Source: Candidatus Latescibacterota bacterium | GTDB taxonomy: Bacteria; Latescibacterota; CBDEFO01 | Assembly (NCBI GenBank): GCA_965248755.1 | Contig: OZ252149.1 | Location: forward strand, 3,840,001 to 3,904,000 | Length of the DNA: 64,000 nucleotides | Reading direction: 5' to 3' | Shown here: positions 1 through 64,000 of the stretch, piece after piece | Position numbering within the stretch: the first letter of the stretch is position 1 | Layout of the letters: every line of letters starts with the position of its first letter | Notes under the pieces: generated by a model | What the model was told of the DNA's origin: nothing | What the model saw: only the letters and a program-made list of their open reading frames with translations | Databases searched by the model: none | Translations under genes and position numbers: made by a program

Positions 1-112
1 GGAAATGGAAAAGATATTTGCTTCACAGACTGTTGGATAAAAGTATCTGTCGTCAAGAGCAAAGTTTCAGTGCGGCTGAGCTTCCAGTCGTCAGGAAAGA
101 TAAAAAGACTAT

Positions 113-742
113 GTGTGTGATTATCCCAAAGTGAGGAATTCTACCGTGATCTTTGACCCTGTGCGCTTCGACCAAGCAATCGCGTGTCTTGACGCCGCTA
201 ACAGCGAAGACCCCAACACGGAGGTCTTTGAGACGGTGGAGTACCCGAAAGAGCTGCTCTACTCTAGAAGAATGACCGCGTGGCTGGAAGTGCTTGGTCC
301 CGATGCCTCCGAAGCGTTGAAACTCGCCTCCCGGTGTCAGCACATCCGACGATGGACCATCCCGCGCAGTGACTACCCGATGGATCGGAGTGGTTACAAA
401 GAGTGGCGGACTAACCTTGCCAAGTTTCACGCGGAAACCGCCGGCCAGATTCTAATAGACGTTGGCTACGACGCAGAAATCGTCCGCCGTGTGCAGGTGC
501 TCCTGCGAAAGGAGAAATTGAAACTGGATCCGGAGGTTCAACTCTTGGAAGATGTCATCTGCCTCGTTTTTCTGGAAAACTATTTTGCCGATTTTGCAAA
601 GCAGCATGACGAAGGAAAGCTGATCGGTATTATCCGAAAGACCTGGAAGAAGATGTCTCCCCGAGGACATGAAGCTGCACTTGCGCTGAACCTTCCTCCG
701 GATTTGCGGGCGATCGTAGAGAAGGCGCTGGCTAAGAAATGA
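113..742 (+). CDS. DUF4202 domain-containing protein
   Basis: ORF with DAANSEDPN, ELLYSRRM, QHIRRW-IPR, QLLEDVICLVFLE and KTWKKMS motifs typical of DUF4202; true start may be slightly downstream. Confidence 0.8.
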   Translation: MCDYPKVRNSTVIFDPVRFDQAIACLDAANSEDPNTEVFETVEYPKELLYSRRMTAWLEVLGPDASEALKLASRCQHIRRWTIPRSDYPMDRSGYKEWRTNLAKFHAETAGQILIDVGYDAEIVRRVQVLLRKEKLKLDPEVQLLEDVICLVFLENYFADFAKQHDEGKLIGIIRKTWKKMSPRGHEAALALNLPPDLRAIVEKALAKK

Positions 743-1131
743 TATCGGTCACCGTAGTTGAAGAGGTTTCAAAACCGCGATCTACCGTTGTCAGGATAAT
801 ATCTTACTGGTATTTGTATTGGCTAACGGAACATATGTGACCATGTCGATACGATTCTATATGGGCCCGAGGGAAGAAGTCCTTCTTTTTCTGGGCAAAG
901 CTCGATAGTCCAGTCTCACCAGCTGGAAAGATTACCCACTTTAAGCAAGGTGGGTATTTTCTTGTTGACATACCCCACACAGAAAAAGTACCTTATACCT
1001 GACCAGGAGAGATTGTATGCGTCAGAAATCTCTTCTGCGCAGATACTTTTAACCGCCAAAGCGAAGACAGACCGAATGCAGCCACGCTGTAGTTTAAGAT
1101 TGTCAGGTTAAGATAACCTAAAGGAGGAATC

Positions 1132-2757
1132 ATGGCGAAGCGAAAGGGCTCAGATAACTTAAGGGTGTTGCCACCATTAGGGCAGGCGCCCGAATTCAGT
1201 CAACGCCAGTGGAAGGAGGGGCACGCTATCTGGTGGGGGGACTATACTACGCCGTTCTTTGAAAAGCAACCTCCGTCACCATCAGACCTAAGAAGAGCGC
1301 CAGTCTGCCAGACGGCAGCGGGGGAATATGAGCCGCTCGTACTGGGAATCTGGGGCTTGCGGGATGCCGGTATGGTTACTCTGGAGGTTGAGGAGTGCGA
1401 ATTTCCGATTGACATAATGGCAGCCGAATTCCAGGAGAGAGCAGTGCCGAAGGCTCCCATCCAGGGCAGGAGACGAATGGGCATTCCGTATTGGCTCCCG
1501 CGTCAAGCTACCACCCGCATCGAGGCCGGAAAGAACACAGTTTATTGGTTGACTGTCCGTGTGCCCCAAGGAACGCCGGCGGGTGTCTACGAGGGAAAGC
1601 TGTCGCTGCTGCTGCACGAGCGCGGCAGAGTGGATTCTCATTATGATCGGCATGAGCTGCCGCGTGTCCTGCTTCCCTTTTCCATCACAGTGTTGCCCAT
1701 TTCACTGCCGCCTGCACAGATTGCGTACGGCATGTATTTTCGTCCCCGTACATTGGACGAAAGATATCAAGAGAAAGGCCTCATGCGACACTATTATCAG
1801 GACATGGCTGCTCACGACCACACCAGTGCGACGGTATATGCGCCCGACTCAATCTGCGATGATTCCGGAGAATTGCGGCTGGAGGGGAAACGGACGACGG
1901 AAATTATCGAAGAGATGCTCGCAGGTGGACTCATTCATCCCGAGATTCCGGTGATGTTGTTAGGGGGGGTAGGAAGGCTTGACGAGGTAGCTGCCAAGAA
2001 GTTTGCAGCGTTTTTGCAGACAGAGTGCCGAAGGCGGGGTTGGCCAGAACTCCTAATATATGCCCCAGATGAGCCGTCCTATACTGGCGAGCGCGGTCCA
2101 GGTTGCATCGACGAGTTCAATCGGCTTCAGCGATTTCGGCCCGGCTGCCGCCTGGTAACGGCTATTAGCTTCGAATCTGCAAGGTATTTCTCCAAACAAC
2201 TGGACGTCTGGGTCGTCCACAACGGGGGGATCGACCAGGAACTCAAAGCGCTGGTGGGGGAGGTTGGAGCAGAGATGTGGACATACGACTGCGGGCACCG
2301 CGGCACGAATCCGACTTTCAACCGCTTCTACCCGGGGCTTTACACCTGGGCGCTGGGTCTGAAAGGAAACTTCCTATGGTGCTACACTGACTATGAACCG
2401 ATCGGCTGGGAAAAAGAGCGATGCACGCCCTTCAACTACGTCCTCCCCAGTGACACCGGTCCGGTGTCATCGGTCGGTTGGGAAACCCGCCGCGAAGGCA
2501 TCAAAGACTATCGCTATCTGTGCGCACTGGAAAAGCTCCTCTCCGAGCAATCAGGATCTCGGGCAGCCGAAGAGGCCGGGATCTGGCTGGAAAAACTGGC
2601 GAGTCGGGTCAGGTGGAACACGGACGCCGACCGACCGGAGCCTTCGGAGCGCTGGGACGAGCGCGACCTCTACAGCCAATGTCCGGAAATCGCCCCGGCC
2701 GAATTTAGTCAGATACGGGCAAAACTCATAGAGTTGATACTTTCTCTCTCCCAATAG
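1132..2757 (+). CDS. Hypothetical protein, GH123/DUF4091-like glycoside hydrolase fold
   Basis: 541 aa, AAGGAGG RBS; W-LTVRVP..PAGVYEG, YAPDEP and WE..REGIKDYRY motifs resemble DUF4091-containing proteins. Confidence 0.55.
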   Translation: MAKRKGSDNLRVLPPLGQAPEFSQRQWKEGHAIWWGDYTTPFFEKQPPSPSDLRRAPVCQTAAGEYEPLVLGIWGLRDAGMVTLEVEECEFPIDIMAAEFQERAVPKAPIQGRRRMGIPYWLPRQATTRIEAGKNTVYWLTVRVPQGTPAGVYEGKLSLLLHERGRVDSHYDRHELPRVLLPFSITVLPISLPPAQIAYGMYFRPRTLDERYQEKGLMRHYYQDMAAHDHTSATVYAPDSICDDSGELRLEGKRTTEIIEEMLAGGLIHPEIPVMLLGGVGRLDEVAAKKFAAFLQTECRRRGWPELLIYAPDEPSYTGERGPGCIDEFNRLQRFRPGCRLVTAISFESARYFSKQLDVWVVHNGGIDQELKALVGEVGAEMWTYDCGHRGTNPTFNRFYPGLYTWALGLKGNFLWCYTDYEPIGWEKERCTPFNYVLPSDTGPVSSVGWETRREGIKDYRYLCALEKLLSEQSGSRAAEEAGIWLEKLASRVRWNTDADRPEPSERWDERDLYSQCPEIAPAEFSQIRAKLIELILSLSQ

Positions 2758-2785
2758 GGGCTGAGAGTTGGAAAGGGTATGAATA

Positions 2786-3700
2786 ATGCAATATCGTGAA
2801 CTTGGCAAAGATGGTCCTGAAGTGCCGGTTATCGGCTTTGGCGCCTGGGCGGTCGCCGGTGGAATGGGACACGTGGACGGGGAAACGGCAATCGCCACTG
2901 TGCGCGCTGCTATTGACAACGGCGTCACGCTGATAGATACCGCGCAGGCGTATTACAACAGCGAAGAAATCATCGGTAAGGCCTTGAAGGGCGGCTACCG
3001 CGACCGCTGCTTTCTGGCCACAAAAGTCAGTACCAACTACTCTCGCGAGGATATTTTATCAGCGATGGAGAACAGCTTGCGCAAGTTGGACGTTGACTAC
3101 GTTGACCTGTATCAGATACACGGCTGGGATCCGACCTATCCTATCGCCGAAAGCATGGAGACTATGGCCAAGCTGGTCGAACAGGGTAAGACGCGCTACA
3201 TCGGCGTCTCCAACTTCAGCGCCGAGCAAATGCAGCAGGCGCTCCAGATTGCTCGGTTTCACTCAAACCAGCCGGGCTACAACATGTTCAACCGCCAGAT
3301 TGAAGCTGAGGTCATCTCCTATTGCCAGCGCACGGGCATAGGTATCCTCGCCCACAGCTCGCTGGCGAAAGGCTTGCTTACAGGTCGCTACAAGCCTGAT
3401 CATAAATTTCCCAAGGACGACGAACGCTCCGATCCTAACAGACGCAACTTCCAGGGTGAAACTTTCGCGCAGTATCTTGCGGTTTCCAAACGGCTCCAAG
3501 AGGTCGCTTACGATAAGGGCTTAAGCCTCGTCCAGCTTGCCATCAGTTGGCTTCTGCGTCTGCCCCCCGTCACCTGTGCTCTTGTAGGAGCGAGGAACCC
3601 AGATCAGATCGTAGAACACGTCGGGGCAGTCGGCGTGACGTTCAGCGATGATGAATTAGCGCGGATAGATACTATTCTGGAGGATGCGCCGAAGGAGTAA
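2786..3700 (+). CDS. Aldo/keto reductase
   Basis: IGFGAW, IDTAQAY, LATKV, DLYQIH and YIGVSNF motifs. Confidence 0.93.
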   Translation: MQYRELGKDGPEVPVIGFGAWAVAGGMGHVDGETAIATVRAAIDNGVTLIDTAQAYYNSEEIIGKALKGGYRDRCFLATKVSTNYSREDILSAMENSLRKLDVDYVDLYQIHGWDPTYPIAESMETMAKLVEQGKTRYIGVSNFSAEQMQQALQIARFHSNQPGYNMFNRQIEAEVISYCQRTGIGILAHSSLAKGLLTGRYKPDHKFPKDDERSDPNRRNFQGETFAQYLAVSKRLQEVAYDKGLSLVQLAISWLLRLPPVTCALVGARNPDQIVEHVGAVGVTFSDDELARIDTILEDAPKE

Positions 3701-3914
3701 CAAGGGTACGGTCGAAGTATGTACTGCTGGAGTCCCGTCGCTGTTCCGCTCATTCAAGGTCTTACTGGGACAAAGATGATAACTGGCAGGTCGCAACGCA
3801 TCGCGCAGGGGGTGACATTTTGTCGTATCAATGAGATATGGAAATTGATCGGGTACTTCAACTGGTCTGGAAAGGTGCTTCTTCTTTGTTGGTGACGATT
3901 CGGGGAGATGAATC

Positions 3915-5021
3915 TTGAGCGCAAACGAAGCTGATGTTATAATCGTTGGTGGGGGTGTGATTGGCTGCGCCATCGCCTACAATCTGTCAAAGGCGCAGGT
4001 AAAGACGCTGGTTATCGATAAGGCGGAGGTCGTTGGCAGGGAGGCGTCATGGGCAGGAGCTGGGATCCTGTCGTCTCGCGCCTACACGCGAGAACCGTAC
4101 GCCGAGCTTTGTCGGGAGAGCCTCGCGATTTTTCCGTCATTGACAGAAGCATTAAGGGAGCAAACGCGAATTGATATTGAGTTCACCCAGTCGGGGGGGA
4201 TCGCCGTATTTTTTAGCGAAGAGGATCGGCGCGAATTGTTTGGGTTGGCAAAGCGGCGTATAGATCGCGGCTTTAAGGCGGAGATGTTGACATCAGAACA
4301 AGTGCGGGAATTGGAACCTGCTGTCTCGGCAGCGGTTATTGGCGGCGTTCGTTTTCCTGATGATGCACAGGTCCGCAATCCGAAGCTGGTCAAGGCGCTT
4401 GCAGCAGGAGCGGCGCTGTTGGGAGCTAAATTTCTGTTTGGAAATCCTGTCACCGGATTTCTGAGAGAAAACGATCGTATCGTCGGCGTTGAGGTGGATG
4501 GCAAAACCATCCGGGGAGATACGATCGTCATCGCTGCTGGTTGTTGGTCGGGCAAGATTGCTGCGCTTTTGGGCTATCAGTTGCCGATCAAGCCTTCCCG
4601 TGGACAGATTGTGCTGGTCGAAGCGATGTCGCCCATCCTGGGCCATACGATTGACGGGCTTGGCTTTTACGTCGTTTCTCGATCCGATGGAAAGATCCTG
4701 ATTGGCGCGACAGTCGAATTTGCGGGATACGACAAGCGCACAACGGTGAAAGGTGTGCGGCAGATGGTAGAAGCCGGAATCGCACTGGTCCCGGAGCTTG
4801 CGAAGAAAACATTCGTTCAGACATGGGCGGGATTGCGCCCCTATGCAAAGGGCAAGCCCTATCTTGGGAAAGTCCCCGGCTTTGAGAATGTTATTGTTGC
4901 ATCAGGGCATTTCAAAAATGGCATACTCCTCGCGCCGATCACTGGCAAGCTGATCAGCGAACTGATTACGACTGGAAATCCATCGATGTCTCTGGATCCG
5001 TTTCGTCTTTCGAGAGGTTGA
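3915..5021 (+). CDS. thiO: Glycine oxidase ThiO-like FAD-dependent oxidase
   Basis: GGGVIG Rossmann motif, ASWAGAGIL, RGQ, WAGLRP, GHFKNGILLAP; TTG start. Confidence 0.78.
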   Translation: MSANEADVIIVGGGVIGCAIAYNLSKAQVKTLVIDKAEVVGREASWAGAGILSSRAYTREPYAELCRESLAIFPSLTEALREQTRIDIEFTQSGGIAVFFSEEDRRELFGLAKRRIDRGFKAEMLTSEQVRELEPAVSAAVIGGVRFPDDAQVRNPKLVKALAAGAALLGAKFLFGNPVTGFLRENDRIVGVEVDGKTIRGDTIVIAAGCWSGKIAALLGYQLPIKPSRGQIVLVEAMSPILGHTIDGLGFYVVSRSDGKILIGATVEFAGYDKRTTVKGVRQMVEAGIALVPELAKKTFVQTWAGLRPYAKGKPYLGKVPGFENVIVASGHFKNGILLAPITGKLISELITTGNPSMSLDPFRLSRG

Positions 5022-5176
5022 TACGAGATATATCTGATCTGATGCTGAGAACAGACGCACTTGTAAATCCACAACACCTGGACGCAGGCGCCTCGTTGGC
5101 TGGACTGACAGATTCAGAAGGTTACTGGTTGCTTTTGAGCAAAAAGACTGACACTGAGAGGTCGTCTTGACAGTAG

Positions 5177-6277
5177 TTACTGCTGCTGCGGGGAAGATTT
5201 GCCCTTAGACTCTGCTCGAGAGGTGGCGACATCCTCCTCGCCAAAGAGAAACGAGAGGAGCGCGAAGCGCCTACCCACCTTCACCTCTGTCACTTCGTGC
5301 AGGAGCGAGCAGGAGAACACGAGTGCTCCGCCGGCTGCCGGTCGGTAGAGGTGGGGCCCGTACTCCGGAAACCGCAGGTCCCCGCCCTCATAGCCCTCGT
5401 TCAGGTTCAAGGTCAGGGCGAAACGTCGGTGAGCGGTGGAAGGGCTCAGATTGTCTCGGTGGGCGTGGAAAAAGCCGCCCGCTGCGGCGTCATAGCAGGC
5501 GATCTTGAAGCCTTCAAAGCGTGTGGCCTTGAACGCAAAGGCTCTCTGGACTTCAGGCATCAGCCGGCTTCCGACCGTAGATGAGAGGAGTCTCAAGAGT
5601 TTCTTATCGTTTACGATGTGATCACGCCTGCGCTTGCTGTCAGGGCTGATAGTTTCCTGCCGCCGATCCTCGTATGACTGCTCGACGCCTGTCTCGATGT
5701 TGCCCTGAGTCTCCCAAACTTCACTCAGGTACTGGCAGATCTCCTGGTCGAGCACATTGGGTAGCAGGAGAACAGGAGCCTGGATCTTGATCTCCACGGC
5801 TTCGACCCGGGGCAGGGAGGCGTCGAGGATAGAGATGACCTTTTGCGCTGTGGATTCTGCATCCTGCAGGAAGAGCGACGCCAGCACCCGCAGGTTGGGA
5901 TCCAACACAAAGATGGTTGCTTTTTCGTCAAGGGCCAGACGATACGCTTTCCTCACGATTCCCTCTGTGTCCCAGAAAACTGGACAGGGGATCTCGCCCT
6001 CGCCGGAGGCCTGCCGGCTGACCTGTGGGTTGTCACACCCCTCTTCCCCCAATTGTCCGCCCCGAACCGCGAAGATAGAGACTGCGCCGGAGGCAGAGTC
6101 GTTCAGAGCCTCACAAAAGCGCAGTAGCTTGCCGAGTTCATCGTCGTCATAGAAGAGGAGTACGGCGGGCCTTCCTCCTGCCCTGGCGTAGAAACGCGTA
6201 GGCGTGCCATCTTGATAGGGGAGAACGAAATCCGAAGCTCTCTCACCTCGACCGAGTCCTGGTACAGCTCTATTCAT
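5177..6277 (-). CDS. Redoxin-like domain fused to 2OG-Fe(II) oxygenase
   Basis: N-terminal AhpC/TSA-like DFVLP...FVLDPNLRV; C-terminal HRD...H...R with EGYEGGDLRFPEY; start chosen at MNRAV. Confidence 0.8.
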   Translation of the reverse strand: MNRAVPGLGRGERASDFVLPYQDGTPTRFYARAGGRPAVLLFYDDDELGKLLRFCEALNDSASGAVSIFAVRGGQLGEEGCDNPQVSRQASGEGEIPCPVFWDTEGIVRKAYRLALDEKATIFVLDPNLRVLASLFLQDAESTAQKVISILDASLPRVEAVEIKIQAPVLLLPNVLDQEICQYLSEVWETQGNIETGVEQSYEDRRQETISPDSKRRRDHIVNDKKLLRLLSSTVGSRLMPEVQRAFAFKATRFEGFKIACYDAAAGGFFHAHRDNLSPSTAHRRFALTLNLNEGYEGGDLRFPEYGPHLYRPAAGGALVFSCSLLHEVTEVKVGRRFALLSFLFGEEDVATSRAESKGKSSPQQQ

Positions 6278-6515
6278 GTTTCTGTATCCATCGTTTAAAT
6301 GCACAGGTTGTACAGCTTGTGGGTATGGCAACGGTTCAGAGGAGCGGCTGCTTCCGTCCCTTATATTAGTGCACCGCATTCGTCACATGTCAACAGGACA
6401 GAAGCCTGTTAGACTTTATAGAGACTTTATGGAGACCCAAGGGTTGTACCATCCGAAACAGGTGTGCGGATCAGCGCGCTATATATTACGTAAAGTTACT
6501 GTTTCTTTATCCTTA

Positions 6516-7817
6516 TTACAGCCGACCTTCCTTCTGCAGGATATCCCCGGCAATGGCATAGGTGGCGCCGTGCATTGCTATTACCAGCAGGCCAAGCCCC
6601 GTCGCAAGGTACCCGCCCATATAAAGATTGGGGATGTCCACCGACTCATAGTTGTGTTGATGGGTGTGTACCTGGTGCACCTGGAAGCGGTAGTTATCGT
6701 ACTTCTCGTAGAGCTGCAGCGGCGGGAATCCCTGGAAGACGGAATAGTCGGCAATGCCGCCAATCTCCTTGATTACGTGGTCCACCTCCAGCGTGCTCTC
6801 AGCCCCGTTTGTTGCTACGGTCACCAGGCCGCCTGCGTTGCCTTGTTCGATCCTCCTAATATGGGTCTGGTAGAGGGCGTCTATCCTGGATGACCGACTC
6901 TCCAGAATCTCAGCGATCCGGGCGTAGTAGGGCAGGCCATGGCGGCTTTGGTTTATCAGCGTCCAGTGATGCTCCGGGGATTGCCGCATCACATAATAGA
7001 CGTGCTTGCCGGCATCATGCAGCTCGGTCGCCGCCCAGTCGGCCGAGCGCCCGCCGCCCACCACCAGTACGCGCTCGCCCGGGAAATCTTCTGGCATGTC
7101 GTAATATGAGGTCACAAAGTCCAGGTCTTCTCCCGGCACGTCCAGATTGCGCAAGATGCATTGCTGACCCACAGCATAGACCAGGTACTTACATGTGTAG
7201 CGGTGTGTGGTCTGGGTACCTACGTCGAGGCTCGTCAGCAGGAACCCTTTTTCGTGCGGCTGGATGCACGTAACCTTCTCGTAGGTGTGGATGTGCTCTT
7301 TCTGTTGAAAGCGCGCGGGAACCCTGTGATAATAATCGATCAGACGGCCCTTGACGATCAGTTCGTTTACATCCAGGCAGATACCTTCCTCCTGGATGTG
7401 CTGGGCCAGAGGATAGAATGCGAATTCCATCCACTGCCCCGGTGACAGTGTCAGCAGGTTTTGGGGTACGTTGTTCCAGAGTCCGCCGACCTCTTCCTGT
7501 GTGATCAACAGGTAGTCCAGCGGCTCCTGCTGCCGAAACTCCATTCCGATCTGTCCCGGCTCCTCAAAGAGCTGCCGCGGATGGTGCAGGAGGCGAAAGA
7601 GATCTGCGGGGGCTAAATTGGCTCGTACCAGCTCCTTGAAATCCAGTCCTAACAGTGTGCCCTGCACCTGGCTCAGATAGTCCGTCAGTGGTCTGTAGCT
7701 CTCGGTGAAGATGTGGCTGTTGCGATAGTAGGGGTGCAAACCACCCAAGACCACAGCTAAGGGCAGCCCGCCAGGACCCCCGCCAACGATGATCACCTGG
7801 TGATGCTCTGGACTCAT
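6516..7817 (-). CDS. FAD/NAD(P)-dependent oxidoreductase (FMO/YpdA-like; OSGIN-like)
   Basis: Two Rossmann motifs (GGGPGG, VVGGGRSA), GGLWN motif. Confidence 0.75.
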   Translation of the reverse strand: MSPEHHQVIIVGGGPGGLPLAVVLGGLHPYYRNSHIFTESYRPLTDYLSQVQGTLLGLDFKELVRANLAPADLFRLLHHPRQLFEEPGQIGMEFRQQEPLDYLLITQEEVGGLWNNVPQNLLTLSPGQWMEFAFYPLAQHIQEEGICLDVNELIVKGRLIDYYHRVPARFQQKEHIHTYEKVTCIQPHEKGFLLTSLDVGTQTTHRYTCKYLVYAVGQQCILRNLDVPGEDLDFVTSYYDMPEDFPGERVLVVGGGRSADWAATELHDAGKHVYYVMRQSPEHHWTLINQSRHGLPYYARIAEILESRSSRIDALYQTHIRRIEQGNAGGLVTVATNGAESTLEVDHVIKEIGGIADYSVFQGFPPLQLYEKYDNYRFQVHQVHTHQHNYESVDIPNLYMGGYLATGLGLLVIAMHGATYAIAGDILQKEGRL

Positions 7818-8172
7818 TCTCTGTTCAACACCCGCTGTTCATGTGTCGGCCCCTCTCCGCGCTCTGTAGTGTCCGCTGAAATACTCCGCTTAATTATAAA
7901 ACAATTGTCTTGTAAAATCAAGGGTTTATGAGTGCAATGCTAGAAAGGTCTGATGGACACCCATTTCTTCGTTTCTCCCACTTAGTGTGCACTTTGAGTA
8001 AAGTGAGTATAGTGGATAGACTTACAACGGAATTAAGTGAGTAGCCAGTGGACTTACCACTCCATATGCTATCTAGTATCGGGCACTTTTGTTTTCTATT
8101 GACTATATCTGCAATCAGGGCTATATTATCATAAGAAAGAGGAACTTACCTTTGATTCTGCGGAAGAAGTCT

Positions 8173-8883
8173 ATGGCAACTCCCTACAGACAATCTATCA
8201 AGGACTGGCCCGAGGATGAACGCCCCAGAGAGAGGCTCATAAAGTACGGAGCGTCTTCGCTTTCTGATGGCCAGATATTAGCTATTATACTCGGGAGCGG
8301 AGATTCGACATCGAATATGAGCGCGGTTGACCTCGCAAGATTCATGCTGAACACGCTCGGGAGCTTCAAGGCTATGGACACGGCGAGCGTATCTGAGCTG
8401 TGTCAAATCAAAGGCGTCGGAACAGCCAAGGCCTCCCAGATAAAGGCGGCTATAGAACTTGGGAAACGTCTCTTTGCCCATCCCGAAGAGTCGCAGATCG
8501 CCTTTATGTCGAGTGAAGACGTAATGCGCATATATCTGCCTGTGCTCAGGAACCTCAAGAAAGAGGTCTTCAAATGCGTGCTTTTAGACGCTAAGAACAA
8601 GTTTTTGAGAGATATCACGATATCCGAAGGGGGATTGACGGGCACTGCAGCGGATCCCCGTGAGATCTTTGGACCTGTTCTGAAGGAGTCGGCTGCGTCT
8701 GTCATATTTGTCCACAATCACCCCTCCGGTGACCCGACTCCCTCACCGCAGGACATCGAAGTGACGGAACGTCTGGTCAAGACTGGAGACATAATGGGCA
8801 TCAGGGTGCTGGATCATATCGTAATCGGGGATGGAAAAGCGGTGAGCTTTGTTGACAGGGGCCTTATGCCGGCCGGAGATTAA
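8173..8883 (+). CDS. radC: RadC family JAB-domain protein
   Basis: PRERL, HhH GVGTAKA, HNHPSGDPTPSPQD, VLDHIVIG. Confidence 0.93.
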   Translation: MATPYRQSIKDWPEDERPRERLIKYGASSLSDGQILAIILGSGDSTSNMSAVDLARFMLNTLGSFKAMDTASVSELCQIKGVGTAKASQIKAAIELGKRLFAHPEESQIAFMSSEDVMRIYLPVLRNLKKEVFKCVLLDAKNKFLRDITISEGGLTGTAADPREIFGPVLKESAASVIFVHNHPSGDPTPSPQDIEVTERLVKTGDIMGIRVLDHIVIGDGKAVSFVDRGLMPAGD

Positions 8884-9773
8884 GATAAGGTCAACGGAGA
8901 TGGATATCTTTGATCAAATAGAGCCAGCAAGCAGATCGGTTCCACTTGCCGACAGGATGCGCCCCAGAAGTCTGGATGAGTTTGTGGGTCAGGGGCATAT
9001 TCTGGGACCGGGCAAGCCTCTAAGAACAATAATAGAGAAGGACCATCCCTATTCCATAGTCTTCTGGGGACCTCCCGGCACGGGGAAGACCACGCTTGCA
9101 AGAATAATTGCATCCACTACGGGCGCCAGGTTTGTAGGCTTCAGCGCGGTAGTCTCAGGTATACAGGAGGCCAAAAAAGTCATAGCCCAAGCGCGTCAGG
9201 AGAGGGAGGCTTACGGTGACAGGAGAACTATCCTCTTTGTGGACGAGATTCACCGTCTAAACAAGGCACAGCAGGACGCTTTTCTGCCTCACGTCGAAGA
9301 CGGCACGATAATGCTCATCGGCGCCACCACGGAAAATCCTTCCTTCGAGATCATCTCGGCGCTTCTATCCAGAACGAGGGTCTTCGTGCTGAACCCCCTC
9401 TCTGAGGAGGAACTCAAAACTGTAGTCCGAAACGCCCTTGGGGACGGGGGAAGGGGGCTCGGGACGATGAACGTCCACATGGGTCCGAAAGCCCTCGATT
9501 GTCTGATAAGCATTGCAAACGGAGACGCAAGGAAAGCCCTCAATACGCTTGAAATTTCCACTTCATCGGTTGAACCTGGCGGAGACGGCGTGCGGCGAGT
9601 CACGTTGGAAGTGGTCGAGGAGGTGGAGCAGAGGAGGATTCCGATCTACGACAAAGGTGGGGAGGAGCACTACAACGTAATCTCCGCCTTTCACAAGAGC
9701 CTGAGAGGCAGCGATCCAGACGCGGCCTTATACTGGCTTGTCCGCATGCTCTCTGCCGGGGAAGACCCTTTAT

Positions 9774-11399
9774 CCCCCATTCGCCATATTAGACCCGAAA
9801 AATGGTTGTCAAAGTCGCCAGAACATGTTATATTACAATAAATAAGACTCATAAATGGCGGATAAATATTGATCATCCAGAGGGTGAAAGAATGAAAGTA
9901 GGTTTTGATGGAGGAATAAAGCTTGAATTTCATGGTGCAAAGGTGACATCAAACGGTGGACTTCTTGCGTATCGTGACCTTGATTACGCACTGGGATTAT
10001 TTGATTCGGTATCAGCGGTTTTTACCGATAAACGCACAGGCCGTAATATCCAACATGATATATCTACTCTCCTGCGTCAATCGATATACAGCCGTCTTGC
10101 AGGATATGAAGATGTAAATGACGCCGAGCGATTATCCGTTGATCCCGTCATGCGAGCGATTACCGGAAAGAAGGACAAAGGCAGGCAAGCTGCCAGCTCC
10201 AACACGATAGGACGTTTTGAAACTGATATACTGACTCAGCATGACAATCTCAGAAACTTGTCAGATATCAATGGCAAGTGGGTTCAAAAAGCGATGAGTA
10301 AAACACAGCATCAACGAATCATTCTGGACATGGACAGTTCGGAGAGTCCGGTACATGGCCAGCAGGAAGGATCAGCTTACAACGGTCATTTCGGATGTAC
10401 CTGTTTTCATCCAGTGTTCTGCTTCAATCAGTTCGGGGATTGTGAAGGAGTCCTACTTCGCTCTGGTAATGTTCACAGTGCTGATCGTTGGAAGGAAGTT
10501 CTGGAACCGATCGTCAAGAGATACGAGAGCAAGAAGAATAGGAAATACTTTCGAGGCGATGCTGCATTCGCAAAGCCTGAGATTTATGATTATCTGGAGG
10601 GAAACGGCTATTTGTATGCCATTCGGTTTCCCGCAAATGAGATACTCTATGAAAAGATACGATACCTGCTGACTCGGCCAGTTGGACGACCGCCGAGGAA
10701 ACCGATTGTATCGTTATATGAATTTCAATATAAAGCGGCCAGTTGGGATCAATCGAGGCGAGTGGTCGCCAAGGTTGAATGGCACCAAGGGGAGTTATTC
10801 CCAAGAGTGGGATTTATCGTGACCAACATGAGCGCCAAGCCAGAAGGCGTGGTACACTTCTACAATGGCCGTGGCAGAGCTGAGCAGTGGATTAAGGAGG
10901 GCAAGTATGCTCTGAACTGGACCCGACTCTCATGCAAGCGTTTCGTCTCCAATCAGGTGAGGCTCTGGCTGTTTGTTCTGGCTTACAACTTGGGCAACTT
11001 CCTGCGACGTTTTGTTCTTCCGAAGAAAATCAAACACTGGTCACTACGCAGCCTCCTCGTGAAATTTATCAAAATCGGAGCGAAGATTGTCAGACACAGC
11101 GGATATATTACGTTTCAAATGGCTGAGGTTGGGATAGACAAGAGGTTATTTGCCGAAATATTATCCCGGATTGAACGATTGCGATGTTATTCTGTTTAAA
11201 CTGCCACATTTTTTTGTGAGTCGATGGAGAGGTGTCTCTAATTGGAGGATTTAAACACAAAGAAAGTGATAATTCAGAGGAAAATACTATTTTAATTGAA
11301 AAAAGTACTTGTTGAAAAATGTAAAAGTGGTAATATTAATTCAGAAACAAGAATGTATCGAAATATAATCCCTCATGAATGTGATATGGGGAATGTCGG
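9774..11399 (+). mobile_element. IS1380 family insertion sequence
   Basis: IRL CCCCCATTCGCCATATTAG (9774-9792) and IRR GTGATATGGGGAATGTCGG (11381-11399) match 14/19 as inverted repeats; encodes a DDE transposase. Confidence 0.88.
9892..11199 (+). CDS. IS1380 family transposase
   Basis: GYEDVNDA, LDMDSS, HGQQEG..YNGH, RGDAAF and YNGRG.AEQWIKEGK motifs; start uncertain (frame open from 9802). Confidence 0.92.
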   Translation: MKVGFDGGIKLEFHGAKVTSNGGLLAYRDLDYALGLFDSVSAVFTDKRTGRNIQHDISTLLRQSIYSRLAGYEDVNDAERLSVDPVMRAITGKKDKGRQAASSNTIGRFETDILTQHDNLRNLSDINGKWVQKAMSKTQHQRIILDMDSSESPVHGQQEGSAYNGHFGCTCFHPVFCFNQFGDCEGVLLRSGNVHSADRWKEVLEPIVKRYESKKNRKYFRGDAAFAKPEIYDYLEGNGYLYAIRFPANEILYEKIRYLLTRPVGRPPRKPIVSLYEFQYKAASWDQSRRVVAKVEWHQGELFPRVGFIVTNMSAKPEGVVHFYNGRGRAEQWIKEGKYALNWTRLSCKRFVSNQVRLWLFVLAYNLGNFLRRFVLPKKIKHWSLRSLLVKFIKIGAKIVRHSGYITFQMAEVGIDKRLFAEILSRIERLRCYSV

Positions 11400-11850
11400 T
11401 TGTACTCTATCTTGAATTTATAAAAACTCAAAAAAGTTTTGGATGTTTTGTCTCTCTCACGTATCTATAATACGACAGTGATATAAATTTCTCATAAAGT
11501 ATTTGTAAAATAGTTGACAAATACTAAATATATGTAAAATAAATAAGATATGTCATCAAAGAAAGCTTGACAAAGCTTGGGAATTGTACTATACGTATAA
11601 CAGTTACTAACATTATCCTGATTAAGCAAAGAACTTGATGACTTCTATGCGGTGTCTTTCACGAATTCTACGTAACAGCTATAGGTAGTCCTAATTTGTT
11701 TGCTGAAAAGATACTGCTATTAACTTAAAGAACTTTCATGCCGGAAGGGGAAATAGTTTCAGGCAAAGGAAAGGAGGGAGCGAAACATCAGAAAAGAGCT
11801 CCTGTATAGCAGTTGATGGCATTGTTCTTGTAAGGAGGTGATGAAACAAA

Positions 11851-12483
11851 ATGAGAGGACGAGCAGTGAAACCTTCCACGGTTCTGGCTACGATAACTTT
11901 CGTTATCTTGGGTATCGCTGCACAAATACACGCCCAGGTGTCCGCCCCAATTATCACTAATTACGTCAGAGCGGTTGCAGTCGAACCCGGAGGGAACGCG
12001 GTCTATGTGGGTTTATACATTGCAAGGCGTATGGTCCGATTCGCATCAGAGGACGTGGGAAACGCCGACCCGCGCTCTTTGACCATAGCGATAGCCGCCA
12101 AGGACGCCTTTGACTTTCTCGGCTCCCCCGAGGGTGAACTTGCGCTCGCTCAAGCGGCAGTCTACCTTGCCACAGCCCCTAAGAGCAATTCTGTATACTC
12201 CGCATATCAGATGGCCCAGGAAGACGTCCAAAAAAGTCCCTCTTTGCCCGTCCCTCTCCACATTCGCAACGCCCCTACGCAACTTATGAAAGAACTCGGA
12301 TACGGAAAGGGCTACAAATACGCCCACGATTCTGAGGAAAGCTACATAGCTCAGGAATATCTGCCCGACAATCTGGCAGGTGCCAAGTACTACTACCCCA
12401 CAGAACACGGATACGAAAAGAAGATAACGGAAATGATGAAATGGTGGGAGAGCCTTAAGCAGTCAGTAGACAGGAGTCAGTAG
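11851..12483 (+). CDS. Chimeric ORF: foreign signal-peptide N-terminus fused to RarA C-terminal domain
   Basis: AAGGAGG upstream; MRGRAVK + hydrophobic stretch + IHA-Q cleavage-like site, continuing in frame into YIARRMVRFASEDVG. Confidence 0.6.
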   Translation: MRGRAVKPSTVLATITFVILGIAAQIHAQVSAPIITNYVRAVAVEPGGNAVYVGLYIARRMVRFASEDVGNADPRSLTIAIAAKDAFDFLGSPEGELALAQAAVYLATAPKSNSVYSAYQMAQEDVQKSPSLPVPLHIRNAPTQLMKELGYGKGYKYAHDSEESYIAQEYLPDNLAGAKYYYPTEHGYEKKITEMMKWWESLKQSVDRSQ

Positions 12484-12484
12484 C

Positions 12485-12505
12485 CCCCGATTGAATCTAT
12501 CGGGG
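12485..12505. repeat. 21-bp palindrome CCCCGATTGAATCTATCGGGG (family A; representative copy)
   Basis: Exact or variant copies near 12485, 22399, 26457, 27224, 27989, 28842, 31674, 43029, 46596, 53800. Confidence 0.9.
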
Positions 12506-12663
12506 CTAGACAGGGCACCGCCTACCATCCCCCTTTCCTAAGAAGACATCAGTTTTTCCTCTTCAACTTTCGCAGGAAATTGTAGGGGCGAGGTCCCCTC
12601 GCGCCAAGGACTGGGTCTCCCAGCCCCTACGAAACGTTGCTTGGAACAGGAGCACGAGGTAAA

Positions 12664-13719
12664 TTGCTCGTATCCGAATTCGACTACTATCTGCCGCAAG
12701 GACTCATCGCTCAATATCCCTTAGTGGAGCGGGGCGAATCCAGACTGATCGTCGTGGACAGGCAGCGCAAAAGCATAGATCACAGGCACTTCAAGGATAT
12801 AGTGGACTACATAAATCCAGGTGATTGTCTCGTCATCAACGATATAAAGGTCCTCCTGGCTCGGCTGATAGGAAAGAGAGTTGTCACAGGGGGCAAGATC
12901 GAAATTCTACTTCTGAAGAGATTGTCGGAATCTCCGCCCACCTGGTCGGTACTGGCAAAGCCAGGAAGGTTAGCCAGATTGAACGCTCAATTTGCCTTCG
13001 GGGAGAAAGATAACGCTCTAACTGGGGAAATTGTGGAGATCCAGCCGGACGGAATCAGGACTATGCGATTTGAATGTACAGGATCGTTTGAGCAGAAATT
13101 AGCTCAAATTGGACAGGTCCCGCTCCCTCCTTACATAAAAAGATCCTCTCCTTATGATCAGGACTTTCAAAGATACCAGACCGTCTACGCAAAAGTGGAG
13201 GGAGCAATCGCTGCTCCTACTGCCGGACTGCACTTCACAGATCATATCCTCGATAGAATAAGAAACAAGGGCGCATCTGTAGTCCCCCTAACCCTGCACG
13301 TTGGACTCGGTACGTTTGCACCCGTGAAGACAGAAAGAGTGGAAGACCACACGATGCACGAAGAGAAGTACCAGGTCTTGGAAGACGCCGCAACTATTAT
13401 CAATCGTAGAAAGGGAAAGGTCTTCGCCGTGGGTACGACTGTGCTCAGGACGCTGGAGTCAACATCCCACTGTGACGGATCTGTCCACCCCGGATCAGGA
13501 GAGACGGACTTATTTATCTATCCGGGCTATAAGTTTAAGGTCGCAGACGCTCTCTTGACGAACTTTCACCTCCCCAAGACCACTCTCCTTATGCTAGTCT
13601 GCGCCTTTGGTGGTGCGACCACTCCGTGTGGAAAAGATCTTATTTTCAAGGCCTACGAGGAGGCTATAGAGGAAAGATATAGATTTTACTCCTACGGAGA
13701 CGCCATGCTGATCGTGTGA
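12664..13719 (+). CDS. queA: S-adenosylmethionine:tRNA ribosyltransferase-isomerase
   Basis: FDYYLP..LIAQ, PLPPYI, AAPTAGLHF, TNFHLP, YRFYSYGDAM. Confidence 0.96.
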   Translation: MLVSEFDYYLPQGLIAQYPLVERGESRLIVVDRQRKSIDHRHFKDIVDYINPGDCLVINDIKVLLARLIGKRVVTGGKIEILLLKRLSESPPTWSVLAKPGRLARLNAQFAFGEKDNALTGEIVEIQPDGIRTMRFECTGSFEQKLAQIGQVPLPPYIKRSSPYDQDFQRYQTVYAKVEGAIAAPTAGLHFTDHILDRIRNKGASVVPLTLHVGLGTFAPVKTERVEDHTMHEEKYQVLEDAATIINRRKGKVFAVGTTVLRTLESTSHCDGSVHPGSGETDLFIYPGYKFKVADALLTNFHLPKTTLLMLVCAFGGATTPCGKDLIFKAYEEAIEERYRFYSYGDAMLIV

Positions 13720-13722
13720 TCG

Positions 13723-14457
13723 CTACCCTGTCTTTCCGAAGTTGTCCAGAAAGATCACAAAGTCGGACAGTCCGATCTCTCCATTACCATCTAAATCAAA
13801 TTTAGGATCCCAATTAGCCGAATCAGTCGTTGTCCCGAAAGCATCCAAGAAGAGGACAAAATCTGAAAGACCTACTTCCTTGTTCCCGTCAAAATCTCCT
13901 ATAAGCGAAGTGGAAGAAGGCTGGTTGGCCTGCCCTAATGTCGGCTCAGCGACTACCCAGTCTGACGATTGATGGGGGAAGTTCCCATCTCCTACATACT
14001 GAATAGACTGTCCGGTCGGAACACTTGTGGGATCGATCGTATCTGAGGAACTCGCCCATTTGCCGCCGGACACCGCCTCGGACGTCCTCTTAAACAAGGG
14101 AGATCCCCACTTCACGTAATCGAGCACAGAAGAGGGGTTGGAAAAAGAGCCGTCCCGATAGTAAGCCACATCCTGGTTTGACAGGTCCAGCGTTGATGGA
14201 GCGTCGATTACCGCAAATCCCAGAGGAGGTACTACAGTACCGCTGGATATCGACCGATAGCTCTGATTCATACAGAGCCACTGTCCTCCGATGTCAGCGG
14301 AATTATCGGGATCGTCGTTGAAAAACTCTATCTTCTGCGTCCCATCCGAAGATTTAAAGAGCACCTCGTTGATTCTGACGCCCGCATTAAGTTCAGCCAA
14401 AAACGCGAACACAGCCAACACGGTGACAAATACTGACAGCAATCTTTTCATTCTCAT
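13723..14457 (-). CDS. Secreted lamin-tail-domain protein with C-terminal dockerin/EF-hand-like repeat
   Basis: Signal peptide, VRINEV...IEFFN, PTLG..N, and duplicated GDFDGN.EVGLSDF / DLDGNGEIGLSDF. Confidence 0.7.
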   Translation of the reverse strand: MRMKRLLSVFVTVLAVFAFLAELNAGVRINEVLFKSSDGTQKIEFFNDDPDNSADIGGQWLCMNQSYRSISSGTVVPPLGFAVIDAPSTLDLSNQDVAYYRDGSFSNPSSVLDYVKWGSPLFKRTSEAVSGGKWASSSDTIDPTSVPTGQSIQYVGDGNFPHQSSDWVVAEPTLGQANQPSSTSLIGDFDGNKEVGLSDFVLFLDAFGTTTDSANWDPKFDLDGNGEIGLSDFVIFLDNFGKTG

Positions 14458-14813
14458 CCCCCTTCATTGATTGAGAACTGCTATTTTGTTCTATTGATCC
14501 GATAAAATTTATCGTAAGATTCCGATAACAGACCTCCTTGCCTATTACCTGCAGTCGAGTTTGAACAAAACGCACCAAGTATGGCAGACTTGAACTTGGA
14601 AATCAACTAAGATTGGTAACTTCCGGTGTTAGTAACCGCAAGACCATAGGAACTATGTTTCTTGAGACGCATTATGCCGAAAAACGTTGCGTACATAGAG
14701 CGGACTGATAAGTCTCAGGAATGGCTTGAGCTACGATTTCCAGTTGATCACAGCAGAGGATTGGGGAGAGGTGCAAGGGTCTCTGTAACGTTTGTCGAGG
14801 TTGTTCGCACGGA

Positions 14814-15824
14814 CTACCTTCTGGAAGGAGACGCCAGTTCTGAGGATTGCGATTCGAGCTGCTTTCTCATCTTGACATAGCTTTCGTACCGCCGTCTGTC
14901 GATCTTTTCTGACTCTGTTGCTTCTTTTATGGAGCAGCCGGGCTCGTGGACGTGCGAGCAGTTTCTCTGGAACCTGCAAAGTCCTATGTATTCTCTCATC
15001 TCAGGGAAGAGATATGCCGCATCGTTTTCATCCACGTTCCACAGATTCAGATCTCTTAGTCCCGGCGTATCTATGATCATCCCTCCGAAGTCCAGGTTTA
15101 GGAGTTCCACGTGCGTGGTGGTGTGTTTTCCGGTACCTGTGCCCTTGCTTATCTCCTGTACTCTCAAGCCGAGCCCGGGTTGAATAGTGTTCAGGAGGGT
15201 GGATTTGCCCACACCTGACGGTCCCAGGAGGGCTGAAAGCCCTCCCTCGAGGGCGCTTATAAAATCATCCAAGCCCCTCTTTTCCAGTGCGCTGGCATAG
15301 ACGATTCTGTAACCTATTTTATTGTATACTTGCATTTTCCTTTTAAATTCCGCTTCGTCCACCAGATCCATCTTGTTCAAGCATATAACTACATCCATTT
15401 CTTCCAGCTCGGACGCAGCCAGTAATTTGTCGAGCATCCAGAAGTTCAAAGGAGGGGCATCCGCTGAGAAGACCGGCACCACCTGATCCACGTTGGCCAC
15501 GATAATCTGTTCAACTTGCCTCCGTCCGGAAGCCTGGCGCGAAAGTTTGGATTTCCTGGGCAGGACTTCCACTATCATCCCTCTGTCGTCATTCTTGTAG
15601 CTGAACCTTACCTTGTCCCCCACGCAGACAGGATCCACAGCTCTTATTCCCCTTACGGAATCCACAGCAGGACGACGCGATCCGGGGGCCGCTTCAGGAT
15701 ACTTGAGCACTTTCCTGAGCTTGCTGGAAATGGAACAGACCACAACTTCATCACAGCTCTGAACAAAATAGCGAGCGGCCTTTTCCTTGACTACAGTTCC
15801 TATCCTTATGTCTGTGGTCAACAT
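14814..15824 (-). CDS. rsgA: Ribosome small subunit-dependent GTPase A
   Basis: NKMDL, GPSGVGKS, GKHTTT, DTPG and Zn motif CRF..CSH.HEPGC. Confidence 0.94.
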   Translation of the reverse strand: MLTTDIRIGTVVKEKAARYFVQSCDEVVVCSISSKLRKVLKYPEAAPGSRRPAVDSVRGIRAVDPVCVGDKVRFSYKNDDRGMIVEVLPRKSKLSRQASGRRQVEQIIVANVDQVVPVFSADAPPLNFWMLDKLLAASELEEMDVVICLNKMDLVDEAEFKRKMQVYNKIGYRIVYASALEKRGLDDFISALEGGLSALLGPSGVGKSTLLNTIQPGLGLRVQEISKGTGTGKHTTTHVELLNLDFGGMIIDTPGLRDLNLWNVDENDAAYLFPEMREYIGLCRFQRNCSHVHEPGCSIKEATESEKIDRRRYESYVKMRKQLESQSSELASPSRR

Positions 15825-16025
15825 GCCTCAAGATACAACAAAGAACCGCCGATTTTATCAGCGGCTCTATTTGAAAAGGTTGGGTCTTGAGCTACTATCT
15901 GTCGGGATCGCTTTACTTAAATGACGTTGCCTGACCCTTCACTTGGTAGCGCACCAGGAATGTCTATCCTGCCGACTGGTAGCTCAGTCGTTGCTGTCTG
16001 ATAAGCAGTATAAGTTGCCTACTTA

Positions 16026-16583
16026 TTAAACCTCCATGATCTCATCTTCTTTAGCGTTGAGAACCTGGTCTATCTTCTTGATGTACTCATTCGTAAGCTC
16101 TTGCATAGTTTCTTGGGCTCTATGGCTGTCGTCCTCGGAGATCTCTCCTTCCTTATGAGCCTCTTTAAGCATCTCGTTGCCGTCTCTCCTGGCATTCCTG
16201 ATGGAGACTCTGCCTTCTTCAGCTATCTTCTTGGCGAGACGCACCAAGTCCTTTCGGCGTTCTTGAGTCAACGGCGGAATAGAAAGTCGAACGATCTTCC
16301 CGTCGTTAGAGGGATTGAGACCCAGATCTGATGCCAGGATCGCCTTTTCTATGACAGTTATCACATTAGGGTCCCAGGGTTGGATAGCCAGCAATCTGGG
16401 TTCAGGGACACCGATGCTCGCCATCTGATTCAACGGCGTGGATGTGCCATAGTAATCCACCTTGATACCGTCCAGGAGGGACGTCGTGGCTCTGCCTGTG
16501 CGTATAGATGCCATCTCGCGCCGGGTTGCTTCTACGGCCTTTTCCATGTCCTCTTCGGCCTGTGCGCGAATCTCATCTATCAT
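16026..16583 (-). CDS. frr: Ribosome recycling factor
   Basis: [23 protein letters not shown]; pyrH-frr synteny. Confidence 0.97.
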
Positions 16584-17302
16584 GTGTCATCCTCCTCCGT
16601 GACAAGTGTTCCTATGCGCTCTCCTTTTACCGCTTTGATTAGATTTCCAGACCCCTTGAGATTGAAAACGACTATGGGAAGGTCATTATCCATACACAGT
16701 GAAATGGCTGTGGCGTCCATAACTTTGAGCCTCTTTTCAAGGGCTTCTATGTATGTAAGTCGGTCGTATTTTTGCGCCGAAGGTTCTATTTTAGGGTCTT
16801 TATCATAGACGCCATCCACGTCTGTGGCTTTCAGGATGATCTGGGCCTCGATTTCGAGGGCGCGAAGGACGGCGGCAGTATCTGTGCTAAAGTAGGGATG
16901 ACCAGTTCCGGCGGCCATAATTACTATGCGCCCTTTTTCAAGGTGTCGGATGGCTCTTCTCCTTATGTAGGGTTCTGCAATGGCTTCCATCCTGATAGCG
17001 GTCATCACTCTGGTAAAGATGCCTATGCTTTCGAGCATGCCCTGCAAAGCGATGGCGTTAATTACGGTGCCGAGCATGCCCATCGTGTCCCCCGATGCGC
17101 GATCTATACCGTCCCCGGCCTCAGTCCCCCTGAATATGTTGCCTCCACCGATGACAATTCCTACTTCAACGTCTGATTCCACCACAGCCACCATCTCCTG
17201 TGAGATGGCTCGCAGAACCTTGGGATCTATTCCGCATGATCTATCTCCCGCTAGGGCTTCCCCGCTGAGTTTGATCAGGATCCTTTTGCATTTGTCGTCC
17301 AA
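16580..17302 (-). CDS. pyrH: Uridylate kinase
   Basis: [33 protein letters not shown]; probable TTG start. Confidence 0.96.
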
Positions 17303-17318
17303 GGTTTTCGAGTGTCCC

Positions 17319-17918
17319 CTATCCTTCTTCGCCCAGTTCAAAGCGGGTGAATCTTGTAATACTTATATTTTCTCCAGTCTTGGATATAAGCTCGATCAAA
17401 ATGTCGTTGATCGTCCTGTCCTCGTCCTTGACGAAAGGCTGTTCTAATAGCACAGATTCCCGATAGAACTTTTCGAGTTTGCCTTCCAAAATCCTGTCTA
17501 TCGCCTTTTCCGGTTTACCTTCGCTTCTTACCTGGGTCTCGTATATTTGTCTTTCTCTTTCCACTATGTCCTGGGCAAGATCCTCCCTTGACACGGAAAG
17601 AGGCTTCATAGCGGCTACTTGTATTGCCACATCTTTTGTGAAGGTCTTAAAATCGTCTGTCCTGGCTACAAAATCGGTCTCACAGGAGACCTCCAGCAGG
17701 ACTCCGAGTCTATCTCCGTGATGTATGTACGCGGTCACAATCCCTTCTCTTGTCTTTCTTCCTGCCTTCGCGGCGGCCTTTGCAATTCCCTTTTCCCTCA
17801 GATAGTCTATAGCTTTTTCCATATCTCCATTAGTCTCTTGGAGGGAACTCTTGCAGTCCATCATTCCGGCTCCGGTCCTCTCCCGGAGTTCCTTCACCAT
17901 CGCAACAGTTATCTCCAT
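17319..17918 (-). CDS. tsf: Elongation factor Ts (short form)
   Basis: [31 protein letters not shown]. Confidence 0.96.
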
Positions 17919-18211
17919 CGCTGTCGGTTCTCCTAACAATACCTTATATCAATCAGGATGTATTCTACGTTTATACATAAATACGGCGGCTCCATGTGAG
18001 CCCGCTATCCTTCCGTGTTGCAGCGTCCACCTCCCGTCGGCTGAGCATCCTTGATGATGAAATAACTCATCAGGTCGAACATATCCATTTTTTCATCGGT
18101 CATGACACACGTACACTTGTCTGGTTCAAGAAATGTGTGCTGTCCTTTTGCCCTGATGTTGAAAGCTGAGCACCAGCCAGGCCGAAAGCCCGCTGTTACT
18201 GTTCAGAGTCT

Positions 18212-18937
18212 TTACTCTTCTTGTCCGTTCTCTCCTTCTTCTTGTTCGGCTACGATAGAGCTCTGAGCCTCCATCACAGCCTCTGAGATTGTGCCCGTAA
18301 TAAGGCTGATGGAGCGTATAGCATCGTCATTTCCTGGGATAGGACAATCTATCAGGTCAGGATCGCAGTTGGTGTCCACGATGGCGACGACTGGGATCTC
18401 AAGCTTCTTTGCTTCCAGGACAGCGATCCTTTCTTTTTTTGTATCCACAACGAAGACTAGACCCGGAAGTCGCCCCATGTCTCTGATGCCTCCCAGTGCC
18501 CGCTGAAGTTTAGCTCTTTCCTTTTCAAGTCCTAGGACTTCCTTCTTGGTCAGTTTCTCGTACGTCCCATCCTCGCTTGTTCTGTCGACTTCACGCAGTC
18601 TTTTTATACTCTTTTGGATAGTCGCAAAGTTAGTAAGCGTCCCTCCCAACCAGCGTTGAGAGACGTAGAACATTCCGCACCGTTCTGACTGTTCCTTAAT
18701 TATATCAGCAGACTGCTTCTTGGTTCCAACAAAGAGAATGGGTTCAGATCTTTGGACCGTGTCTCTTACAATTTGGCAGGCTTGTTCGATCTTTTGAAGA
18801 GTTTTTTGAAGGTCAATTATGTAAATTCCGTTCCTTTCACTGAAGATGTACTTTTTCATTTTGGGATTCCACCTTCGGGTTTGGTGCCCGAAATGGACTC
18901 CCGATTCGAGAAGATCCTTGATGCTTACTGTGGACAT
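18212..18937 (-). CDS. rpsB: 30S ribosomal protein S2
   Basis: [33 protein letters not shown]. Confidence 0.97.
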
Positions 18938-18939
18938 AG

Positions 18940-19112
18940 GCAATTTCCTTCCTCTGCGTCGGTTGTACCTTCGCCTTTTTCATCCCTTTGTGAGACTCGC
19001 AAGTCCTTGGACAGACAGAAATGTGTCTCAAACCAACCGATGGGTGAGACATTCCTGTCTGACGTTATCAACTTTGAGCACCGTCACAACAGTCAAAAGA
19101 CGTGTGTAGTAT
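18940..19112 (-). promoter_or_regulatory. Probable S2 autoregulatory leader (t44-like)
   Basis: Position in the rpsB 5' UTR; ACACACG start motif and internal inverted repeats (TGTCTCA/TGAGACA). Confidence 0.4.
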
Positions 19113-19120
19113 TAGATAAT

Positions 19121-19513
19121 CTATCTCTTGGAAAACTGGAATCTCTTTCGTGCTCCAGCCATCCCGTATTTTTTCCTTTCGACCATACGGGGATCCCTGG
19201 TTAGAAATCCGGCGGATTTTAGGGTGGGCCTTAGTTTCTCATCGTACTGAATAAGGGCCCGGGCTATCCCCAGGCGGGCGGCTCCAGCCTGACCCGATAG
19301 TCCCCCACCTCTGGTTCTTATGTTGATGTCAAATCTATCGGACGTTTCGGTGTGCTTAAGGGGCTGCTGCAGAACCATAACGAGGGTTTCCCGGCCAAAA
19401 TACTCGTTCATATCGCGGCCGTTGACAGTTATCTTGCCCTTCCCGTCCTGCATCCGAACAGAAGCTACGGCTTCTTTTCTCCTACCTGTAGCCAAAAATG
19501 CGTCTTTAGCCAA
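19121..19513 (-). CDS. rpsI: 30S ribosomal protein S9
   Basis: [21 protein letters not shown]...QFSKR. Confidence 0.97.
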
Positions 19514-19540
19514 TTAGTCCGCTACCTCCTCTCCGTTTCG

Positions 19541-19960
19541 TTATATATCCATAGGTTGAGGATTTTGAGCTCTATGAGGATGATCAGGTCCAGCATAAAC
19601 TCTCAGTTTTCTGAACATATTTCTGCCCAGGACATTGTGTGGGAGCATCCCTTTGATCGCTTTCTCCAGGACCCGCTCGGGCTTCTCCTTGATGAGTCTC
19701 TCGTAAGAAATAGATTTCAGCCCGCCGGGGTAGCCTGTATGCCAATAGTACTTTTTCTTCTGTGCTTTATTTCCGGTGACTCTTACCTTCTCTGCGTTTA
19801 TGATTATGATGTGATCGCCCACATCTGTATGCGGAGAATAGATAGGTTTGTGCTTTCCCTTTAGAGTAGCTGCCACTCTGCTGGCAAATCTTCCGAGCAC
19901 TTTGCCGCTGGCATCAGCCACGTACCATCTCTTTTCGACTGTTTCTGACTTGACATGCAT
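19541..19960 (-). CDS. rplM: 50S ribosomal protein L13
   Basis: WYVADA...LGR, GKHKP, HTGYPGG, GMLP, HPHRAQ. Confidence 0.97.
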
Positions 19961-20205
19961 TAGATTTAAACCCCGTTTTTGCTTCTTAATATGCCGATTG
20001 GTCTGTCCTCCAGCAATCTACAATTTTGTATGTAACTGTAAGGCTAAGTATTAAAAATAATCGTGTATGAGAAAATTGTCAAGGACAATTCAAGGTTTTC
20101 TTTTTTTATTCTTTTGCCATGCATTTTGGTAAAGAATCTATTATATTGATAGAGGATAATGTTTATGAGTTTTGACACTGAACAGATCTAAGAAAAGAGG
20201 CACTA

Positions 20206-20556
20206 ATGAGCGACGTAACGATCTACCACAATCCTAAATGTAGTAAGAGCAGAGAAGTGCTATCTCTCCTTAAAGAACGGGGGATAGATCCTCATATCAT
20301 ACACTACTTGGAGACACCACCCGATGCTAAAAGCTTAGATGTGATCTTGAAGATGCTCGATATGGAGCCAAAAGACCTTATGCGCAAAAAGGAAGATGTC
20401 TACAGAAAGCTAAAGATAGATGACAGAGATCTCAGCAGGCAGGAGTCGATCCAGATAATAGTGGATAATCCTATTCTGATAGAGCGTCCTATCGTGGTAA
20501 AGGGGAACCGCGCAGCAATTGGCAGACCTGCTGAAAAGGTTCTGGCAATACTATGA
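20206..20556 (+). CDS. arsC: Arsenate reductase (glutaredoxin type)
   Basis: IYHNPKCSKSR, ILIERPIV, IGRP. Confidence 0.88.
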   Translation: MSDVTIYHNPKCSKSREVLSLLKERGIDPHIIHYLETPPDAKSLDVILKMLDMEPKDLMRKKEDVYRKLKIDDRDLSRQESIQIIVDNPILIERPIVVKGNRAAIGRPAEKVLAIL

Positions 20557-20585
20557 AGTATTTTGTCCTTTTGGAGCAAAAATTG

Positions 20586-20614
20586 TTGCCTTCTAATCCC
20601 CCTTTCTCTATAAT
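20586..20614 (+). promoter_or_regulatory. sigma70 promoter of tRNA-Leu
   Basis: TTGCCT-N17-TATAAT about 40 bp upstream of the tRNA. Confidence 0.6.
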
Positions 20615-20653
20615 TAGAAGTACTGACTGCTGTGTATAGAAATTATGCTATCT

Positions 20654-20740
20654 GCCGAAGTGGTGAAATTGGTAGACACACTGGTTTCAGGGACCAGCGG
20701 GGGCAACTCCATCCGGGTTCGAGTCCCGGCTTCGGCACCA
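20654..20740 (+). tRNA. tRNA-Leu(CAG)
   Basis: Acceptor GCCGAAG/CTTCGGC, anticodon arm CTGGT-TTCAGGG-ACCAG, long variable arm, GGTTCGAGTCC, encoded CCA. Confidence 0.96.
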
Positions 20741-20937
20741 ATAAGAACAAAAATTTACACATTGTCTACCGATCAGAAAAGTTAGCGTCCGGCTGTCCTT
20801 CTTTATTCTCAAAGACCGTATAGTCCGCACAGATCGAAGTCACCCCAGATCAAGCAGTAAGGCACAGTGGCAAAACTCGCATTCATCCTCCATGTCATGA
20901 CAGCAGAGATTGGACATTTTCTCCTGGAAACATAGAA

Positions 20938-22374
20938 ATGACGAACCTCAACGAATATGTAAATCCCTTGGTCGAAAGGTATGCAAGCGGAGAGATGATA
21001 TACAACTTCTCCCACAATAGGACCCTTTCGACTCAACGGGATCTCTGGATAGCCCTCGCTGAGTCCCAGAAGGAATTGGGTCTTCCTATAACGGATGAGC
21101 AGATTACGGAACTCAAGCTCCACAAAGACGATATCAACTACGAGGAGATAATAAGAAAGGAAAAAGAAGTCCGTCATGACATTGTGGCGCGCATCTACGC
21201 GTACGGACTCCAGTGTCCCAAGGCAAAGCCTATCATACACCTGGGAGCTACCAGTGCCTTCATAACTGATAATCTGGATCTCATCGTAATGAGAGACGGA
21301 CTCCTCATAATAAGAAAGAAACTCCTCAACGTCATCTCTGCCCTCAGAGACTTTGCGCTTGAGCACAAAGATCTCCCCACACTCTCGTTCACGCACTTCC
21401 AGCCTGCGCAATTGACCACAGTCGGAAAGAGAGCTTCGCTCTGGCTTCACGACCTCCTGATAGACTTTCACGATATCGAACACAGAACAGAGGTTCTCAA
21501 ATTCCGAGGAGTCAAAGGGACTACAGGCACGCAGGCGAGCTTCCTTGTGATATTCGATGGAGATGAGGAGAAGGTCAAGAAGCTGGATTCTACGGTAGCT
21601 CAAAAGATGGGCTTTGAAGGCTCCCTGCCGATCACGGGACAGACCTATACAAGGAAAATAGACAGCCAGATAGCGGGTCTGCTGTCGGGAATATCCCAAA
21701 GTGCCCATAAGTTCGGAAACGACATAAGGATCCTTCAGGGCTTAAAAGAGATCGAGGAGCCTTTTGAGAAGGATCAGGTGGGCTCGTCGGTCATGGCATA
21801 CAAGCGCAATCCTATGAGATGCGAGAGGATATGCGCGCTTTCCCGTTACGTCATAACTACCTCACAGAGTCCCGATTTCACAGCGGCCTCGCAATGGCTG
21901 GAAAGAACACTGGATGACTCGGCAAACAAAAGGATCACGATCCCAGAGATGTTCTTGGCCGTAGATGCGATTCTAATTCTGCTTCTGAACGTCACAACGG
22001 GATTAGTCGTTTATCCCAGGATGATAGAGAGACATATCCGCGAAGAGCTCCCCTTCATGGCTACTGAGAATATCATAGTGGAGATGGTCAAGAGGGGAGG
22101 GGATAGACAGGAGGCTCACGAAAGGATAAGAAAACACTCTATGGAAGCAGGTCGCAGGGTTAAAGAGGATGGCCTTGACAACGATTTCTTGGACCGCATC
22201 TCGAAAGACCCCTATTTCGACGTCACAGAGGCAGAACTTCTATCCATAACAGATCCTAAATCCTTCATAGGAAGAGCTCCGTCCCAGGTTAAAGAGTTTG
22301 TTCAGAACGAAGTAGATCCCATACTCGAAGAGAACAGTGAACTTCTGGGCATAAAGGCCGAGCTGAGAGTATAA
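20938..22374 (+). CDS. purB: Adenylosuccinate lyase
   Basis: IIHLGATS, FTHFQPAQLTTVGKR, GSSVMAYKRNP. Confidence 0.95.
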   Translation: MTNLNEYVNPLVERYASGEMIYNFSHNRTLSTQRDLWIALAESQKELGLPITDEQITELKLHKDDINYEEIIRKEKEVRHDIVARIYAYGLQCPKAKPIIHLGATSAFITDNLDLIVMRDGLLIIRKKLLNVISALRDFALEHKDLPTLSFTHFQPAQLTTVGKRASLWLHDLLIDFHDIEHRTEVLKFRGVKGTTGTQASFLVIFDGDEEKVKKLDSTVAQKMGFEGSLPITGQTYTRKIDSQIAGLLSGISQSAHKFGNDIRILQGLKEIEEPFEKDQVGSSVMAYKRNPMRCERICALSRYVITTSQSPDFTAASQWLERTLDDSANKRITIPEMFLAVDAILILLLNVTTGLVVYPRMIERHIREELPFMATENIIVEMVKRGGDRQEAHERIRKHSMEAGRRVKEDGLDNDFLDRISKDPYFDVTEAELLSITDPKSFIGRAPSQVKEFVQNEVDPILEENSELLGIKAELRV

Positions 22375-22500
22375 GGGTAAGAAAGAGTAGACAGTAGTCC
22401 CCGATCGCATCAATCGGGGACTATCGGGGATTCAATCCGGGGTAAACAGGGCATGGCTACCCATCCCTGTATGCTTTCTACTTATTTAGAGAGGACTTGT

Positions 22501-23859
22501 GTGTCCAGCTATTCATCTGAGAGGATGAGGCGCGACGGATATGAGATATTCAAGGCCGCTGTGCGGGCTGCAGATCCTGTCCAATGCGTAAGGAGAATAG
22601 TTCAATTTGACGGCGAGAGGATAAAGCTGGATGACACACAGCGGTCCCTTTGCATCGAATATTCCATTTGTGATCTGTCCAGAATCGTAGTGGTGGGAAC
22701 GGGGAAAGCCTCGACTCAGATGGCGCGAGCCTTAGAAGATATACTGGGAGACTGCATAACAGGAGGAGTGATAAACACCAAGTACCACCATGCTGTGGAT
22801 CTTCACAGGATAGAGGTGGTCGAATGTGGACATCCAATACCTGATCGAGAGGGCGTTGCTGGAACGCGAAAGCTCTTAAAGCTCCTCTGCCAGTTGGACG
22901 ACAAAGCCCTGGTCTTTTGCATGATCTCCGGCGGCGGTTCAGCCCTTATGCCCGCACCCGCCGATGGCCTGACACTATCTGAAAAACAAAAGACCACACA
23001 GCTCCTCTTGGAATGTGGAGCTACTATCTTTGAACTAAACGCAATAAGAAAACACCTGTCATCTGTCAAAGGCGGAGAGTTGGCAAGAGCCGCCTATCCC
23101 GCGAAGATCGCTTCTCTTATCCTCTCCGACGTAATCGGAGATCCCACGGACGTAATAGCATCAGGGCCCACAGCTCCGGATGAGAGCACATTTTTAGATT
23201 GTGTAGAGATACTTGAAAAATATAAGATGACAGATCAGCTTCCCCCAAAAGTGCTCCAGAGGCTCAGGCGCGGAGCTGACGGGGACATAGAAGAAACTCC
23301 CCAAAAGGACGACAGAATCTTTGCAAACTGCACAAATCTAATTGTAGGGAATAATCGTCTGTCCGTGGATGCTGCCAAAGACGTGGCCTCTCAACTTGGA
23401 TACAACACGCTCGTCCTTTCCACAAGGGTAGAGGGGGAAACTAAAGAAATAGCCAAAATGCACACGGCTATAGCCGTAGAAATTGCGTCTTCAAGGGTTC
23501 CTATCTCTCCGCCCGCTTGCGTCATAACGGGGGGCGAGACCACAGTTACAGTAAGGGGAAAGGGAAAAGGAGGAAGGAACCAGGAGTTTGTATTAGCGTC
23601 TGCCCTGGAGGTTCAGGACTGGCATAATATTGTAGTACTGAGCGCTGGAACCGACGGAACTGACGGCCCCACCGACGCCGCGGGAGCGATAGCGGATGGA
23701 AGCACAGTAAGAAGGGCTGAACAAATAGGATTATCCCCTGCAGAATACCTCAGAGACAACGACTCCTACGACTTCTTTAAGCCTTTAGACGACCTCATAA
23801 TAACCGGTCCCACCGGCACAAATGTGATGGACATAAGGTTGATGATGATCGGGGATTAG
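22501..23859 (+). CDS. Glycerate 2-kinase (MOFRL/DUF4147 family)
   Basis: GKAS, GHPIPD, ISGGGSAL, GGETTV...GGRNQE, GTDGTDGPT, TGPTGTNVMD. Confidence 0.92.
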   Translation: MSSYSSERMRRDGYEIFKAAVRAADPVQCVRRIVQFDGERIKLDDTQRSLCIEYSICDLSRIVVVGTGKASTQMARALEDILGDCITGGVINTKYHHAVDLHRIEVVECGHPIPDREGVAGTRKLLKLLCQLDDKALVFCMISGGGSALMPAPADGLTLSEKQKTTQLLLECGATIFELNAIRKHLSSVKGGELARAAYPAKIASLILSDVIGDPTDVIASGPTAPDESTFLDCVEILEKYKMTDQLPPKVLQRLRRGADGDIEETPQKDDRIFANCTNLIVGNNRLSVDAAKDVASQLGYNTLVLSTRVEGETKEIAKMHTAIAVEIASSRVPISPPACVITGGETTVTVRGKGKGGRNQEFVLASALEVQDWHNIVVLSAGTDGTDGPTDAAGAIADGSTVRRAEQIGLSPAEYLRDNDSYDFFKPLDDLIITGPTGTNVMDIRLMMIGD

Positions 23860-24210
23860 GTCCTTATCTTTCCTTATATGTGATTTCCCTTATCTGGGAT
23901 AGTTGATCTTCCGAATCTTTGAATAGTTGTCAGCAAGCAAACTGCCGACTTTACCAAAACTGAGTAGTTTGCAATTATTTTAGACTGAGAAATTTTCATT
24001 GACATCCAACATTTTCTTCCTTATCTTACGTTAAAGTCTATACGTGCATATTCAGGAATTCGCAAACACACAAATCGTTATGCCTCCTGCTGGAATTCAT
24101 TGATAAAAGTAAGATGAATGTCAAACTCCCCTGACTACATTGGAGAAGAAGGGGAACATTGCCAGGGGCAGTTGTTCATAGTGATGATGACTACATTTAG
24201 GAGCTAAATT

Positions 24211-24999
24211 ATGAGACCAAACAAACTTCGAGAGCTTTTGACTGCTGGGGAACCAACTATCGGCACTCATGTCCTCAACACCTGGCCGTCCATCGTCGAG
24301 TTCGTCGGACACACCGGTATGTTTGACTACGTTGAATTTGTGGCCGAGTACGCCCCGTTTGACCTGTATGCCCTTGACAATCTTTGTAGATCGGCTGAAC
24401 TGTTCGGCATGTCCAGCATGATCAAGGTTGACCAGGAACCCCGCGGTTTCCTCGCTCAACGCGCAATCGGATCTGGTTTCCAGAGCGTTTTGTTCGCCGA
24501 TTGTCGGTCGGTCGAAGAAGTGCGAGAGTGTGTTCGTATCGCTCGTCCCGATACACCCGAGGATAACGGCACGTATGGTGTTGCGACGCGCCGCTTCTCC
24601 TACATGGGGTACGGCGGAGCACCTGAGTACATTCAGGCACTTCGGGATGTCGTCGTGGTACTTATGATTGAGAAGAAGGGGGCTGTAGATCAGATAGAGG
24701 AAGTTCTGTCGGTGGAGGGTGTAGATATGATCCAGTGGGGTCCGTCGGACTATTCTATGAACGTCGGTCGGCCAGGCCAGGGTGGCTCACCGGAAATCAA
24801 AGCGATCGAGCGCAAGGTATGTGAAACCGCGGTTAAGATGGGTGTGCCGCCGCGCGCTGAGATCGGAAGCATTGATCAGGCTAAATACTATCTCGATTTG
24901 GGAGTACGCCATTTCTGTATCGGTACCGACATATCTATTCTATACGAATGGTGGAAGGTCAACGGTGAGGGCTTGCGGAAAGTGATATCCGATGCGTAG
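24211..24999 (+). CDS. HpcH/HpaI family aldolase
   Basis: DYVEFVAEY, LMIEK, GVD...GPSD. Confidence 0.85.
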   Translation: MRPNKLRELLTAGEPTIGTHVLNTWPSIVEFVGHTGMFDYVEFVAEYAPFDLYALDNLCRSAELFGMSSMIKVDQEPRGFLAQRAIGSGFQSVLFADCRSVEEVRECVRIARPDTPEDNGTYGVATRRFSYMGYGGAPEYIQALRDVVVVLMIEKKGAVDQIEEVLSVEGVDMIQWGPSDYSMNVGRPGQGGSPEIKAIERKVCETAVKMGVPPRAEIGSIDQAKYYLDLGVRHFCIGTDISILYEWWKVNGEGLRKVISDA

Positions 25000-25176
25000 G
25001 CCATATGGCGTCCATAATAATTCGCAAAAGCTGAGACGCTGCAGGCGGATGCCTTTGTTGGCGGTCCTAGTTGCCAAGTCATCCGTTGCGTTGTTAGGTG
25101 ACGTAGCAATCCCCCTTGCGACTTAGCTCGGGCCCGTACGACAAATTTCCACAAGAGCTCAGAAAGTATTGAATAC

Positions 25177-25206
25177 AAAGCCCGTCAGACATCAATGACG
25201 GGCTTT
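25177..25206. terminator. Probable bidirectional intrinsic terminator
   Basis: AAAGCCCGTCA / TGACGGGCTTT perfect 11-bp inverted repeat between convergent genes. Confidence 0.6.
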
Positions 25207-25349
25207 GCTTTGGTCATTTAAATACTGCTCACTTTAGAAAAGTGGACAATCCCTAAAAAGGCCTGTGGACTGCTCTGTCTACTGGGCAAGGTTAGTTCGC
25301 CCCTACTGTCTTTCCCTTTTCCCTGTCTACTGTTTGCTGCCTACTTATT

Positions 25350-26294
25350 TCAGTCTATGTCGTATGCGTAGTTCCGGGCGAAGAACTTCAGAGGGTCTTC
25401 GTATTTTCCATTGTGCTTGACTGCATAGTGGAGATGCGGGGCTGTACTGCGCCCGCTCCTTCCCATCTCTCCGATCTGCTGCCACCTTTGGATATCTTGA
25501 CCCTTCTTCACAAGTATCTTATCGAGATGACCGTAGATAGTGGTATATCCGTACTTGTGTTCTAATATTATGTACCAGCCCAACCATGTGTTACTTCCAG
25601 TTGCGCTTACCATACCGTCCGCCGTGGAATATATAGGCGTCCCTTTTCTGCCTGCGATGTCGATCCCATTGTGTTTGAGTTTTTTGCCTTTGAAAGGATC
25701 TGTCCTGAATCCGAATCCTGAGGAGATATAAGAGCCTGGACCTGTGGGATCAATCGACGGAGTATAGTCCAACCTGTCTTTATCGTTATTCAGCTTATCA
25801 GCAATCTCCTGAAAGCTTTGATGTTCCAGGTCAGCTTCTCTTAAGAGTTGATCCAAATCTATCTTGACTTCCTTTACAAGATAGCCGGCCATAGGCGGTA
25901 GACTGTAGTTGTCAGCATCCTCCAATATGGCATCCTCTCCACCTCCGATGCCCATCATTCTCGTGTCGCCATCTATGGAAGGAAGGTCTGCTAAAATCCT
26001 CAGCTTTTCGTCCTCTCTGACCAGCCCCGCCATCTTCTGCTTCAAAAGATTGAGTTCTACTCCGATATCCTCAAGCTCATTCATCAAAGAGCCGTTTTCG
26101 GCTGTGGCTCTTCCGATTTGCTTCTCTTGACTTACCTTGTCGAAATATCCGAAAGCAAAGAATAACAGCGATAGAACCATCGCTCCCAAAATTGTGGTTG
26201 CCCCCCACAAGAGCCGATGAGAGATTCTTAAACTTTTGGGTTCATCAACGCCCCCTTGTGGGATAACCATCAACGTCAGGTGTTTTCTTGCCAT
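25350..26294 (-). CDS. M23 family metallopeptidase
   Basis: N-terminal TM plus coiled coil; HNGID, YGHL, STAPHLHY. Confidence 0.92.
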   Translation of the reverse strand: MARKHLTLMVIPQGGVDEPKSLRISHRLLWGATTILGAMVLSLLFFAFGYFDKVSQEKQIGRATAENGSLMNELEDIGVELNLLKQKMAGLVREDEKLRILADLPSIDGDTRMMGIGGGEDAILEDADNYSLPPMAGYLVKEVKIDLDQLLREADLEHQSFQEIADKLNNDKDRLDYTPSIDPTGPGSYISSGFGFRTDPFKGKKLKHNGIDIAGRKGTPIYSTADGMVSATGSNTWLGWYIILEHKYGYTTIYGHLDKILVKKGQDIQRWQQIGEMGRSGRSTAPHLHYAVKHNGKYEDPLKFFARNYAYDID

Positions 26295-26489
26295 ATGAAA
26301 TATCCCTCCCTTTTATCGATTATATTGCTTTGAAATTGGCTATTTCAAAAAAGGCGATTGAATATAAGGATTTTGGCGCCTGTTGTCAAGGGGCAAATTT
26401 CACTTTTTGACAATTCTGCTCTAACTGCCGACAGAACTAGTCCTCGATAGAACCCTCCCCGATTGCTTCTATCGAGGAGCAATCGAGAT

Positions 26490-27467
26490 TCACCGACAGG
26501 ATTCTCGTAGGAGGGCCTCTGAAGCTTCGTAAGGATCGATTTTCCGTTCCGCCGTCTGATCTACGAGATTCTGGAGTCTTTCTTGATTCTGAGTGTCGTG
26601 TAATATCTGCGCTTTTATCCTGTCTTCGACCATCCTTACGATTTCAAACTCCATCTGCTTTCGCCGCTTTAAGGTCAAAAGTCCGTTGTTCTCTAAATAC
26701 AATCTGTGAGCGGATATACTCTTATAGAGTTTTTCTATTCCGCTCCCATTTACTGCCTCTGTGAGACACAAGGGGGGCATCCATTCTCCCATATTGGGAT
26801 TCGATTCCAACGCCGACTTTAACTCCGACGCAAGCTTCCCTGATCCGTCTCTATCGGCTTTGTTCACCACAAATATGTCAGCTATTTCCATAAGGCCTGC
26901 TTTCATGATCTGAACAGAATCCCCCGACTCCGGAACCAACACCAGGACAGCGGTATCTGCGCTTTCAGCGATGTCCAACTCCTGCTGTCCCACGCCTACA
27001 GTCTCCACTATAACGTAGTCCATACCCATAGCGTCCAGGATCCTTATTCCATCTCTTGTGGCCCTTGAAAGTCCTCCGGAGCTCTGACGGCTGCCCATGC
27101 TCCGTATGAAAACTCCCGGATCCAGATAGTGCCGCTGCATCCTAATCCTGTCTCCAAGCAGAGCACCTCCGCTGAATGGACTCGTAGCATCTACGGCGAT
27201 TATTCCTACCGTCTCTTCCTCATCCCCGATTGAATCTATCGGGGACCTAATTTCCTGGGTAAGAGCATCTACCAGCGTACTCTTGCCCGCTCCCGGAGGT
27301 CCCGTAATCCCGATCGTGTAAGCCTTTCCCGTATGGGGATAGATACTCTTCATATATTCTATAAAGTCGGGATGCCCATTTTCCGCTAAACTGATAAGGC
27401 GCGCTGCCGCACTCTTATCTCCTGAAAGGAGTCTTTTTACAAGCTTCATGAGACGATCTGCATCCAT
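26490..27467 (-). CDS. meaB: Methylmalonyl-CoA mutase-associated GTPase MeaB
   Basis: GITGPPGAGKST, GGALLGDRIRM, VETVGVGQ, NKAD; TAATG coupling to the upstream B12-domain gene. Confidence 0.93.
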   Translation of the reverse strand: MDADRLMKLVKRLLSGDKSAAARLISLAENGHPDFIEYMKSIYPHTGKAYTIGITGPPGAGKSTLVDALTQEIRSPIDSIGDEEETVGIIAVDATSPFSGGALLGDRIRMQRHYLDPGVFIRSMGSRQSSGGLSRATRDGIRILDAMGMDYVIVETVGVGQQELDIAESADTAVLVLVPESGDSVQIMKAGLMEIADIFVVNKADRDGSGKLASELKSALESNPNMGEWMPPLCLTEAVNGSGIEKLYKSISAHRLYLENNGLLTLKRRKQMEFEIVRMVEDRIKAQILHDTQNQERLQNLVDQTAERKIDPYEASEALLRESCR

Positions 27468-27871
27468 TACGAGAGGACATTTCTGATATACTCTATGATC
27501 TGGCCCGTATGCGTTCCGGGACTCCATATCTCCGCAACGCCCTCCTCTTTTAGGGCCTCCCTGTCCTCGGGCAGTATCGTCCCGCCCCCTATTACCAGGA
27601 TGTCGTCAGCTTGCCTTTCTTTCAAAAGAGACAATACCCTTGGGAAGATAGTCATATGAGCACCCGAAAGGACGCTTATTCCGATAATGTCCACGTCCTC
27701 CTGTATAGCGCTCTCTACGACTTCCTCCGCCGTCCGATGCAGCCCCGTATAGATGACCTCCATACCCGCATCTCTCAGAGCCCTTGCGACGACTTTCACT
27801 CCTCTGTCGTGCCCGTCCAGGCCAACCTTGGCCAGGAGTATCCTTATTCTTCTGTCTCTAGCGTCCTCCAT
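27467..27871 (-). CDS. Cobalamin-binding small subunit of an acyl-CoA mutase
   Basis: [31 protein letters not shown]. Confidence 0.92.
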
Positions 27872-28120
27872 CCTCACCGGCTTCATCTCTTTCTTGGTAG
27901 TTCTCCCTTGGGTAGTTCTCTCTTGCAGAAGTGCACTATCTTCAAGCTTGTTTCGCTGACCCTTGGCTTCACGCTGAGCTTCCCTGATCCCCGATAGATT
28001 CAATCGCGCACTCGCAACGACGGTTTATATGTGTCTTTTAGTACTTCACCGGCCTTCAGTCATTGCGGCGGGTAAAACCCCGAGGCAATCTCATCTGTCT
28101 GATGACTACTGGCTACTTAT

Positions 28121-28588
28121 TTAGTTCTTCGATGATAAATCAGATACCTTTGGCTCGACTGACCTTTCAAAATCCTTGTACGACAACCGGATCAATTCGG
28201 TGTGGGAACCTGCGTTAAAGGCAACCTCCTCGTCTTCGGCCAGACTCTCCGCCACAAAGACTTCCATTCCGTAAAGATTTCCAAATGGTGGCATAGCACC
28301 GACTTGGCACTCTGGAAACATGTGTTCGAAGTCTTGTTCCGTGGCAACATCAACTGTTTTCGCTCCGGCAGGTTGCTTTAACCGGTCCACATCGACCCTA
28401 AGGGACGCTGCTAAGACCGCCTGTGCCATTTTGCCATCATCTTAACCATAAACTACCTTGGCCAACTCCTTTCCCGGAATGTGAGCGGATGCTGCAATCT
28501 CCATAGCGGTGTAGGCTTCAGAGTGACTGGTGGTCACGTATTTTATTGCATTGCTGTCCAGAAACTCTCGTAATTTGCGTACGGGCAT
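28121..28588 (-). pseudogene. YbaK/EbsC family tRNA deacylase with in-frame stop
   Basis: [11 protein letters not shown]...ELAK then TAA (28442-28444) produced by compensating +1/-1 T indels, then ...GAMPPFG...FNAGSH. Confidence 0.75.
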
Positions 28589-28745
28589 GATTATGTGCTC
28601 CTTCTAGCTCAACTCTCCACCAGACACTTTCACTCATAAGAGGGGAGTCTGCTATAGTACTCGACGACGTTGCTCATGATAATCTTAAGTTTCTACAGCT
28701 AAATTAGGTAGACAGGGGCACATCCTCTCTTCACGCTGTGTTCTC

Positions 28746-28881
28746 GTAGGGGCAGACCCGCGTGTCTGCCCTCTAGATACGGATAAATCGGGCGAACACA
28801 TGGGTTCACCCCTACATATGCCTGCTGAAAGGGCGAGTGGACCCCCGATTCAACCTTTCGGGGGCAGGCCTCGCCCCTACA
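28746..28881. repeat. GTAG-type REP-like hairpins (GTAGGGGC...GCCCCTAC; representative cluster)
   Basis: Related copies near 12582, 36893, 43972-44030, 46561, 52822, 56534, 57370-57429. Confidence 0.8.
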
Positions 28882-28899
28882 TTCTATCTACTCGTTTGG

Positions 28900-29763
28900 T
28901 TACCAGAGTTCAAGGCTCATCAATTCCTCACCGAAGATGATTTCGCCCCCGTAGATACGTGCGATATCTCCTATGCCCCTTTCTCTTGAGCCCGGGGCTG
29001 CAAGATGTGGTCCAGTGTGCGCGAGGATCAGTTTCTTGGCACCTGACTCCTCCGCCAATTTAGCCGCATCGAGGGTCCCTGTCTGACCTGGTGCTTCCCC
29101 GTTTTCCTCCATTGTCTCCTGGTGATCCCAACAGTTGGCTATAAGGACATCAGCGCCGCGGGCCAGCTTACTTACCGACTCGCAGGGGCCTGTATCGCTG
29201 GCAAAGACGATACAGCCTTCATCTGTATCGACTCGGTAGGCGAGTGATTCGAGCCAGGGCTCAAAATGGTGGGCGTGCGCGGCACTTACCCTCCAACTAT
29301 CATGCTCCATCACTCTTCCAGGACCCACATCGCTAACGTCCAAAGCAGGCTCAGGGCGCGGCAACGAGCCGCCGCGATTTACATGTACTCTCTGGCTGCC
29401 TGGTGCTCCCACACGCGCCTTCCAATCGTGGGAGAACGCTCCATCTGTCCCGATGATGCGCTCGGTGATCCACTCGGTAGGAGGAGGTCCCAAGACCTGT
29501 AACCTATTTTCTTTACCTGTGCTTTGGTCCCAACGGCACAGCAGGAAGCATGGATAATCGGAATTATGGTCAAAGTGGTGATGGGTAAAAAAGAGATAAT
29601 CTATCTGTGTCGGGAACAGACCCGCTTTAACGAGCTTATATGTGGCGGCTGGACCACAATCGAACATCAGATAGTCATCCTCTAACTGCAGGACAAATGA
29701 GGTCCCAAACCGCGACTTTGTGGGAGTTGGAGTGCCTGTACCAAGTAAATACAGTTTTCTCAT
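28900..29763 (-). CDS. MBL-fold metallo-hydrolase (RNase Z/AtsA-like)
   Basis: LLGTGTP, FDCG, THHHFDH, SDT. Confidence 0.85.
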   Translation of the reverse strand: MRKLYLLGTGTPTPTKSRFGTSFVLQLEDDYLMFDCGPAATYKLVKAGLFPTQIDYLFFTHHHFDHNSDYPCFLLCRWDQSTGKENRLQVLGPPPTEWITERIIGTDGAFSHDWKARVGAPGSQRVHVNRGGSLPRPEPALDVSDVGPGRVMEHDSWRVSAAHAHHFEPWLESLAYRVDTDEGCIVFASDTGPCESVSKLARGADVLIANCWDHQETMEENGEAPGQTGTLDAAKLAEESGAKKLILAHTGPHLAAPGSRERGIGDIARIYGGEIIFGEELMSLELW

Positions 29764-30800
29764 CTTACCTTTCCTCTCGCTTCGACCTTCCATATGACTT
29801 CGACCTTGCCGTTCCTGACGGCTACCACCTCATCGTGCAGATTTGTAGTCATCCCCTGATGAGTCGGTATCACAGAGAGCCTTTCGCCCACTTTAAACCT
29901 GTTAGAGCACTTGCTTGTGTTCAGGTGCCCGTGCTCCACAGACATAGCGTATATTTCAAGCTCAGGATACTCCATCACATAGCCGTAAGGCGTGGGAGGA
30001 TAACTTGTGAAGGTCTTCTCTCCGCCGTCAATTATGATCCTGTCGGGAGCCGGAGTGCTCACCACCGTTACGATCATACGCATAGCACACGTTTCCGGGT
30101 TCAGTGTGCCGTGTCCCACCCTTGTCATCCCTTCAAAGGCGTAGGAACCCATGCGGGTCTCTGTGCAGCCTATCTCCTTGGACACTGCCTCTGTTCCCGT
30201 TCCGCCTCCGCTGATGATGTTGACAGGGATATTCTCAGCCTCTAAAAGCTCCACAGTCCTTCTTATAAACGTTTCAGCTTCGATTGTGCTCGGATAGGTC
30301 ATAATGCCCTGGAAATCGAGGCCGGGCATCTTGACGATCCTCTTTGCGAGTTTTAAAGCCGCCTCAGGAGACTGAACGCCGCACCTCTTTCCTCCCGTGT
30401 CTAATTCGATGATGACTCGGACTTTGCAGTTGTCCATTTGTGCCTGTCTTGAAATACCCAGGGACGCATCCTCCGAGTCCACAGCCACAGTTACAATAGC
30501 CCTTCGTAACAATCTTGTCAATCGCTCCAATTTCCCTTTTCCCACGATATTGTAGGGGATTAAAATGTCCCTGATCCCAGTGGCGCACATAACCTCAGCC
30601 TCACCCAACTTTTGGCAGACTATGCCTATCGCCCCAGCCTCCAACTGCATGTGTGCGATCTCGGGGATCTTATGAGTCTTTATGTGGGCTCTCAAATTGA
30701 TGTCGTGTTTGCGGCAGGAGTCCGCTGCATTTCTTATGTTCTTTTCTAGAATAGCCAGATCCACAGTCAAGGCAGGGGTGTCCAGATCATCTACGGTCAT
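29760..30800 (-). CDS. D-threonine aldolase/DSD1-type PLP enzyme (alanine racemase fold)
   Basis: LDTPAL, RAHIKTHK, KLGEAE, SGGGT, DGG.K, EHG. Confidence 0.85.
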   Translation of the reverse strand: MTVDDLDTPALTVDLAILEKNIRNAADSCRKHDINLRAHIKTHKIPEIAHMQLEAGAIGIVCQKLGEAEVMCATGIRDILIPYNIVGKGKLERLTRLLRRAIVTVAVDSEDASLGISRQAQMDNCKVRVIIELDTGGKRCGVQSPEAALKLAKRIVKMPGLDFQGIMTYPSTIEAETFIRRTVELLEAENIPVNIISGGGTGTEAVSKEIGCTETRMGSYAFEGMTRVGHGTLNPETCAMRMIVTVVSTPAPDRIIIDGGEKTFTSYPPTPYGYVMEYPELEIYAMSVEHGHLNTSKCSNRFKVGERLSVIPTHQGMTTNLHDEVVAVRNGKVEVIWKVEARGKVR

Positions 30801-30818
30801 TGAGTTCTCCTGTTCTAT

Positions 30819-31559
30819 CTACATGTAGACTACTGTCTCGATTCCAATGGAAATCGAACGGAAAACGGCTTTCAGGTCATTTTCGTCGAGTGTTACATAT
30901 ATCCGATGGGGAAGGCGGTCCCTCGCAGGAGGATAAAAAGACAAGGATTCCCAGAACGAATTCTTTATTAACCGGCTTATATCCACCATCCTATCGATCA
31001 ATTGGAGCGTGGGCTTTGTCGCCTCTAACGGTGTAGTGCCGTCAGATCTTACGTAGACCTTCAGTTCGCGATCGAAGCAGAGGATATATGAACTCGGTGT
31101 TTGCACTATGGAGGACTCGACTTTCAAGTCCTGAAGAGCCGAACTTAATGTATCCGCGTCCAGTTCTTCCAAGATCTGTTCTGGAGCAGCACCGACCTCT
31201 TTGCCTTGTAATATGAAAAGCCGCTCGGTTGGTAGTTCTGCGCCCTCTTGTAACCTGCTTTCAACCTGCACGGATAGGGCGACCCATTCGATGAGGACGG
31301 CACCTCGCAGCTTTAATTTCAATTTCTCAGATAGAGTGTCAATTACTAGATAGGGCGACCCTGACGAAGCCAATTCTAACTCTGACTCTAAGAGCCTGCT
31401 CCTTTTTTCCAGTGACAGCTTCTGTCTTTCAAGAGATCTGTAGACTTTCCTTAGACTGTATATGTCCTCCCTGTATCGCTTCAAATTCACATCCGATATA
31501 AATAACAAAACGGAAGCGATCAAAACTGAGCCTACAACCCATTTAAGAGGCGCTGACAT
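30819..31559 (-). CDS. Membrane-anchored protein with degenerate L,D-transpeptidase-like domain
   Basis: TM plus coiled coil, PYLVID..., C-terminal IGIETVVY parallel the 32620 L,D-transpeptidase, but the H...C catalytic motif is absent. Confidence 0.5.
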   Translation of the reverse strand: MSAPLKWVVGSVLIASVLLFISDVNLKRYREDIYSLRKVYRSLERQKLSLEKRSRLLESELELASSGSPYLVIDTLSEKLKLKLRGAVLIEWVALSVQVESRLQEGAELPTERLFILQGKEVGAAPEQILEELDADTLSSALQDLKVESSIVQTPSSYILCFDRELKVYVRSDGTTPLEATKPTLQLIDRMVDISRLIKNSFWESLSFYPPARDRLPHRIYVTLDENDLKAVFRSISIGIETVVYM

Positions 31560-31779
31560 TTTATCAGTAGACAGTAGTTAGTATACAGGAGCACGGCCTC
31601 CCCTCTTCCGAGATTACTTTGGGGCTAAAGCCCCTCGCAATGACACCGAGGATTAGAAAACGGTCACTGCGGTCCTCGATTGACCTATCGGGGAAGCGAG
31701 GGAATCTTAAACTGGGACTGCCTCTGCCTGTATGCCGTCCACTGTTTTAGATCTCTACAATCCTATTTTGACCCGATAC

Positions 31780-32592
31780 TTATTTATCCTTTATCCTGTT
31801 AAACTTTACCTCACCCCACGTTTGACTTTCGACCGAAGTCTTATAACCTGGATATCCTGGGCCAGGATGCTCTCCCCATTCCACACCATTAACCCGCGCC
31901 CATAATAATGTGGTCTCCCACTCGCGTGTAGAAATACCACTAAATGCATGGTCCCTTACAATTCCGAGTCCCTTTTCGAATACAATGTAACCACTTCTTT
32001 CTCCAGCATCAGAATTAAAACCAAAAGCTCGTCGGTTTGGTGCTGGATCATTTTGTCTCCCGATAGTCATTTGTAACTCAAGAGACTCAAATTGTAATTC
32101 TAAGTATGCAGAGTAAACTCTCCGGTCTAAGGAGCCGTAGCTCAGATCGGGCATTATCCCATCAAACTCATAGACCAAAAGATCTTTTTGGTCTGGATTT
32201 AGGTTTTTAAACATATCAGCTTCTCTATAATACTCAGATTCTTTCAGTTCTGGATTCTGATCCATATAATTCAAAAAACGTTCTATTCCGTTACCCTCCT
32301 CTCTCATACCAACCCAGGTATTACCTTTATCATCTATTCGAAAAAAACTCCAGGGTGAAGGAGGCAAGAACCTAAAGCGCCAATAGGTTTGGCCATCAAT
32401 TAAGTGAATTGAGACCATCTCAACTGTAGTATCTGGTGGACTCGGCGGCCCATATCCAAATGAAGACTGAACGTATATCCAAATATTTCCTTCCTGTACG
32501 GGAAAGAAGAAGTCTTCAGAGTGGATGATCTTGGGAAGGGCCAGAATTAGAAGGATAAGCACTATTAAAATGTGAATCCACCACCTTTTCAT
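31780..32592 (-). CDS. Secreted hypothetical protein with C-terminal TWG motif
   Basis: Signal peptide, FFPVQEGNIWIY, C-terminal TSVESQTWGEVK; visibly AT-richer than neighbours. Confidence 0.65.
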   Translation of the reverse strand: MKRWWIHILIVLILLILALPKIIHSEDFFFPVQEGNIWIYVQSSFGYGPPSPPDTTVEMVSIHLIDGQTYWRFRFLPPSPWSFFRIDDKGNTWVGMREEGNGIERFLNYMDQNPELKESEYYREADMFKNLNPDQKDLLVYEFDGIMPDLSYGSLDRRVYSAYLELQFESLELQMTIGRQNDPAPNRRAFGFNSDAGERSGYIVFEKGLGIVRDHAFSGISTREWETTLLWARVNGVEWGEHPGPGYPGYKTSVESQTWGEVKFNRIKDK

Positions 32593-32619
32593 AGCTCCGC
32601 AGAAAAGATCTACAGTCGC

Positions 32620-33267
32620 CTAAAAGATATATATCTTCGTCCCCACTGGTGAGGCATCGTAGACAATCTCAAGGTTGTTGTCGCCCAATCTGACACAGCC
32701 GTGCGTCACGTTCTCGCCCAAAAGCCTCGTGTAGAGCGTCCCGTGGATAAAGTATCCATCTCCGAAGTGTAGGGCATATCTGCCCAAAACATCCTCCTCC
32801 AGTCGCTCCGGTGAAAGCGCCGGAGGGATAGGCTCACTCTCCTCCACAAACGCCCAGTCAGGCTTTATCCAGATGGGGTCTTTGTATTTCCCCAACACCT
32901 CAAAGGTGCCCTTAGGGGTATTAAAGATCCATTTTTGCCCCTCTGGTCCCTCCAACTGCGCGCCGCTTCCTGTAGAACAGATAGTTTCCCTTAATATCTT
33001 GTTGCCCTGCATTAGGAACAACCGACCGCGATTCGCATCTACAACTATATATATTTCATCGGGAGATAGTTTTTCTATGCTTTCTTCAAGCTCTCTGTTT
33101 TCCCCCTCTATCTTGAGGATGTCCCACTCCAGATCCTGCATAGCCTTGAGCAGTTGTCCCCTATCCATCTGATAGATTACATCCTTGCTCAGCTTCTGGA
33201 TAGTTTGCCTTAAAGGGGAAAAATCAAAGCCTACGACGATGGGAACGACAACGATCAAAAGGGCCAA
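32620..33267 (-). CDS. L,D-transpeptidase (YkuD family)
   Basis: TPKG.F, P.WIKPDW, IHGT......THGCVRL catalytic motif. Confidence 0.92.
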   Translation of the reverse strand: MALLIVVVPIVVGFDFSPLRQTIQKLSKDVIYQMDRGQLLKAMQDLEWDILKIEGENRELEESIEKLSPDEIYIVVDANRGRLFLMQGNKILRETICSTGSGAQLEGPEGQKWIFNTPKGTFEVLGKYKDPIWIKPDWAFVEESEPIPPALSPERLEEDVLGRYALHFGDGYFIHGTLYTRLLGENVTHGCVRLGDNNLEIVYDASPVGTKIYIF

Positions 33268-33395
33268 TTTTGCTATGGCTTTGATAGTCGCCTCCTTAAG
33301 GTATGGTTATCTTTACGCCATTAAATCTAGGGGAAAGGTAACCTCGCCCTTTTTCTTCAGAGAGTTCTCCCATAAACCGATACGAAAACAGACGC

Positions 33396-34233
33396 CTACG
33401 GCAAATCGTCGTACGGTTCAAAGAGTCTATTGTAAAGCCGTCTGGCTTCTTCTATTGGGAGACCCTCTCCCAGGTAATCGTGGCCGTTGGGCCAAATTTC
33501 GTAGTGCAGATGTACGCCACTCTGGGTGTCCAATACGCCGTCCGAAGTTCCGGAATTTCCCACAAAGCCTATAAATCTCCCCTTCTGCACCCTTTTGCCC
33601 TCTACTATTTTGTCCGCGACCGTTGCAAGGTGAGCGTACCTTATTATAACACCGTCGTCGCTCTGGAGCCACACCTGTCTGCCCCTGAGCGCATCCAGGA
33701 TATTCCCCGCCTTACCTCCCAGTATCTTTGCTGCCAGAACGAGCGTCTCCCGATCTTTTCCATCACGTTCCCTGTAATCTCTGTCCGCTCTGACTACTAC
33801 GGCGTCGGTCATAGCTACTACAGGGTCTCCGAATGCGACCTTTCTTTTGTGAGGCTCATCGTAGTAGAATATGTCTATTCCCTGGTGTATCCCTCCCCTG
33901 TAGGGTCCTTCTGCACCCACAACGAGATTATCGTCAGACGCTACAGGGGAGGGCCCCAGGGATCGGGGAGACGTAGCCGTAAAGCTTCGGGGGAGATTCG
34001 ACACCTTCATCATTCTTATCTACTGCGTTATGTTTCGCCTGAACTACCTGCTCTGTCGTCGCTCGGGGTTTGAAGAAGACAAGAACGATAAAGGTCAAAG
34101 TGATTAAATTGCCTGCGAGGGCTAAGAAGAGCCACCTTCTAAGACTCCCAAAGAGGATAGTCTGCCCATCAACCTGTTTTTTCAAGGCCTCCCATCTTTC
34201 ATCTAATTCGAGAGCCTCTATGTCTTGCGACAT
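33396..34233 (-). pseudogene. M23 family peptidase, frameshifted
   Basis: TM N-terminus (34233-~33955) and catalytic part (HQGID, YAHL, VGNSG, HLHYE) are offset by one extra base in a C/G run near 33950-33957. Confidence 0.78.
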
Positions 34234-34291
34234 CCCAATCCTCAAACAAGATACAACAGACAGGGCACCTCACGCCCCTGTATGCTGTCTG

Positions 34292-34882
34292 CTACCTGTT
34301 AGGGTATTTCTCCAAAGCGGCATTTATCTCTTCTACGAGGGCGTCGGCTCTATCCCTTATCACTTTGGCTTTGGAAGAGGCCACGAAGAAATCCTCATTC
34401 GAGATAGACATCCTGGCTTCGGCAAGAGACAGTTCGATGTCGCTTATGTCGGACCAGAACAGTTCTATGTCCGCCCTGGTGCCCTTACCGACTGGGGCTT
34501 TGCCTACAGCTGCTTTGGCATTGTCTATCGCAGCGACAGCCAGTGATCGCATTTCCTCGGCTGCGGATTTGGCAGCGGCTTTGTTTTCTTTTGCTATAGA
34601 CTCGACCTGAGCGGCATTTTCTGTTACCGAGGCGAGCATCCCTTTTGCCTCATCGTAGTTTCCGAAGAACTTTTCGTTCTCTTCGTTCACCTCGGCCAGG
34701 GCGGCATTTAAAGAAGCCTCAAGAGTGTTGAATTCCTCAGACGCATAAGTCTGGGCGTCCGCAGCGCGCGCAGAATCTACAGCTGACTCGGCAGACCTTA
34801 TTTCCTCAACAGGTTCCTTACCACACCCCACAACAAAAAGGACTGCAGCAAAAGACGCTAGGATCGAAAATTTACGTAACAT
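34292..34882 (-). CDS. Ala-rich coiled-coil lipoprotein (DUF4398-like)
   Basis: Lipobox VVG-C, helical Ala/Glu/Lys-rich body, A..YA.EE motif. Confidence 0.7.
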   Translation of the reverse strand: MLRKFSILASFAAVLFVVGCGKEPVEEIRSAESAVDSARAADAQTYASEEFNTLEASLNAALAEVNEENEKFFGNYDEAKGMLASVTENAAQVESIAKENKAAAKSAAEEMRSLAVAAIDNAKAAVGKAPVGKGTRADIELFWSDISDIELSLAEARMSISNEDFFVASSKAKVIRDRADALVEEINAALEKYPNR

Positions 34883-34932
34883 AATAGACTTGACCCTCCC
34901 TTGAAAAGAGTAATTTTAAGTGGTGCAACGTG

Positions 34933-35060
34933 CACTCTGTGTGCCACCACTCCGTGTGCCACCACTCTGTGTGCCACCACTCTGTGTGCCACCACTCCGT
35001 GTGCTACCACTCCGTGTGCTACCACTCCGTGTGCTACCACTCCGTGTGCTACCACTCCGT
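34933..35060. repeat. 15-bp tandem repeat (about 8.5 units of CACTCYGTGTGCYAC)
   Basis: Read directly; contiguous units, no spacers. Confidence 0.97.
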
Positions 35061-35147
35061 AAGAAAACCGCACTTTTGTTGACCAAAAAAACGCTGGACA
35101 GATGGGATGTAGGAAGCCTCACCTCCTAACATATCGGGGAGCTTAAG

Positions 35148-35942
35148 TTATTTCTTGCTCTTCTTGGAGACCGATTTCAGTCTCTCCTTTGCTAACTTTG
35201 CCTCATTAGAAGAGGGGAACTTCTCTACAAGGTCTTTGAGATATTTGACAGCGCCCTTGTGATCTTTCAACTCAGCTAGAGTATATCCCATCTTGAGGAG
35301 GACCCCTGGAATCTTTTCAGAATTTGGATATTTTCCCATGACCTTCTGAAACTCCACGAGCGCCTTTTTATATTCCCCTTGAACGTAGTAACATTCACCG
35401 ATCCAATATTGAGCGTTATCTGCAAGGTCAGTCTGTGGAAAATCAGAAAGGTACCTGGAGAACTCGGCGATAGCTAACTGATAATTGCCCCCTTTGATGT
35501 CTTCCTGCGCGCTATCGTAGAGTGTTTTTGGATCGACCTTCAGGTTCGTCTTGAAGGTCATAACTGCCTTTGCAGGCTTGGAAGTATCTCCATCTGAAGA
35601 GACCGGGCGTCCCCCACCATAAAGCTGGATAGCATCCAGCTTCTCAGAGAACCTTGCGAGCCGGTCGCTGTTGTCAGTTATCTTGCTGTTGAGTACCTGT
35701 ACTTGCCTCTCCAGAGCCTCGATCCTGACCATCAAATCCGCCCCGATTCTTCTGGAGGCCCTCTCCTGGTCCCTCAGCAGGCTATCTATGGCACTTATCG
35801 AAGCGGCGATCTGGTCCAACTGTTCCTGGACACCTGGAGATTTTTTGCCCTTCTTGACTGCACCTCCCAAAAGTAAAACAACTAATACCGATAATCCCAG
35901 TAGGACCGGGACGCCTCTAAATATCTTATGGATTCTCATCAT
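35148..35942 (-). CDS. cpoB: Tol-Pal system protein YbgF/CpoB
   Basis: Coiled coil plus TPR (LADNAQYWIGECYY); immediately after pal. Confidence 0.9.
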   Translation of the reverse strand: MMRIHKIFRGVPVLLGLSVLVVLLLGGAVKKGKKSPGVQEQLDQIAASISAIDSLLRDQERASRRIGADLMVRIEALERQVQVLNSKITDNSDRLARFSEKLDAIQLYGGGRPVSSDGDTSKPAKAVMTFKTNLKVDPKTLYDSAQEDIKGGNYQLAIAEFSRYLSDFPQTDLADNAQYWIGECYYVQGEYKKALVEFQKVMGKYPNSEKIPGVLLKMGYTLAELKDHKGAVKYLKDLVEKFPSSNEAKLAKERLKSVSKKSKK

Positions 35943-36096
35943 CAGCCTGCAAACCAAAGACGGACTCGACTTTACACGACAATTAAGAGGGTCAGAGTTT
36001 GTCTCTAACCCTCAAATGGATTTGGAGCCTAAAATGAGCAAAAGAGGAAAAGTTGACTCCTACTTACCACAAGATCAGGAGGATAGGAAACCGCCT

Positions 36097-36702
36097 CTAT
36101 CTAACCAAAACAAACGTCGCTCTCCTATTTTTCGCCCACGCCTCTGTGTTATGGCCCGGGTCTAAGGGTCTTTCTTCGCCGTAGCTAACTGTGGACAGCC
36201 GAACCTCATCGACCCCGAGGTTCACTAGATAGTTCCTGGCGCTTGTGGCCCTTTTCTCCCCTAACACCAAATTGTACTCTATCGTCCCGCGCTCGTCGCA
36301 GTTGCCCTCTATCAGGATCTTTACATCAGGGTTTTCCCCAAGATTCTTGGCGTGTTCCTCCAGGATGGGCTTGGCGTCGTCCCTGATAAGGTACTTGTCG
36401 AAATCGAAGTTGATGTCCCGCAAGCTGGTCTGCAACTCATTTAGCTTAATCTCCCTTGCCTCTCCTCTCTTTGTTTCCTCTTCAGCTTTTTTCCTTTCCC
36501 CTTCAGCTCTCCTTTTTTCTGCCTCAGCTTTTTTCCTTTCCCCTTCAGCTTTTCTCTCTGCCTCTTCGACTGCCAGCTTCTCCTGTTCAGCTCTTACAGC
36601 CTCCTCATCTACCAGCGGCTTCTTGGCAGCGCAGCTCGAGAGCACAAAGGCTAAGGCAAGAGCAAACAATACTGCCGTTGCGAGATTGGTGAACCGCTTC
36701 AT
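36097..36702 (-). CDS. pal: Peptidoglycan-associated lipoprotein
   Basis: Lipobox LSS-C, FDFDK, EGNCDERGT.EYN..LG..RA, SYGEE, KNRR. Confidence 0.94.
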   Translation of the reverse strand: MKRFTNLATAVLFALALAFVLSSCAAKKPLVDEEAVRAEQEKLAVEEAERKAEGERKKAEAEKRRAEGERKKAEEETKRGEAREIKLNELQTSLRDINFDFDKYLIRDDAKPILEEHAKNLGENPDVKILIEGNCDERGTIEYNLVLGEKRATSARNYLVNLGVDEVRLSTVSYGEERPLDPGHNTEAWAKNRRATFVLVR

Positions 36703-36943
36703 TTTGAGATTCTCCTTCCCTTTGGATAGAACTAACCCAACGATGAAAACGATTGACACATCTAGTGCGCATTCCCTTGTTGCTTACAGAAACATGCCAT
36801 ATCCCAGGTTAAGCTAAGATATCACCCCCTTGCTTTTCTCCACGTTCGGTTTTCTCAGGACGAACACGCGTATACCCCTACGACATATTGCATAGGGGCG
36901 AACCCCGTTTTCGCCCGATTTAATTGTCAAGGCCACTGTCAAA

Positions 36944-38278
36944 TTAGAGTCTCGGCGACCACGACGGAGAGTAGTTGCCTCCGCCAGACGTAATCCGTCT
37001 TTGATCTGATCCGTCCCAGTTCATCACGTAGATTTCAGACTTTCCGCTCCTGGTCGAACTGAAGGCGATGCGAAGGCCATCTGGTGACCAGACGGGGTTT
37101 TCATTGCTACCTGCGTTGGACGTAAGCCTCATCACATTTTCGCCGTAGATGTCCGAGATGTAGATATCAAACAGGTAAGTCCCCCTGGACACAAACGCTA
37201 TCCTGTTCCCCCTCGGCGACCAGTTTGCTGAGTCCTCGTAAGCGTCGGCGCTCCAGGTGAGTCTCCTTGCGCCCGTCCCATCTGCGTTTATCACATATAT
37301 CTTGGGATTTCCCGAGCGATCGGAGGTGAAGGCGATTCTCTTGTCGTCCGGAGACCATACAGGTGACGTATCTATCCCCGGCTTGTACGTCAAGCGGCGC
37401 AGATTTCCTCCGTCAGGAGGATCGACAGTGTATATGTCAGAGTTGCCTTCCCTGCTCATCGTAAACGCTATCCTGGCACCGTCGTGCGACCAGGAGGGCG
37501 CAATGTTCAACCCTCTGAATTTAGACACGATAAGAGAGACGCTGCTCTTTAAATCCAACGTATATAGATCCCAGTTTTCACGACCGTCATCGTATAGACT
37601 GTAGGCTATCTTGCTGCCATCAGGAGACCAACAGGGAGACGTAATGATGGATCTTTGCAGGGTCACCTGTCTTTCTCCATATCCGTCCTGATCCACAATA
37701 TGGATCTCTTTGTAGCCGCTTCTCTTTGAGACAAAGGTTATCAGAGTTCTGGAGATTCCCTGTTCTCCTGTCAGGGCATATACGATGTCATCGCTGATCT
37801 GGTGACCCACCCAACGGGCGTCCTTTTCTTCAACATTGTACTCCTCCACCGATAAGAGCTGTCCAACCGAGACATCAAATAGCTTCACAGCGATGGAAAC
37901 TCTATCTTTGTCTTCCTTTATGTTTCCGCTGATTAAGGCTCGAGCTCCTAGCGATTTCCATCTGTCTATCTTTCCCGACTGGACAGATAAACTGTCCTTA
38001 AGAGCGGAGCTATCCATAAGATCGAAAAGGCCTGAACTCTGAAGATCCGCTTTAAAGACATCCAGGGTCGTCGAAGCTACCTTTCTGTTCTGCCCCCAGA
38101 TCCCATTGGACGTGAAATCATCCACTGCAATAGGTATTCTCTTTAATCGCCCGCCCTTAATCCCCAAATATACCTCAGACTGAGAAAATGCCAAAGGTGG
38201 TGCGACAATTCCGTGAGGCTCAAAAAGATAAAGAGAAAGAGCAAAAATGAAAATATGTCTAAAACTATATCTTTGCAT
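36944..38278 (-). CDS. tolB: Tol-Pal beta-propeller protein TolB
   Basis: Repeated P.WSPDG PD40 motifs; synteny. Confidence 0.93.
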   Translation of the reverse strand: MQRYSFRHIFIFALSLYLFEPHGIVAPPLAFSQSEVYLGIKGGRLKRIPIAVDDFTSNGIWGQNRKVASTTLDVFKADLQSSGLFDLMDSSALKDSLSVQSGKIDRWKSLGARALISGNIKEDKDRVSIAVKLFDVSVGQLLSVEEYNVEEKDARWVGHQISDDIVYALTGEQGISRTLITFVSKRSGYKEIHIVDQDGYGERQVTLQRSIITSPCWSPDGSKIAYSLYDDGRENWDLYTLDLKSSVSLIVSKFRGLNIAPSWSHDGARIAFTMSREGNSDIYTVDPPDGGNLRRLTYKPGIDTSPVWSPDDKRIAFTSDRSGNPKIYVINADGTGARRLTWSADAYEDSANWSPRGNRIAFVSRGTYLFDIYISDIYGENVMRLTSNAGSNENPVWSPDGLRIAFSSTRSGKSEIYVMNWDGSDQRRITSGGGNYSPSWSPRL

Positions 38279-38293
38279 TCAGATTTAACCCTT

Positions 38294-38944
38294 TTAGTAT
38301 TCGAAGAAAAAGTGCACGCCTAAGTTCTTCTCTTGGAACTGGGGTGGAAGTGGAAGCATAGGATCTGACGCTAACACGGCCCTTAGTGCAGATTTGTCAA
38401 CCGTCACAGATCCTGACCCGCTTTCTACAAATACATCTGTAATAGTGCCATCTCTGTGGATTCGGAAAAAGACCGTCGCCTTTACTGCGTTTCTATCGGC
38501 CATCAAAGGTCGAATCCATTTTGAAACTATCCTATCCTGTATATTTTCCAGGTACTCCGGATACGGGAAGGACTCAGTGTCAAGCCTGATATTCTGGCTC
38601 TGGAGGTTCTCAGGCGCACCATCAGGTTTTTTCTCCGGCGCCTTCTGTCCTTTGTCCTCTTTTTTACTTTCTTTCTTTTTGGGTTTTCTAGGTCTTTTAG
38701 GGGTCTCTAAAGGTATCTTTTTCGTATTGTCCTGGACTCGAACCGGCTTGGGGGAGATAGGTGACTTTTTTGCACTGAATGCCTGGACTTTCTTGACCCG
38801 GGTCAATGCCGAAGGCGTTAGAAGGTTTACCGTATATACTCGCTCGTATTCTACCCGTTTGGTGCTGGTCCAACCCGGCAGAAATCCAAGTGCGCCAATA
38901 AAAGTCACATGCGCCAGAAGAGATAGTAAGATTATTCGCTTCAT
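38294..38944 (-). CDS. TolA/TonB-like protein
   Basis: TM with S..AH, Lys/Pro-rich linker, TonB_C-like domain. Confidence 0.8.
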   Translation of the reverse strand: MKRIILLSLLAHVTFIGALGFLPGWTSTKRVEYERVYTVNLLTPSALTRVKKVQAFSAKKSPISPKPVRVQDNTKKIPLETPKRPRKPKKKESKKEDKGQKAPEKKPDGAPENLQSQNIRLDTESFPYPEYLENIQDRIVSKWIRPLMADRNAVKATVFFRIHRDGTITDVFVESGSGSVTVDKSALRAVLASDPMLPLPPQFQEKNLGVHFFFEY

Positions 38945-38946
38945 TT

Positions 38947-39351
38947 TTAATTTGCATCGGCATGTTCCGATTCGACAATTAGACCGAGTTCCTCCCTGCC
39001 CAACGCCTTTATCTTGGCTATGATATCCACCACTTTCCCATACTCAACCCCTCTGTCCGCCCTTAAGAAGACGGAGTTTATACTACCTTTTCTCCAAACT
39101 TCTGAGAACTCCTGATCGAAGTTAGTGTATGAGATCTTTGTTTTGTCCAGGAAGATCGATCCGTCTTTGGTAACACTTATCACGATTCCCTCTTTAATGT
39201 CCGCCCTTTCGACCTTGACCTTGGGGAGTTTAAGGTCTACCCATTCCTGGAGTGCAGGCGCGGTGATTATGAAGATTATTAAGAGCACCATCGTCACATC
39301 TACCAAAGAAGTGATGTTTATCTCAGAAAGAGACGACCGCCTGATCTTCAT
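38947..39351 (-). CDS. tolR: TolR/ExbD
   Basis: INITSLVDV.MVLLIIF, LRAD....YG. Confidence 0.88.
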   Translation of the reverse strand: MKIRRSSLSEINITSLVDVTMVLLIIFIITAPALQEWVDLKLPKVKVERADIKEGIVISVTKDGSIFLDKTKISYTNFDQEFSEVWRKGSINSVFLRADRGVEYGKVVDIIAKIKALGREELGLIVESEHADAN

Positions 39352-40064
39352 GGCTTCGGCTCCTCCAAAAGACTGCAAACAAACTCAAAAGCGAACTCCT
39401 CCATCAGATTCCTAACGCCCTCTAATTTCCCCAAGAAATAGTTATATGCGATGACAGCCGGTATAGCAGTCGCCAGCCCGGCGATGGTCGTAATCAAAGC
39501 TTCCGCGATCCCCGGAGCCACTACGCCGATGCTTGCCGAGCCTCGCTGGCCTATATTTATAAAGGCGATCATCACACCCCACACGGTCCCCAAAAGCCCG
39601 AAGAAAGGGCTGACACTGGCCGTGGTTGCCAGAAAGCCCATATACTGTTCCATTTTCAAGATCTCCGCGGACGCTTCGATCTGTAATGCGTCTTCTATGG
39701 TCTTTCTATCCTCCTGCAGAAATTCTGGGTAGGGACCGTCCGCTCGTTTGGAGTTACGATAGGACACCTGCCTGTTCTTTTGAATCCTTCGGTAACCCCT
39801 TTCAAAGAGCCTAAAGAGAGGACTGTTCCTGAACTGACGATAAGCTCTACGTATGTCCGATATATCAGCATCGGAGCGGAAAAAGTCGAGGAACTTTTGG
39901 GATTCTCTGTAAATTCTCCTGAAGGAGATTAACTTTTGAACTACAATCGCCCAGGACACCACAGAGAACATAAAAAGTATCAGAAGGATCGTCTTTGCAA
40001 CCGGACCCGCATTTATTACGAGCCCCCAGGCTCCTTGTTGAAAGCCACCGTTCAAAGCAGGCAT
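39348..40064 (-). CDS. tolQ: TolQ/ExbB
   Basis: PFFGLLGTVWG, VAPGIAEALITT.AGL..AIPA. Confidence 0.9.
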   Translation of the reverse strand: MPALNGGFQQGAWGLVINAGPVAKTILLILFMFSVVSWAIVVQKLISFRRIYRESQKFLDFFRSDADISDIRRAYRQFRNSPLFRLFERGYRRIQKNRQVSYRNSKRADGPYPEFLQEDRKTIEDALQIEASAEILKMEQYMGFLATTASVSPFFGLLGTVWGVMIAFINIGQRGSASIGVVAPGIAEALITTIAGLATAIPAVIAYNYFLGKLEGVRNLMEEFAFEFVCSLLEEPKP

Positions 40065-40304
40065 CCCTCTCCGGATTCTGAAACTATCGGCAAATACCTA
40101 AATCTACTGTCAAATATATGCAATTAGAATATGATTTGCAAGTAAAATGTTGACTTTTGATGCAGTTGGATAGTAAAGAAACAAATTATTGAAAAGTTCC
40201 CGTGCAAGGTGGCGTGGCCACTTTGCTGAGTAGAGGATTGTGAAGCACCAGGTGGCCGAAGAGCTTTCTGGAAGGAAAATGGGCAATTTTGGCTGCCGCG
40301 TTAG

Positions 40305-40333
40305 TTGACAAGAGACGGGGAGTTTATTATATT
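40305..40333 (+). promoter_or_regulatory. sigma70 promoter
   Basis: TTGACA-N17-TATATT upstream of 40396. Confidence 0.55.
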
Positions 40334-40395
40334 GATCTATTCGGTATCATAAGGAGGACGGGTGTAACCTCAACGCAGATAGAATGTGATAGGAT

Positions 40396-41197
40396 ATGAG
40401 AATGAAAATCGGCGTGATTCACTACAACTTTCCACGATATTCCTTGGAAACTTTCCTGGACTATGCAGTGGATACGGGATACGGGTACGTGGAACTCCAG
40501 ATAAGAGATCTCTGGGAAAGCGAGGCAGTCAATCCTGAAAAGAAGGCCGAAGAGGTGAAAAGAGAAGTCGAATCTAGAGGCTTGTCTGTCTCCGCGCTTT
40601 CCGCGTCCAACGATTTCGTGCACTTGGCAGAGAAAGAGTTCCAGGTAAACAGAATGAAGAGGATATGCGGTCTGGCCGTGATATTGGGGACGAACGTATT
40701 GAGGACTGAGGGCGGGCAGCCGAAAGAATCTGTGCCTGAGGAGAGATGGGTCGATGCAATGGTGGGCTGCTTCAAGAGGTGCGTTGACTTCATCTAGAAG
40801 GTTGGCATCCACCTTGCTGTTGATCATCACGGTTATGTGACAAATGACGCGGATCGTCAAATAGAGATGTTCGATAGAGTCGGGTCCAAAAACATCGAAG
40901 CGAATTCTGGATACTATGAATTACAGATGGTTCGGACACGACCTGCAGACAGTGGGGAAATTCTATGAGATGATAGCCCCATGGGTTTTTCACGTCCATA
41001 TGAAGGACGGAAGTGGAAGTCTTGGAGATTATCAGGGTGCTGCGTTGGGAGAGGGAGAGATAGACTTAACCAGGGCAGTACGATGTCTAAAGGATGTGGG
41101 CTACGACGGCGTGTGGTGCGCTGAGTACGAAGGGGTAGAGAATCCCCAAGCAGGATACAGAAGGTGCTTCGAGTATCTGAAGGGAACAATCCATTAG
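40396..41197 (+). pseudogene. Sugar phosphate isomerase/epimerase (TIM barrel), disrupted
   Basis: TAG at 40795-40797 and a +1 frameshift near 40905; motifs GYVEL, D..N, HVHMKD, GEG.ID, EYEG across the pieces. Confidence 0.8.
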
Positions 41198-41229
41198 CTG
41201 AAGGTCAACGGGTGATTGGAGTTTCGTCA

Positions 41230-43026
41230 ATGTCAGAGGAAAAATCTCCAGAAACATTCACAAAAGAAGAGGAAGAGATACTTAGGCCCTACGTTACCAA
41301 TCTTCATGAACCGATCTTCGCTCTGACAAACGCACTTCCTCAGGTGGTGGCCGGAGCGGGATTCTCCAGGTACAGCAGATCCAGAAAAAGTTTAAGGAGG
41401 GTTCTTTTAGATGAATTCCTCAAAGACGCTCAGCTCGGAATCAGAAATATAAGAGACTTCATCGTTGACGTCACTAGAAGGCTTGATCCGGCAAAGACGA
41501 TAGACTCCTCGACTGCGCTCCAGATAGCCATTGGAGTCTATAAGCAGGTACTCGACCCGACAGAGTCCATCAGAAGTGGTCAAGAGTTCTACGCAAGGGT
41601 CCTGGAACAATATGGAGACGAATCCGTAAACGAACTTATGGGCGCTCACATAGCCTTTGAAGGTGTCTCCAACATCGTCACGAAAATCCTTGAGGACCCC
41701 CGTCTGCTCTCACCTTTGGAAAAGTCCACAAGATACGTCATCTTCGAGGCTGACAGCTTCTATAAAGAACCGCAGCTTATGGCGTCGTCGGAGCACCGTG
41801 GACTGTACGAAAGCACAAATAGACTCCTCTTGAGCACGTACAGTGACCTTCTAGATCCCCTGCGGGAGTTCCTCAGAGGGAAGAGCCCCCGAGGAGAGTT
41901 TCCCTTCCAGATCGAAAGGGACTCCGAACCCCTGAAGATCAAGGACATAAAGGATGAGACAGTCCTCCAACAGGCTATTAGCGCTTATAACCGCACCATC
42001 AGGGGCAAGTACTGCGACATTTTGCGCTATCTGCTTCCCGGCTCAACGCTCACCAACGTCGGCGTCTTTGCCAACGGCAGATCTCACGAACACCTTATAA
42101 CCGAACTTTTCGCCAACGAACTTTTCGAATCCCACTGCATTGCCGAATCCTACCTTGATGAAATAAGCAAGGTCATTCCCGCCGCAGTGGAGCGCGTCAA
42201 TAAAAGACACGGGAAGATGGCGATAGAATTTATGAAAAACAGAAGATCTGCAAGGGCGAAGTTAGCCGCAGAGCTTGAGTTAGGGTCCGTAGAAGATAGC
42301 GATCCTGTCACATTGATCAGATGCACCGATAGACAGACCGCAGAAGTTGCTGTAGTTACAGCACTCCTCTACGAAGATCGCAATGAGCCCTGGGAGCAGA
42401 TCGAAGGTTATGTCCAAAAGATGGGCCAGGAAGAAAGACGAAGGGCCATAAAGCAGGTACTATCGAGTCGAACAAATTACCGCCATAAACCACCGAGAGC
42501 TTTTGAATTTACAGACTACGTATTTGAACTGCTTGCAGATTACGGAGCGTATCGAGATCTACAAAGACACAGAATGCTCACACAGGAACGCCAGTTTCTT
42601 ACACCACTGCACGGCTACGACACGCCGGAGGAACTCTTGGAGGCAGACGAAGCTATGCCCGAAGTGAAATTCAAGGAACGCTTCGACCGCTCTATGGAAA
42701 AAAGCGCACAAGCGGCGCAGACAATAGCCGTAGATTTCCCCTTGGAATCTCAGTACGTGGTAGCCTTCGGGTACAGGATACGATGGGTGGTGAAGATGCA
42801 CTTAAGGGAGGCATATCATCTTTGCGAGCTCAGAAGCGGTAGGGCGGGACATCGTTCTTACAGGAGGTTGGCCCAGAAGATCGCCGCGAAAATTGGGGAG
42901 GTCCATCCCATCCTGGCAGAACACATGATAATAGACTGGGAGGAATACGACTACGAAAGATACTCTGCCGAAGTGAGAACTGCTCAGAAGATACTCGCAA
43001 GAGAGGCAGCAGACAGCAAACAGTAG
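41230..43026 (+). CDS. thyX: FAD-dependent thymidylate synthase-like protein (tandem Thy1 domains)
   Basis: SRYSRS, YGDES, EKSTRY, RYLLP, YRDLQRHR, ELRS...GH.SYR. Confidence 0.8.
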   Translation: MSEEKSPETFTKEEEEILRPYVTNLHEPIFALTNALPQVVAGAGFSRYSRSRKSLRRVLLDEFLKDAQLGIRNIRDFIVDVTRRLDPAKTIDSSTALQIAIGVYKQVLDPTESIRSGQEFYARVLEQYGDESVNELMGAHIAFEGVSNIVTKILEDPRLLSPLEKSTRYVIFEADSFYKEPQLMASSEHRGLYESTNRLLLSTYSDLLDPLREFLRGKSPRGEFPFQIERDSEPLKIKDIKDETVLQQAISAYNRTIRGKYCDILRYLLPGSTLTNVGVFANGRSHEHLITELFANELFESHCIAESYLDEISKVIPAAVERVNKRHGKMAIEFMKNRRSARAKLAAELELGSVEDSDPVTLIRCTDRQTAEVAVVTALLYEDRNEPWEQIEGYVQKMGQEERRRAIKQVLSSRTNYRHKPPRAFEFTDYVFELLADYGAYRDLQRHRMLTQERQFLTPLHGYDTPEELLEADEAMPEVKFKERFDRSMEKSAQAAQTIAVDFPLESQYVVAFGYRIRWVVKMHLREAYHLCELRSGRAGHRSYRRLAQKIAAKIGEVHPILAEHMIIDWEEYDYERYSAEVRTAQKILAREAADSKQ

Positions 43027-43192
43027 CGCCCGATTGAATCTATCGGGGGTAGACAGGATATTGTCTACTATCCCTTGAGGTTGCTTCGGAGCGTTGCTGC
43101 CACCCCTTTTTTGCAGGGGGCACGAAGTTCCAACAATCCACGAAGTGGCGAGGTGGGCGAAGCAATCTCGTAGTCAGCAGGAGAATACCATC

Positions 43193-43927
43193 ATGAAAGG
43201 CGTAGTCTTAGCGGGAGGCACAGGTTCGAGGCTTTATTCTTTAAGCAAGATCACCAATAAACATCTTCTTCCCGTCTATGACAAGCCCATGATATTCTAT
43301 CCCATTCAGACGCTTGTGAACGCAGGGATAGAGGAGATCATGATAGTCACCGGAGGCGAAAGCGCGGGCGATTTCCTCAGGCTCTTGGGAAACGGCGCCG
43401 AGTTCGGACTCAAGCATTTAGATTACACCTATCAGGAAGGAGCCGGAGGCATAGCCCAGGCTGTCTCCTTAACAGAGCACTTTGCCGAGGGAGGTAAGTT
43501 AGTGTTAATGTTAGGGGACAATGTAATACAGGGTAACATAATAAAGGCTGTGGAGAGCTTCAGAAGGCAAGAGGAAGGGGCCAAGATACTACTTGCCGAG
43601 GTCGAAAATCCAGAAAGCTACGGAGTTCCCGAATTCCAAAACGGCACTGTAGTTCAAATTGAAGAAAAGCCCAAAGTCCCTAAGAGCCAATACGCAGTCA
43701 CAGGTATGTATATGTACGACAATAAAGTCTTCCATATTATAGGGGACCTCAAGCCCTCGCAAAGGGGAGAATTGGAGATAACCGACGTGAACAACGCCTA
43801 CATAGGGATGGGTCAGATGACTTACGAGATAATGGAGGGATGGTGGGGAGACGCGGGGGAATCCATAGATGCCCTTTTGAAGGTGAACAACCTTGTGGCA
43901 AGAGACGGGGCTAATAACATCGAGTAG
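43193..43927 (+). CDS. Glucose-1-phosphate thymidylyltransferase (RmlA/SpsI-like)
   Basis: GVVLAGGTGSRL, NKHLLPVYDKPMI, RGELEITD. Confidence 0.9.
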   Translation: MKGVVLAGGTGSRLYSLSKITNKHLLPVYDKPMIFYPIQTLVNAGIEEIMIVTGGESAGDFLRLLGNGAEFGLKHLDYTYQEGAGGIAQAVSLTEHFAEGGKLVLMLGDNVIQGNIIKAVESFRRQEEGAKILLAEVENPESYGVPEFQNGTVVQIEEKPKVPKSQYAVTGMYMYDNKVFHIIGDLKPSQRGELEITDVNNAYIGMGQMTYEIMEGWWGDAGESIDALLKVNNLVARDGANNIE

Positions 43928-44053
43928 ACAGTAGTCAGTAGACAGTATACAGGGAAAGGCGAAAGGCAGTCGGGGCAGACCCATGTGTCTGCCCCGAAAA
44001 TAATGTAGGGGCGAGGTTACCTCGCCCTACTGTACTTACAACGGAGGTTTTGT

Positions 44054-44374
44054 ATGTACATTAACTTGGACGAACTTGAGGTCAAAGAGGTCTTTCAAGG
44101 TATAAAGATACGGCCCGTTGGGGGGGAGAAGCCTATGCTCTCTTTTGTGGATATCGAAGAGGGTTCTGAAGTTACAAAGCACAGCCACCCGCATGAACAG
44201 GGAGGCATAGTCCTCTTCGGGGCATTAGAATTCACTATCGGCGCGGAGACAAAGGTTTTAAGGGAAGGGGATTCATATATTATTCCTCCCAACGTGCCAC
44301 ACAGTGTAAAGGTAGTAGAGGGTCCGGCTAGAGCGCTGGACATATTCAGCCCGCCGAGGGAGGACTATCTATGA
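44054..44374 (+). CDS. Cupin domain protein
   Basis: HSHPHEQ, IPPNVPH, DIFSPPREDY. Confidence 0.88.
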   Translation: MYINLDELEVKEVFQGIKIRPVGGEKPMLSFVDIEEGSEVTKHSHPHEQGGIVLFGALEFTIGAETKVLREGDSYIIPPNVPHSVKVVEGPARALDIFSPPREDYL

Positions 44375-44625
44375 ATCAGTAGACAGGGGGAGGCAAAAGT
44401 AAGCAGATGGTAGCCAGTAGACAGGGAAAAGTTATGAAATGGATTCATCTACTTGGAACAATTTTGTCAGACATATCCTGCTTGCGCCTTCAACGTCGCC
44501 GAAAATTCCTCTCGCTTGGGGTGATTAAGTATCTTCTCATCTAAAGCCGTCGGCCGCCTATAGGTTTGTAAGGATACGTACCTCTCGTATCTGTACCTAA
44601 AAGTGCATGAGGTAGTGCCTTCAAG

Positions 44626-44982
44626 TCAATCTCCCGCGCGCCATGGGTAGAAGTTACCTTCCAGACGAAAATATCTGTCCAGTTGTGGGCTGTTTACTAT
44701 CCCTTTGAGATATTCCACCGCTCTTTTCGTAACGTCTTCACCTGGAGCTTGAGGTGTACCCACGTGCTCAGGCTGTATGACTCCCTCAATTCCCTTCTTT
44801 TTCAGCATCGGCAGGATCTTATCTAACTCGACCGGTCCCTCCCCTAAAAAATACTCCACATCGGACTCCCACGTCCTAAATAATGTCCCGCGTTTCCGGC
44901 GATGGACCCAGCGCCCATAGTGAAGTGAGATACACTCCCAGCCTGCGGCAGCACTCGATTGATTGCCTTGATGCAGATACAA
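44626..44982 (-). pseudogene. Possible C-terminal fragment of a TIM-barrel isomerase
   Basis: LGEGPVEL...G.EG...EH...AVEYL resembles an AP_endonuc_2 C-terminus; no N-terminus seen. Confidence 0.35.
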
Positions 44983-44997
44983 TTCCGATGGCGATAT

Positions 44998-45246
44998 TTA
45001 TTTTCGCCTCTCTTTTAGCCTCTTTAGGAGGATCTTCTCGCTGACTCGGTAGACAAACACCTCTTCCCCATCTATCTCGACTACAGGAATTCTTTCTTTG
45101 TAGCTGTCGTAAAGATCGCTATCTACCGAAATGTCAATCTCCTCAAGATCGAAGGGTATCAGACTTCGTACGCGTTCTATGCGTTCTTTGGCTATATCAC
45201 ACAGATGACAATCAGGCTTTGAAAGAATCCTTACTTTTATCCCCAA
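44998..45246 (-). CDS. Glutaredoxin-like protein (DUF836)
   Basis: CHLC, EEIDI, RIPVV. Confidence 0.85.
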   Translation of the reverse strand: MGIKVRILSKPDCHLCDIAKERIERVRSLIPFDLEEIDISVDSDLYDSYKERIPVVEIDGEEVFVYRVSEKILLKRLKERRK

Positions 45247-45356
45247 AGAGTTCTTCTCTCCCTAACATTTTCTGGGCCAACCCGAGTGTTCGCTCGATTC
45301 ATCCCTTTTTCAGGGCCGACCCGTAGCTCTTCCGCTACTATCAGAGGCTAGATCGA

Positions 45357-46526
45357 TCAATTAAGATTTGATGAGGCGGCGCCAGGTCCGGCTCCCTCCG
45401 GGACCTTATATCCTTGCTTTTTAAGGGCATCTTCAAGGGCACATAGGAAGTATAAGACGTTCTTAGGATCAGATGTGTAGCCCATCAACCCGACTCTCCA
45501 GCTTTTCCCTTTAAGCTCTCCGAGTCCGCCTCCTATCTCCAGGTTGTACTCGTTTAGCAAAAAGCTTCGCACCACAGCGTCGTCCACGCCGTCCGGTATC
45601 CTTACGGTATTTAAGGTCGGGAGGCGATAACTTTCTTCGACCAGCATGCGGAGTCCCATAGCCTCTAATCCTCTTACCAGAGCCTTGTGATTTCTGATAT
45701 GCCGTGCAAACCTATTTTCCAGACCTTCCTCCTCTATCAGAATCAAGGCTTCTCTGAGAGCGTAGTTTAGGGAGATAGGCGCAGTGTGGTGATAGACTCT
45801 CTCCTCTGTCCAGTATTTTTCGAGCCAGGTCATATCTAAGTAGAGGGTCTGGACTTTGGATTTTCGGGACTTAATCGCGTTCATAGCCCTATCGTTAAAC
45901 GTCACAGGCGATAAGCCCGGAGGACATCCCACACACTTTTGCGTCCCGCTGTAAGCTGCATCTATACCCAATTCATCTATTTTCAATTCGCATCCTCCTA
46001 AAGACGTAACAGTATCTACCACAAGGAGGGCACCGTTATCTTTGGCTATTTGGGATATTTCTCCCAGTGGCTGAAGCACCCCTGTGGAAGTCTCAGCGTG
46101 AACAATAGCTATCAGCTTGGCACCGCTTCCTTGTGCTGCCCCTTTCACATCTTGAGGATCTATCGGCTTTCCCCATTCCTGCTCTACAACGATAGGCTCT
46201 GCGCCGCACCTCTTGGTTATGTCTAACATCCTGCCGCCGAAGTAGCCCTTTATGCAGATTACGGCCCTATCCCCCGCTTCCAAAAGATTGCAAAGGCAGG
46301 TCTCCATTCCCGCCGATCCAGTTCCGGATATGGAGATCGTCATCTGGTTCTCTGTCTGAAAGACATGTCTTAGGAGCTCCTGAATATCGTTCATCACTTC
46401 TAAGTAGTCGGGGTCAAGATGGCCCACGATAGGAGCTATCATAGCCTGAAACACTCTCGGATGGATGTTGCTGGGACCGGGGCCCATAAGCGTTCTTTCG
46501 TGCGGATTCAACTTGGCGTAAGTCAT
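45357..46526 (-). CDS. Alanine/serine-glyoxylate aminotransferase (class V)
   Basis: LMGPGPS, GTGSAGME, VHAETSTG, SGTQK. Confidence 0.92.
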   Translation of the reverse strand: MTYAKLNPHERTLMGPGPSNIHPRVFQAMIAPIVGHLDPDYLEVMNDIQELLRHVFQTENQMTISISGTGSAGMETCLCNLLEAGDRAVICIKGYFGGRMLDITKRCGAEPIVVEQEWGKPIDPQDVKGAAQGSGAKLIAIVHAETSTGVLQPLGEISQIAKDNGALLVVDTVTSLGGCELKIDELGIDAAYSGTQKCVGCPPGLSPVTFNDRAMNAIKSRKSKVQTLYLDMTWLEKYWTEERVYHHTAPISLNYALREALILIEEEGLENRFARHIRNHKALVRGLEAMGLRMLVEESYRLPTLNTVRIPDGVDDAVVRSFLLNEYNLEIGGGLGELKGKSWRVGLMGYTSDPKNVLYFLCALEDALKKQGYKVPEGAGPGAASSNLN

Positions 46527-46622
46527 TACGGAACTCCTCCGAATCAAGCAAACAGTAGTGTGGGCGAGGTACCTTCTCCCCTACATTCTGTTCAGCCCCG
46601 ATGATTCAATCGGGGGCTACTT

Positions 46623-47957
46623 TTAGTAAAGCCCGAGATAGTTGTCTATCTCCCACTGACTGATCGAGAGATGATACTGCTCCCACTCTTTGCGCTTAAC
46701 TTGGATGTAGTAGTCGGCATACTCACGGCCAAGGGCGCTTTTGACTACCTCGTCTTTTTCCAGACAGTCGAGGGCTTCGCCCAGCATAGACGGCAAGAAA
46801 TCGATACCGCGCTCAGATAGTTCGTTTTCGTCTACTTCGTAGAGATTGTCATCGTTGCGCTCTCCTGGGTCGATTTTGTTTTCGATGCCATCCATCCCGG
46901 CAGCAAGCAGCACTGCGCAGGCAAGATAGGGATTTGCCGCGCCGTCGCCCACACGGCTTTCGATGCGCCCTGGCCCGGGGATGCGAATCATCTGTGTCCG
47001 GTTGCTCCCGCCATAGGTGACATAGACTGGTGCCCAGGTTGCCCCACTTCTTGGCGCGCCGCGAATAAGCCGCTTGTAGCTGTTGGTGAGGGGATTGGTG
47101 ACGGCCGTAAGTGCTTTGGCGTGACGTAGCACTCCACCCGTAAACCAATAGGCAAGCTCGGACAGCCCGTTTTCATCTTTCTCATCTAGAAAGAGGTTAG
47201 TCTGGTTCTTCTCATCCCATAGACTCATGTGAAAATGCGCCCCGTTGCCCGTCAGATTTGCAAAGGGCTTGGGCATAAAGGTTGCTAAAAGCCCGTTCGC
47301 TTCGGCAACGGTCTTGACCATCCATTTGAAGAAGGTATGCTGGTCTGCTGTGGTAAGCGCATCCTTAAAGACCCAGTTAAGCTCAAACTGGCAATTGGCA
47401 TCCTCGTGGTCGTTGGCGTAGGGAGCCCACCCTAATTCCTGCATGTATTTTAAGAGAGTCGTCATCACATCAAGATTGCGATGCAGGGCCCTCATATCGT
47501 AGCACGGTTTGCCTAATGTGTCGAGCGGATCCCACGGCATGTAGGCATCGTGTTCATTTTTTTTCAACAGCATAAACTCCGCCTCGACGCCCAAGTTAAA
47601 GGTATAGCCTTTATCCCTTGCCTTTTTCAGCATAGACCGCAATATGGTGCGCGGACAGTAGTGCCACTCATTTTCATCCACATGCACATTTCCCGCCACC
47701 CAGGCGATATTTTTTCTCCACGGCACGATTGTAAGCGAATTGAAGTCGGGGATACTCGCCATGTCCGGATCGTGCGGGCCCTGACCGATTTCCCCAGCCG
47801 CAAACCCCGCAAATCCAGCGCCTTCGGATGCCATGTCTTCGAGATATTCAGCCGGCACAACCTTTGCCTTTGGCGCTCCGCTCATCTCCACAAAACTGCA
47901 GAGGAAAAACTCGATACCCTTTTCCACCACCAGCGCCTTTACTTGATCTAATGTCAT
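46623..47957 (-). CDS. gmaS: Gamma-glutamylmethylamide synthetase (type III glutamine synthetase-like, GlnT)
   Basis: GAGFAGFA, KPCYD, DHEDANCQFE, SGATWAP; located in an mgs/mgd cluster. Confidence 0.85.
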   Translation of the reverse strand: MTLDQVKALVVEKGIEFFLCSFVEMSGAPKAKVVPAEYLEDMASEGAGFAGFAAGEIGQGPHDPDMASIPDFNSLTIVPWRKNIAWVAGNVHVDENEWHYCPRTILRSMLKKARDKGYTFNLGVEAEFMLLKKNEHDAYMPWDPLDTLGKPCYDMRALHRNLDVMTTLLKYMQELGWAPYANDHEDANCQFELNWVFKDALTTADQHTFFKWMVKTVAEANGLLATFMPKPFANLTGNGAHFHMSLWDEKNQTNLFLDEKDENGLSELAYWFTGGVLRHAKALTAVTNPLTNSYKRLIRGAPRSGATWAPVYVTYGGSNRTQMIRIPGPGRIESRVGDGAANPYLACAVLLAAGMDGIENKIDPGERNDDNLYEVDENELSERGIDFLPSMLGEALDCLEKDEVVKSALGREYADYYIQVKRKEWEQYHLSISQWEIDNYLGLY

Positions 47958-48128
47958 AACAAATTTTCCTCCTTTCTACTTGTCTACTGCCTACGAGATT
48001 GCTTCGCTTCGCTCGCAATGAAGCAGAAGGTATCCGCAATGACGTTGCTTAGCTTGGTCCTTTAGTCATTGCGAGGAGATGAACCTCCCAAAGCTATCTC
48101 ACCTCTCCACTGTTTGTTGTCTACGTGT

Positions 48129-49343
48129 TCAGTGTGAGACCGCCGCTGCCGCCCTTTCTCCGACGAGCCGATCCTCTTCAAAGCGCGACAGTGCAAACGG
48201 TTCAATCAGTTGGGGAGTCTTTTTAGTGGCGATCAACTCCGCTAAGCACTTGCCCGCAATAGGGCCAGCCTTGAAGCCGTACGTGCCCCATCCAACGTCC
48301 AGGTAGAAGCCATCAAGTTCCTCCACCTTCCCTATTATAGGCGCAAAGTCGGGTGTCATATCGCAGATTCCCGCCCACTGTCTCATCACATTCACACTTT
48401 GAAGATGTGGGAAGAGGTCGAGCGTGTAGGTCGCCATCTTCTCGAGCGTGGGAAGTGTGCCCCTCATTCTGTAGGACTGATAGGGGTCGATCTCCGAACC
48501 GATGACGATTTCGCCTCGGTCGGTCTGATTGACATAAACGTGCAGGTTCGCAGATACGATCACCTTGTCCAGAAAGGGTTTCAGGGGTTCGGTTACACAG
48601 GCTTGCAGCGGCTTCGAAACGATGGGAACCTGAATATCTACCATCTTGCATATCGTGCTTGCCCATCCCGCTGTACAGTTCGTGACAGCTTTAGTTGAAA
48701 TCTCACCGCGATTAGTAACAACGCTCGTTGCCTTTTTCCCGTCGCGCTTGATGCCGACGGCCTCCGTAAATGTGTGAATATGCACACCCATTCGGTCGCA
48801 CTCCCGGGCGTATCCCCAGACGACAGCGTCATGGCGGATGATGCCCCCTGGCGGATGATAGAGCGCGGCCAGTATCGGATAGCGCGGGGATTTGCTTATA
48901 TCGATGTGAGGAACGAGCCTTTTTATCTCATCGGGGTAGATAATTCGGCTGTCCACGCCGAGCAGTTGATTCGCCCCGGCGCGCACTCTCAGTCCGTTGA
49001 CGGTGGAATCCGTGTGCCCGAGCGTCAGATGTCCGCACTGATTGAGCAAGACGTTCCAACCCAAGGTCTTTGACATCTCTTCGTAGAGCTTGAGCGACTC
49101 TGTGTAAAATGAGATGCCTTCAGGTGTGCGGTAGTTGGCCCGGACAATAGCGGTATTGCGTCCGCTGCTGCCGGTGCCGAGATAGCCTCTCTCCAGGATA
49201 GCGATATTAGTAATGCCGTGCTCTACCCCCAGATAGTAGGCTGTCGCAAGGCCGTGAACGCCAGCACCGATGATGACGACGTCGTAGCTCTTCTTCAGGT
49301 CGTGCCTACCCCACATTCGTCTTTTTCGAAATAGCTGGAGCAT
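48129..49343 (-). CDS. soxB: Sarcosine oxidase beta / N-methylglutamate dehydrogenase MgdA
   Basis: GAGVHGLATAY, GRNTAIVR, RHDAVVWGYA, GWGTYGFKA. Confidence 0.88.
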   Translation of the reverse strand: MLQLFRKRRMWGRHDLKKSYDVVIIGAGVHGLATAYYLGVEHGITNIAILERGYLGTGSSGRNTAIVRANYRTPEGISFYTESLKLYEEMSKTLGWNVLLNQCGHLTLGHTDSTVNGLRVRAGANQLLGVDSRIIYPDEIKRLVPHIDISKSPRYPILAALYHPPGGIIRHDAVVWGYARECDRMGVHIHTFTEAVGIKRDGKKATSVVTNRGEISTKAVTNCTAGWASTICKMVDIQVPIVSKPLQACVTEPLKPFLDKVIVSANLHVYVNQTDRGEIVIGSEIDPYQSYRMRGTLPTLEKMATYTLDLFPHLQSVNVMRQWAGICDMTPDFAPIIGKVEELDGFYLDVGWGTYGFKAGPIAGKCLAELIATKKTPQLIEPFALSRFEEDRLVGERAAAAVSH

Positions 49344-49442
49344 GACTACTATTGCCTTCCTTGGGACAGATGGCGGCGCTTCCGCTTTGATAGCGAGATA
49401 GCAAGCCCCGATAGTGGTCAGGCACGAATGTCTGACCTACTC

Positions 49443-50087
49443 TTAGCTTTCTATCTGACTTTTGGCCTTAAGTCCAAAAGCTACAATACTGAACTCATCC
49501 CCCGCGTGCATCAGGGCGTCCCAGCTGTATTCGCCGTACTCCCGTCCAATAAGGAGCCGATACGCGGGAAGATCGCCCACGTCCCTGCGCAGGACGATTG
49601 CGTGTGCCTCTGCCAGACTAGTCTGGCCACAGGAGAGGTTCGGCATCGCACCCTCGGAGATATCCAACGCTGTCAGCTTGTTAAGTACGTCTCGACTCTT
49701 CGGTCCCGCTAAATGCAACGCGCAATAGACGGACGTCACATCAGTAATATGCACGCAATCTCCGCCTGCGCTTTGGATCTCTTGCGTTGAGTTATCAATG
49801 TCCGATGGCTCACAGGTTACTAGAATATGACCTCTGGCCAGCAACCAGACGGAGGCGTTATCTATCTTCCATTCTCCGTCTCTTAAATCGTTCCCCTTTA
49901 CGTCCAACTTTCCCATCCAACTCATATCTGCCAGCCCCACGCCCTCTCGGACGCTCTGGGCCTCCTCTTCCGAAGAAGTGAAATGCTCCGCCACCTGCCA
50001 ACCGTGGTAGTCGCCCATCTTCGCGCCGAGCGCCACGTGTCTGCGATGGAGAGCTGTGCGTTTGATGGGTCTAAAAGTCGCTGCCAT
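49443..50087 (-). CDS. Sarcosine oxidase gamma-like / GcvT N-terminal subunit (MgdD)
   Basis: RTALH, DMS.MGK..V.G, L.GPKSRDVL, YGEYSWD. Confidence 0.7.
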   Translation of the reverse strand: MAATFRPIKRTALHRRHVALGAKMGDYHGWQVAEHFTSSEEEAQSVREGVGLADMSWMGKLDVKGNDLRDGEWKIDNASVWLLARGHILVTCEPSDIDNSTQEIQSAGGDCVHITDVTSVYCALHLAGPKSRDVLNKLTALDISEGAMPNLSCGQTSLAEAHAIVLRRDVGDLPAYRLLIGREYGEYSWDALMHAGDEFSIVAFGLKAKSQIES

Positions 50088-52807
50088 CAGCTCCTCAGCC
50101 TCTTCCCTTCAGGGTCATAGAATATGTTGGATGTGATCTGAGCGTTAGCCACCTGTCCATCGACATGGATCTGAATCTCCTGTCCATCACCTGATAGCTC
50201 CGGGGGCACCCACGCAAGACCGATGGCCTTGCCGTGGAGGGGGGAAAACCGTACGCTGGTGACTCGACCGACGGGCTTGCCATTTAGCCCAATTGCGTTA
50301 CCGTCTTCGGGAACAACATCGTCCTGCATCACGAATCCGACCGACTTTTCCCGGATTCCGTATTTTTGAATCCGTAGAATCGCCGCCCTGCCGATGAAGT
50401 CCTCCTTTTCCATCTTCGCAGCCCAGAACATATCTGCGCTTATGGGATTGCTCGTGGCGTCAGTGTCTACCCCTACGATGACGTGTCTCTTTTCGAGCCT
50501 CAGAATCCGCTGCGCCTCCACCCCGAAGGGCACTATGCCGAACTCTTTGCCCACCTCCATTATGGCGTCCCACAGATACTCTCCGTATTCGGCGGGGAAG
50601 TGTATCTCCCAGCCCATCTCGCCGACGAATCCGATTCTGAGTAACAGGGAGGGCACGCCCCCCACTTCTCCAAAAGCTCTAAAATGGCTTGTTGCCGACT
50701 CCTCGTCCACCTTACCCATCTCCGCACGACGGCACGCCATATAAGGAAACGCCTTCGTGCTTAGGTCGCAGTGCGTCAGCTTCGAGAGCACATCCCGCGC
50801 CATCGGTCCGGCTACATTGATGGAGGCAAGGCCTCCGGTAACGTTGGTGATGTGGACGCACCAGTCCGTTTCCACTGCCCACCATTCGAGCCATTGCTGC
50901 GCAAATTCAATGTTGCCCGTTGTGGTGGTGATAAAGAAGTGATCGTCGGATAGCCGGGAGATCGTGCCGTCGTCCAGGATGATGCCTGTATCGTCCAGGA
51001 TGACCGAGTAACGCACCCTCCCGATGCGCAGGTCTGACAGGCGATTGGTGTAGACTTTATCCAGGAGCTTGTGGGCGTCTTTCCCCTTCACGTCTAACTT
51101 CCCCAGGGTGCTCACATCGATTATGCCGACTCCCTCTCTAACCGCCCGATATTCCATCTCCACAGCCCCTCTTTGGTCTCCTACATCTTGCTTTTTATAG
51201 TGATGCGCCCGCTTCCACTCGCCCATATCCGTCCACGCGCAGTCCAACTCATCGTGTTTGCTGTCCATGGGCGTGCGCTTAATGGGATGGTGCCGTGCCC
51301 CCGCAAGGGCGCCAAGCGATACGGCCGGAGTCGGAGGACGAGACGTGGTCGTCCCGGTCTCTCCAATCGTCCTTTGGGTCTGGCGCGCACAGATGTCAAT
51401 GGACGCAAGTTTGCACATCTTCCCCTGACAGGGTCCCATCGAGACGGTTGTGTAGCGCTTAAGAGTCTCCATCTGATCGAATCCCTCATCGATGGCATCG
51501 CATATATCCCTGGCCGTCACGTCCTCGCACAGGCAGATGAAGGATTCCTTTGTAAGGGGTCGGGTCGCCTCACGCCGGTGTCTAAGCGACTCACCTGTCG
51601 CATCTCCGACGACGCTGACGTAAGGGGGCAGATCTGCGGGCACGAACGCTCCTTTCTCCTCGTCCCATTCCAGTTTTCCACCTGTCTGGGCGATAAGCCC
51701 CACATCTGGCACCTTGGGGCCACAGACCACGATAAGATCGCAGGCTATGTGCCGATCTTTTGTTTTGATTCCAGCGACCTTCCCGTTGCCCCTGGCTGCC
51801 ACGACATCGCTTGGACAGATAACGGCAGCGATCTCTACGTCTGCCTCTCTAAGGTCATCGGCTACCTGTCCTCCATCCTCTTCGTCTGAGATAATGACGG
51901 CGTTTTCTGCTGGCTTGATGCCGTGAGCGTTCACGAGTCGTTGGATTGCGGTTGAAAACATTATGCCGACCAGGTCGTTGTTTTCAAAGACCATCGGGAC
52001 TTCATAGGCACCGGTCGCCACGGTGATATGCCCTGTCCGCAGGTGAATCAAGCGCTCCTCTCCCTCCGGTCGCAGATTGTGCTGGACGATACCTAAAAGA
52101 TTCCCTTCGTAAAAGCCAAAGCATGAGGCGTCTTTGAGCACGCAAATATTGGGCAGCGCTTCAACCTGATCGGATAGCCTGCGGGCAATTTCAGCGCCCC
52201 GCAGGCCGGACATCCCCTCTCCGTAGCCATCGAAGGTGCACTTTTGATAGTGCAGGTGGCCGCCCAACTCCGGCTGATCATCGATCAGTGTCACACTGCC
52301 GTGGGTCTTAGCAGAATCTATGGCAGCCATTAGCCCAGCGGGCCCGCCTCCGACAATCGCGATGTCAGTTTTCAGGTGAACATGCTCATATTTACTCTGA
52401 GATCTGGAATCTGGGATCTTTCCGAGTCCAGCGACTTTTCTGATTATAGGCTCCACAAAGCGCCACAGATGGGGATTAATAAAGGTCTTGTAGTAGAAGC
52501 CGACTGGCATCAACCAATCGAACCACTTTAACTTGGACAGCCAGTCGTGTTCAAGGGACGGATATGCGTTTTGGTGCTTAACCTGCATCCCCTCACGGAC
52601 AGAGGTGGTGCAGGTGCGGACATTCGGTGTGCCGTTCACGTTCATGAGGCAGTTGGGGCAATTTCCAGCCAGGCAAAGTAGACCCCGAGGACGATGATAC
52701 TTGAAACTGCGGGTGAAAATGCGCATGCCGTTCCGATAGAGCGCTGACGCCACCGTGTCGTCTTCCTGGGCTTGGATCGGTTTACCGTTGAAACAGAAGG
52801 TGATCAT
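50087..52807 (-). CDS. soxA: Sarcosine oxidase alpha / MgdC
   Basis: RSFKYHRPRG, 2Fe-2S Cys, GGGPAG, CLCEDV, KRYT...MGPCQGK, GcvT C-terminal domain. Confidence 0.88.
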   Translation of the reverse strand: MITFCFNGKPIQAQEDDTVASALYRNGMRIFTRSFKYHRPRGLLCLAGNCPNCLMNVNGTPNVRTCTTSVREGMQVKHQNAYPSLEHDWLSKLKWFDWLMPVGFYYKTFINPHLWRFVEPIIRKVAGLGKIPDSRSQSKYEHVHLKTDIAIVGGGPAGLMAAIDSAKTHGSVTLIDDQPELGGHLHYQKCTFDGYGEGMSGLRGAEIARRLSDQVEALPNICVLKDASCFGFYEGNLLGIVQHNLRPEGEERLIHLRTGHITVATGAYEVPMVFENNDLVGIMFSTAIQRLVNAHGIKPAENAVIISDEEDGGQVADDLREADVEIAAVICPSDVVAARGNGKVAGIKTKDRHIACDLIVVCGPKVPDVGLIAQTGGKLEWDEEKGAFVPADLPPYVSVVGDATGESLRHRREATRPLTKESFICLCEDVTARDICDAIDEGFDQMETLKRYTTVSMGPCQGKMCKLASIDICARQTQRTIGETGTTTSRPPTPAVSLGALAGARHHPIKRTPMDSKHDELDCAWTDMGEWKRAHHYKKQDVGDQRGAVEMEYRAVREGVGIIDVSTLGKLDVKGKDAHKLLDKVYTNRLSDLRIGRVRYSVILDDTGIILDDGTISRLSDDHFFITTTTGNIEFAQQWLEWWAVETDWCVHITNVTGGLASINVAGPMARDVLSKLTHCDLSTKAFPYMACRRAEMGKVDEESATSHFRAFGEVGGVPSLLLRIGFVGEMGWEIHFPAEYGEYLWDAIMEVGKEFGIVPFGVEAQRILRLEKRHVIVGVDTDATSNPISADMFWAAKMEKEDFIGRAAILRIQKYGIREKSVGFVMQDDVVPEDGNAIGLNGKPVGRVTSVRFSPLHGKAIGLAWVPPELSGDGQEIQIHVDGQVANAQITSNIFYDPEGKRLRS

Positions 52808-52875
52808 CTCTTTCCCAAATCTGTAGGGGCGAGATCTACTCCGCCCTCACATTTATCTGTTACTAAAATAGAGAG

Positions 52876-53151
52876 TCAAGTCTCTGCGGACTGTCGTTTG
52901 ACCTCAGGCAAAAACGTCTCCAGTACCTCGTTAGTCATTGTGTTCCGCAGGGCAAAGAACCACTGCCGACAACCGAGGGAATGGTACCACCATTCTTTTT
53001 GAACACCGGCCTCATTCTCTTTGTAATAACCGTATTGCAGCCACTCCTCCTGAGTCGCATCTGAAGCCGGGCGCGGCTTTACGGCTTCACCGAAGCGAAA
53101 TTCATATACGTTGCGGTCGCCGCAGTTGGGACAAAGTAATAGAAAGGACAC
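52876..53151 (-). CDS. soxD: Sarcosine oxidase delta / MgdB
   Basis: CPNCG.R...EF, EWWYH..GC..WF...RNT. Confidence 0.88.
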   Translation of the reverse strand: MSFLLLCPNCGDRNVYEFRFGEAVKPRPASDATQEEWLQYGYYKENEAGVQKEWWYHSLGCRQWFFALRNTMTNEVLETFLPEVKRQSAET

Positions 53152-53259
53152 TGTATTCTACCTCATCTATTTTTCCGATCTTTCTTTCTGCGAGATTGCT
53201 TCGCTGCCCCCGGCTAAATCGGGGGTGCCAATGACATTGTCTGACGTTGACCTTTATGG

Positions 53260-53648
53260 TCATTGCGAGCGGCAAAGCCCCCGTTTTAAGAATGAACGAA
53301 TTCCCTCTCCAGACAAGGGTTCATCCTTAAAACGGGGAATAACGTGCATGTGAGCATGGAAGACCTCTTGGCCTCCAACTCTTTCACAATTCCAACCAAT
53401 GTTGTAGCCGTCTGGTTGAAAGTTATCGTCCATCCATGATTTCACCGTTTTGAGAAGTTCAAATGTCGCTATTATTTCTTCTCGAGTAAGTTCAAATACT
53501 GTTCTCCTATGTTTTACTGGAATAATAATCCCAGAATGCCTTAAAGCTCCTTAAGGTATTTTTCATTTTCGACGTATAGGAAAATGTCGTTGCAAAAAAT
53601 AACTTTGTTATCATGGTCGTTTTCTATTGGAGAGTAAGGGCAAACCAT
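53260..53648 (-). pseudogene. HIT family hydrolase, frameshifted
   Basis: PDGYNIGWN...GQEVFHAHMHVIPRF; upstream MVCPY... and GIIIPVKH lie in shifted frames. Confidence 0.75.
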
Positions 53649-53780
53649 CGTGAATGATTTCTTTAGTGAGTTTTCATTACACATACCAGCCACGTATAAG
53701 CGGTGTGAAGGGGGATACCGCCTGAATAAGGAGGTGCTCCTGCTATCTCATTCCTGCCAGATCGTCTCAGTGACAAAAGC

Positions 53781-53834
53781 GAGATTGCTTCCCCCCGCCC
53801 CCCGATAGAGTCAATCGGGGGCGCTCGCAATGAC
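53781..53834. repeat. GAGATTGC...GCAATGAC palindromic repeat family (representative copy)
   Basis: Related copies near 28059, 31610, 47995, 48065, 53192, 53259. Confidence 0.75.
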
Positions 53835-53985
53835 TGTTAGGACGAGGAAGTGTCTCCCTGTTTACTGTTTACAATGGCTTTAGTTGCACTTTGTAGTTCG
53901 ACTTCATCCGGCTCCAGAGACATCACTACATTTTTCCAGAAGTTTAACATCTTTTGGCGGCATGAGGAACCGAAATCCAGATTCT

Positions 53986-54357
53986 TCATGCACTACCGCA
54001 TGAGTATTTCGTGCCACAACTTCGACAGACGATATTCTGATTCTTGGGATCGCAACTGAGCATCAAACGGTTGCATACCTTACACCAGGTCCTGCAGCCC
54101 AACATATCGATATCCATTGACTTCTTCTCACCGCTGAAGTCATCAAAGACAGTATTGTATTTCATACAAACTAGAATTCCCTGGTGCCTGCGAGTTCGGC
54201 GCTCATAATCGAGAAAATAGCTCAGGACTGCCTGTCGGGCTTCCGATGAGAGCTTTCGGAGTGGAGTCAATTTCGAGTTGCCACAAAATTGGCAGAGGCA
54301 GCCGACAAAATTGACGAGCCACTTCAATACAAGAGGCAAAACCCAAAAATGCCACAA
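53986..54357 (-). CDS. Hypothetical Cys-rich (Zn-ribbon-like) protein
   Basis: CQFC, CMKY, CKVC and CRSC motifs; the 5' end may lie in the 54203-54388 frame. Confidence 0.35.
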   Translation of the reverse strand: MWHFWVLPLVLKWLVNFVGCLCQFCGNSKLTPLRKLSSEARQAVLSYFLDYERRTRRHQGILVCMKYNTVFDDFSGEKKSMDIDMLGCRTWCKVCNRLMLSCDPKNQNIVCRSCGTKYSCGSA

Positions 54358-54473
54358 TTAGGGCAACTATCGACATGGTGAAATCCACATCAAGCCTTGT
54401 CCTTCTTCTCTTTGATCCATGGGCTTCGCCTGTGATGGCCCTCTCGGCTCAATCGTAATTACGCAGAGTGGGT

Positions 54474-55121
54474 CTATTCCCTACTCAAATTCGACCTAAC
54501 ATACGAAACAGCATTTCCGCTCTTTCCCACTGATTCTATAGCCCCCATTTTGCGCAAGCAATAGGCCATTTTCTGAGCCATCGACTTAGCTGTGGCCAAG
54601 GCCTCCGCGAGCTCTAATGTGGTGAAGGCGTCAGACAGATCGGATGGGATGAGGGCCCCGAAGTCAGCCGGAGTTTCGAACAGACGCCGATCCAGCACCC
54701 GAATGAGTCTGCGCTCGTGCGTTACCCAGCCGTTCCTTCTCCAGGCTCTGCCTCTTTCGTGTCGCCGCAACTCCTCTTCCTGGATGAAGATTACGTCTAT
54801 AGAAAAGTTGGAATTAGAGAGCAACTCGGGAAAGCTCACGAGCTCCTCAAAGACCTGGATAACGCTGCCACGTTTCGGTGACTTTCTACGTCCCAGATAG
54901 TGCCCGGCGTCTTCTGACACCTTCACGATCCACTTTTCCTGTGCTATCGGGTAGATTAACCGAACGTAATGGCAAGCCGCAAGGGTTTTCAATTTCCGCT
55001 TAATGACTGAAAAGTTACGACTCTGAATCTCCACCAAGAGATTACCTCGAACCAGGTCGACGATGAAGCCGTCCACGACTACCTCAAACCGATCGCAAGG
55101 TCGGGAGTACCACTCCTTCAA
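54474..55121 (-). CDS. PD-(D/E)XK nuclease-like hypothetical protein, probably 5'-truncated
   Basis: E....G...D......VEIQ motif; HAALKEWY preceded by an in-frame TGA. Confidence 0.55.
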   Translation of the reverse strand: MKEWYSRPCDRFEVVVDGFIVDLVRGNLLVEIQSRNFSVIKRKLKTLAACHYVRLIYPIAQEKWIVKVSEDAGHYLGRRKSPKRGSVIQVFEELVSFPELLSNSNFSIDVIFIQEEELRRHERGRAWRRNGWVTHERRLIRVLDRRLFETPADFGALIPSDLSDAFTTLELAEALATAKSMAQKMAYCLRKMGAIESVGKSGNAVSYVRSNLSRE

Positions 55122-55151
55122 AGCGGCGTGACGCCGTCACCGGGTCGTTAT

Positions 55152-56504
55152 CTACTTTTCCACCCAGCCTGGACCTCCTCCGAAGACCCTGTTTGTACCG
55201 GCAAGCGGGATACCGCAGATCATAGACGCCTCAAGGGTCAGGGCGCGCATGTCTTCAGGGTCGAGGTTGTGCACGTTGGCCTTGCCGCAGGCTCGGGCAA
55301 GTAACTGAATCTCCGAAGTCATCGCCCTCAAGAGATTGGCGGTGCGCTCCGCACCTTCGTCGATGTCGAGGCGCTGCATCAGCTCGGGGTCCTGCGTTGT
55401 GATTCCGACAGGACAGAGTCCCGTGTGGCAGTGGTGACAATGATAGGGTTCGGTTCCCAGTTTTTGGTAGTCCTCGACGTAAAGCGGTTTGTTGCAGTTG
55501 AGCGCAATCAGGGCCGCTGTGCCGATATAGACAGCGTCGGCCCCCAGGGCTAAAGCCTTTGCAGCGTCCACGCCGTTTCGGATGCCGCCTGCGATGATCA
55601 GTTGTACCTCTCCATATAGTCCCAGGTCTTCGAGCGCCGCTCGAGCCTCACACACAGCAGATAGGGTGGGGATTCCCGTATGTTCTTGACAGATCTCAGG
55701 CGAAGCTGCTGTGCCCCCCTCCATGCCGTCCACGACGATGACATCCGCGCCCGCCTTTGCCGCCAATCTAACGTCGTCAAAGGTGCGTGATGCGCCCATC
55801 TTAACGAAAATTGGCACCTGCCAGTCGGTGGCTTCGCGAAGTTCCTCAATTTTGATAACCATGTCGTCTGGACCCAGGAAGTCCGGATGCCGCGCTGGGC
55901 TGCGCTGGTCGACGCCGATGGGAAGGTCACGCTGCTGGGCAATCTCGTCTGAGACCTTCAAATTCAGCAGCAGCCCGCCAGTACCCGGTTTTGCTCCCTG
56001 TCCGATCGTCAGCTCAATGCCGTCTGCCATCTTCAAGTGATGGATGTCTATACCATATCTGGACGGCAGCACCTCGTAGATGAGCACGTAGCTGTGCTCC
56101 CGCTCTGCCATCAGCATGCCGCCGTCTCCCGTCGTATTGGACGAACCGACCATTCTTGCGCCCTTTGCAAGTGCGACTTTGGCGTTGTAGGAGAGCGCTC
56201 CCCAGCTCATTCCCGTAATCATGATCGGCAGATCCAGTTCAATCGGCTTTTCGGCAAATCGCGTGCCCAACACGGTTTTTGTTGAGCACCGTTCGCGGTA
56301 GCCCTCAAGAGGGATGCGCGTCAGGGTGCAGGGGATAAACGTCAGATCATCAAATGTCGCCCAGCGCCGCTCCTTAAGAGTCCCGAACCCACGAATACGG
56401 TATCGTCCCAACTCTGCCTTCGTCTGGATATCCTCGACGACTTCGGCGGTGAACGTCGCACTCTGACGGAGGGTTTGACCGTTACGGATTATATCCTCAG
56501 ACAT
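55152..56504 (-). CDS. mgsC: FMN-binding glutamate synthase family protein / N-methylglutamate synthase C (GlxD)
   Basis: GMSWGALS, TTGDGGM, GQGAKPG.GG, DQRSP.RHPD, C..CHTG.CP.GI.TQ. Confidence 0.87.
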   Translation of the reverse strand: MSEDIIRNGQTLRQSATFTAEVVEDIQTKAELGRYRIRGFGTLKERRWATFDDLTFIPCTLTRIPLEGYRERCSTKTVLGTRFAEKPIELDLPIMITGMSWGALSYNAKVALAKGARMVGSSNTTGDGGMLMAEREHSYVLIYEVLPSRYGIDIHHLKMADGIELTIGQGAKPGTGGLLLNLKVSDEIAQQRDLPIGVDQRSPARHPDFLGPDDMVIKIEELREATDWQVPIFVKMGASRTFDDVRLAAKAGADVIVVDGMEGGTAASPEICQEHTGIPTLSAVCEARAALEDLGLYGEVQLIIAGGIRNGVDAAKALALGADAVYIGTAALIALNCNKPLYVEDYQKLGTEPYHCHHCHTGLCPVGITTQDPELMQRLDIDEGAERTANLLRAMTSEIQLLARACGKANVHNLDPEDMRALTLEASMICGIPLAGTNRVFGGGPGWVEK

Positions 56505-56639
56505 TGTGATTTTTCCTATTTTCCCTCAATGTTCAGGGGCGAGGTCGCCTCGCCCAAACGTTGGGTTGCCGAGCCTCTACACTATTTTCAAGGCAGACAC
56601 ACCAGTTTGTTCCTATTTGCTCTTTTAAAGAGCCTCCTG

Positions 56640-57347
56640 CTAAAGAGCCTCCTGCCAAGTCTCCCACTCTCGTTTATCGAAGTTCCACAGCTTACGCCCG
56701 GAGACGACCTTTTTGAAATCTTGATTCGCAGGTTTCGTCGGAAGATAAGCCGATAGTGTGGATTCAAGAAATGCCATGTCCTCCGCTGTCGGTTTTTCAA
56801 CAACAGCGTCGTTGCCAAGCTCAGCAATATTTCCGCCGACAAAGCAGACGGCTTCATACATCGAGTCAGCAAAGGCCTCGCCTGCATCGCCACAGATAAT
56901 CAATGTCCCCTTCTGCGCCATGAAACCCGCCATGTAGCCACAGTTGCCAGAAATAAGAACTATTCCACCTTTCATCGAAACGCCTGCCCTGGCCGCGGCA
57001 TCGCCGTGGACGATAACTGTCCCACCGCGAATAGAAGCGGCAGCTCCATTGCCCACGCTGCCTTGGACTATAACTTCTCCATTCATCATAGACTCGGCCG
57101 TGCCCCAGCCAGCACTGCCGTTGATTTCCACGCAGGGGCCGTCAATCATCCCGGCGCAGTAGTAGCCAACGCTGCCATCAAACGTGATCTTGACTTTCTC
57201 TAATATTGCTACGCCCAGATTGTGCCGACTGCCGGGGTTCTTCACAAGGATGTCGGTTTGGCCCCCCGCAATGAGGCCTTTGATCTCGCAGTTGATGTCG
57301 CGGGTAGTTTTGCCGTCGCAGATTATGTCTGCGCTCATGTCTGCCAT
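56640..57347 (-). CDS. mgsB: GXGXG-domain protein / N-methylglutamate synthase B (GlxC)
   Basis: GSVGYYCAGM, repeated GXG motifs, SGRKLWNF. Confidence 0.87.
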   Translation of the reverse strand: MADMSADIICDGKTTRDINCEIKGLIAGGQTDILVKNPGSRHNLGVAILEKVKITFDGSVGYYCAGMIDGPCVEINGSAGWGTAESMMNGEVIVQGSVGNGAAASIRGGTVIVHGDAAARAGVSMKGGIVLISGNCGYMAGFMAQKGTLIICGDAGEAFADSMYEAVCFVGGNIAELGNDAVVEKPTAEDMAFLESTLSAYLPTKPANQDFKKVVSGRKLWNFDKREWETWQEAL

Positions 57348-57453
57348 TCTTAATCTTTTCCCGTCTGCTGGGCGAGGGAAACTCGCCCCTACATTATTTT
57401 CAGGGCAGACACATGGGTCTGCCCCTACAGTCTTAGCCGTTGCCTTTCCCTGT

Positions 57454-58365
57454 CTACTTGATCTCCCATACTTGAACTTCCTTCGCCTGTGCCTCGCGCA
57501 CCTCGTATGATCCCTTTAAGGCAGAGCGAATCGCAATCTCCTCGGTGGCAACAGCCACAAATGCCTCTGTTTGGGTAAAGAGCAGTGGTTTGAAAGCGAA
57601 GGGATCTTTGGCAAATCCTAAGGCATCAGAGGTTGCCGCAAGGTAGCTGAATGAACCGTCGAGGTCCCTTACTGAGGCTGTCAAGGCTTCTTCAAGTGTC
57701 ATCCCCTGTGATAGTCGTTCGGCAAGATAGACGCCGATAATTTCGGAGTCGTTCTCGGTCCAGAATCTTACCCCCTGTTGTTCGTATTGTCGGCGCATTT
57801 TGTGGTAGTTGGTGATGTGTCCATTGTGGACGATAGATAGGTCAGGATAGCCGTGCGCCCAAAATGGCTGTGAGTGGCTCAAATCCACAACAGATTCAGT
57901 GGAAAGCCTCGTGTGTCCAATGCCGTGTGCCCCGACGAACTTCGAGATACCGTAGGCAGCATCCAGGTTCTGTGGGCTACCGACCTGCTTGACGATTTCA
58001 AGTTTGCGTCCTATGCTCACAACTTGAATGTCGTCATCCACAGTTTGGATGAGTCGCTCCAACTTATGCAGGTCACCTCGGTAGTCCATGACAAGCCGGA
58101 GATACTCAGCAGTTGTGGAGTTCTCTTTTAGTTCACCGAGCGAGCGCAGTCGTTGGGAAATTATTTGAGTCTGCTCATCAAAGGGGACCTTTTCTCCCAG
58201 CTTGACCTGCAGCACAAAGTCGCCGTTATGACGGCTGCCGTAAAGGGCCACGCCCGCCGAATCAGGGCCTCGACATCCCAGGGCATCCAGCATACTGAGG
58301 ATCGTTTGCCCCAGTGAAGCCTGCTCATTTCCAGTCTTGTCCCAAAAGCCAACTATGCCACACAT
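57454..58365 (-). CDS. mgsA: Class II glutamine amidotransferase / N-methylglutamate synthase A (GlxB)
   Basis: MCGIVG, RGPDSAG, GHTR.STES, VHNG. Confidence 0.87.
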   Translation of the reverse strand: MCGIVGFWDKTGNEQASLGQTILSMLDALGCRGPDSAGVALYGSRHNGDFVLQVKLGEKVPFDEQTQIISQRLRSLGELKENSTTAEYLRLVMDYRGDLHKLERLIQTVDDDIQVVSIGRKLEIVKQVGSPQNLDAAYGISKFVGAHGIGHTRLSTESVVDLSHSQPFWAHGYPDLSIVHNGHITNYHKMRRQYEQQGVRFWTENDSEIIGVYLAERLSQGMTLEEALTASVRDLDGSFSYLAATSDALGFAKDPFAFKPLLFTQTEAFVAVATEEIAIRSALKGSYEVREAQAKEVQVWEIK

Positions 58366-58726
58366 GGTTTCGTTTCAATCCTTCAATTTATATGATTAGT
58401 CTATCAATATTCTCACTAATATAAGAGCTAGCCAACAACTGCACCAAAGTTTAGACCTGCTTCAATAGTTTCTTAACATTCTTGCATACGATCCACGATC
58501 AAAGACCAAGTGGAGAGCATCCAGATCGTATTTACATTGAAAACTCTTGACGTAAGCTCTAATAATCACTATCAGATACTATTCCTTATCGTAATGCAAG
58601 TAGCATGTTCAAAATGGAATCCGTCGCATCGTTAAGCCTACAGTATATATTGACAAGCTGGAACAGTCCAGGACAATTTTCTGCCTTGTTCGAGGCCTTT
58701 TGAAGAAAAGAAGAGAGACAGATATT

Positions 58727-59479
58727 TCAGCGGTACTGCTCCAGATTCCCCTTGTATGTCAGTCCCAACACGTCACGTGATCGCGCTACATTACAGGTAT
58801 CGTCAGCCTCAGGCGTCCCCACAATATGAAAGATATCGAAGTCTATCGTCTCCGATTCTATCGCCAAGCGGCAGGCCTCTGCAAGGTCGTGTCGGCAGAC
58901 CAGTCCGTTTCTGTAAGATCCCTGTATGTTCTCCTTGCCCGTCCCGATTCCCAATCGGCTGTCCACGATGTAATCCGGCCTCAGCACGATGATGCGCATG
59001 CCGTGGGCTTCATGAAACTGGCGGCACATCTCCTCCTGCAGCCGTTTGGTGACAGCATACAGACTCGCATCTGGCCTCCTCACCTCAGAGGTAAAAAACA
59101 CGCCCTTCGGATGCACCGTCTGACACGACCCAACGTGTGCGATACGATTGATGCCACGCTGTCGCGCCGATTCAAACACGTTCCACAAACCCTTGAGGTT
59201 AACAAGAAAGGGCTGCTGGTCGTCCTCAATACGCGGCCCCGAAGGGTGACGGACCGCCAGATGAATGATGGCATCCATCCCCTTTGTGGCAGAGTGCACA
59301 GTTTTGAAATCCGCAATATCACCGTGAACAATATTACCGTGCCATTCTTCGTCCTCCTCCTTCCAAGCATCCCACGCGGACGGAGAGTATTCAAAGGCGC
59401 GGATTTCGTGTTTACCCTCCAAATTCGTCAGTACAGCCCTGCCAGTCCATCCGGCAGCGCCAAATACCACAACTTTCAT
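58727..59479 (-). CDS. NAD-dependent epimerase/dehydratase
   Basis: GAAGWTG, HLA, YAVTK. Confidence 0.88.
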   Translation of the reverse strand: MKVVVFGAAGWTGRAVLTNLEGKHEIRAFEYSPSAWDAWKEEDEEWHGNIVHGDIADFKTVHSATKGMDAIIHLAVRHPSGPRIEDDQQPFLVNLKGLWNVFESARQRGINRIAHVGSCQTVHPKGVFFTSEVRRPDASLYAVTKRLQEEMCRQFHEAHGMRIIVLRPDYIVDSRLGIGTGKENIQGSYRNGLVCRHDLAEACRLAIESETIDFDIFHIVGTPEADDTCNVARSRDVLGLTYKGNLEQYR

Positions 59480-60440
59480 GAGTTTACCATCCTGTTAACT
59501 GTGTAAGCGACATCGTCTTTCTCCTCAAAACGTTCTTCACCCACTTTGTGGCTTGCTGTCACTTTGTGCTCCCTGTAGAAACGGGTGTCAGCAACGCACA
59601 AAGTGCCCACTCCGTCTGTTGGGGCGCGTCCATAACAGCAGAAGAATTTAAAATTTAAGCTGGGAACTCTGAGATGTCAAGGCAATTCTTCTGCCGGGTT
59701 TGCCAAACCCTCCAAGAGGTAACTTCAGCATGCAGATCACTGCTATCTTCAATAATGTTCTTGACTTTCGCAAAGTGACCCATTATCTTCAATAGGTTGG
59801 TAGCACAATTTTAGATACGACTCTAAGAACACGATAAATCAGTCACTTATATTTATTTCCATTGCCAAGTGTAGACTCATCCAGTAATATCATTTGAGCA
59901 GTTAGGAGAGTTTTTCAAGAAAGAGGCAGGCGGCTGAGCTTATTCGATGAACAACGTGTATAACTCCAACTTTGGGGCGGAGGACGGCTGTGCTCCGCCC
60001 CAATGCGTAACGAGCGACTTCTTTCAGGCGTAAGCCGTTGGTAACTGCGATACTAAGCAGTTAAGCCCTTCTGCTGACAGTGCTTTCTCGTTGTGAATTA
60101 AGACAGGAAAATAAACCTTCTGAAGTGTGTTTTAAGTAGTACAAGGTTTATCTTCGGCTGTTGAATGATTACTGCTCGAAGGCTGTGCGATGAGTGTTTT
60201 GGAAATGAAAGCGCCATTTTTCAAAGAGTCAAAATAAAGTGTGAAGGCACAATATGGAGGACACGAAGGAATAACTGATGTTGCCATGGTGAAAACTAAA
60301 CGAAAGATATCGCAGAGTTAATCTATAGTAATCAATATCTGCAATAGTGTAGATATGAATGAATTAGCAGCAATTGGCTTGAGTTTGATCTCAATTCTTG
60401 TTGTCCCATTATAGCTTAAATATTCTCAAGGAGTTTAGAA

Positions 60441-61480
60441 ATGCAACAACCTACTGGAACTCTCTATCCTATCAGCGATATTTTAGAGTGGAATGTCAGT
60501 GATCAACTGGTGATTGTGCCCAAGTTTCAGCGAAGAGATGTTTGGATACCAAAGGCTAAATCATACTTGATAGATACGATCTTGCGCTCTATGCCGATTC
60601 CACCTCTCTTCATTCGGATGCAAATCGACCCCTTCGAAAGCGGACAGTCCGTGAAGTAGTTGATGGGCAACAACGTATCAGAACAGTGTTGGGCTATATT
60701 CAAGGTGAGTTCCCCATACTTAAGGCTCACAGTCCGGAATTTGCAGGAATGTATTACGCGGATCTTACAGATGAAGTGCAACGGGATTTTCTTAGCTACA
60801 ACTTCTTCGTTAACCTTTTACAGAATGTTAGTGATGAGGATGTTCTTAGCATTTTTGCCCGAATAAATACTTACACAGTTAGATTAAATGCCCAGGAACT
60901 TCGTAATGCAGAGTTCTTTGGCGTGTTCAAACAGATTGTATATAAGCTTGCCCAACAACATTACGCGTTTTGGCGGAACAACAATATTTTGTCAGATCAT
61001 CAAATCGCTCGTATGCTCGATGCTGAACTAGTATCTGAGCTCACTGTTTCAACGCTTGATAGTATTCGAGAAACCAAAGCCCAAGATCTTAAACAATTTT
61101 ACAGTCGCTACGATGATGATTTCCCTCAGTCGAACAAAGTTGTCAAGGAGTTTGAGCAAATCATAAATATAATAGGGAATATCTTCGGAGATACATTAAA
61201 ATCTTCACAATTCAAACGTATTCCTTTATTTTATAGTCTTTTCTGCGCTATATATGATGCCAAGTTTGGATTACCTGGCTCAGATCGACCGTGTCTCTCG
61301 TTTACCGCAAGTGAGAATAAGTGCATAGCCGAAAAATTACATAAGTTGGATAACATTATCACATCGAAAGAACCACCACAGGAGAATGTTCCATTCATTG
61401 ATGCCGCAAGGTCCAGTACTGCGGGTACAGGAAGGAGACAGTTACGCCACAAATTTATCTGGGATAAAATCCTTACATAA
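60441..61480 (+). pseudogene. DUF262 (ParB/GmrS-like) protein, frameshifted
   Basis: PKFQRRDVW...LIDTI...PIP, then after a -1 shift at CCCC (60629-60632) VVDGQQR, F.RIN...LN.QELRNA. Confidence 0.82.
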
Positions 61481-61514
61481 ATTGTTGATCTGCATCGTCA
61501 AGACCTGATTCATA

Positions 61515-62255
61515 TTGCTACGGAGTCTTCAAACTGTGCCAGCGATAGGAGTGCAACACTGCCTACGGCATTTTGAGCAAAGCGTCCAAGATTCTCTTAT
61601 TTTCTTACAAGAGGCGCAAAACTTTAAGATCATTCAAACTGCTGGTAGTTATCGTCATATTGGTGTCCGTAGGATCGAGTCGATTGCAGGATTGGCGTTG
61701 CTCAAAATTCATCTGGCTTGGGAAGAGTTCCTAGAAAGTGTGTTTGTCAGATACATGTGTGGAGCAACATCAGCCTCAGGTTTCGCTCCTACTTTGCTGT
61801 CATCCCCTGTCTCCACAATATCAGGAGCAATGAAAAAACTGCTACAATCGAACAGATATTTGAATTGGAATCCCCAAGACACTCTGCACCGGGCAAATTG
61901 TTACTATGACCATGGTGAACCCTTTGCAACGACTATTAGCGCAGTTATGCAAACAGGTGACGACATTGTAACTGTTCGGAACCGATTTGCTCATCGATCA
62001 GAATATGCTGCACAAAGATTTCGCGCACTAGTCTTAAAAGCATTTGGTTATGTGCCTCGAGGGATGAGCCCCGGTCGTTTCTTGTTAATTACCAGTCCTT
62101 CCTCTTATAGCTGGAGGGCAAAATTTCTTAGAGTTTTATGCAAATACCTTGCTTGGTGCAAGTCTATCAATAGTGCCCCCAAAGAAGCCTTGAGTATTCT
62201 CATTGGAGTAGCTTTCTACCGAAATTATATGTCCGATGCAGTAGACAAGAGATAA
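61515..62255 (+). CDS. HEPN-domain protein (putative RNase)
   Basis: WEEFLE motif and RNRFAH (Rx4H); the C-terminus may be frameshifted (alternative end at 62193). Confidence 0.65.
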   Translation: MLRSLQTVPAIGVQHCLRHFEQSVQDSLIFLQEAQNFKIIQTAGSYRHIGVRRIESIAGLALLKIHLAWEEFLESVFVRYMCGATSASGFAPTLLSSPVSTISGAMKKLLQSNRYLNWNPQDTLHRANCYYDHGEPFATTISAVMQTGDDIVTVRNRFAHRSEYAAQRFRALVLKAFGYVPRGMSPGRFLLITSPSSYSWRAKFLRVLCKYLAWCKSINSAPKEALSILIGVAFYRNYMSDAVDKR

Positions 62256-62303
62256 TAAGCTTTTGATTGTTTCCCTCCATAAGGACAATACAAAACAAGA
62301 CCC

Positions 62304-63425
62304 ATGAAAGTCTGCTTTACCACATTCGACGACATAGAAAATGACGGACGCGTCAACAGGGAGCTTTCGACTCTCAAGGGCTTAGACTACGATATGCATG
62401 TAATATGTGGAAGCGCTGTAAACTATAATAGTCAGCCTGAATCTCCCAGGGATATAGCGGTGGAGAGGGTCTATCTGGGTGCTAAGAGAGCGGGGAAGCT
62501 AAGATTTTTGAAGTTCTACTTAAAGACCCCCTTTAAAGCCATCAGAGCCAAAGCGGACATCTATCACGCGCAGGAGCTGTACAGTTTGCCCGTAGCATGG
62601 ATCGGGGCGATCTTCAACAATGCTCTGTTGATCTATGACTCTCACGAGTATTATCCCGGCATGCAGTCTCTGGTCGCAAGACCCTTTGAACGCTCTGTGT
62701 GGTCTGTTGTTGAGAGGATATTCATCAAGCGAGCAAAAAGGGTCATAACCGTCTCCGACGCCATATCCGAAAAACTGAGCAAAAGATACAGAATCCCTCC
62801 GCCTGTAGTGATCAGAAACTGTCACGAGAAAAAGGACGTAAAGAGGACTAATCTCCTAAGAGAAAGATTTTCCATAGACGAGGATCACAAGATACTCCTC
62901 TATCAGGGAATTATGTCCCGTGGGCGCGGCCTCTTTACCGTGCTCCAGAGCCTAAAACGTCTTCCACAATGCGCCTTCGTAGCCTTGGGCGATGGTCCAC
63001 TTCTCAAGCAATTGGAGGAATACTCTCAACAACACGGACTATCGGACAGGACATTCTTCCCCGGCTGCGTCCCGGGGGAAGAACTCATGGACTACACTGT
63101 CTCAGCCGACATAGGACTCTGCATAATCGAAAATGTGAGCTTTAGCTACCATAACTCACTGCCCAACAAACTATTCGAATACATGATGGCGGGGATACCC
63201 ACGGTCGCAAGCGATTTCCCAGAAATAGGGAAAATAGTGAAAGGGGAGGGGACAGGGCTTGTGGTAGATCCTGATGATCCTGAGGACGTAGCAAAAGCGG
63301 TAGCTCGACTCCTTGAGGATAGGCTCCTTTACGACGAACTTTCCGCCAATGCGCTCTTGTCCTCGAAGAGACACAACTGGGAAGAAGAATCTAAGAAGCT
63401 TGCACAGCTTTACAGAGCTATCTGA
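62304..63425 (+). CDS. Glycosyltransferase family 4
   Basis: DGRV, YDSHE, PNKLFEYMMAGIP. Confidence 0.92.
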   Translation: MKVCFTTFDDIENDGRVNRELSTLKGLDYDMHVICGSAVNYNSQPESPRDIAVERVYLGAKRAGKLRFLKFYLKTPFKAIRAKADIYHAQELYSLPVAWIGAIFNNALLIYDSHEYYPGMQSLVARPFERSVWSVVERIFIKRAKRVITVSDAISEKLSKRYRIPPPVVIRNCHEKKDVKRTNLLRERFSIDEDHKILLYQGIMSRGRGLFTVLQSLKRLPQCAFVALGDGPLLKQLEEYSQQHGLSDRTFFPGCVPGEELMDYTVSADIGLCIIENVSFSYHNSLPNKLFEYMMAGIPTVASDFPEIGKIVKGEGTGLVVDPDDPEDVAKAVARLLEDRLLYDELSANALLSSKRHNWEEESKKLAQLYRAI

Positions 63426-63434
63426 GGTAAATGT

Positions 63435-64000
63435 ATGAAAAGGGTACTCGTCGTAAGCTACTACTTTCCCCCGATGGGGCTTTCAGGAGTCCAAAGGACC
63501 CAGAAGTTCGTAAAATATCTGTCCCAATTCGGATGGCTCCCCACAGTCCTGACCATATCCCGGGCAGAGTACTTAGCCTTTGACCCGTCTCTTTTGGACG
63601 AATTGCCCGAACAAGTGGAGATTTTGAGGACTGCTTCAGCAGATGTCCTAAGCTTGATGAGTCTGCTAACTAATAATAGACAAGATAAGCAGGAAGGAAT
63701 CGGAGTTGTTCCATCAGAAAGAGTTAGAGGTCTCTTTCACAGTCTGAGCCAGTTTTTCTTCATACCCGACAACAAGATAGGGTGGCTCCCATTTGCGCTA
63801 TCGAAGGGAAACCGACTCCTTTTCAACGAGCACTTTGATCTCATCTACTCATCGGCTCCGCCTTACACTTGTCACCTTATAGCGTGCGCATTGAGATCCC
63901 TTCGAGGGGTCCCTTTAGTCCTGGATTTCAGGGACGACTGGACGCAGAATCAGTTTATCGTCTATCCCACTTTTGTCCATAAGATTGCAAACAGCATGCT
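63435..64000 (+). CDS. Glycosyltransferase family 4 (partial, runs off window)
   Basis: MKRVLVVSYYFPP..SGVQR..KFVKYL, S.PP, DFRD.W. Confidence 0.85.
   Translation, partial: MKRVLVVSYYFPPMGLSGVQRTQKFVKYLSQFGWLPTVLTISRAEYLAFDPSLLDELPEQVEILRTASADVLSLMSLLTNNRQDKQEGIGVVPSERVRGLFHSLSQFFFIPDNKIGWLPFALSKGNRLLFNEHFDLIYSSAPPYTCHLIACALRSLRGVPLVLDFRDDWTQNQFIVYPTFVHKIANSM

Follow-up and report, generated by a model that had tools for sequence, protein, structure and literature searches.

An IS1247-like element with 612 bp of neighbouring host DNA in rarA of a Latescibacterota bacterium, likely donor of two longer units

Results

The rarA gene is interrupted by a segment flanked by a target-site duplication

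The window analysed here, a stretch of 64,000 nucleotides, corresponds to G000:C1:3840001-3904000 and is part of one 4.54-Mb contig of the source genome (G000). Within it, the rarA gene is split by an insertion:

8900..9773, plus strand: 5' part of rarA (mgsA) with Pfam AAA, AAA_assoc_2 and MgsA_C positions 1-27, ending after GEDPL
9769..9773, plus strand: left target-site duplication TTTAT, present once in the empty site of the related genome G001
12012..12016, plus strand: right target-site duplication TTTAT, read from the sequence
12017..12483, plus strand: 3' part of rarA with the part of Pfam MgsA_C that adjoins that of the 5' half

The first-pass annotation had described rarA as broken after GEDPL and resumed at YIARR, with the TTTAT copies flanking the whole segment 9774-12011, and its coordinates all hold. 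When 9774-12016 was deleted in silico, rarA was restored as it had proposed, giving a 445-codon open frame from residue 2 to the stop with GEDPLYIARR across the join. G001 is the sole same-genus genome among the 30 relatives searched. Its rarA frame is uninterrupted and has a single TTTAT, which is the empty site. A tblastn search of the G000 assembly gave a single match at such identity, and no rarA was found elsewhere in it.

The junctions were analysed in four of the 24 listed sequencing runs (X1, X2, X5 and X7), where the evidence comes from contigs, not raw reads. An X1 contig is identical to the window over 11372-14031 and thus crosses 12011/12012, the junction that would be unspanned in a misassembly. 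X1 and X2 possibly represent the source sample and are not independent. Contig cover extends 26 bases into the IS at the left junction and begins 28 bases before the end of the IS at the right junction, both below the 31 bases required to count a junction as bridged. The empty rarA allele was found in X5 and X7 contigs of a relative of about 96% identity, where 9768 is joined to 12012 with a 5-base overlap. It was not seen in the contigs of X1 or X2, and contigs lose rare variants. We conclude that the rarA insertion is real and recent.

The inserted element belongs to the IS1380 family

The left part of the insertion is a complete insertion sequence (IS):

9774..9789, plus strand: left inverted repeat (IRL), the common left end of 47 copies, with the end pattern of IS1247
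9892..11199, plus strand: intact IS1380-family DDE transposase of 435 aa (NF033539, PF13701)
11340..11369, plus strand: candidate outward sigma-70-like consensus near the right end (10/12 consensus match)
11384..11399, plus strand: true right inverted repeat (IRR), intact although skipped; the common right end of 47 copies, directly followed by the duplication in 17 of them

The IS spans 9774-11399 (1,626 bp). Comparison of 47 full copies, which share >99.8% identity, fixes its ends and confirms the right end at 11399 that had been assigned from the window alone. The 16-bp terminal repeats IRL and IRR match at 13/16 positions. Elements of the IS1380 family are about 1.5-2 kb long and have short imperfect terminal inverted repeats. 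The window IS agrees with this family in its single DDE transposase (E 3e-115 and 385 bits against NF033539, cut-off 180), its size and terminal repeats and its target duplication of 4-5 bp. The closest named transposases in 72,556 plasmid records were those of IS1247/ISKpn23 with 55% identity, IS1678 with 30% and ISEcp1 with 25.5%. With this nearest transposase and similar ends the element falls into an IS1247/ISKpn23-like subgroup, as assigned by pairwise identity. A CC...ATT terminal pattern is common to the window IS, IS1247 and ISEcp1. Positions 6-7 from the terminus read AT in both repeats of these three elements. The promoter scan gave 10 sites where 4.7 are expected by chance, and the match at 11340-11369 is therefore weak.

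The captured 612 bp are host DNA

Between the true IRR and the right duplication lies a segment that ends in a surrogate right end:

11400..12011, plus strand: captured 612 bp with the conserved upstream region, the ribosome-binding site and codons 1-54 of a BNR/Vps10-repeat gene of the host
11498..11525, no strand assigned: inverted repeat with 12-bp arms, conserved in paralogous upstream regions
11851..12483, plus strand: chimeric frame of 210 aa, 54 captured codons in frame with the RarA C-terminal domain (MgsA_C, E 2.6e-59)
12000..12011, plus strand: surrogate right end of the 612-bp unit, the top site within the 612 bp with a matrix from 17 other ends

This segment had been taken for foreign AT-rich DNA that moved with the IS. 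The movement was confirmed, the foreign origin was not. Since five paralogous N-termini with 37-85% identity are found in G000 and homologues of the segment with 85-93% identity in G001, the captured DNA is host chromosomal. AT-rich applies to the first 300 bp only, with 29% GC against 47% in the rest and 49% in the genome. Paralogous upstream regions are also present in both genomes, and the full-length paralogues are Vps10/BNR-repeat proteins of 358-376 aa (Pfam Sortilin-Vps10, BNR). The start of the captured gene is signal-peptide-like, judged by eye. The first five bases of the 612 bp are likely the duplication from the donor insertion, and the last seven bases match both true ends at 6/7 positions, as the first reading of the sequence had noted. 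The 612 bp are complete in 3/47 copies and their first 189 bp are present in one further copy, so they are no fixed part of the IS. No terminal repeats belonging to the 612-bp segment itself were found.

The inverted repeat at 11498-11525 is a possible operator. A structured RNA in the captured region was considered and rejected, since Rfam gave no match up to E 1 within 11150-12050. A canonical promoter was likewise discarded, as two TTGACA hexamers are followed by a -10-like box after only 14-15 bases, and none of the plus-strand sites in the promoter scan lies inside the 612 bp.

Bypass of the right end occurs in 25 copies of the element

The 47 distinct full copies in G000 with >99.8% identity were classified. 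The census omits an older copy of 93% identity (587205), shorter decayed fragments and a partial copy at the contig end, which stems from the 7.2-kb terminal overlap of the contig and duplicates copy 7677. Extended units account for 25/47 copies, simple insertions for 17/47, and 5/47 are without a duplication. The true right end was thus bypassed in 25/42 classified insertions. The window unit and the 24 others each consist of a single IS and its 3'-adjacent DNA within one target duplication. Their captured DNA of 58-5,734 bp is in each case closed by its own duplication, and the IR-like right ends are variable, with 18 distinct ends 58-5,734 bp from the IRR. In total 36,480 bp are captured, including several complete frames of 200-700 aa, and IS and cargo together account for 2.5% of the genome.

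The duplication is 5 bp in 25/25 extended units, one of which is better read as 6 bp, and among the 17 simple insertions it is 5 bp in 15, 6 bp in one and 4 bp in one. In the 24 units that have their source in the assembly, the duplication starts 0-2 bases from the point where the source departs (chance about 0.004 per unit). Of 40 target sites, about 30 are inside a long open frame. The first bases after the IRR divide the extended copies into eight groups, and for six of these groups they equal the duplication around a simple copy that persists at its site. Intact duplications still flank nine donor copies. At the donor locus, the captured DNA was found beside the IS for the 24 other units, and for the window unit as a 189-bp identical remnant only. 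Since donors stay in place, each event duplicates host DNA. This retention is no proof of replicative transposition because cut-and-paste from a sister chromosome looks alike. One end at 186 bp is common to eight units. These may have descended from one another; the intact IRR was nonetheless skipped at each jump.

Copies without a duplication, among them 2982012 and 3782900, were compared with G001, and 40 candidates were scored per search. The right flank of copy 2982012 resembles the native locus of its group, and neither of the left flanks found a match among the candidates scored. Copy 3959959 stands in place of about 500 bp that are present in G001.

The IS body has two single-base variants that conflict with the genealogy of the flanks, and several donors and daughters differ. 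These variants were therefore rejected as genealogical markers. At position 10627, where the window carries a variant, the X1 contigs have the base of the majority, so that polishing errors or gene conversion between IS copies are the likely cause.

The surrogate ends share a short terminal motif

Alignment of the 18 distinct ends showed a T at -6 in 17/18 (p 1.5e-9), and in 18/18 if the 398-bp end is placed at the donor departure (397 bp, 6-bp duplication). An A or T at -7 is found in 18/18, and G in 10/18 at -1 and again in 10/18 at -2. Positions -8 to -19 of the 18 ends gave no convincing match to the IRR (best p 0.02, uncorrected). When each end was left out in turn, the true ends ranked in the top 0.6% of the flank positions (median; range 0.02-8.3%). 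The matrix gave the true IRR a score of 6.3, the window surrogate end 8.1 and the 186-bp end 10.4. Several long units ran past 100-400 sites of higher score (at most 409) before ending, so the motif is permissive and not sufficient. We infer from these alignments that the transposase would be held at the IRL and that the right-hand cut would need only about seven terminal bases, with A or T at -7, T at -6 and a G-rich terminus. A published ISEcp1 surrogate end (PMC12116815) is without T at -6, which also speaks against a strict rule.

A possible remnant of the donor of the 612 bp lies at copy 834366

It had been suggested that the donor locus of 11400-12011 would be found next to another IS copy. 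Searches with blastn and tblastn returned 100% identity only in the three IS-linked copies, and the exact donor is absent from the G000 assembly. What was found is a possible remnant beside copy 834366, which has the same IS junction followed by 189 identical bases and then 33 differences in the next 262 positions, where its right flank continues into another paralogue. Every other paralogue covering the 189-bp stretch differs there. Copy 834366 has no duplication of its own. On its left it borders a fliI-like gene that lacks its 5' end and lies at the margin of a flagellar cluster, and no fliF was detected in either G000 or G001. In the syntenic position, G001 carries a paralogue of the same type as the captured one. 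Reciprocal flanks for copy 834366 were not present among the 47 copies. From this arrangement the donor may well have been at G000:C1:834366 once and have been lost later, when repeated upstream regions recombined and an IS-adjacent deletion occurred. Alternatively, copy 834366 may be a daughter unit that underwent recombination with an upstream region native to the site.

The rarA unit is the likely donor of two longer units

Downstream of the insertion, two further surrogate ends were recognised from units elsewhere in G000:

12354..12365, plus strand: second surrogate end, used by daughter unit G000:C1:1891550
12637..13719, plus strand: queA (Pfam Queuosine_synth), duplicated whole in the second daughter unit
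14020..14031, plus strand: third surrogate end, used by daughter unit G000:C1:3237578

The first daughter (minus strand) has captured 966 bp including part of rarA and is flanked by its own duplication CTTTA. The second has captured 2,632 bp, is flanked by TCAAT, carries the fusion frame and the whole queA and interrupts a gene for a dinB-like Y-family polymerase. G000 has two identical copies of queA. Because the 5' half of rarA occurs only in the window, the direction would be from the window unit to the longer ones. The contigs of X2 break at 12366 and 14031, and those of X1 also end at 14031. Across these breaks the X2 depths of about 32, 18.5 and 8.8 fit three, two and one copies, depth being a poor copy measure. 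Judged by these flanks, the window copy is likely the donor of both longer units. In total four second-generation events were found, with 966 and 2,632 bp from the window unit, 1,177 bp from 2334675 and 274 bp from 890965, and 2/4 started from 186-bp units.

Discussion

Taken together, our results suggest with a probability of about 0.93 that the transposase of an IS1247-like element skipped its true IRR for a downstream look-alike, which brought the element and 612 bp into rarA, and that this copy is the likely donor of two longer units. The element ends, the duplications, the empty site in relatives, the 25 extended units among 47 copies and the shared end motif are seen in the sequence, from which the order of events is deduced. 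The IS would have inserted upstream of a BNR-repeat gene and then jumped into rarA with 612 bp, with the transposase anchored at the IRL and cutting at a short right-hand look-alike. The rarA unit would then have moved twice more, with 966 and 2,632 bp. The mechanism that the first-pass annotation had proposed, in which transposition is one-ended, uses a surrogate right end and leaves an AT-rich duplication of 5 bp, is strongly supported by the 25 units in G000.

Since 47 near-identical repeats might have led to misjoined flanks and duplicated neighbours, an assembly artefact was considered. The 7.2-kb terminal redundancy of the contig, the IS-internal variants at odds with the genealogy and the five copies without duplications would fit such an error. 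However, misjoins would not yield 25 separate 5-bp duplications at the points of divergence, nor a common end motif. In the X1 and X2 contigs, which were built separately, the 12011/12012 junction is present and the branch points are 12366 and 14031, and the reciprocal flanks of copy 834366 that a misjoin would leave are absent among the 47 copies. We regard an artefact as extremely improbable. Only slightly less improbable is that the IS inserted alone and that the 612 bp came later, by homologous recombination between IS copies or as a second non-autonomous element. Recombination or deletion next to the IS does occur in G000, at copies 3959959 and 834366. Recombination inside the IS would swap the whole right flank, however, and would not rejoin rarA at TTTAT after 612 bp. 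No duplication follows the true IRR of the window copy, and the exact restoration of rarA and the 24 parallel units also contradict it. A second element is opposed by the segment being the 5' end of a host gene without terminal repeats of its own.

The insertion could also have been kept because it is useful, with the captured upstream region driving an exported RarA C-terminal fusion or raising queA expression. The fusion is in frame and has a ribosome-binding site and a signal-like start, its junction is present three times and queA twice in G000, and the empty site is absent from X1 and X2 contigs, from which rare variants drop out. Yet the same strand and frame would arise by chance in about 1 of 6 cases, the many targets inside open frames (about 30/40) fit relaxed selection, and the promoter scan offers no plus-strand site in the 612 bp. 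An exported oligomerisation domain would also seem to have no evident use. We consider usefulness very unlikely, and return to capture by a skipped IRR as the preferred explanation.

A broader proposal, which we make tentatively and at somewhat less than even odds, is that skipping of the IRR is the usual outcome for this IS. The element might then work as a serial gene-duplication engine, similar to 3' transduction by eukaryotic retroelements, where units seed longer ones, 36.5 kb of host DNA with whole genes have been copied and donors survive. The right end would be about seven bases with an invariant A/T-T pair, and the subterminal repeat would not be read. If true, this would provide a general rule predicting what IS1247-type elements can capture.

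Comparison with known systems

The mechanism is already known, and the rarA unit alone is an ordinary case. ISEcp1 (ISEc9; blaCTX-M, blaCMY) is established to transpose in a one-ended manner, with imperfect right ends and duplications of 5 bp (PMC12589106, PMC12116815), and the window IS is alike in all three. When ISEcp1 units jump again, they also gain and lose cargo (PMC12589106, PMC12116815). For ISEcp1 the terminal G was proposed to be crucial (PMC12116815), whereas only 10/18 ends of the window IS finish in G and the T at -6 is invariant. The first-pass annotation had assumed a different IS1380 subgroup. This is correct with respect to ISEcp1, with 25.5% identity, but the subgroup is not new for capture since the element belongs to the IS1247/ISKpn23 group (55%). 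Capture by IS1247, ISKpn23 and ISPme1 has been published, including environmental Paracoccus and Sphingobium (PMC3281130, PMC9330008, PMC5737581, PMC13423793).

IS1247/ISKpn23 resemble the window IS in the transposase (55% identity over 99% of the length), the similar terminal repeats and the 5-bp duplication (Table 2 of PMC3281130). Their lengths are similar: the repeats found for IS1247 are about 1,671 bp apart, against 1,626 bp for the window IS. In Sphingobium herbicidovorans MH, an IS1380 element is reported to occur four times in the chromosome together with neighbouring genes from pSHV3 (PMC5737581). The pSHV3 element is annotated as IS1247 and, as described there, a single copy moves 3'-adjacent DNA as in the window. 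Capture by ISKpn23 is discussed in PMC13423793, according to which members of the IS1247/ISKpn23 group have moved resistance genes out of environmental bacteria. In Paracoccus, ISPme1 and IS1247a form transposable modules (TMos; PMC3281130, reviewed in PMC9330008). ISPme1 of Paracoccus methylutens DM12 is alike in its described behaviour: one copy mobilises variable 3' DNA via a downstream look-alike, with donors apparently retained (PMC9330008). ISPme1 also has an outward promoter (PMC9330008), to which the candidate at 11340-11369 would correspond. Its TMos were caught in trap plasmids, whereas the units of the window IS come from a natural chromosome. According to PMC9330008, the pathway and the fate of the donor are unsettled for ISEcp1, and transposition is apparently replicative for ISPme1. 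IS1380 in Acetobacter pasteurianus, with 74 copies and many truncated genes, is alike in its high copy number, and captured flanks are unmentioned in the accessible part of that report (PMC2761278).

A literature search, mostly of open-access papers, found no genome-wide census of IS1380 capture and no surrogate-end consensus, which is weak evidence of absence. The window IS is distinct from IS1247/ISKpn23 in that a single chromosome holds 47 copies, 25 of them extended, with 18 distinct ends and four captures of the second generation. Its cargo is ordinary host DNA and no resistance or catabolic genes. The natural record is unusually rich, with 25 captures by a single unselected element whose donors, daughters and granddaughters are all present in one genome. 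The nine intact donors and 18 distinct ends provide a testable end-choice rule for the IS1247/ISKpn23 group. In this uncultured bacterium a single IS burst has reshaped the genome, of which IS and cargo represent 2.5%, and has broken both rarA and a dinB-like gene.

Upstream regions and BNR/Vps10-repeat genes

Several different genes, each with a signal-like start, share a conserved upstream region of the captured type, about 300-450 bp long. Within this region lie a palindrome with 12-bp arms and two TTGACA boxes, each 14-15 bases from the next -10-like box, and a search of Rfam gave no match to it. These genes may form a shared regulon, or the region may be a type of promoter specific to the lineage.

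Conserved upstream region (G000:C1, the single contig of the source genome)
window 11400-11850
G000:C1:835992
G000:C1:992686
G000:C1:2651068
G000:C1:2655015
G000:C1:2658299

BNR/Vps10-repeat proteins of about 370 aa with an SWGxIK-like tail at the end form a family, and several of their genes are followed by a large partner gene. At syntenic places, the source genome and its same-genus relative G001 differ in the type of BNR/Vps10 paralogue, which suggests cassette shuffling among these genes.

BNR/Vps10-repeat family members
G000:C1:836449
G000:C1:1610060
G000:C1:2645487
G000:C1:2657941
G000:C1:3383497
L012:8790-9920 (examined locus)

Genes interrupted or bordered by the IS

At G000:C1:3237578-3241840 (locus L017), a dinB-like gene for a Y-family polymerase is split by the daughter unit that carries queA, so that two DNA-damage-tolerance genes, rarA and then the dinB-like gene, were broken by one IS lineage. 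The right end of this 2,632-bp unit falls within a 244-aa frame (window 13723-14457, minus strand), whose C-terminus appeared dockerin-like by eye and for which a Pfam search returned no match.

A flagellar gene cluster (G000:C1:810909-834365, in part locus L019) runs as far as IS copy 834366, its final gene there being fliI-like and truncated at the 5' end. fliF was found neither in the source genome nor in G001. Motility is probably being lost.

Two different extended units, at G000:C1:2703516 and 2711395, were inserted at the same base in two copies of another repeated element. These copies are separated by 8 kb, and the shared position suggests a target hot spot. Another copy of this IS is inserted in the cargo of the extended unit at G000:C1:3746991-3753026. 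At G000:C1:3959959, the IS stands in place of about 500 bp that G001 retains (locus L013), a probable IS-adjacent deletion.

Assembly and repeat content

The contig ends (G000:C1:1-7206 and 4533530-4540735) overlap by 7.2 kb, as in an untrimmed circular assembly, and part of one IS copy is therefore duplicated. Among the 47 copies, single-base variants at IS positions 121 and 854 were scattered over the donor-daughter groups, probably reflecting gene conversion or polishing error. Several other repeated elements of about 470, 640, 1,270 and 2,200 bp are each present in many near-identical copies (G000:C1:1276000-1283000, 2708000-2720000 and others). A broad mobile-element expansion is under way in this genome.
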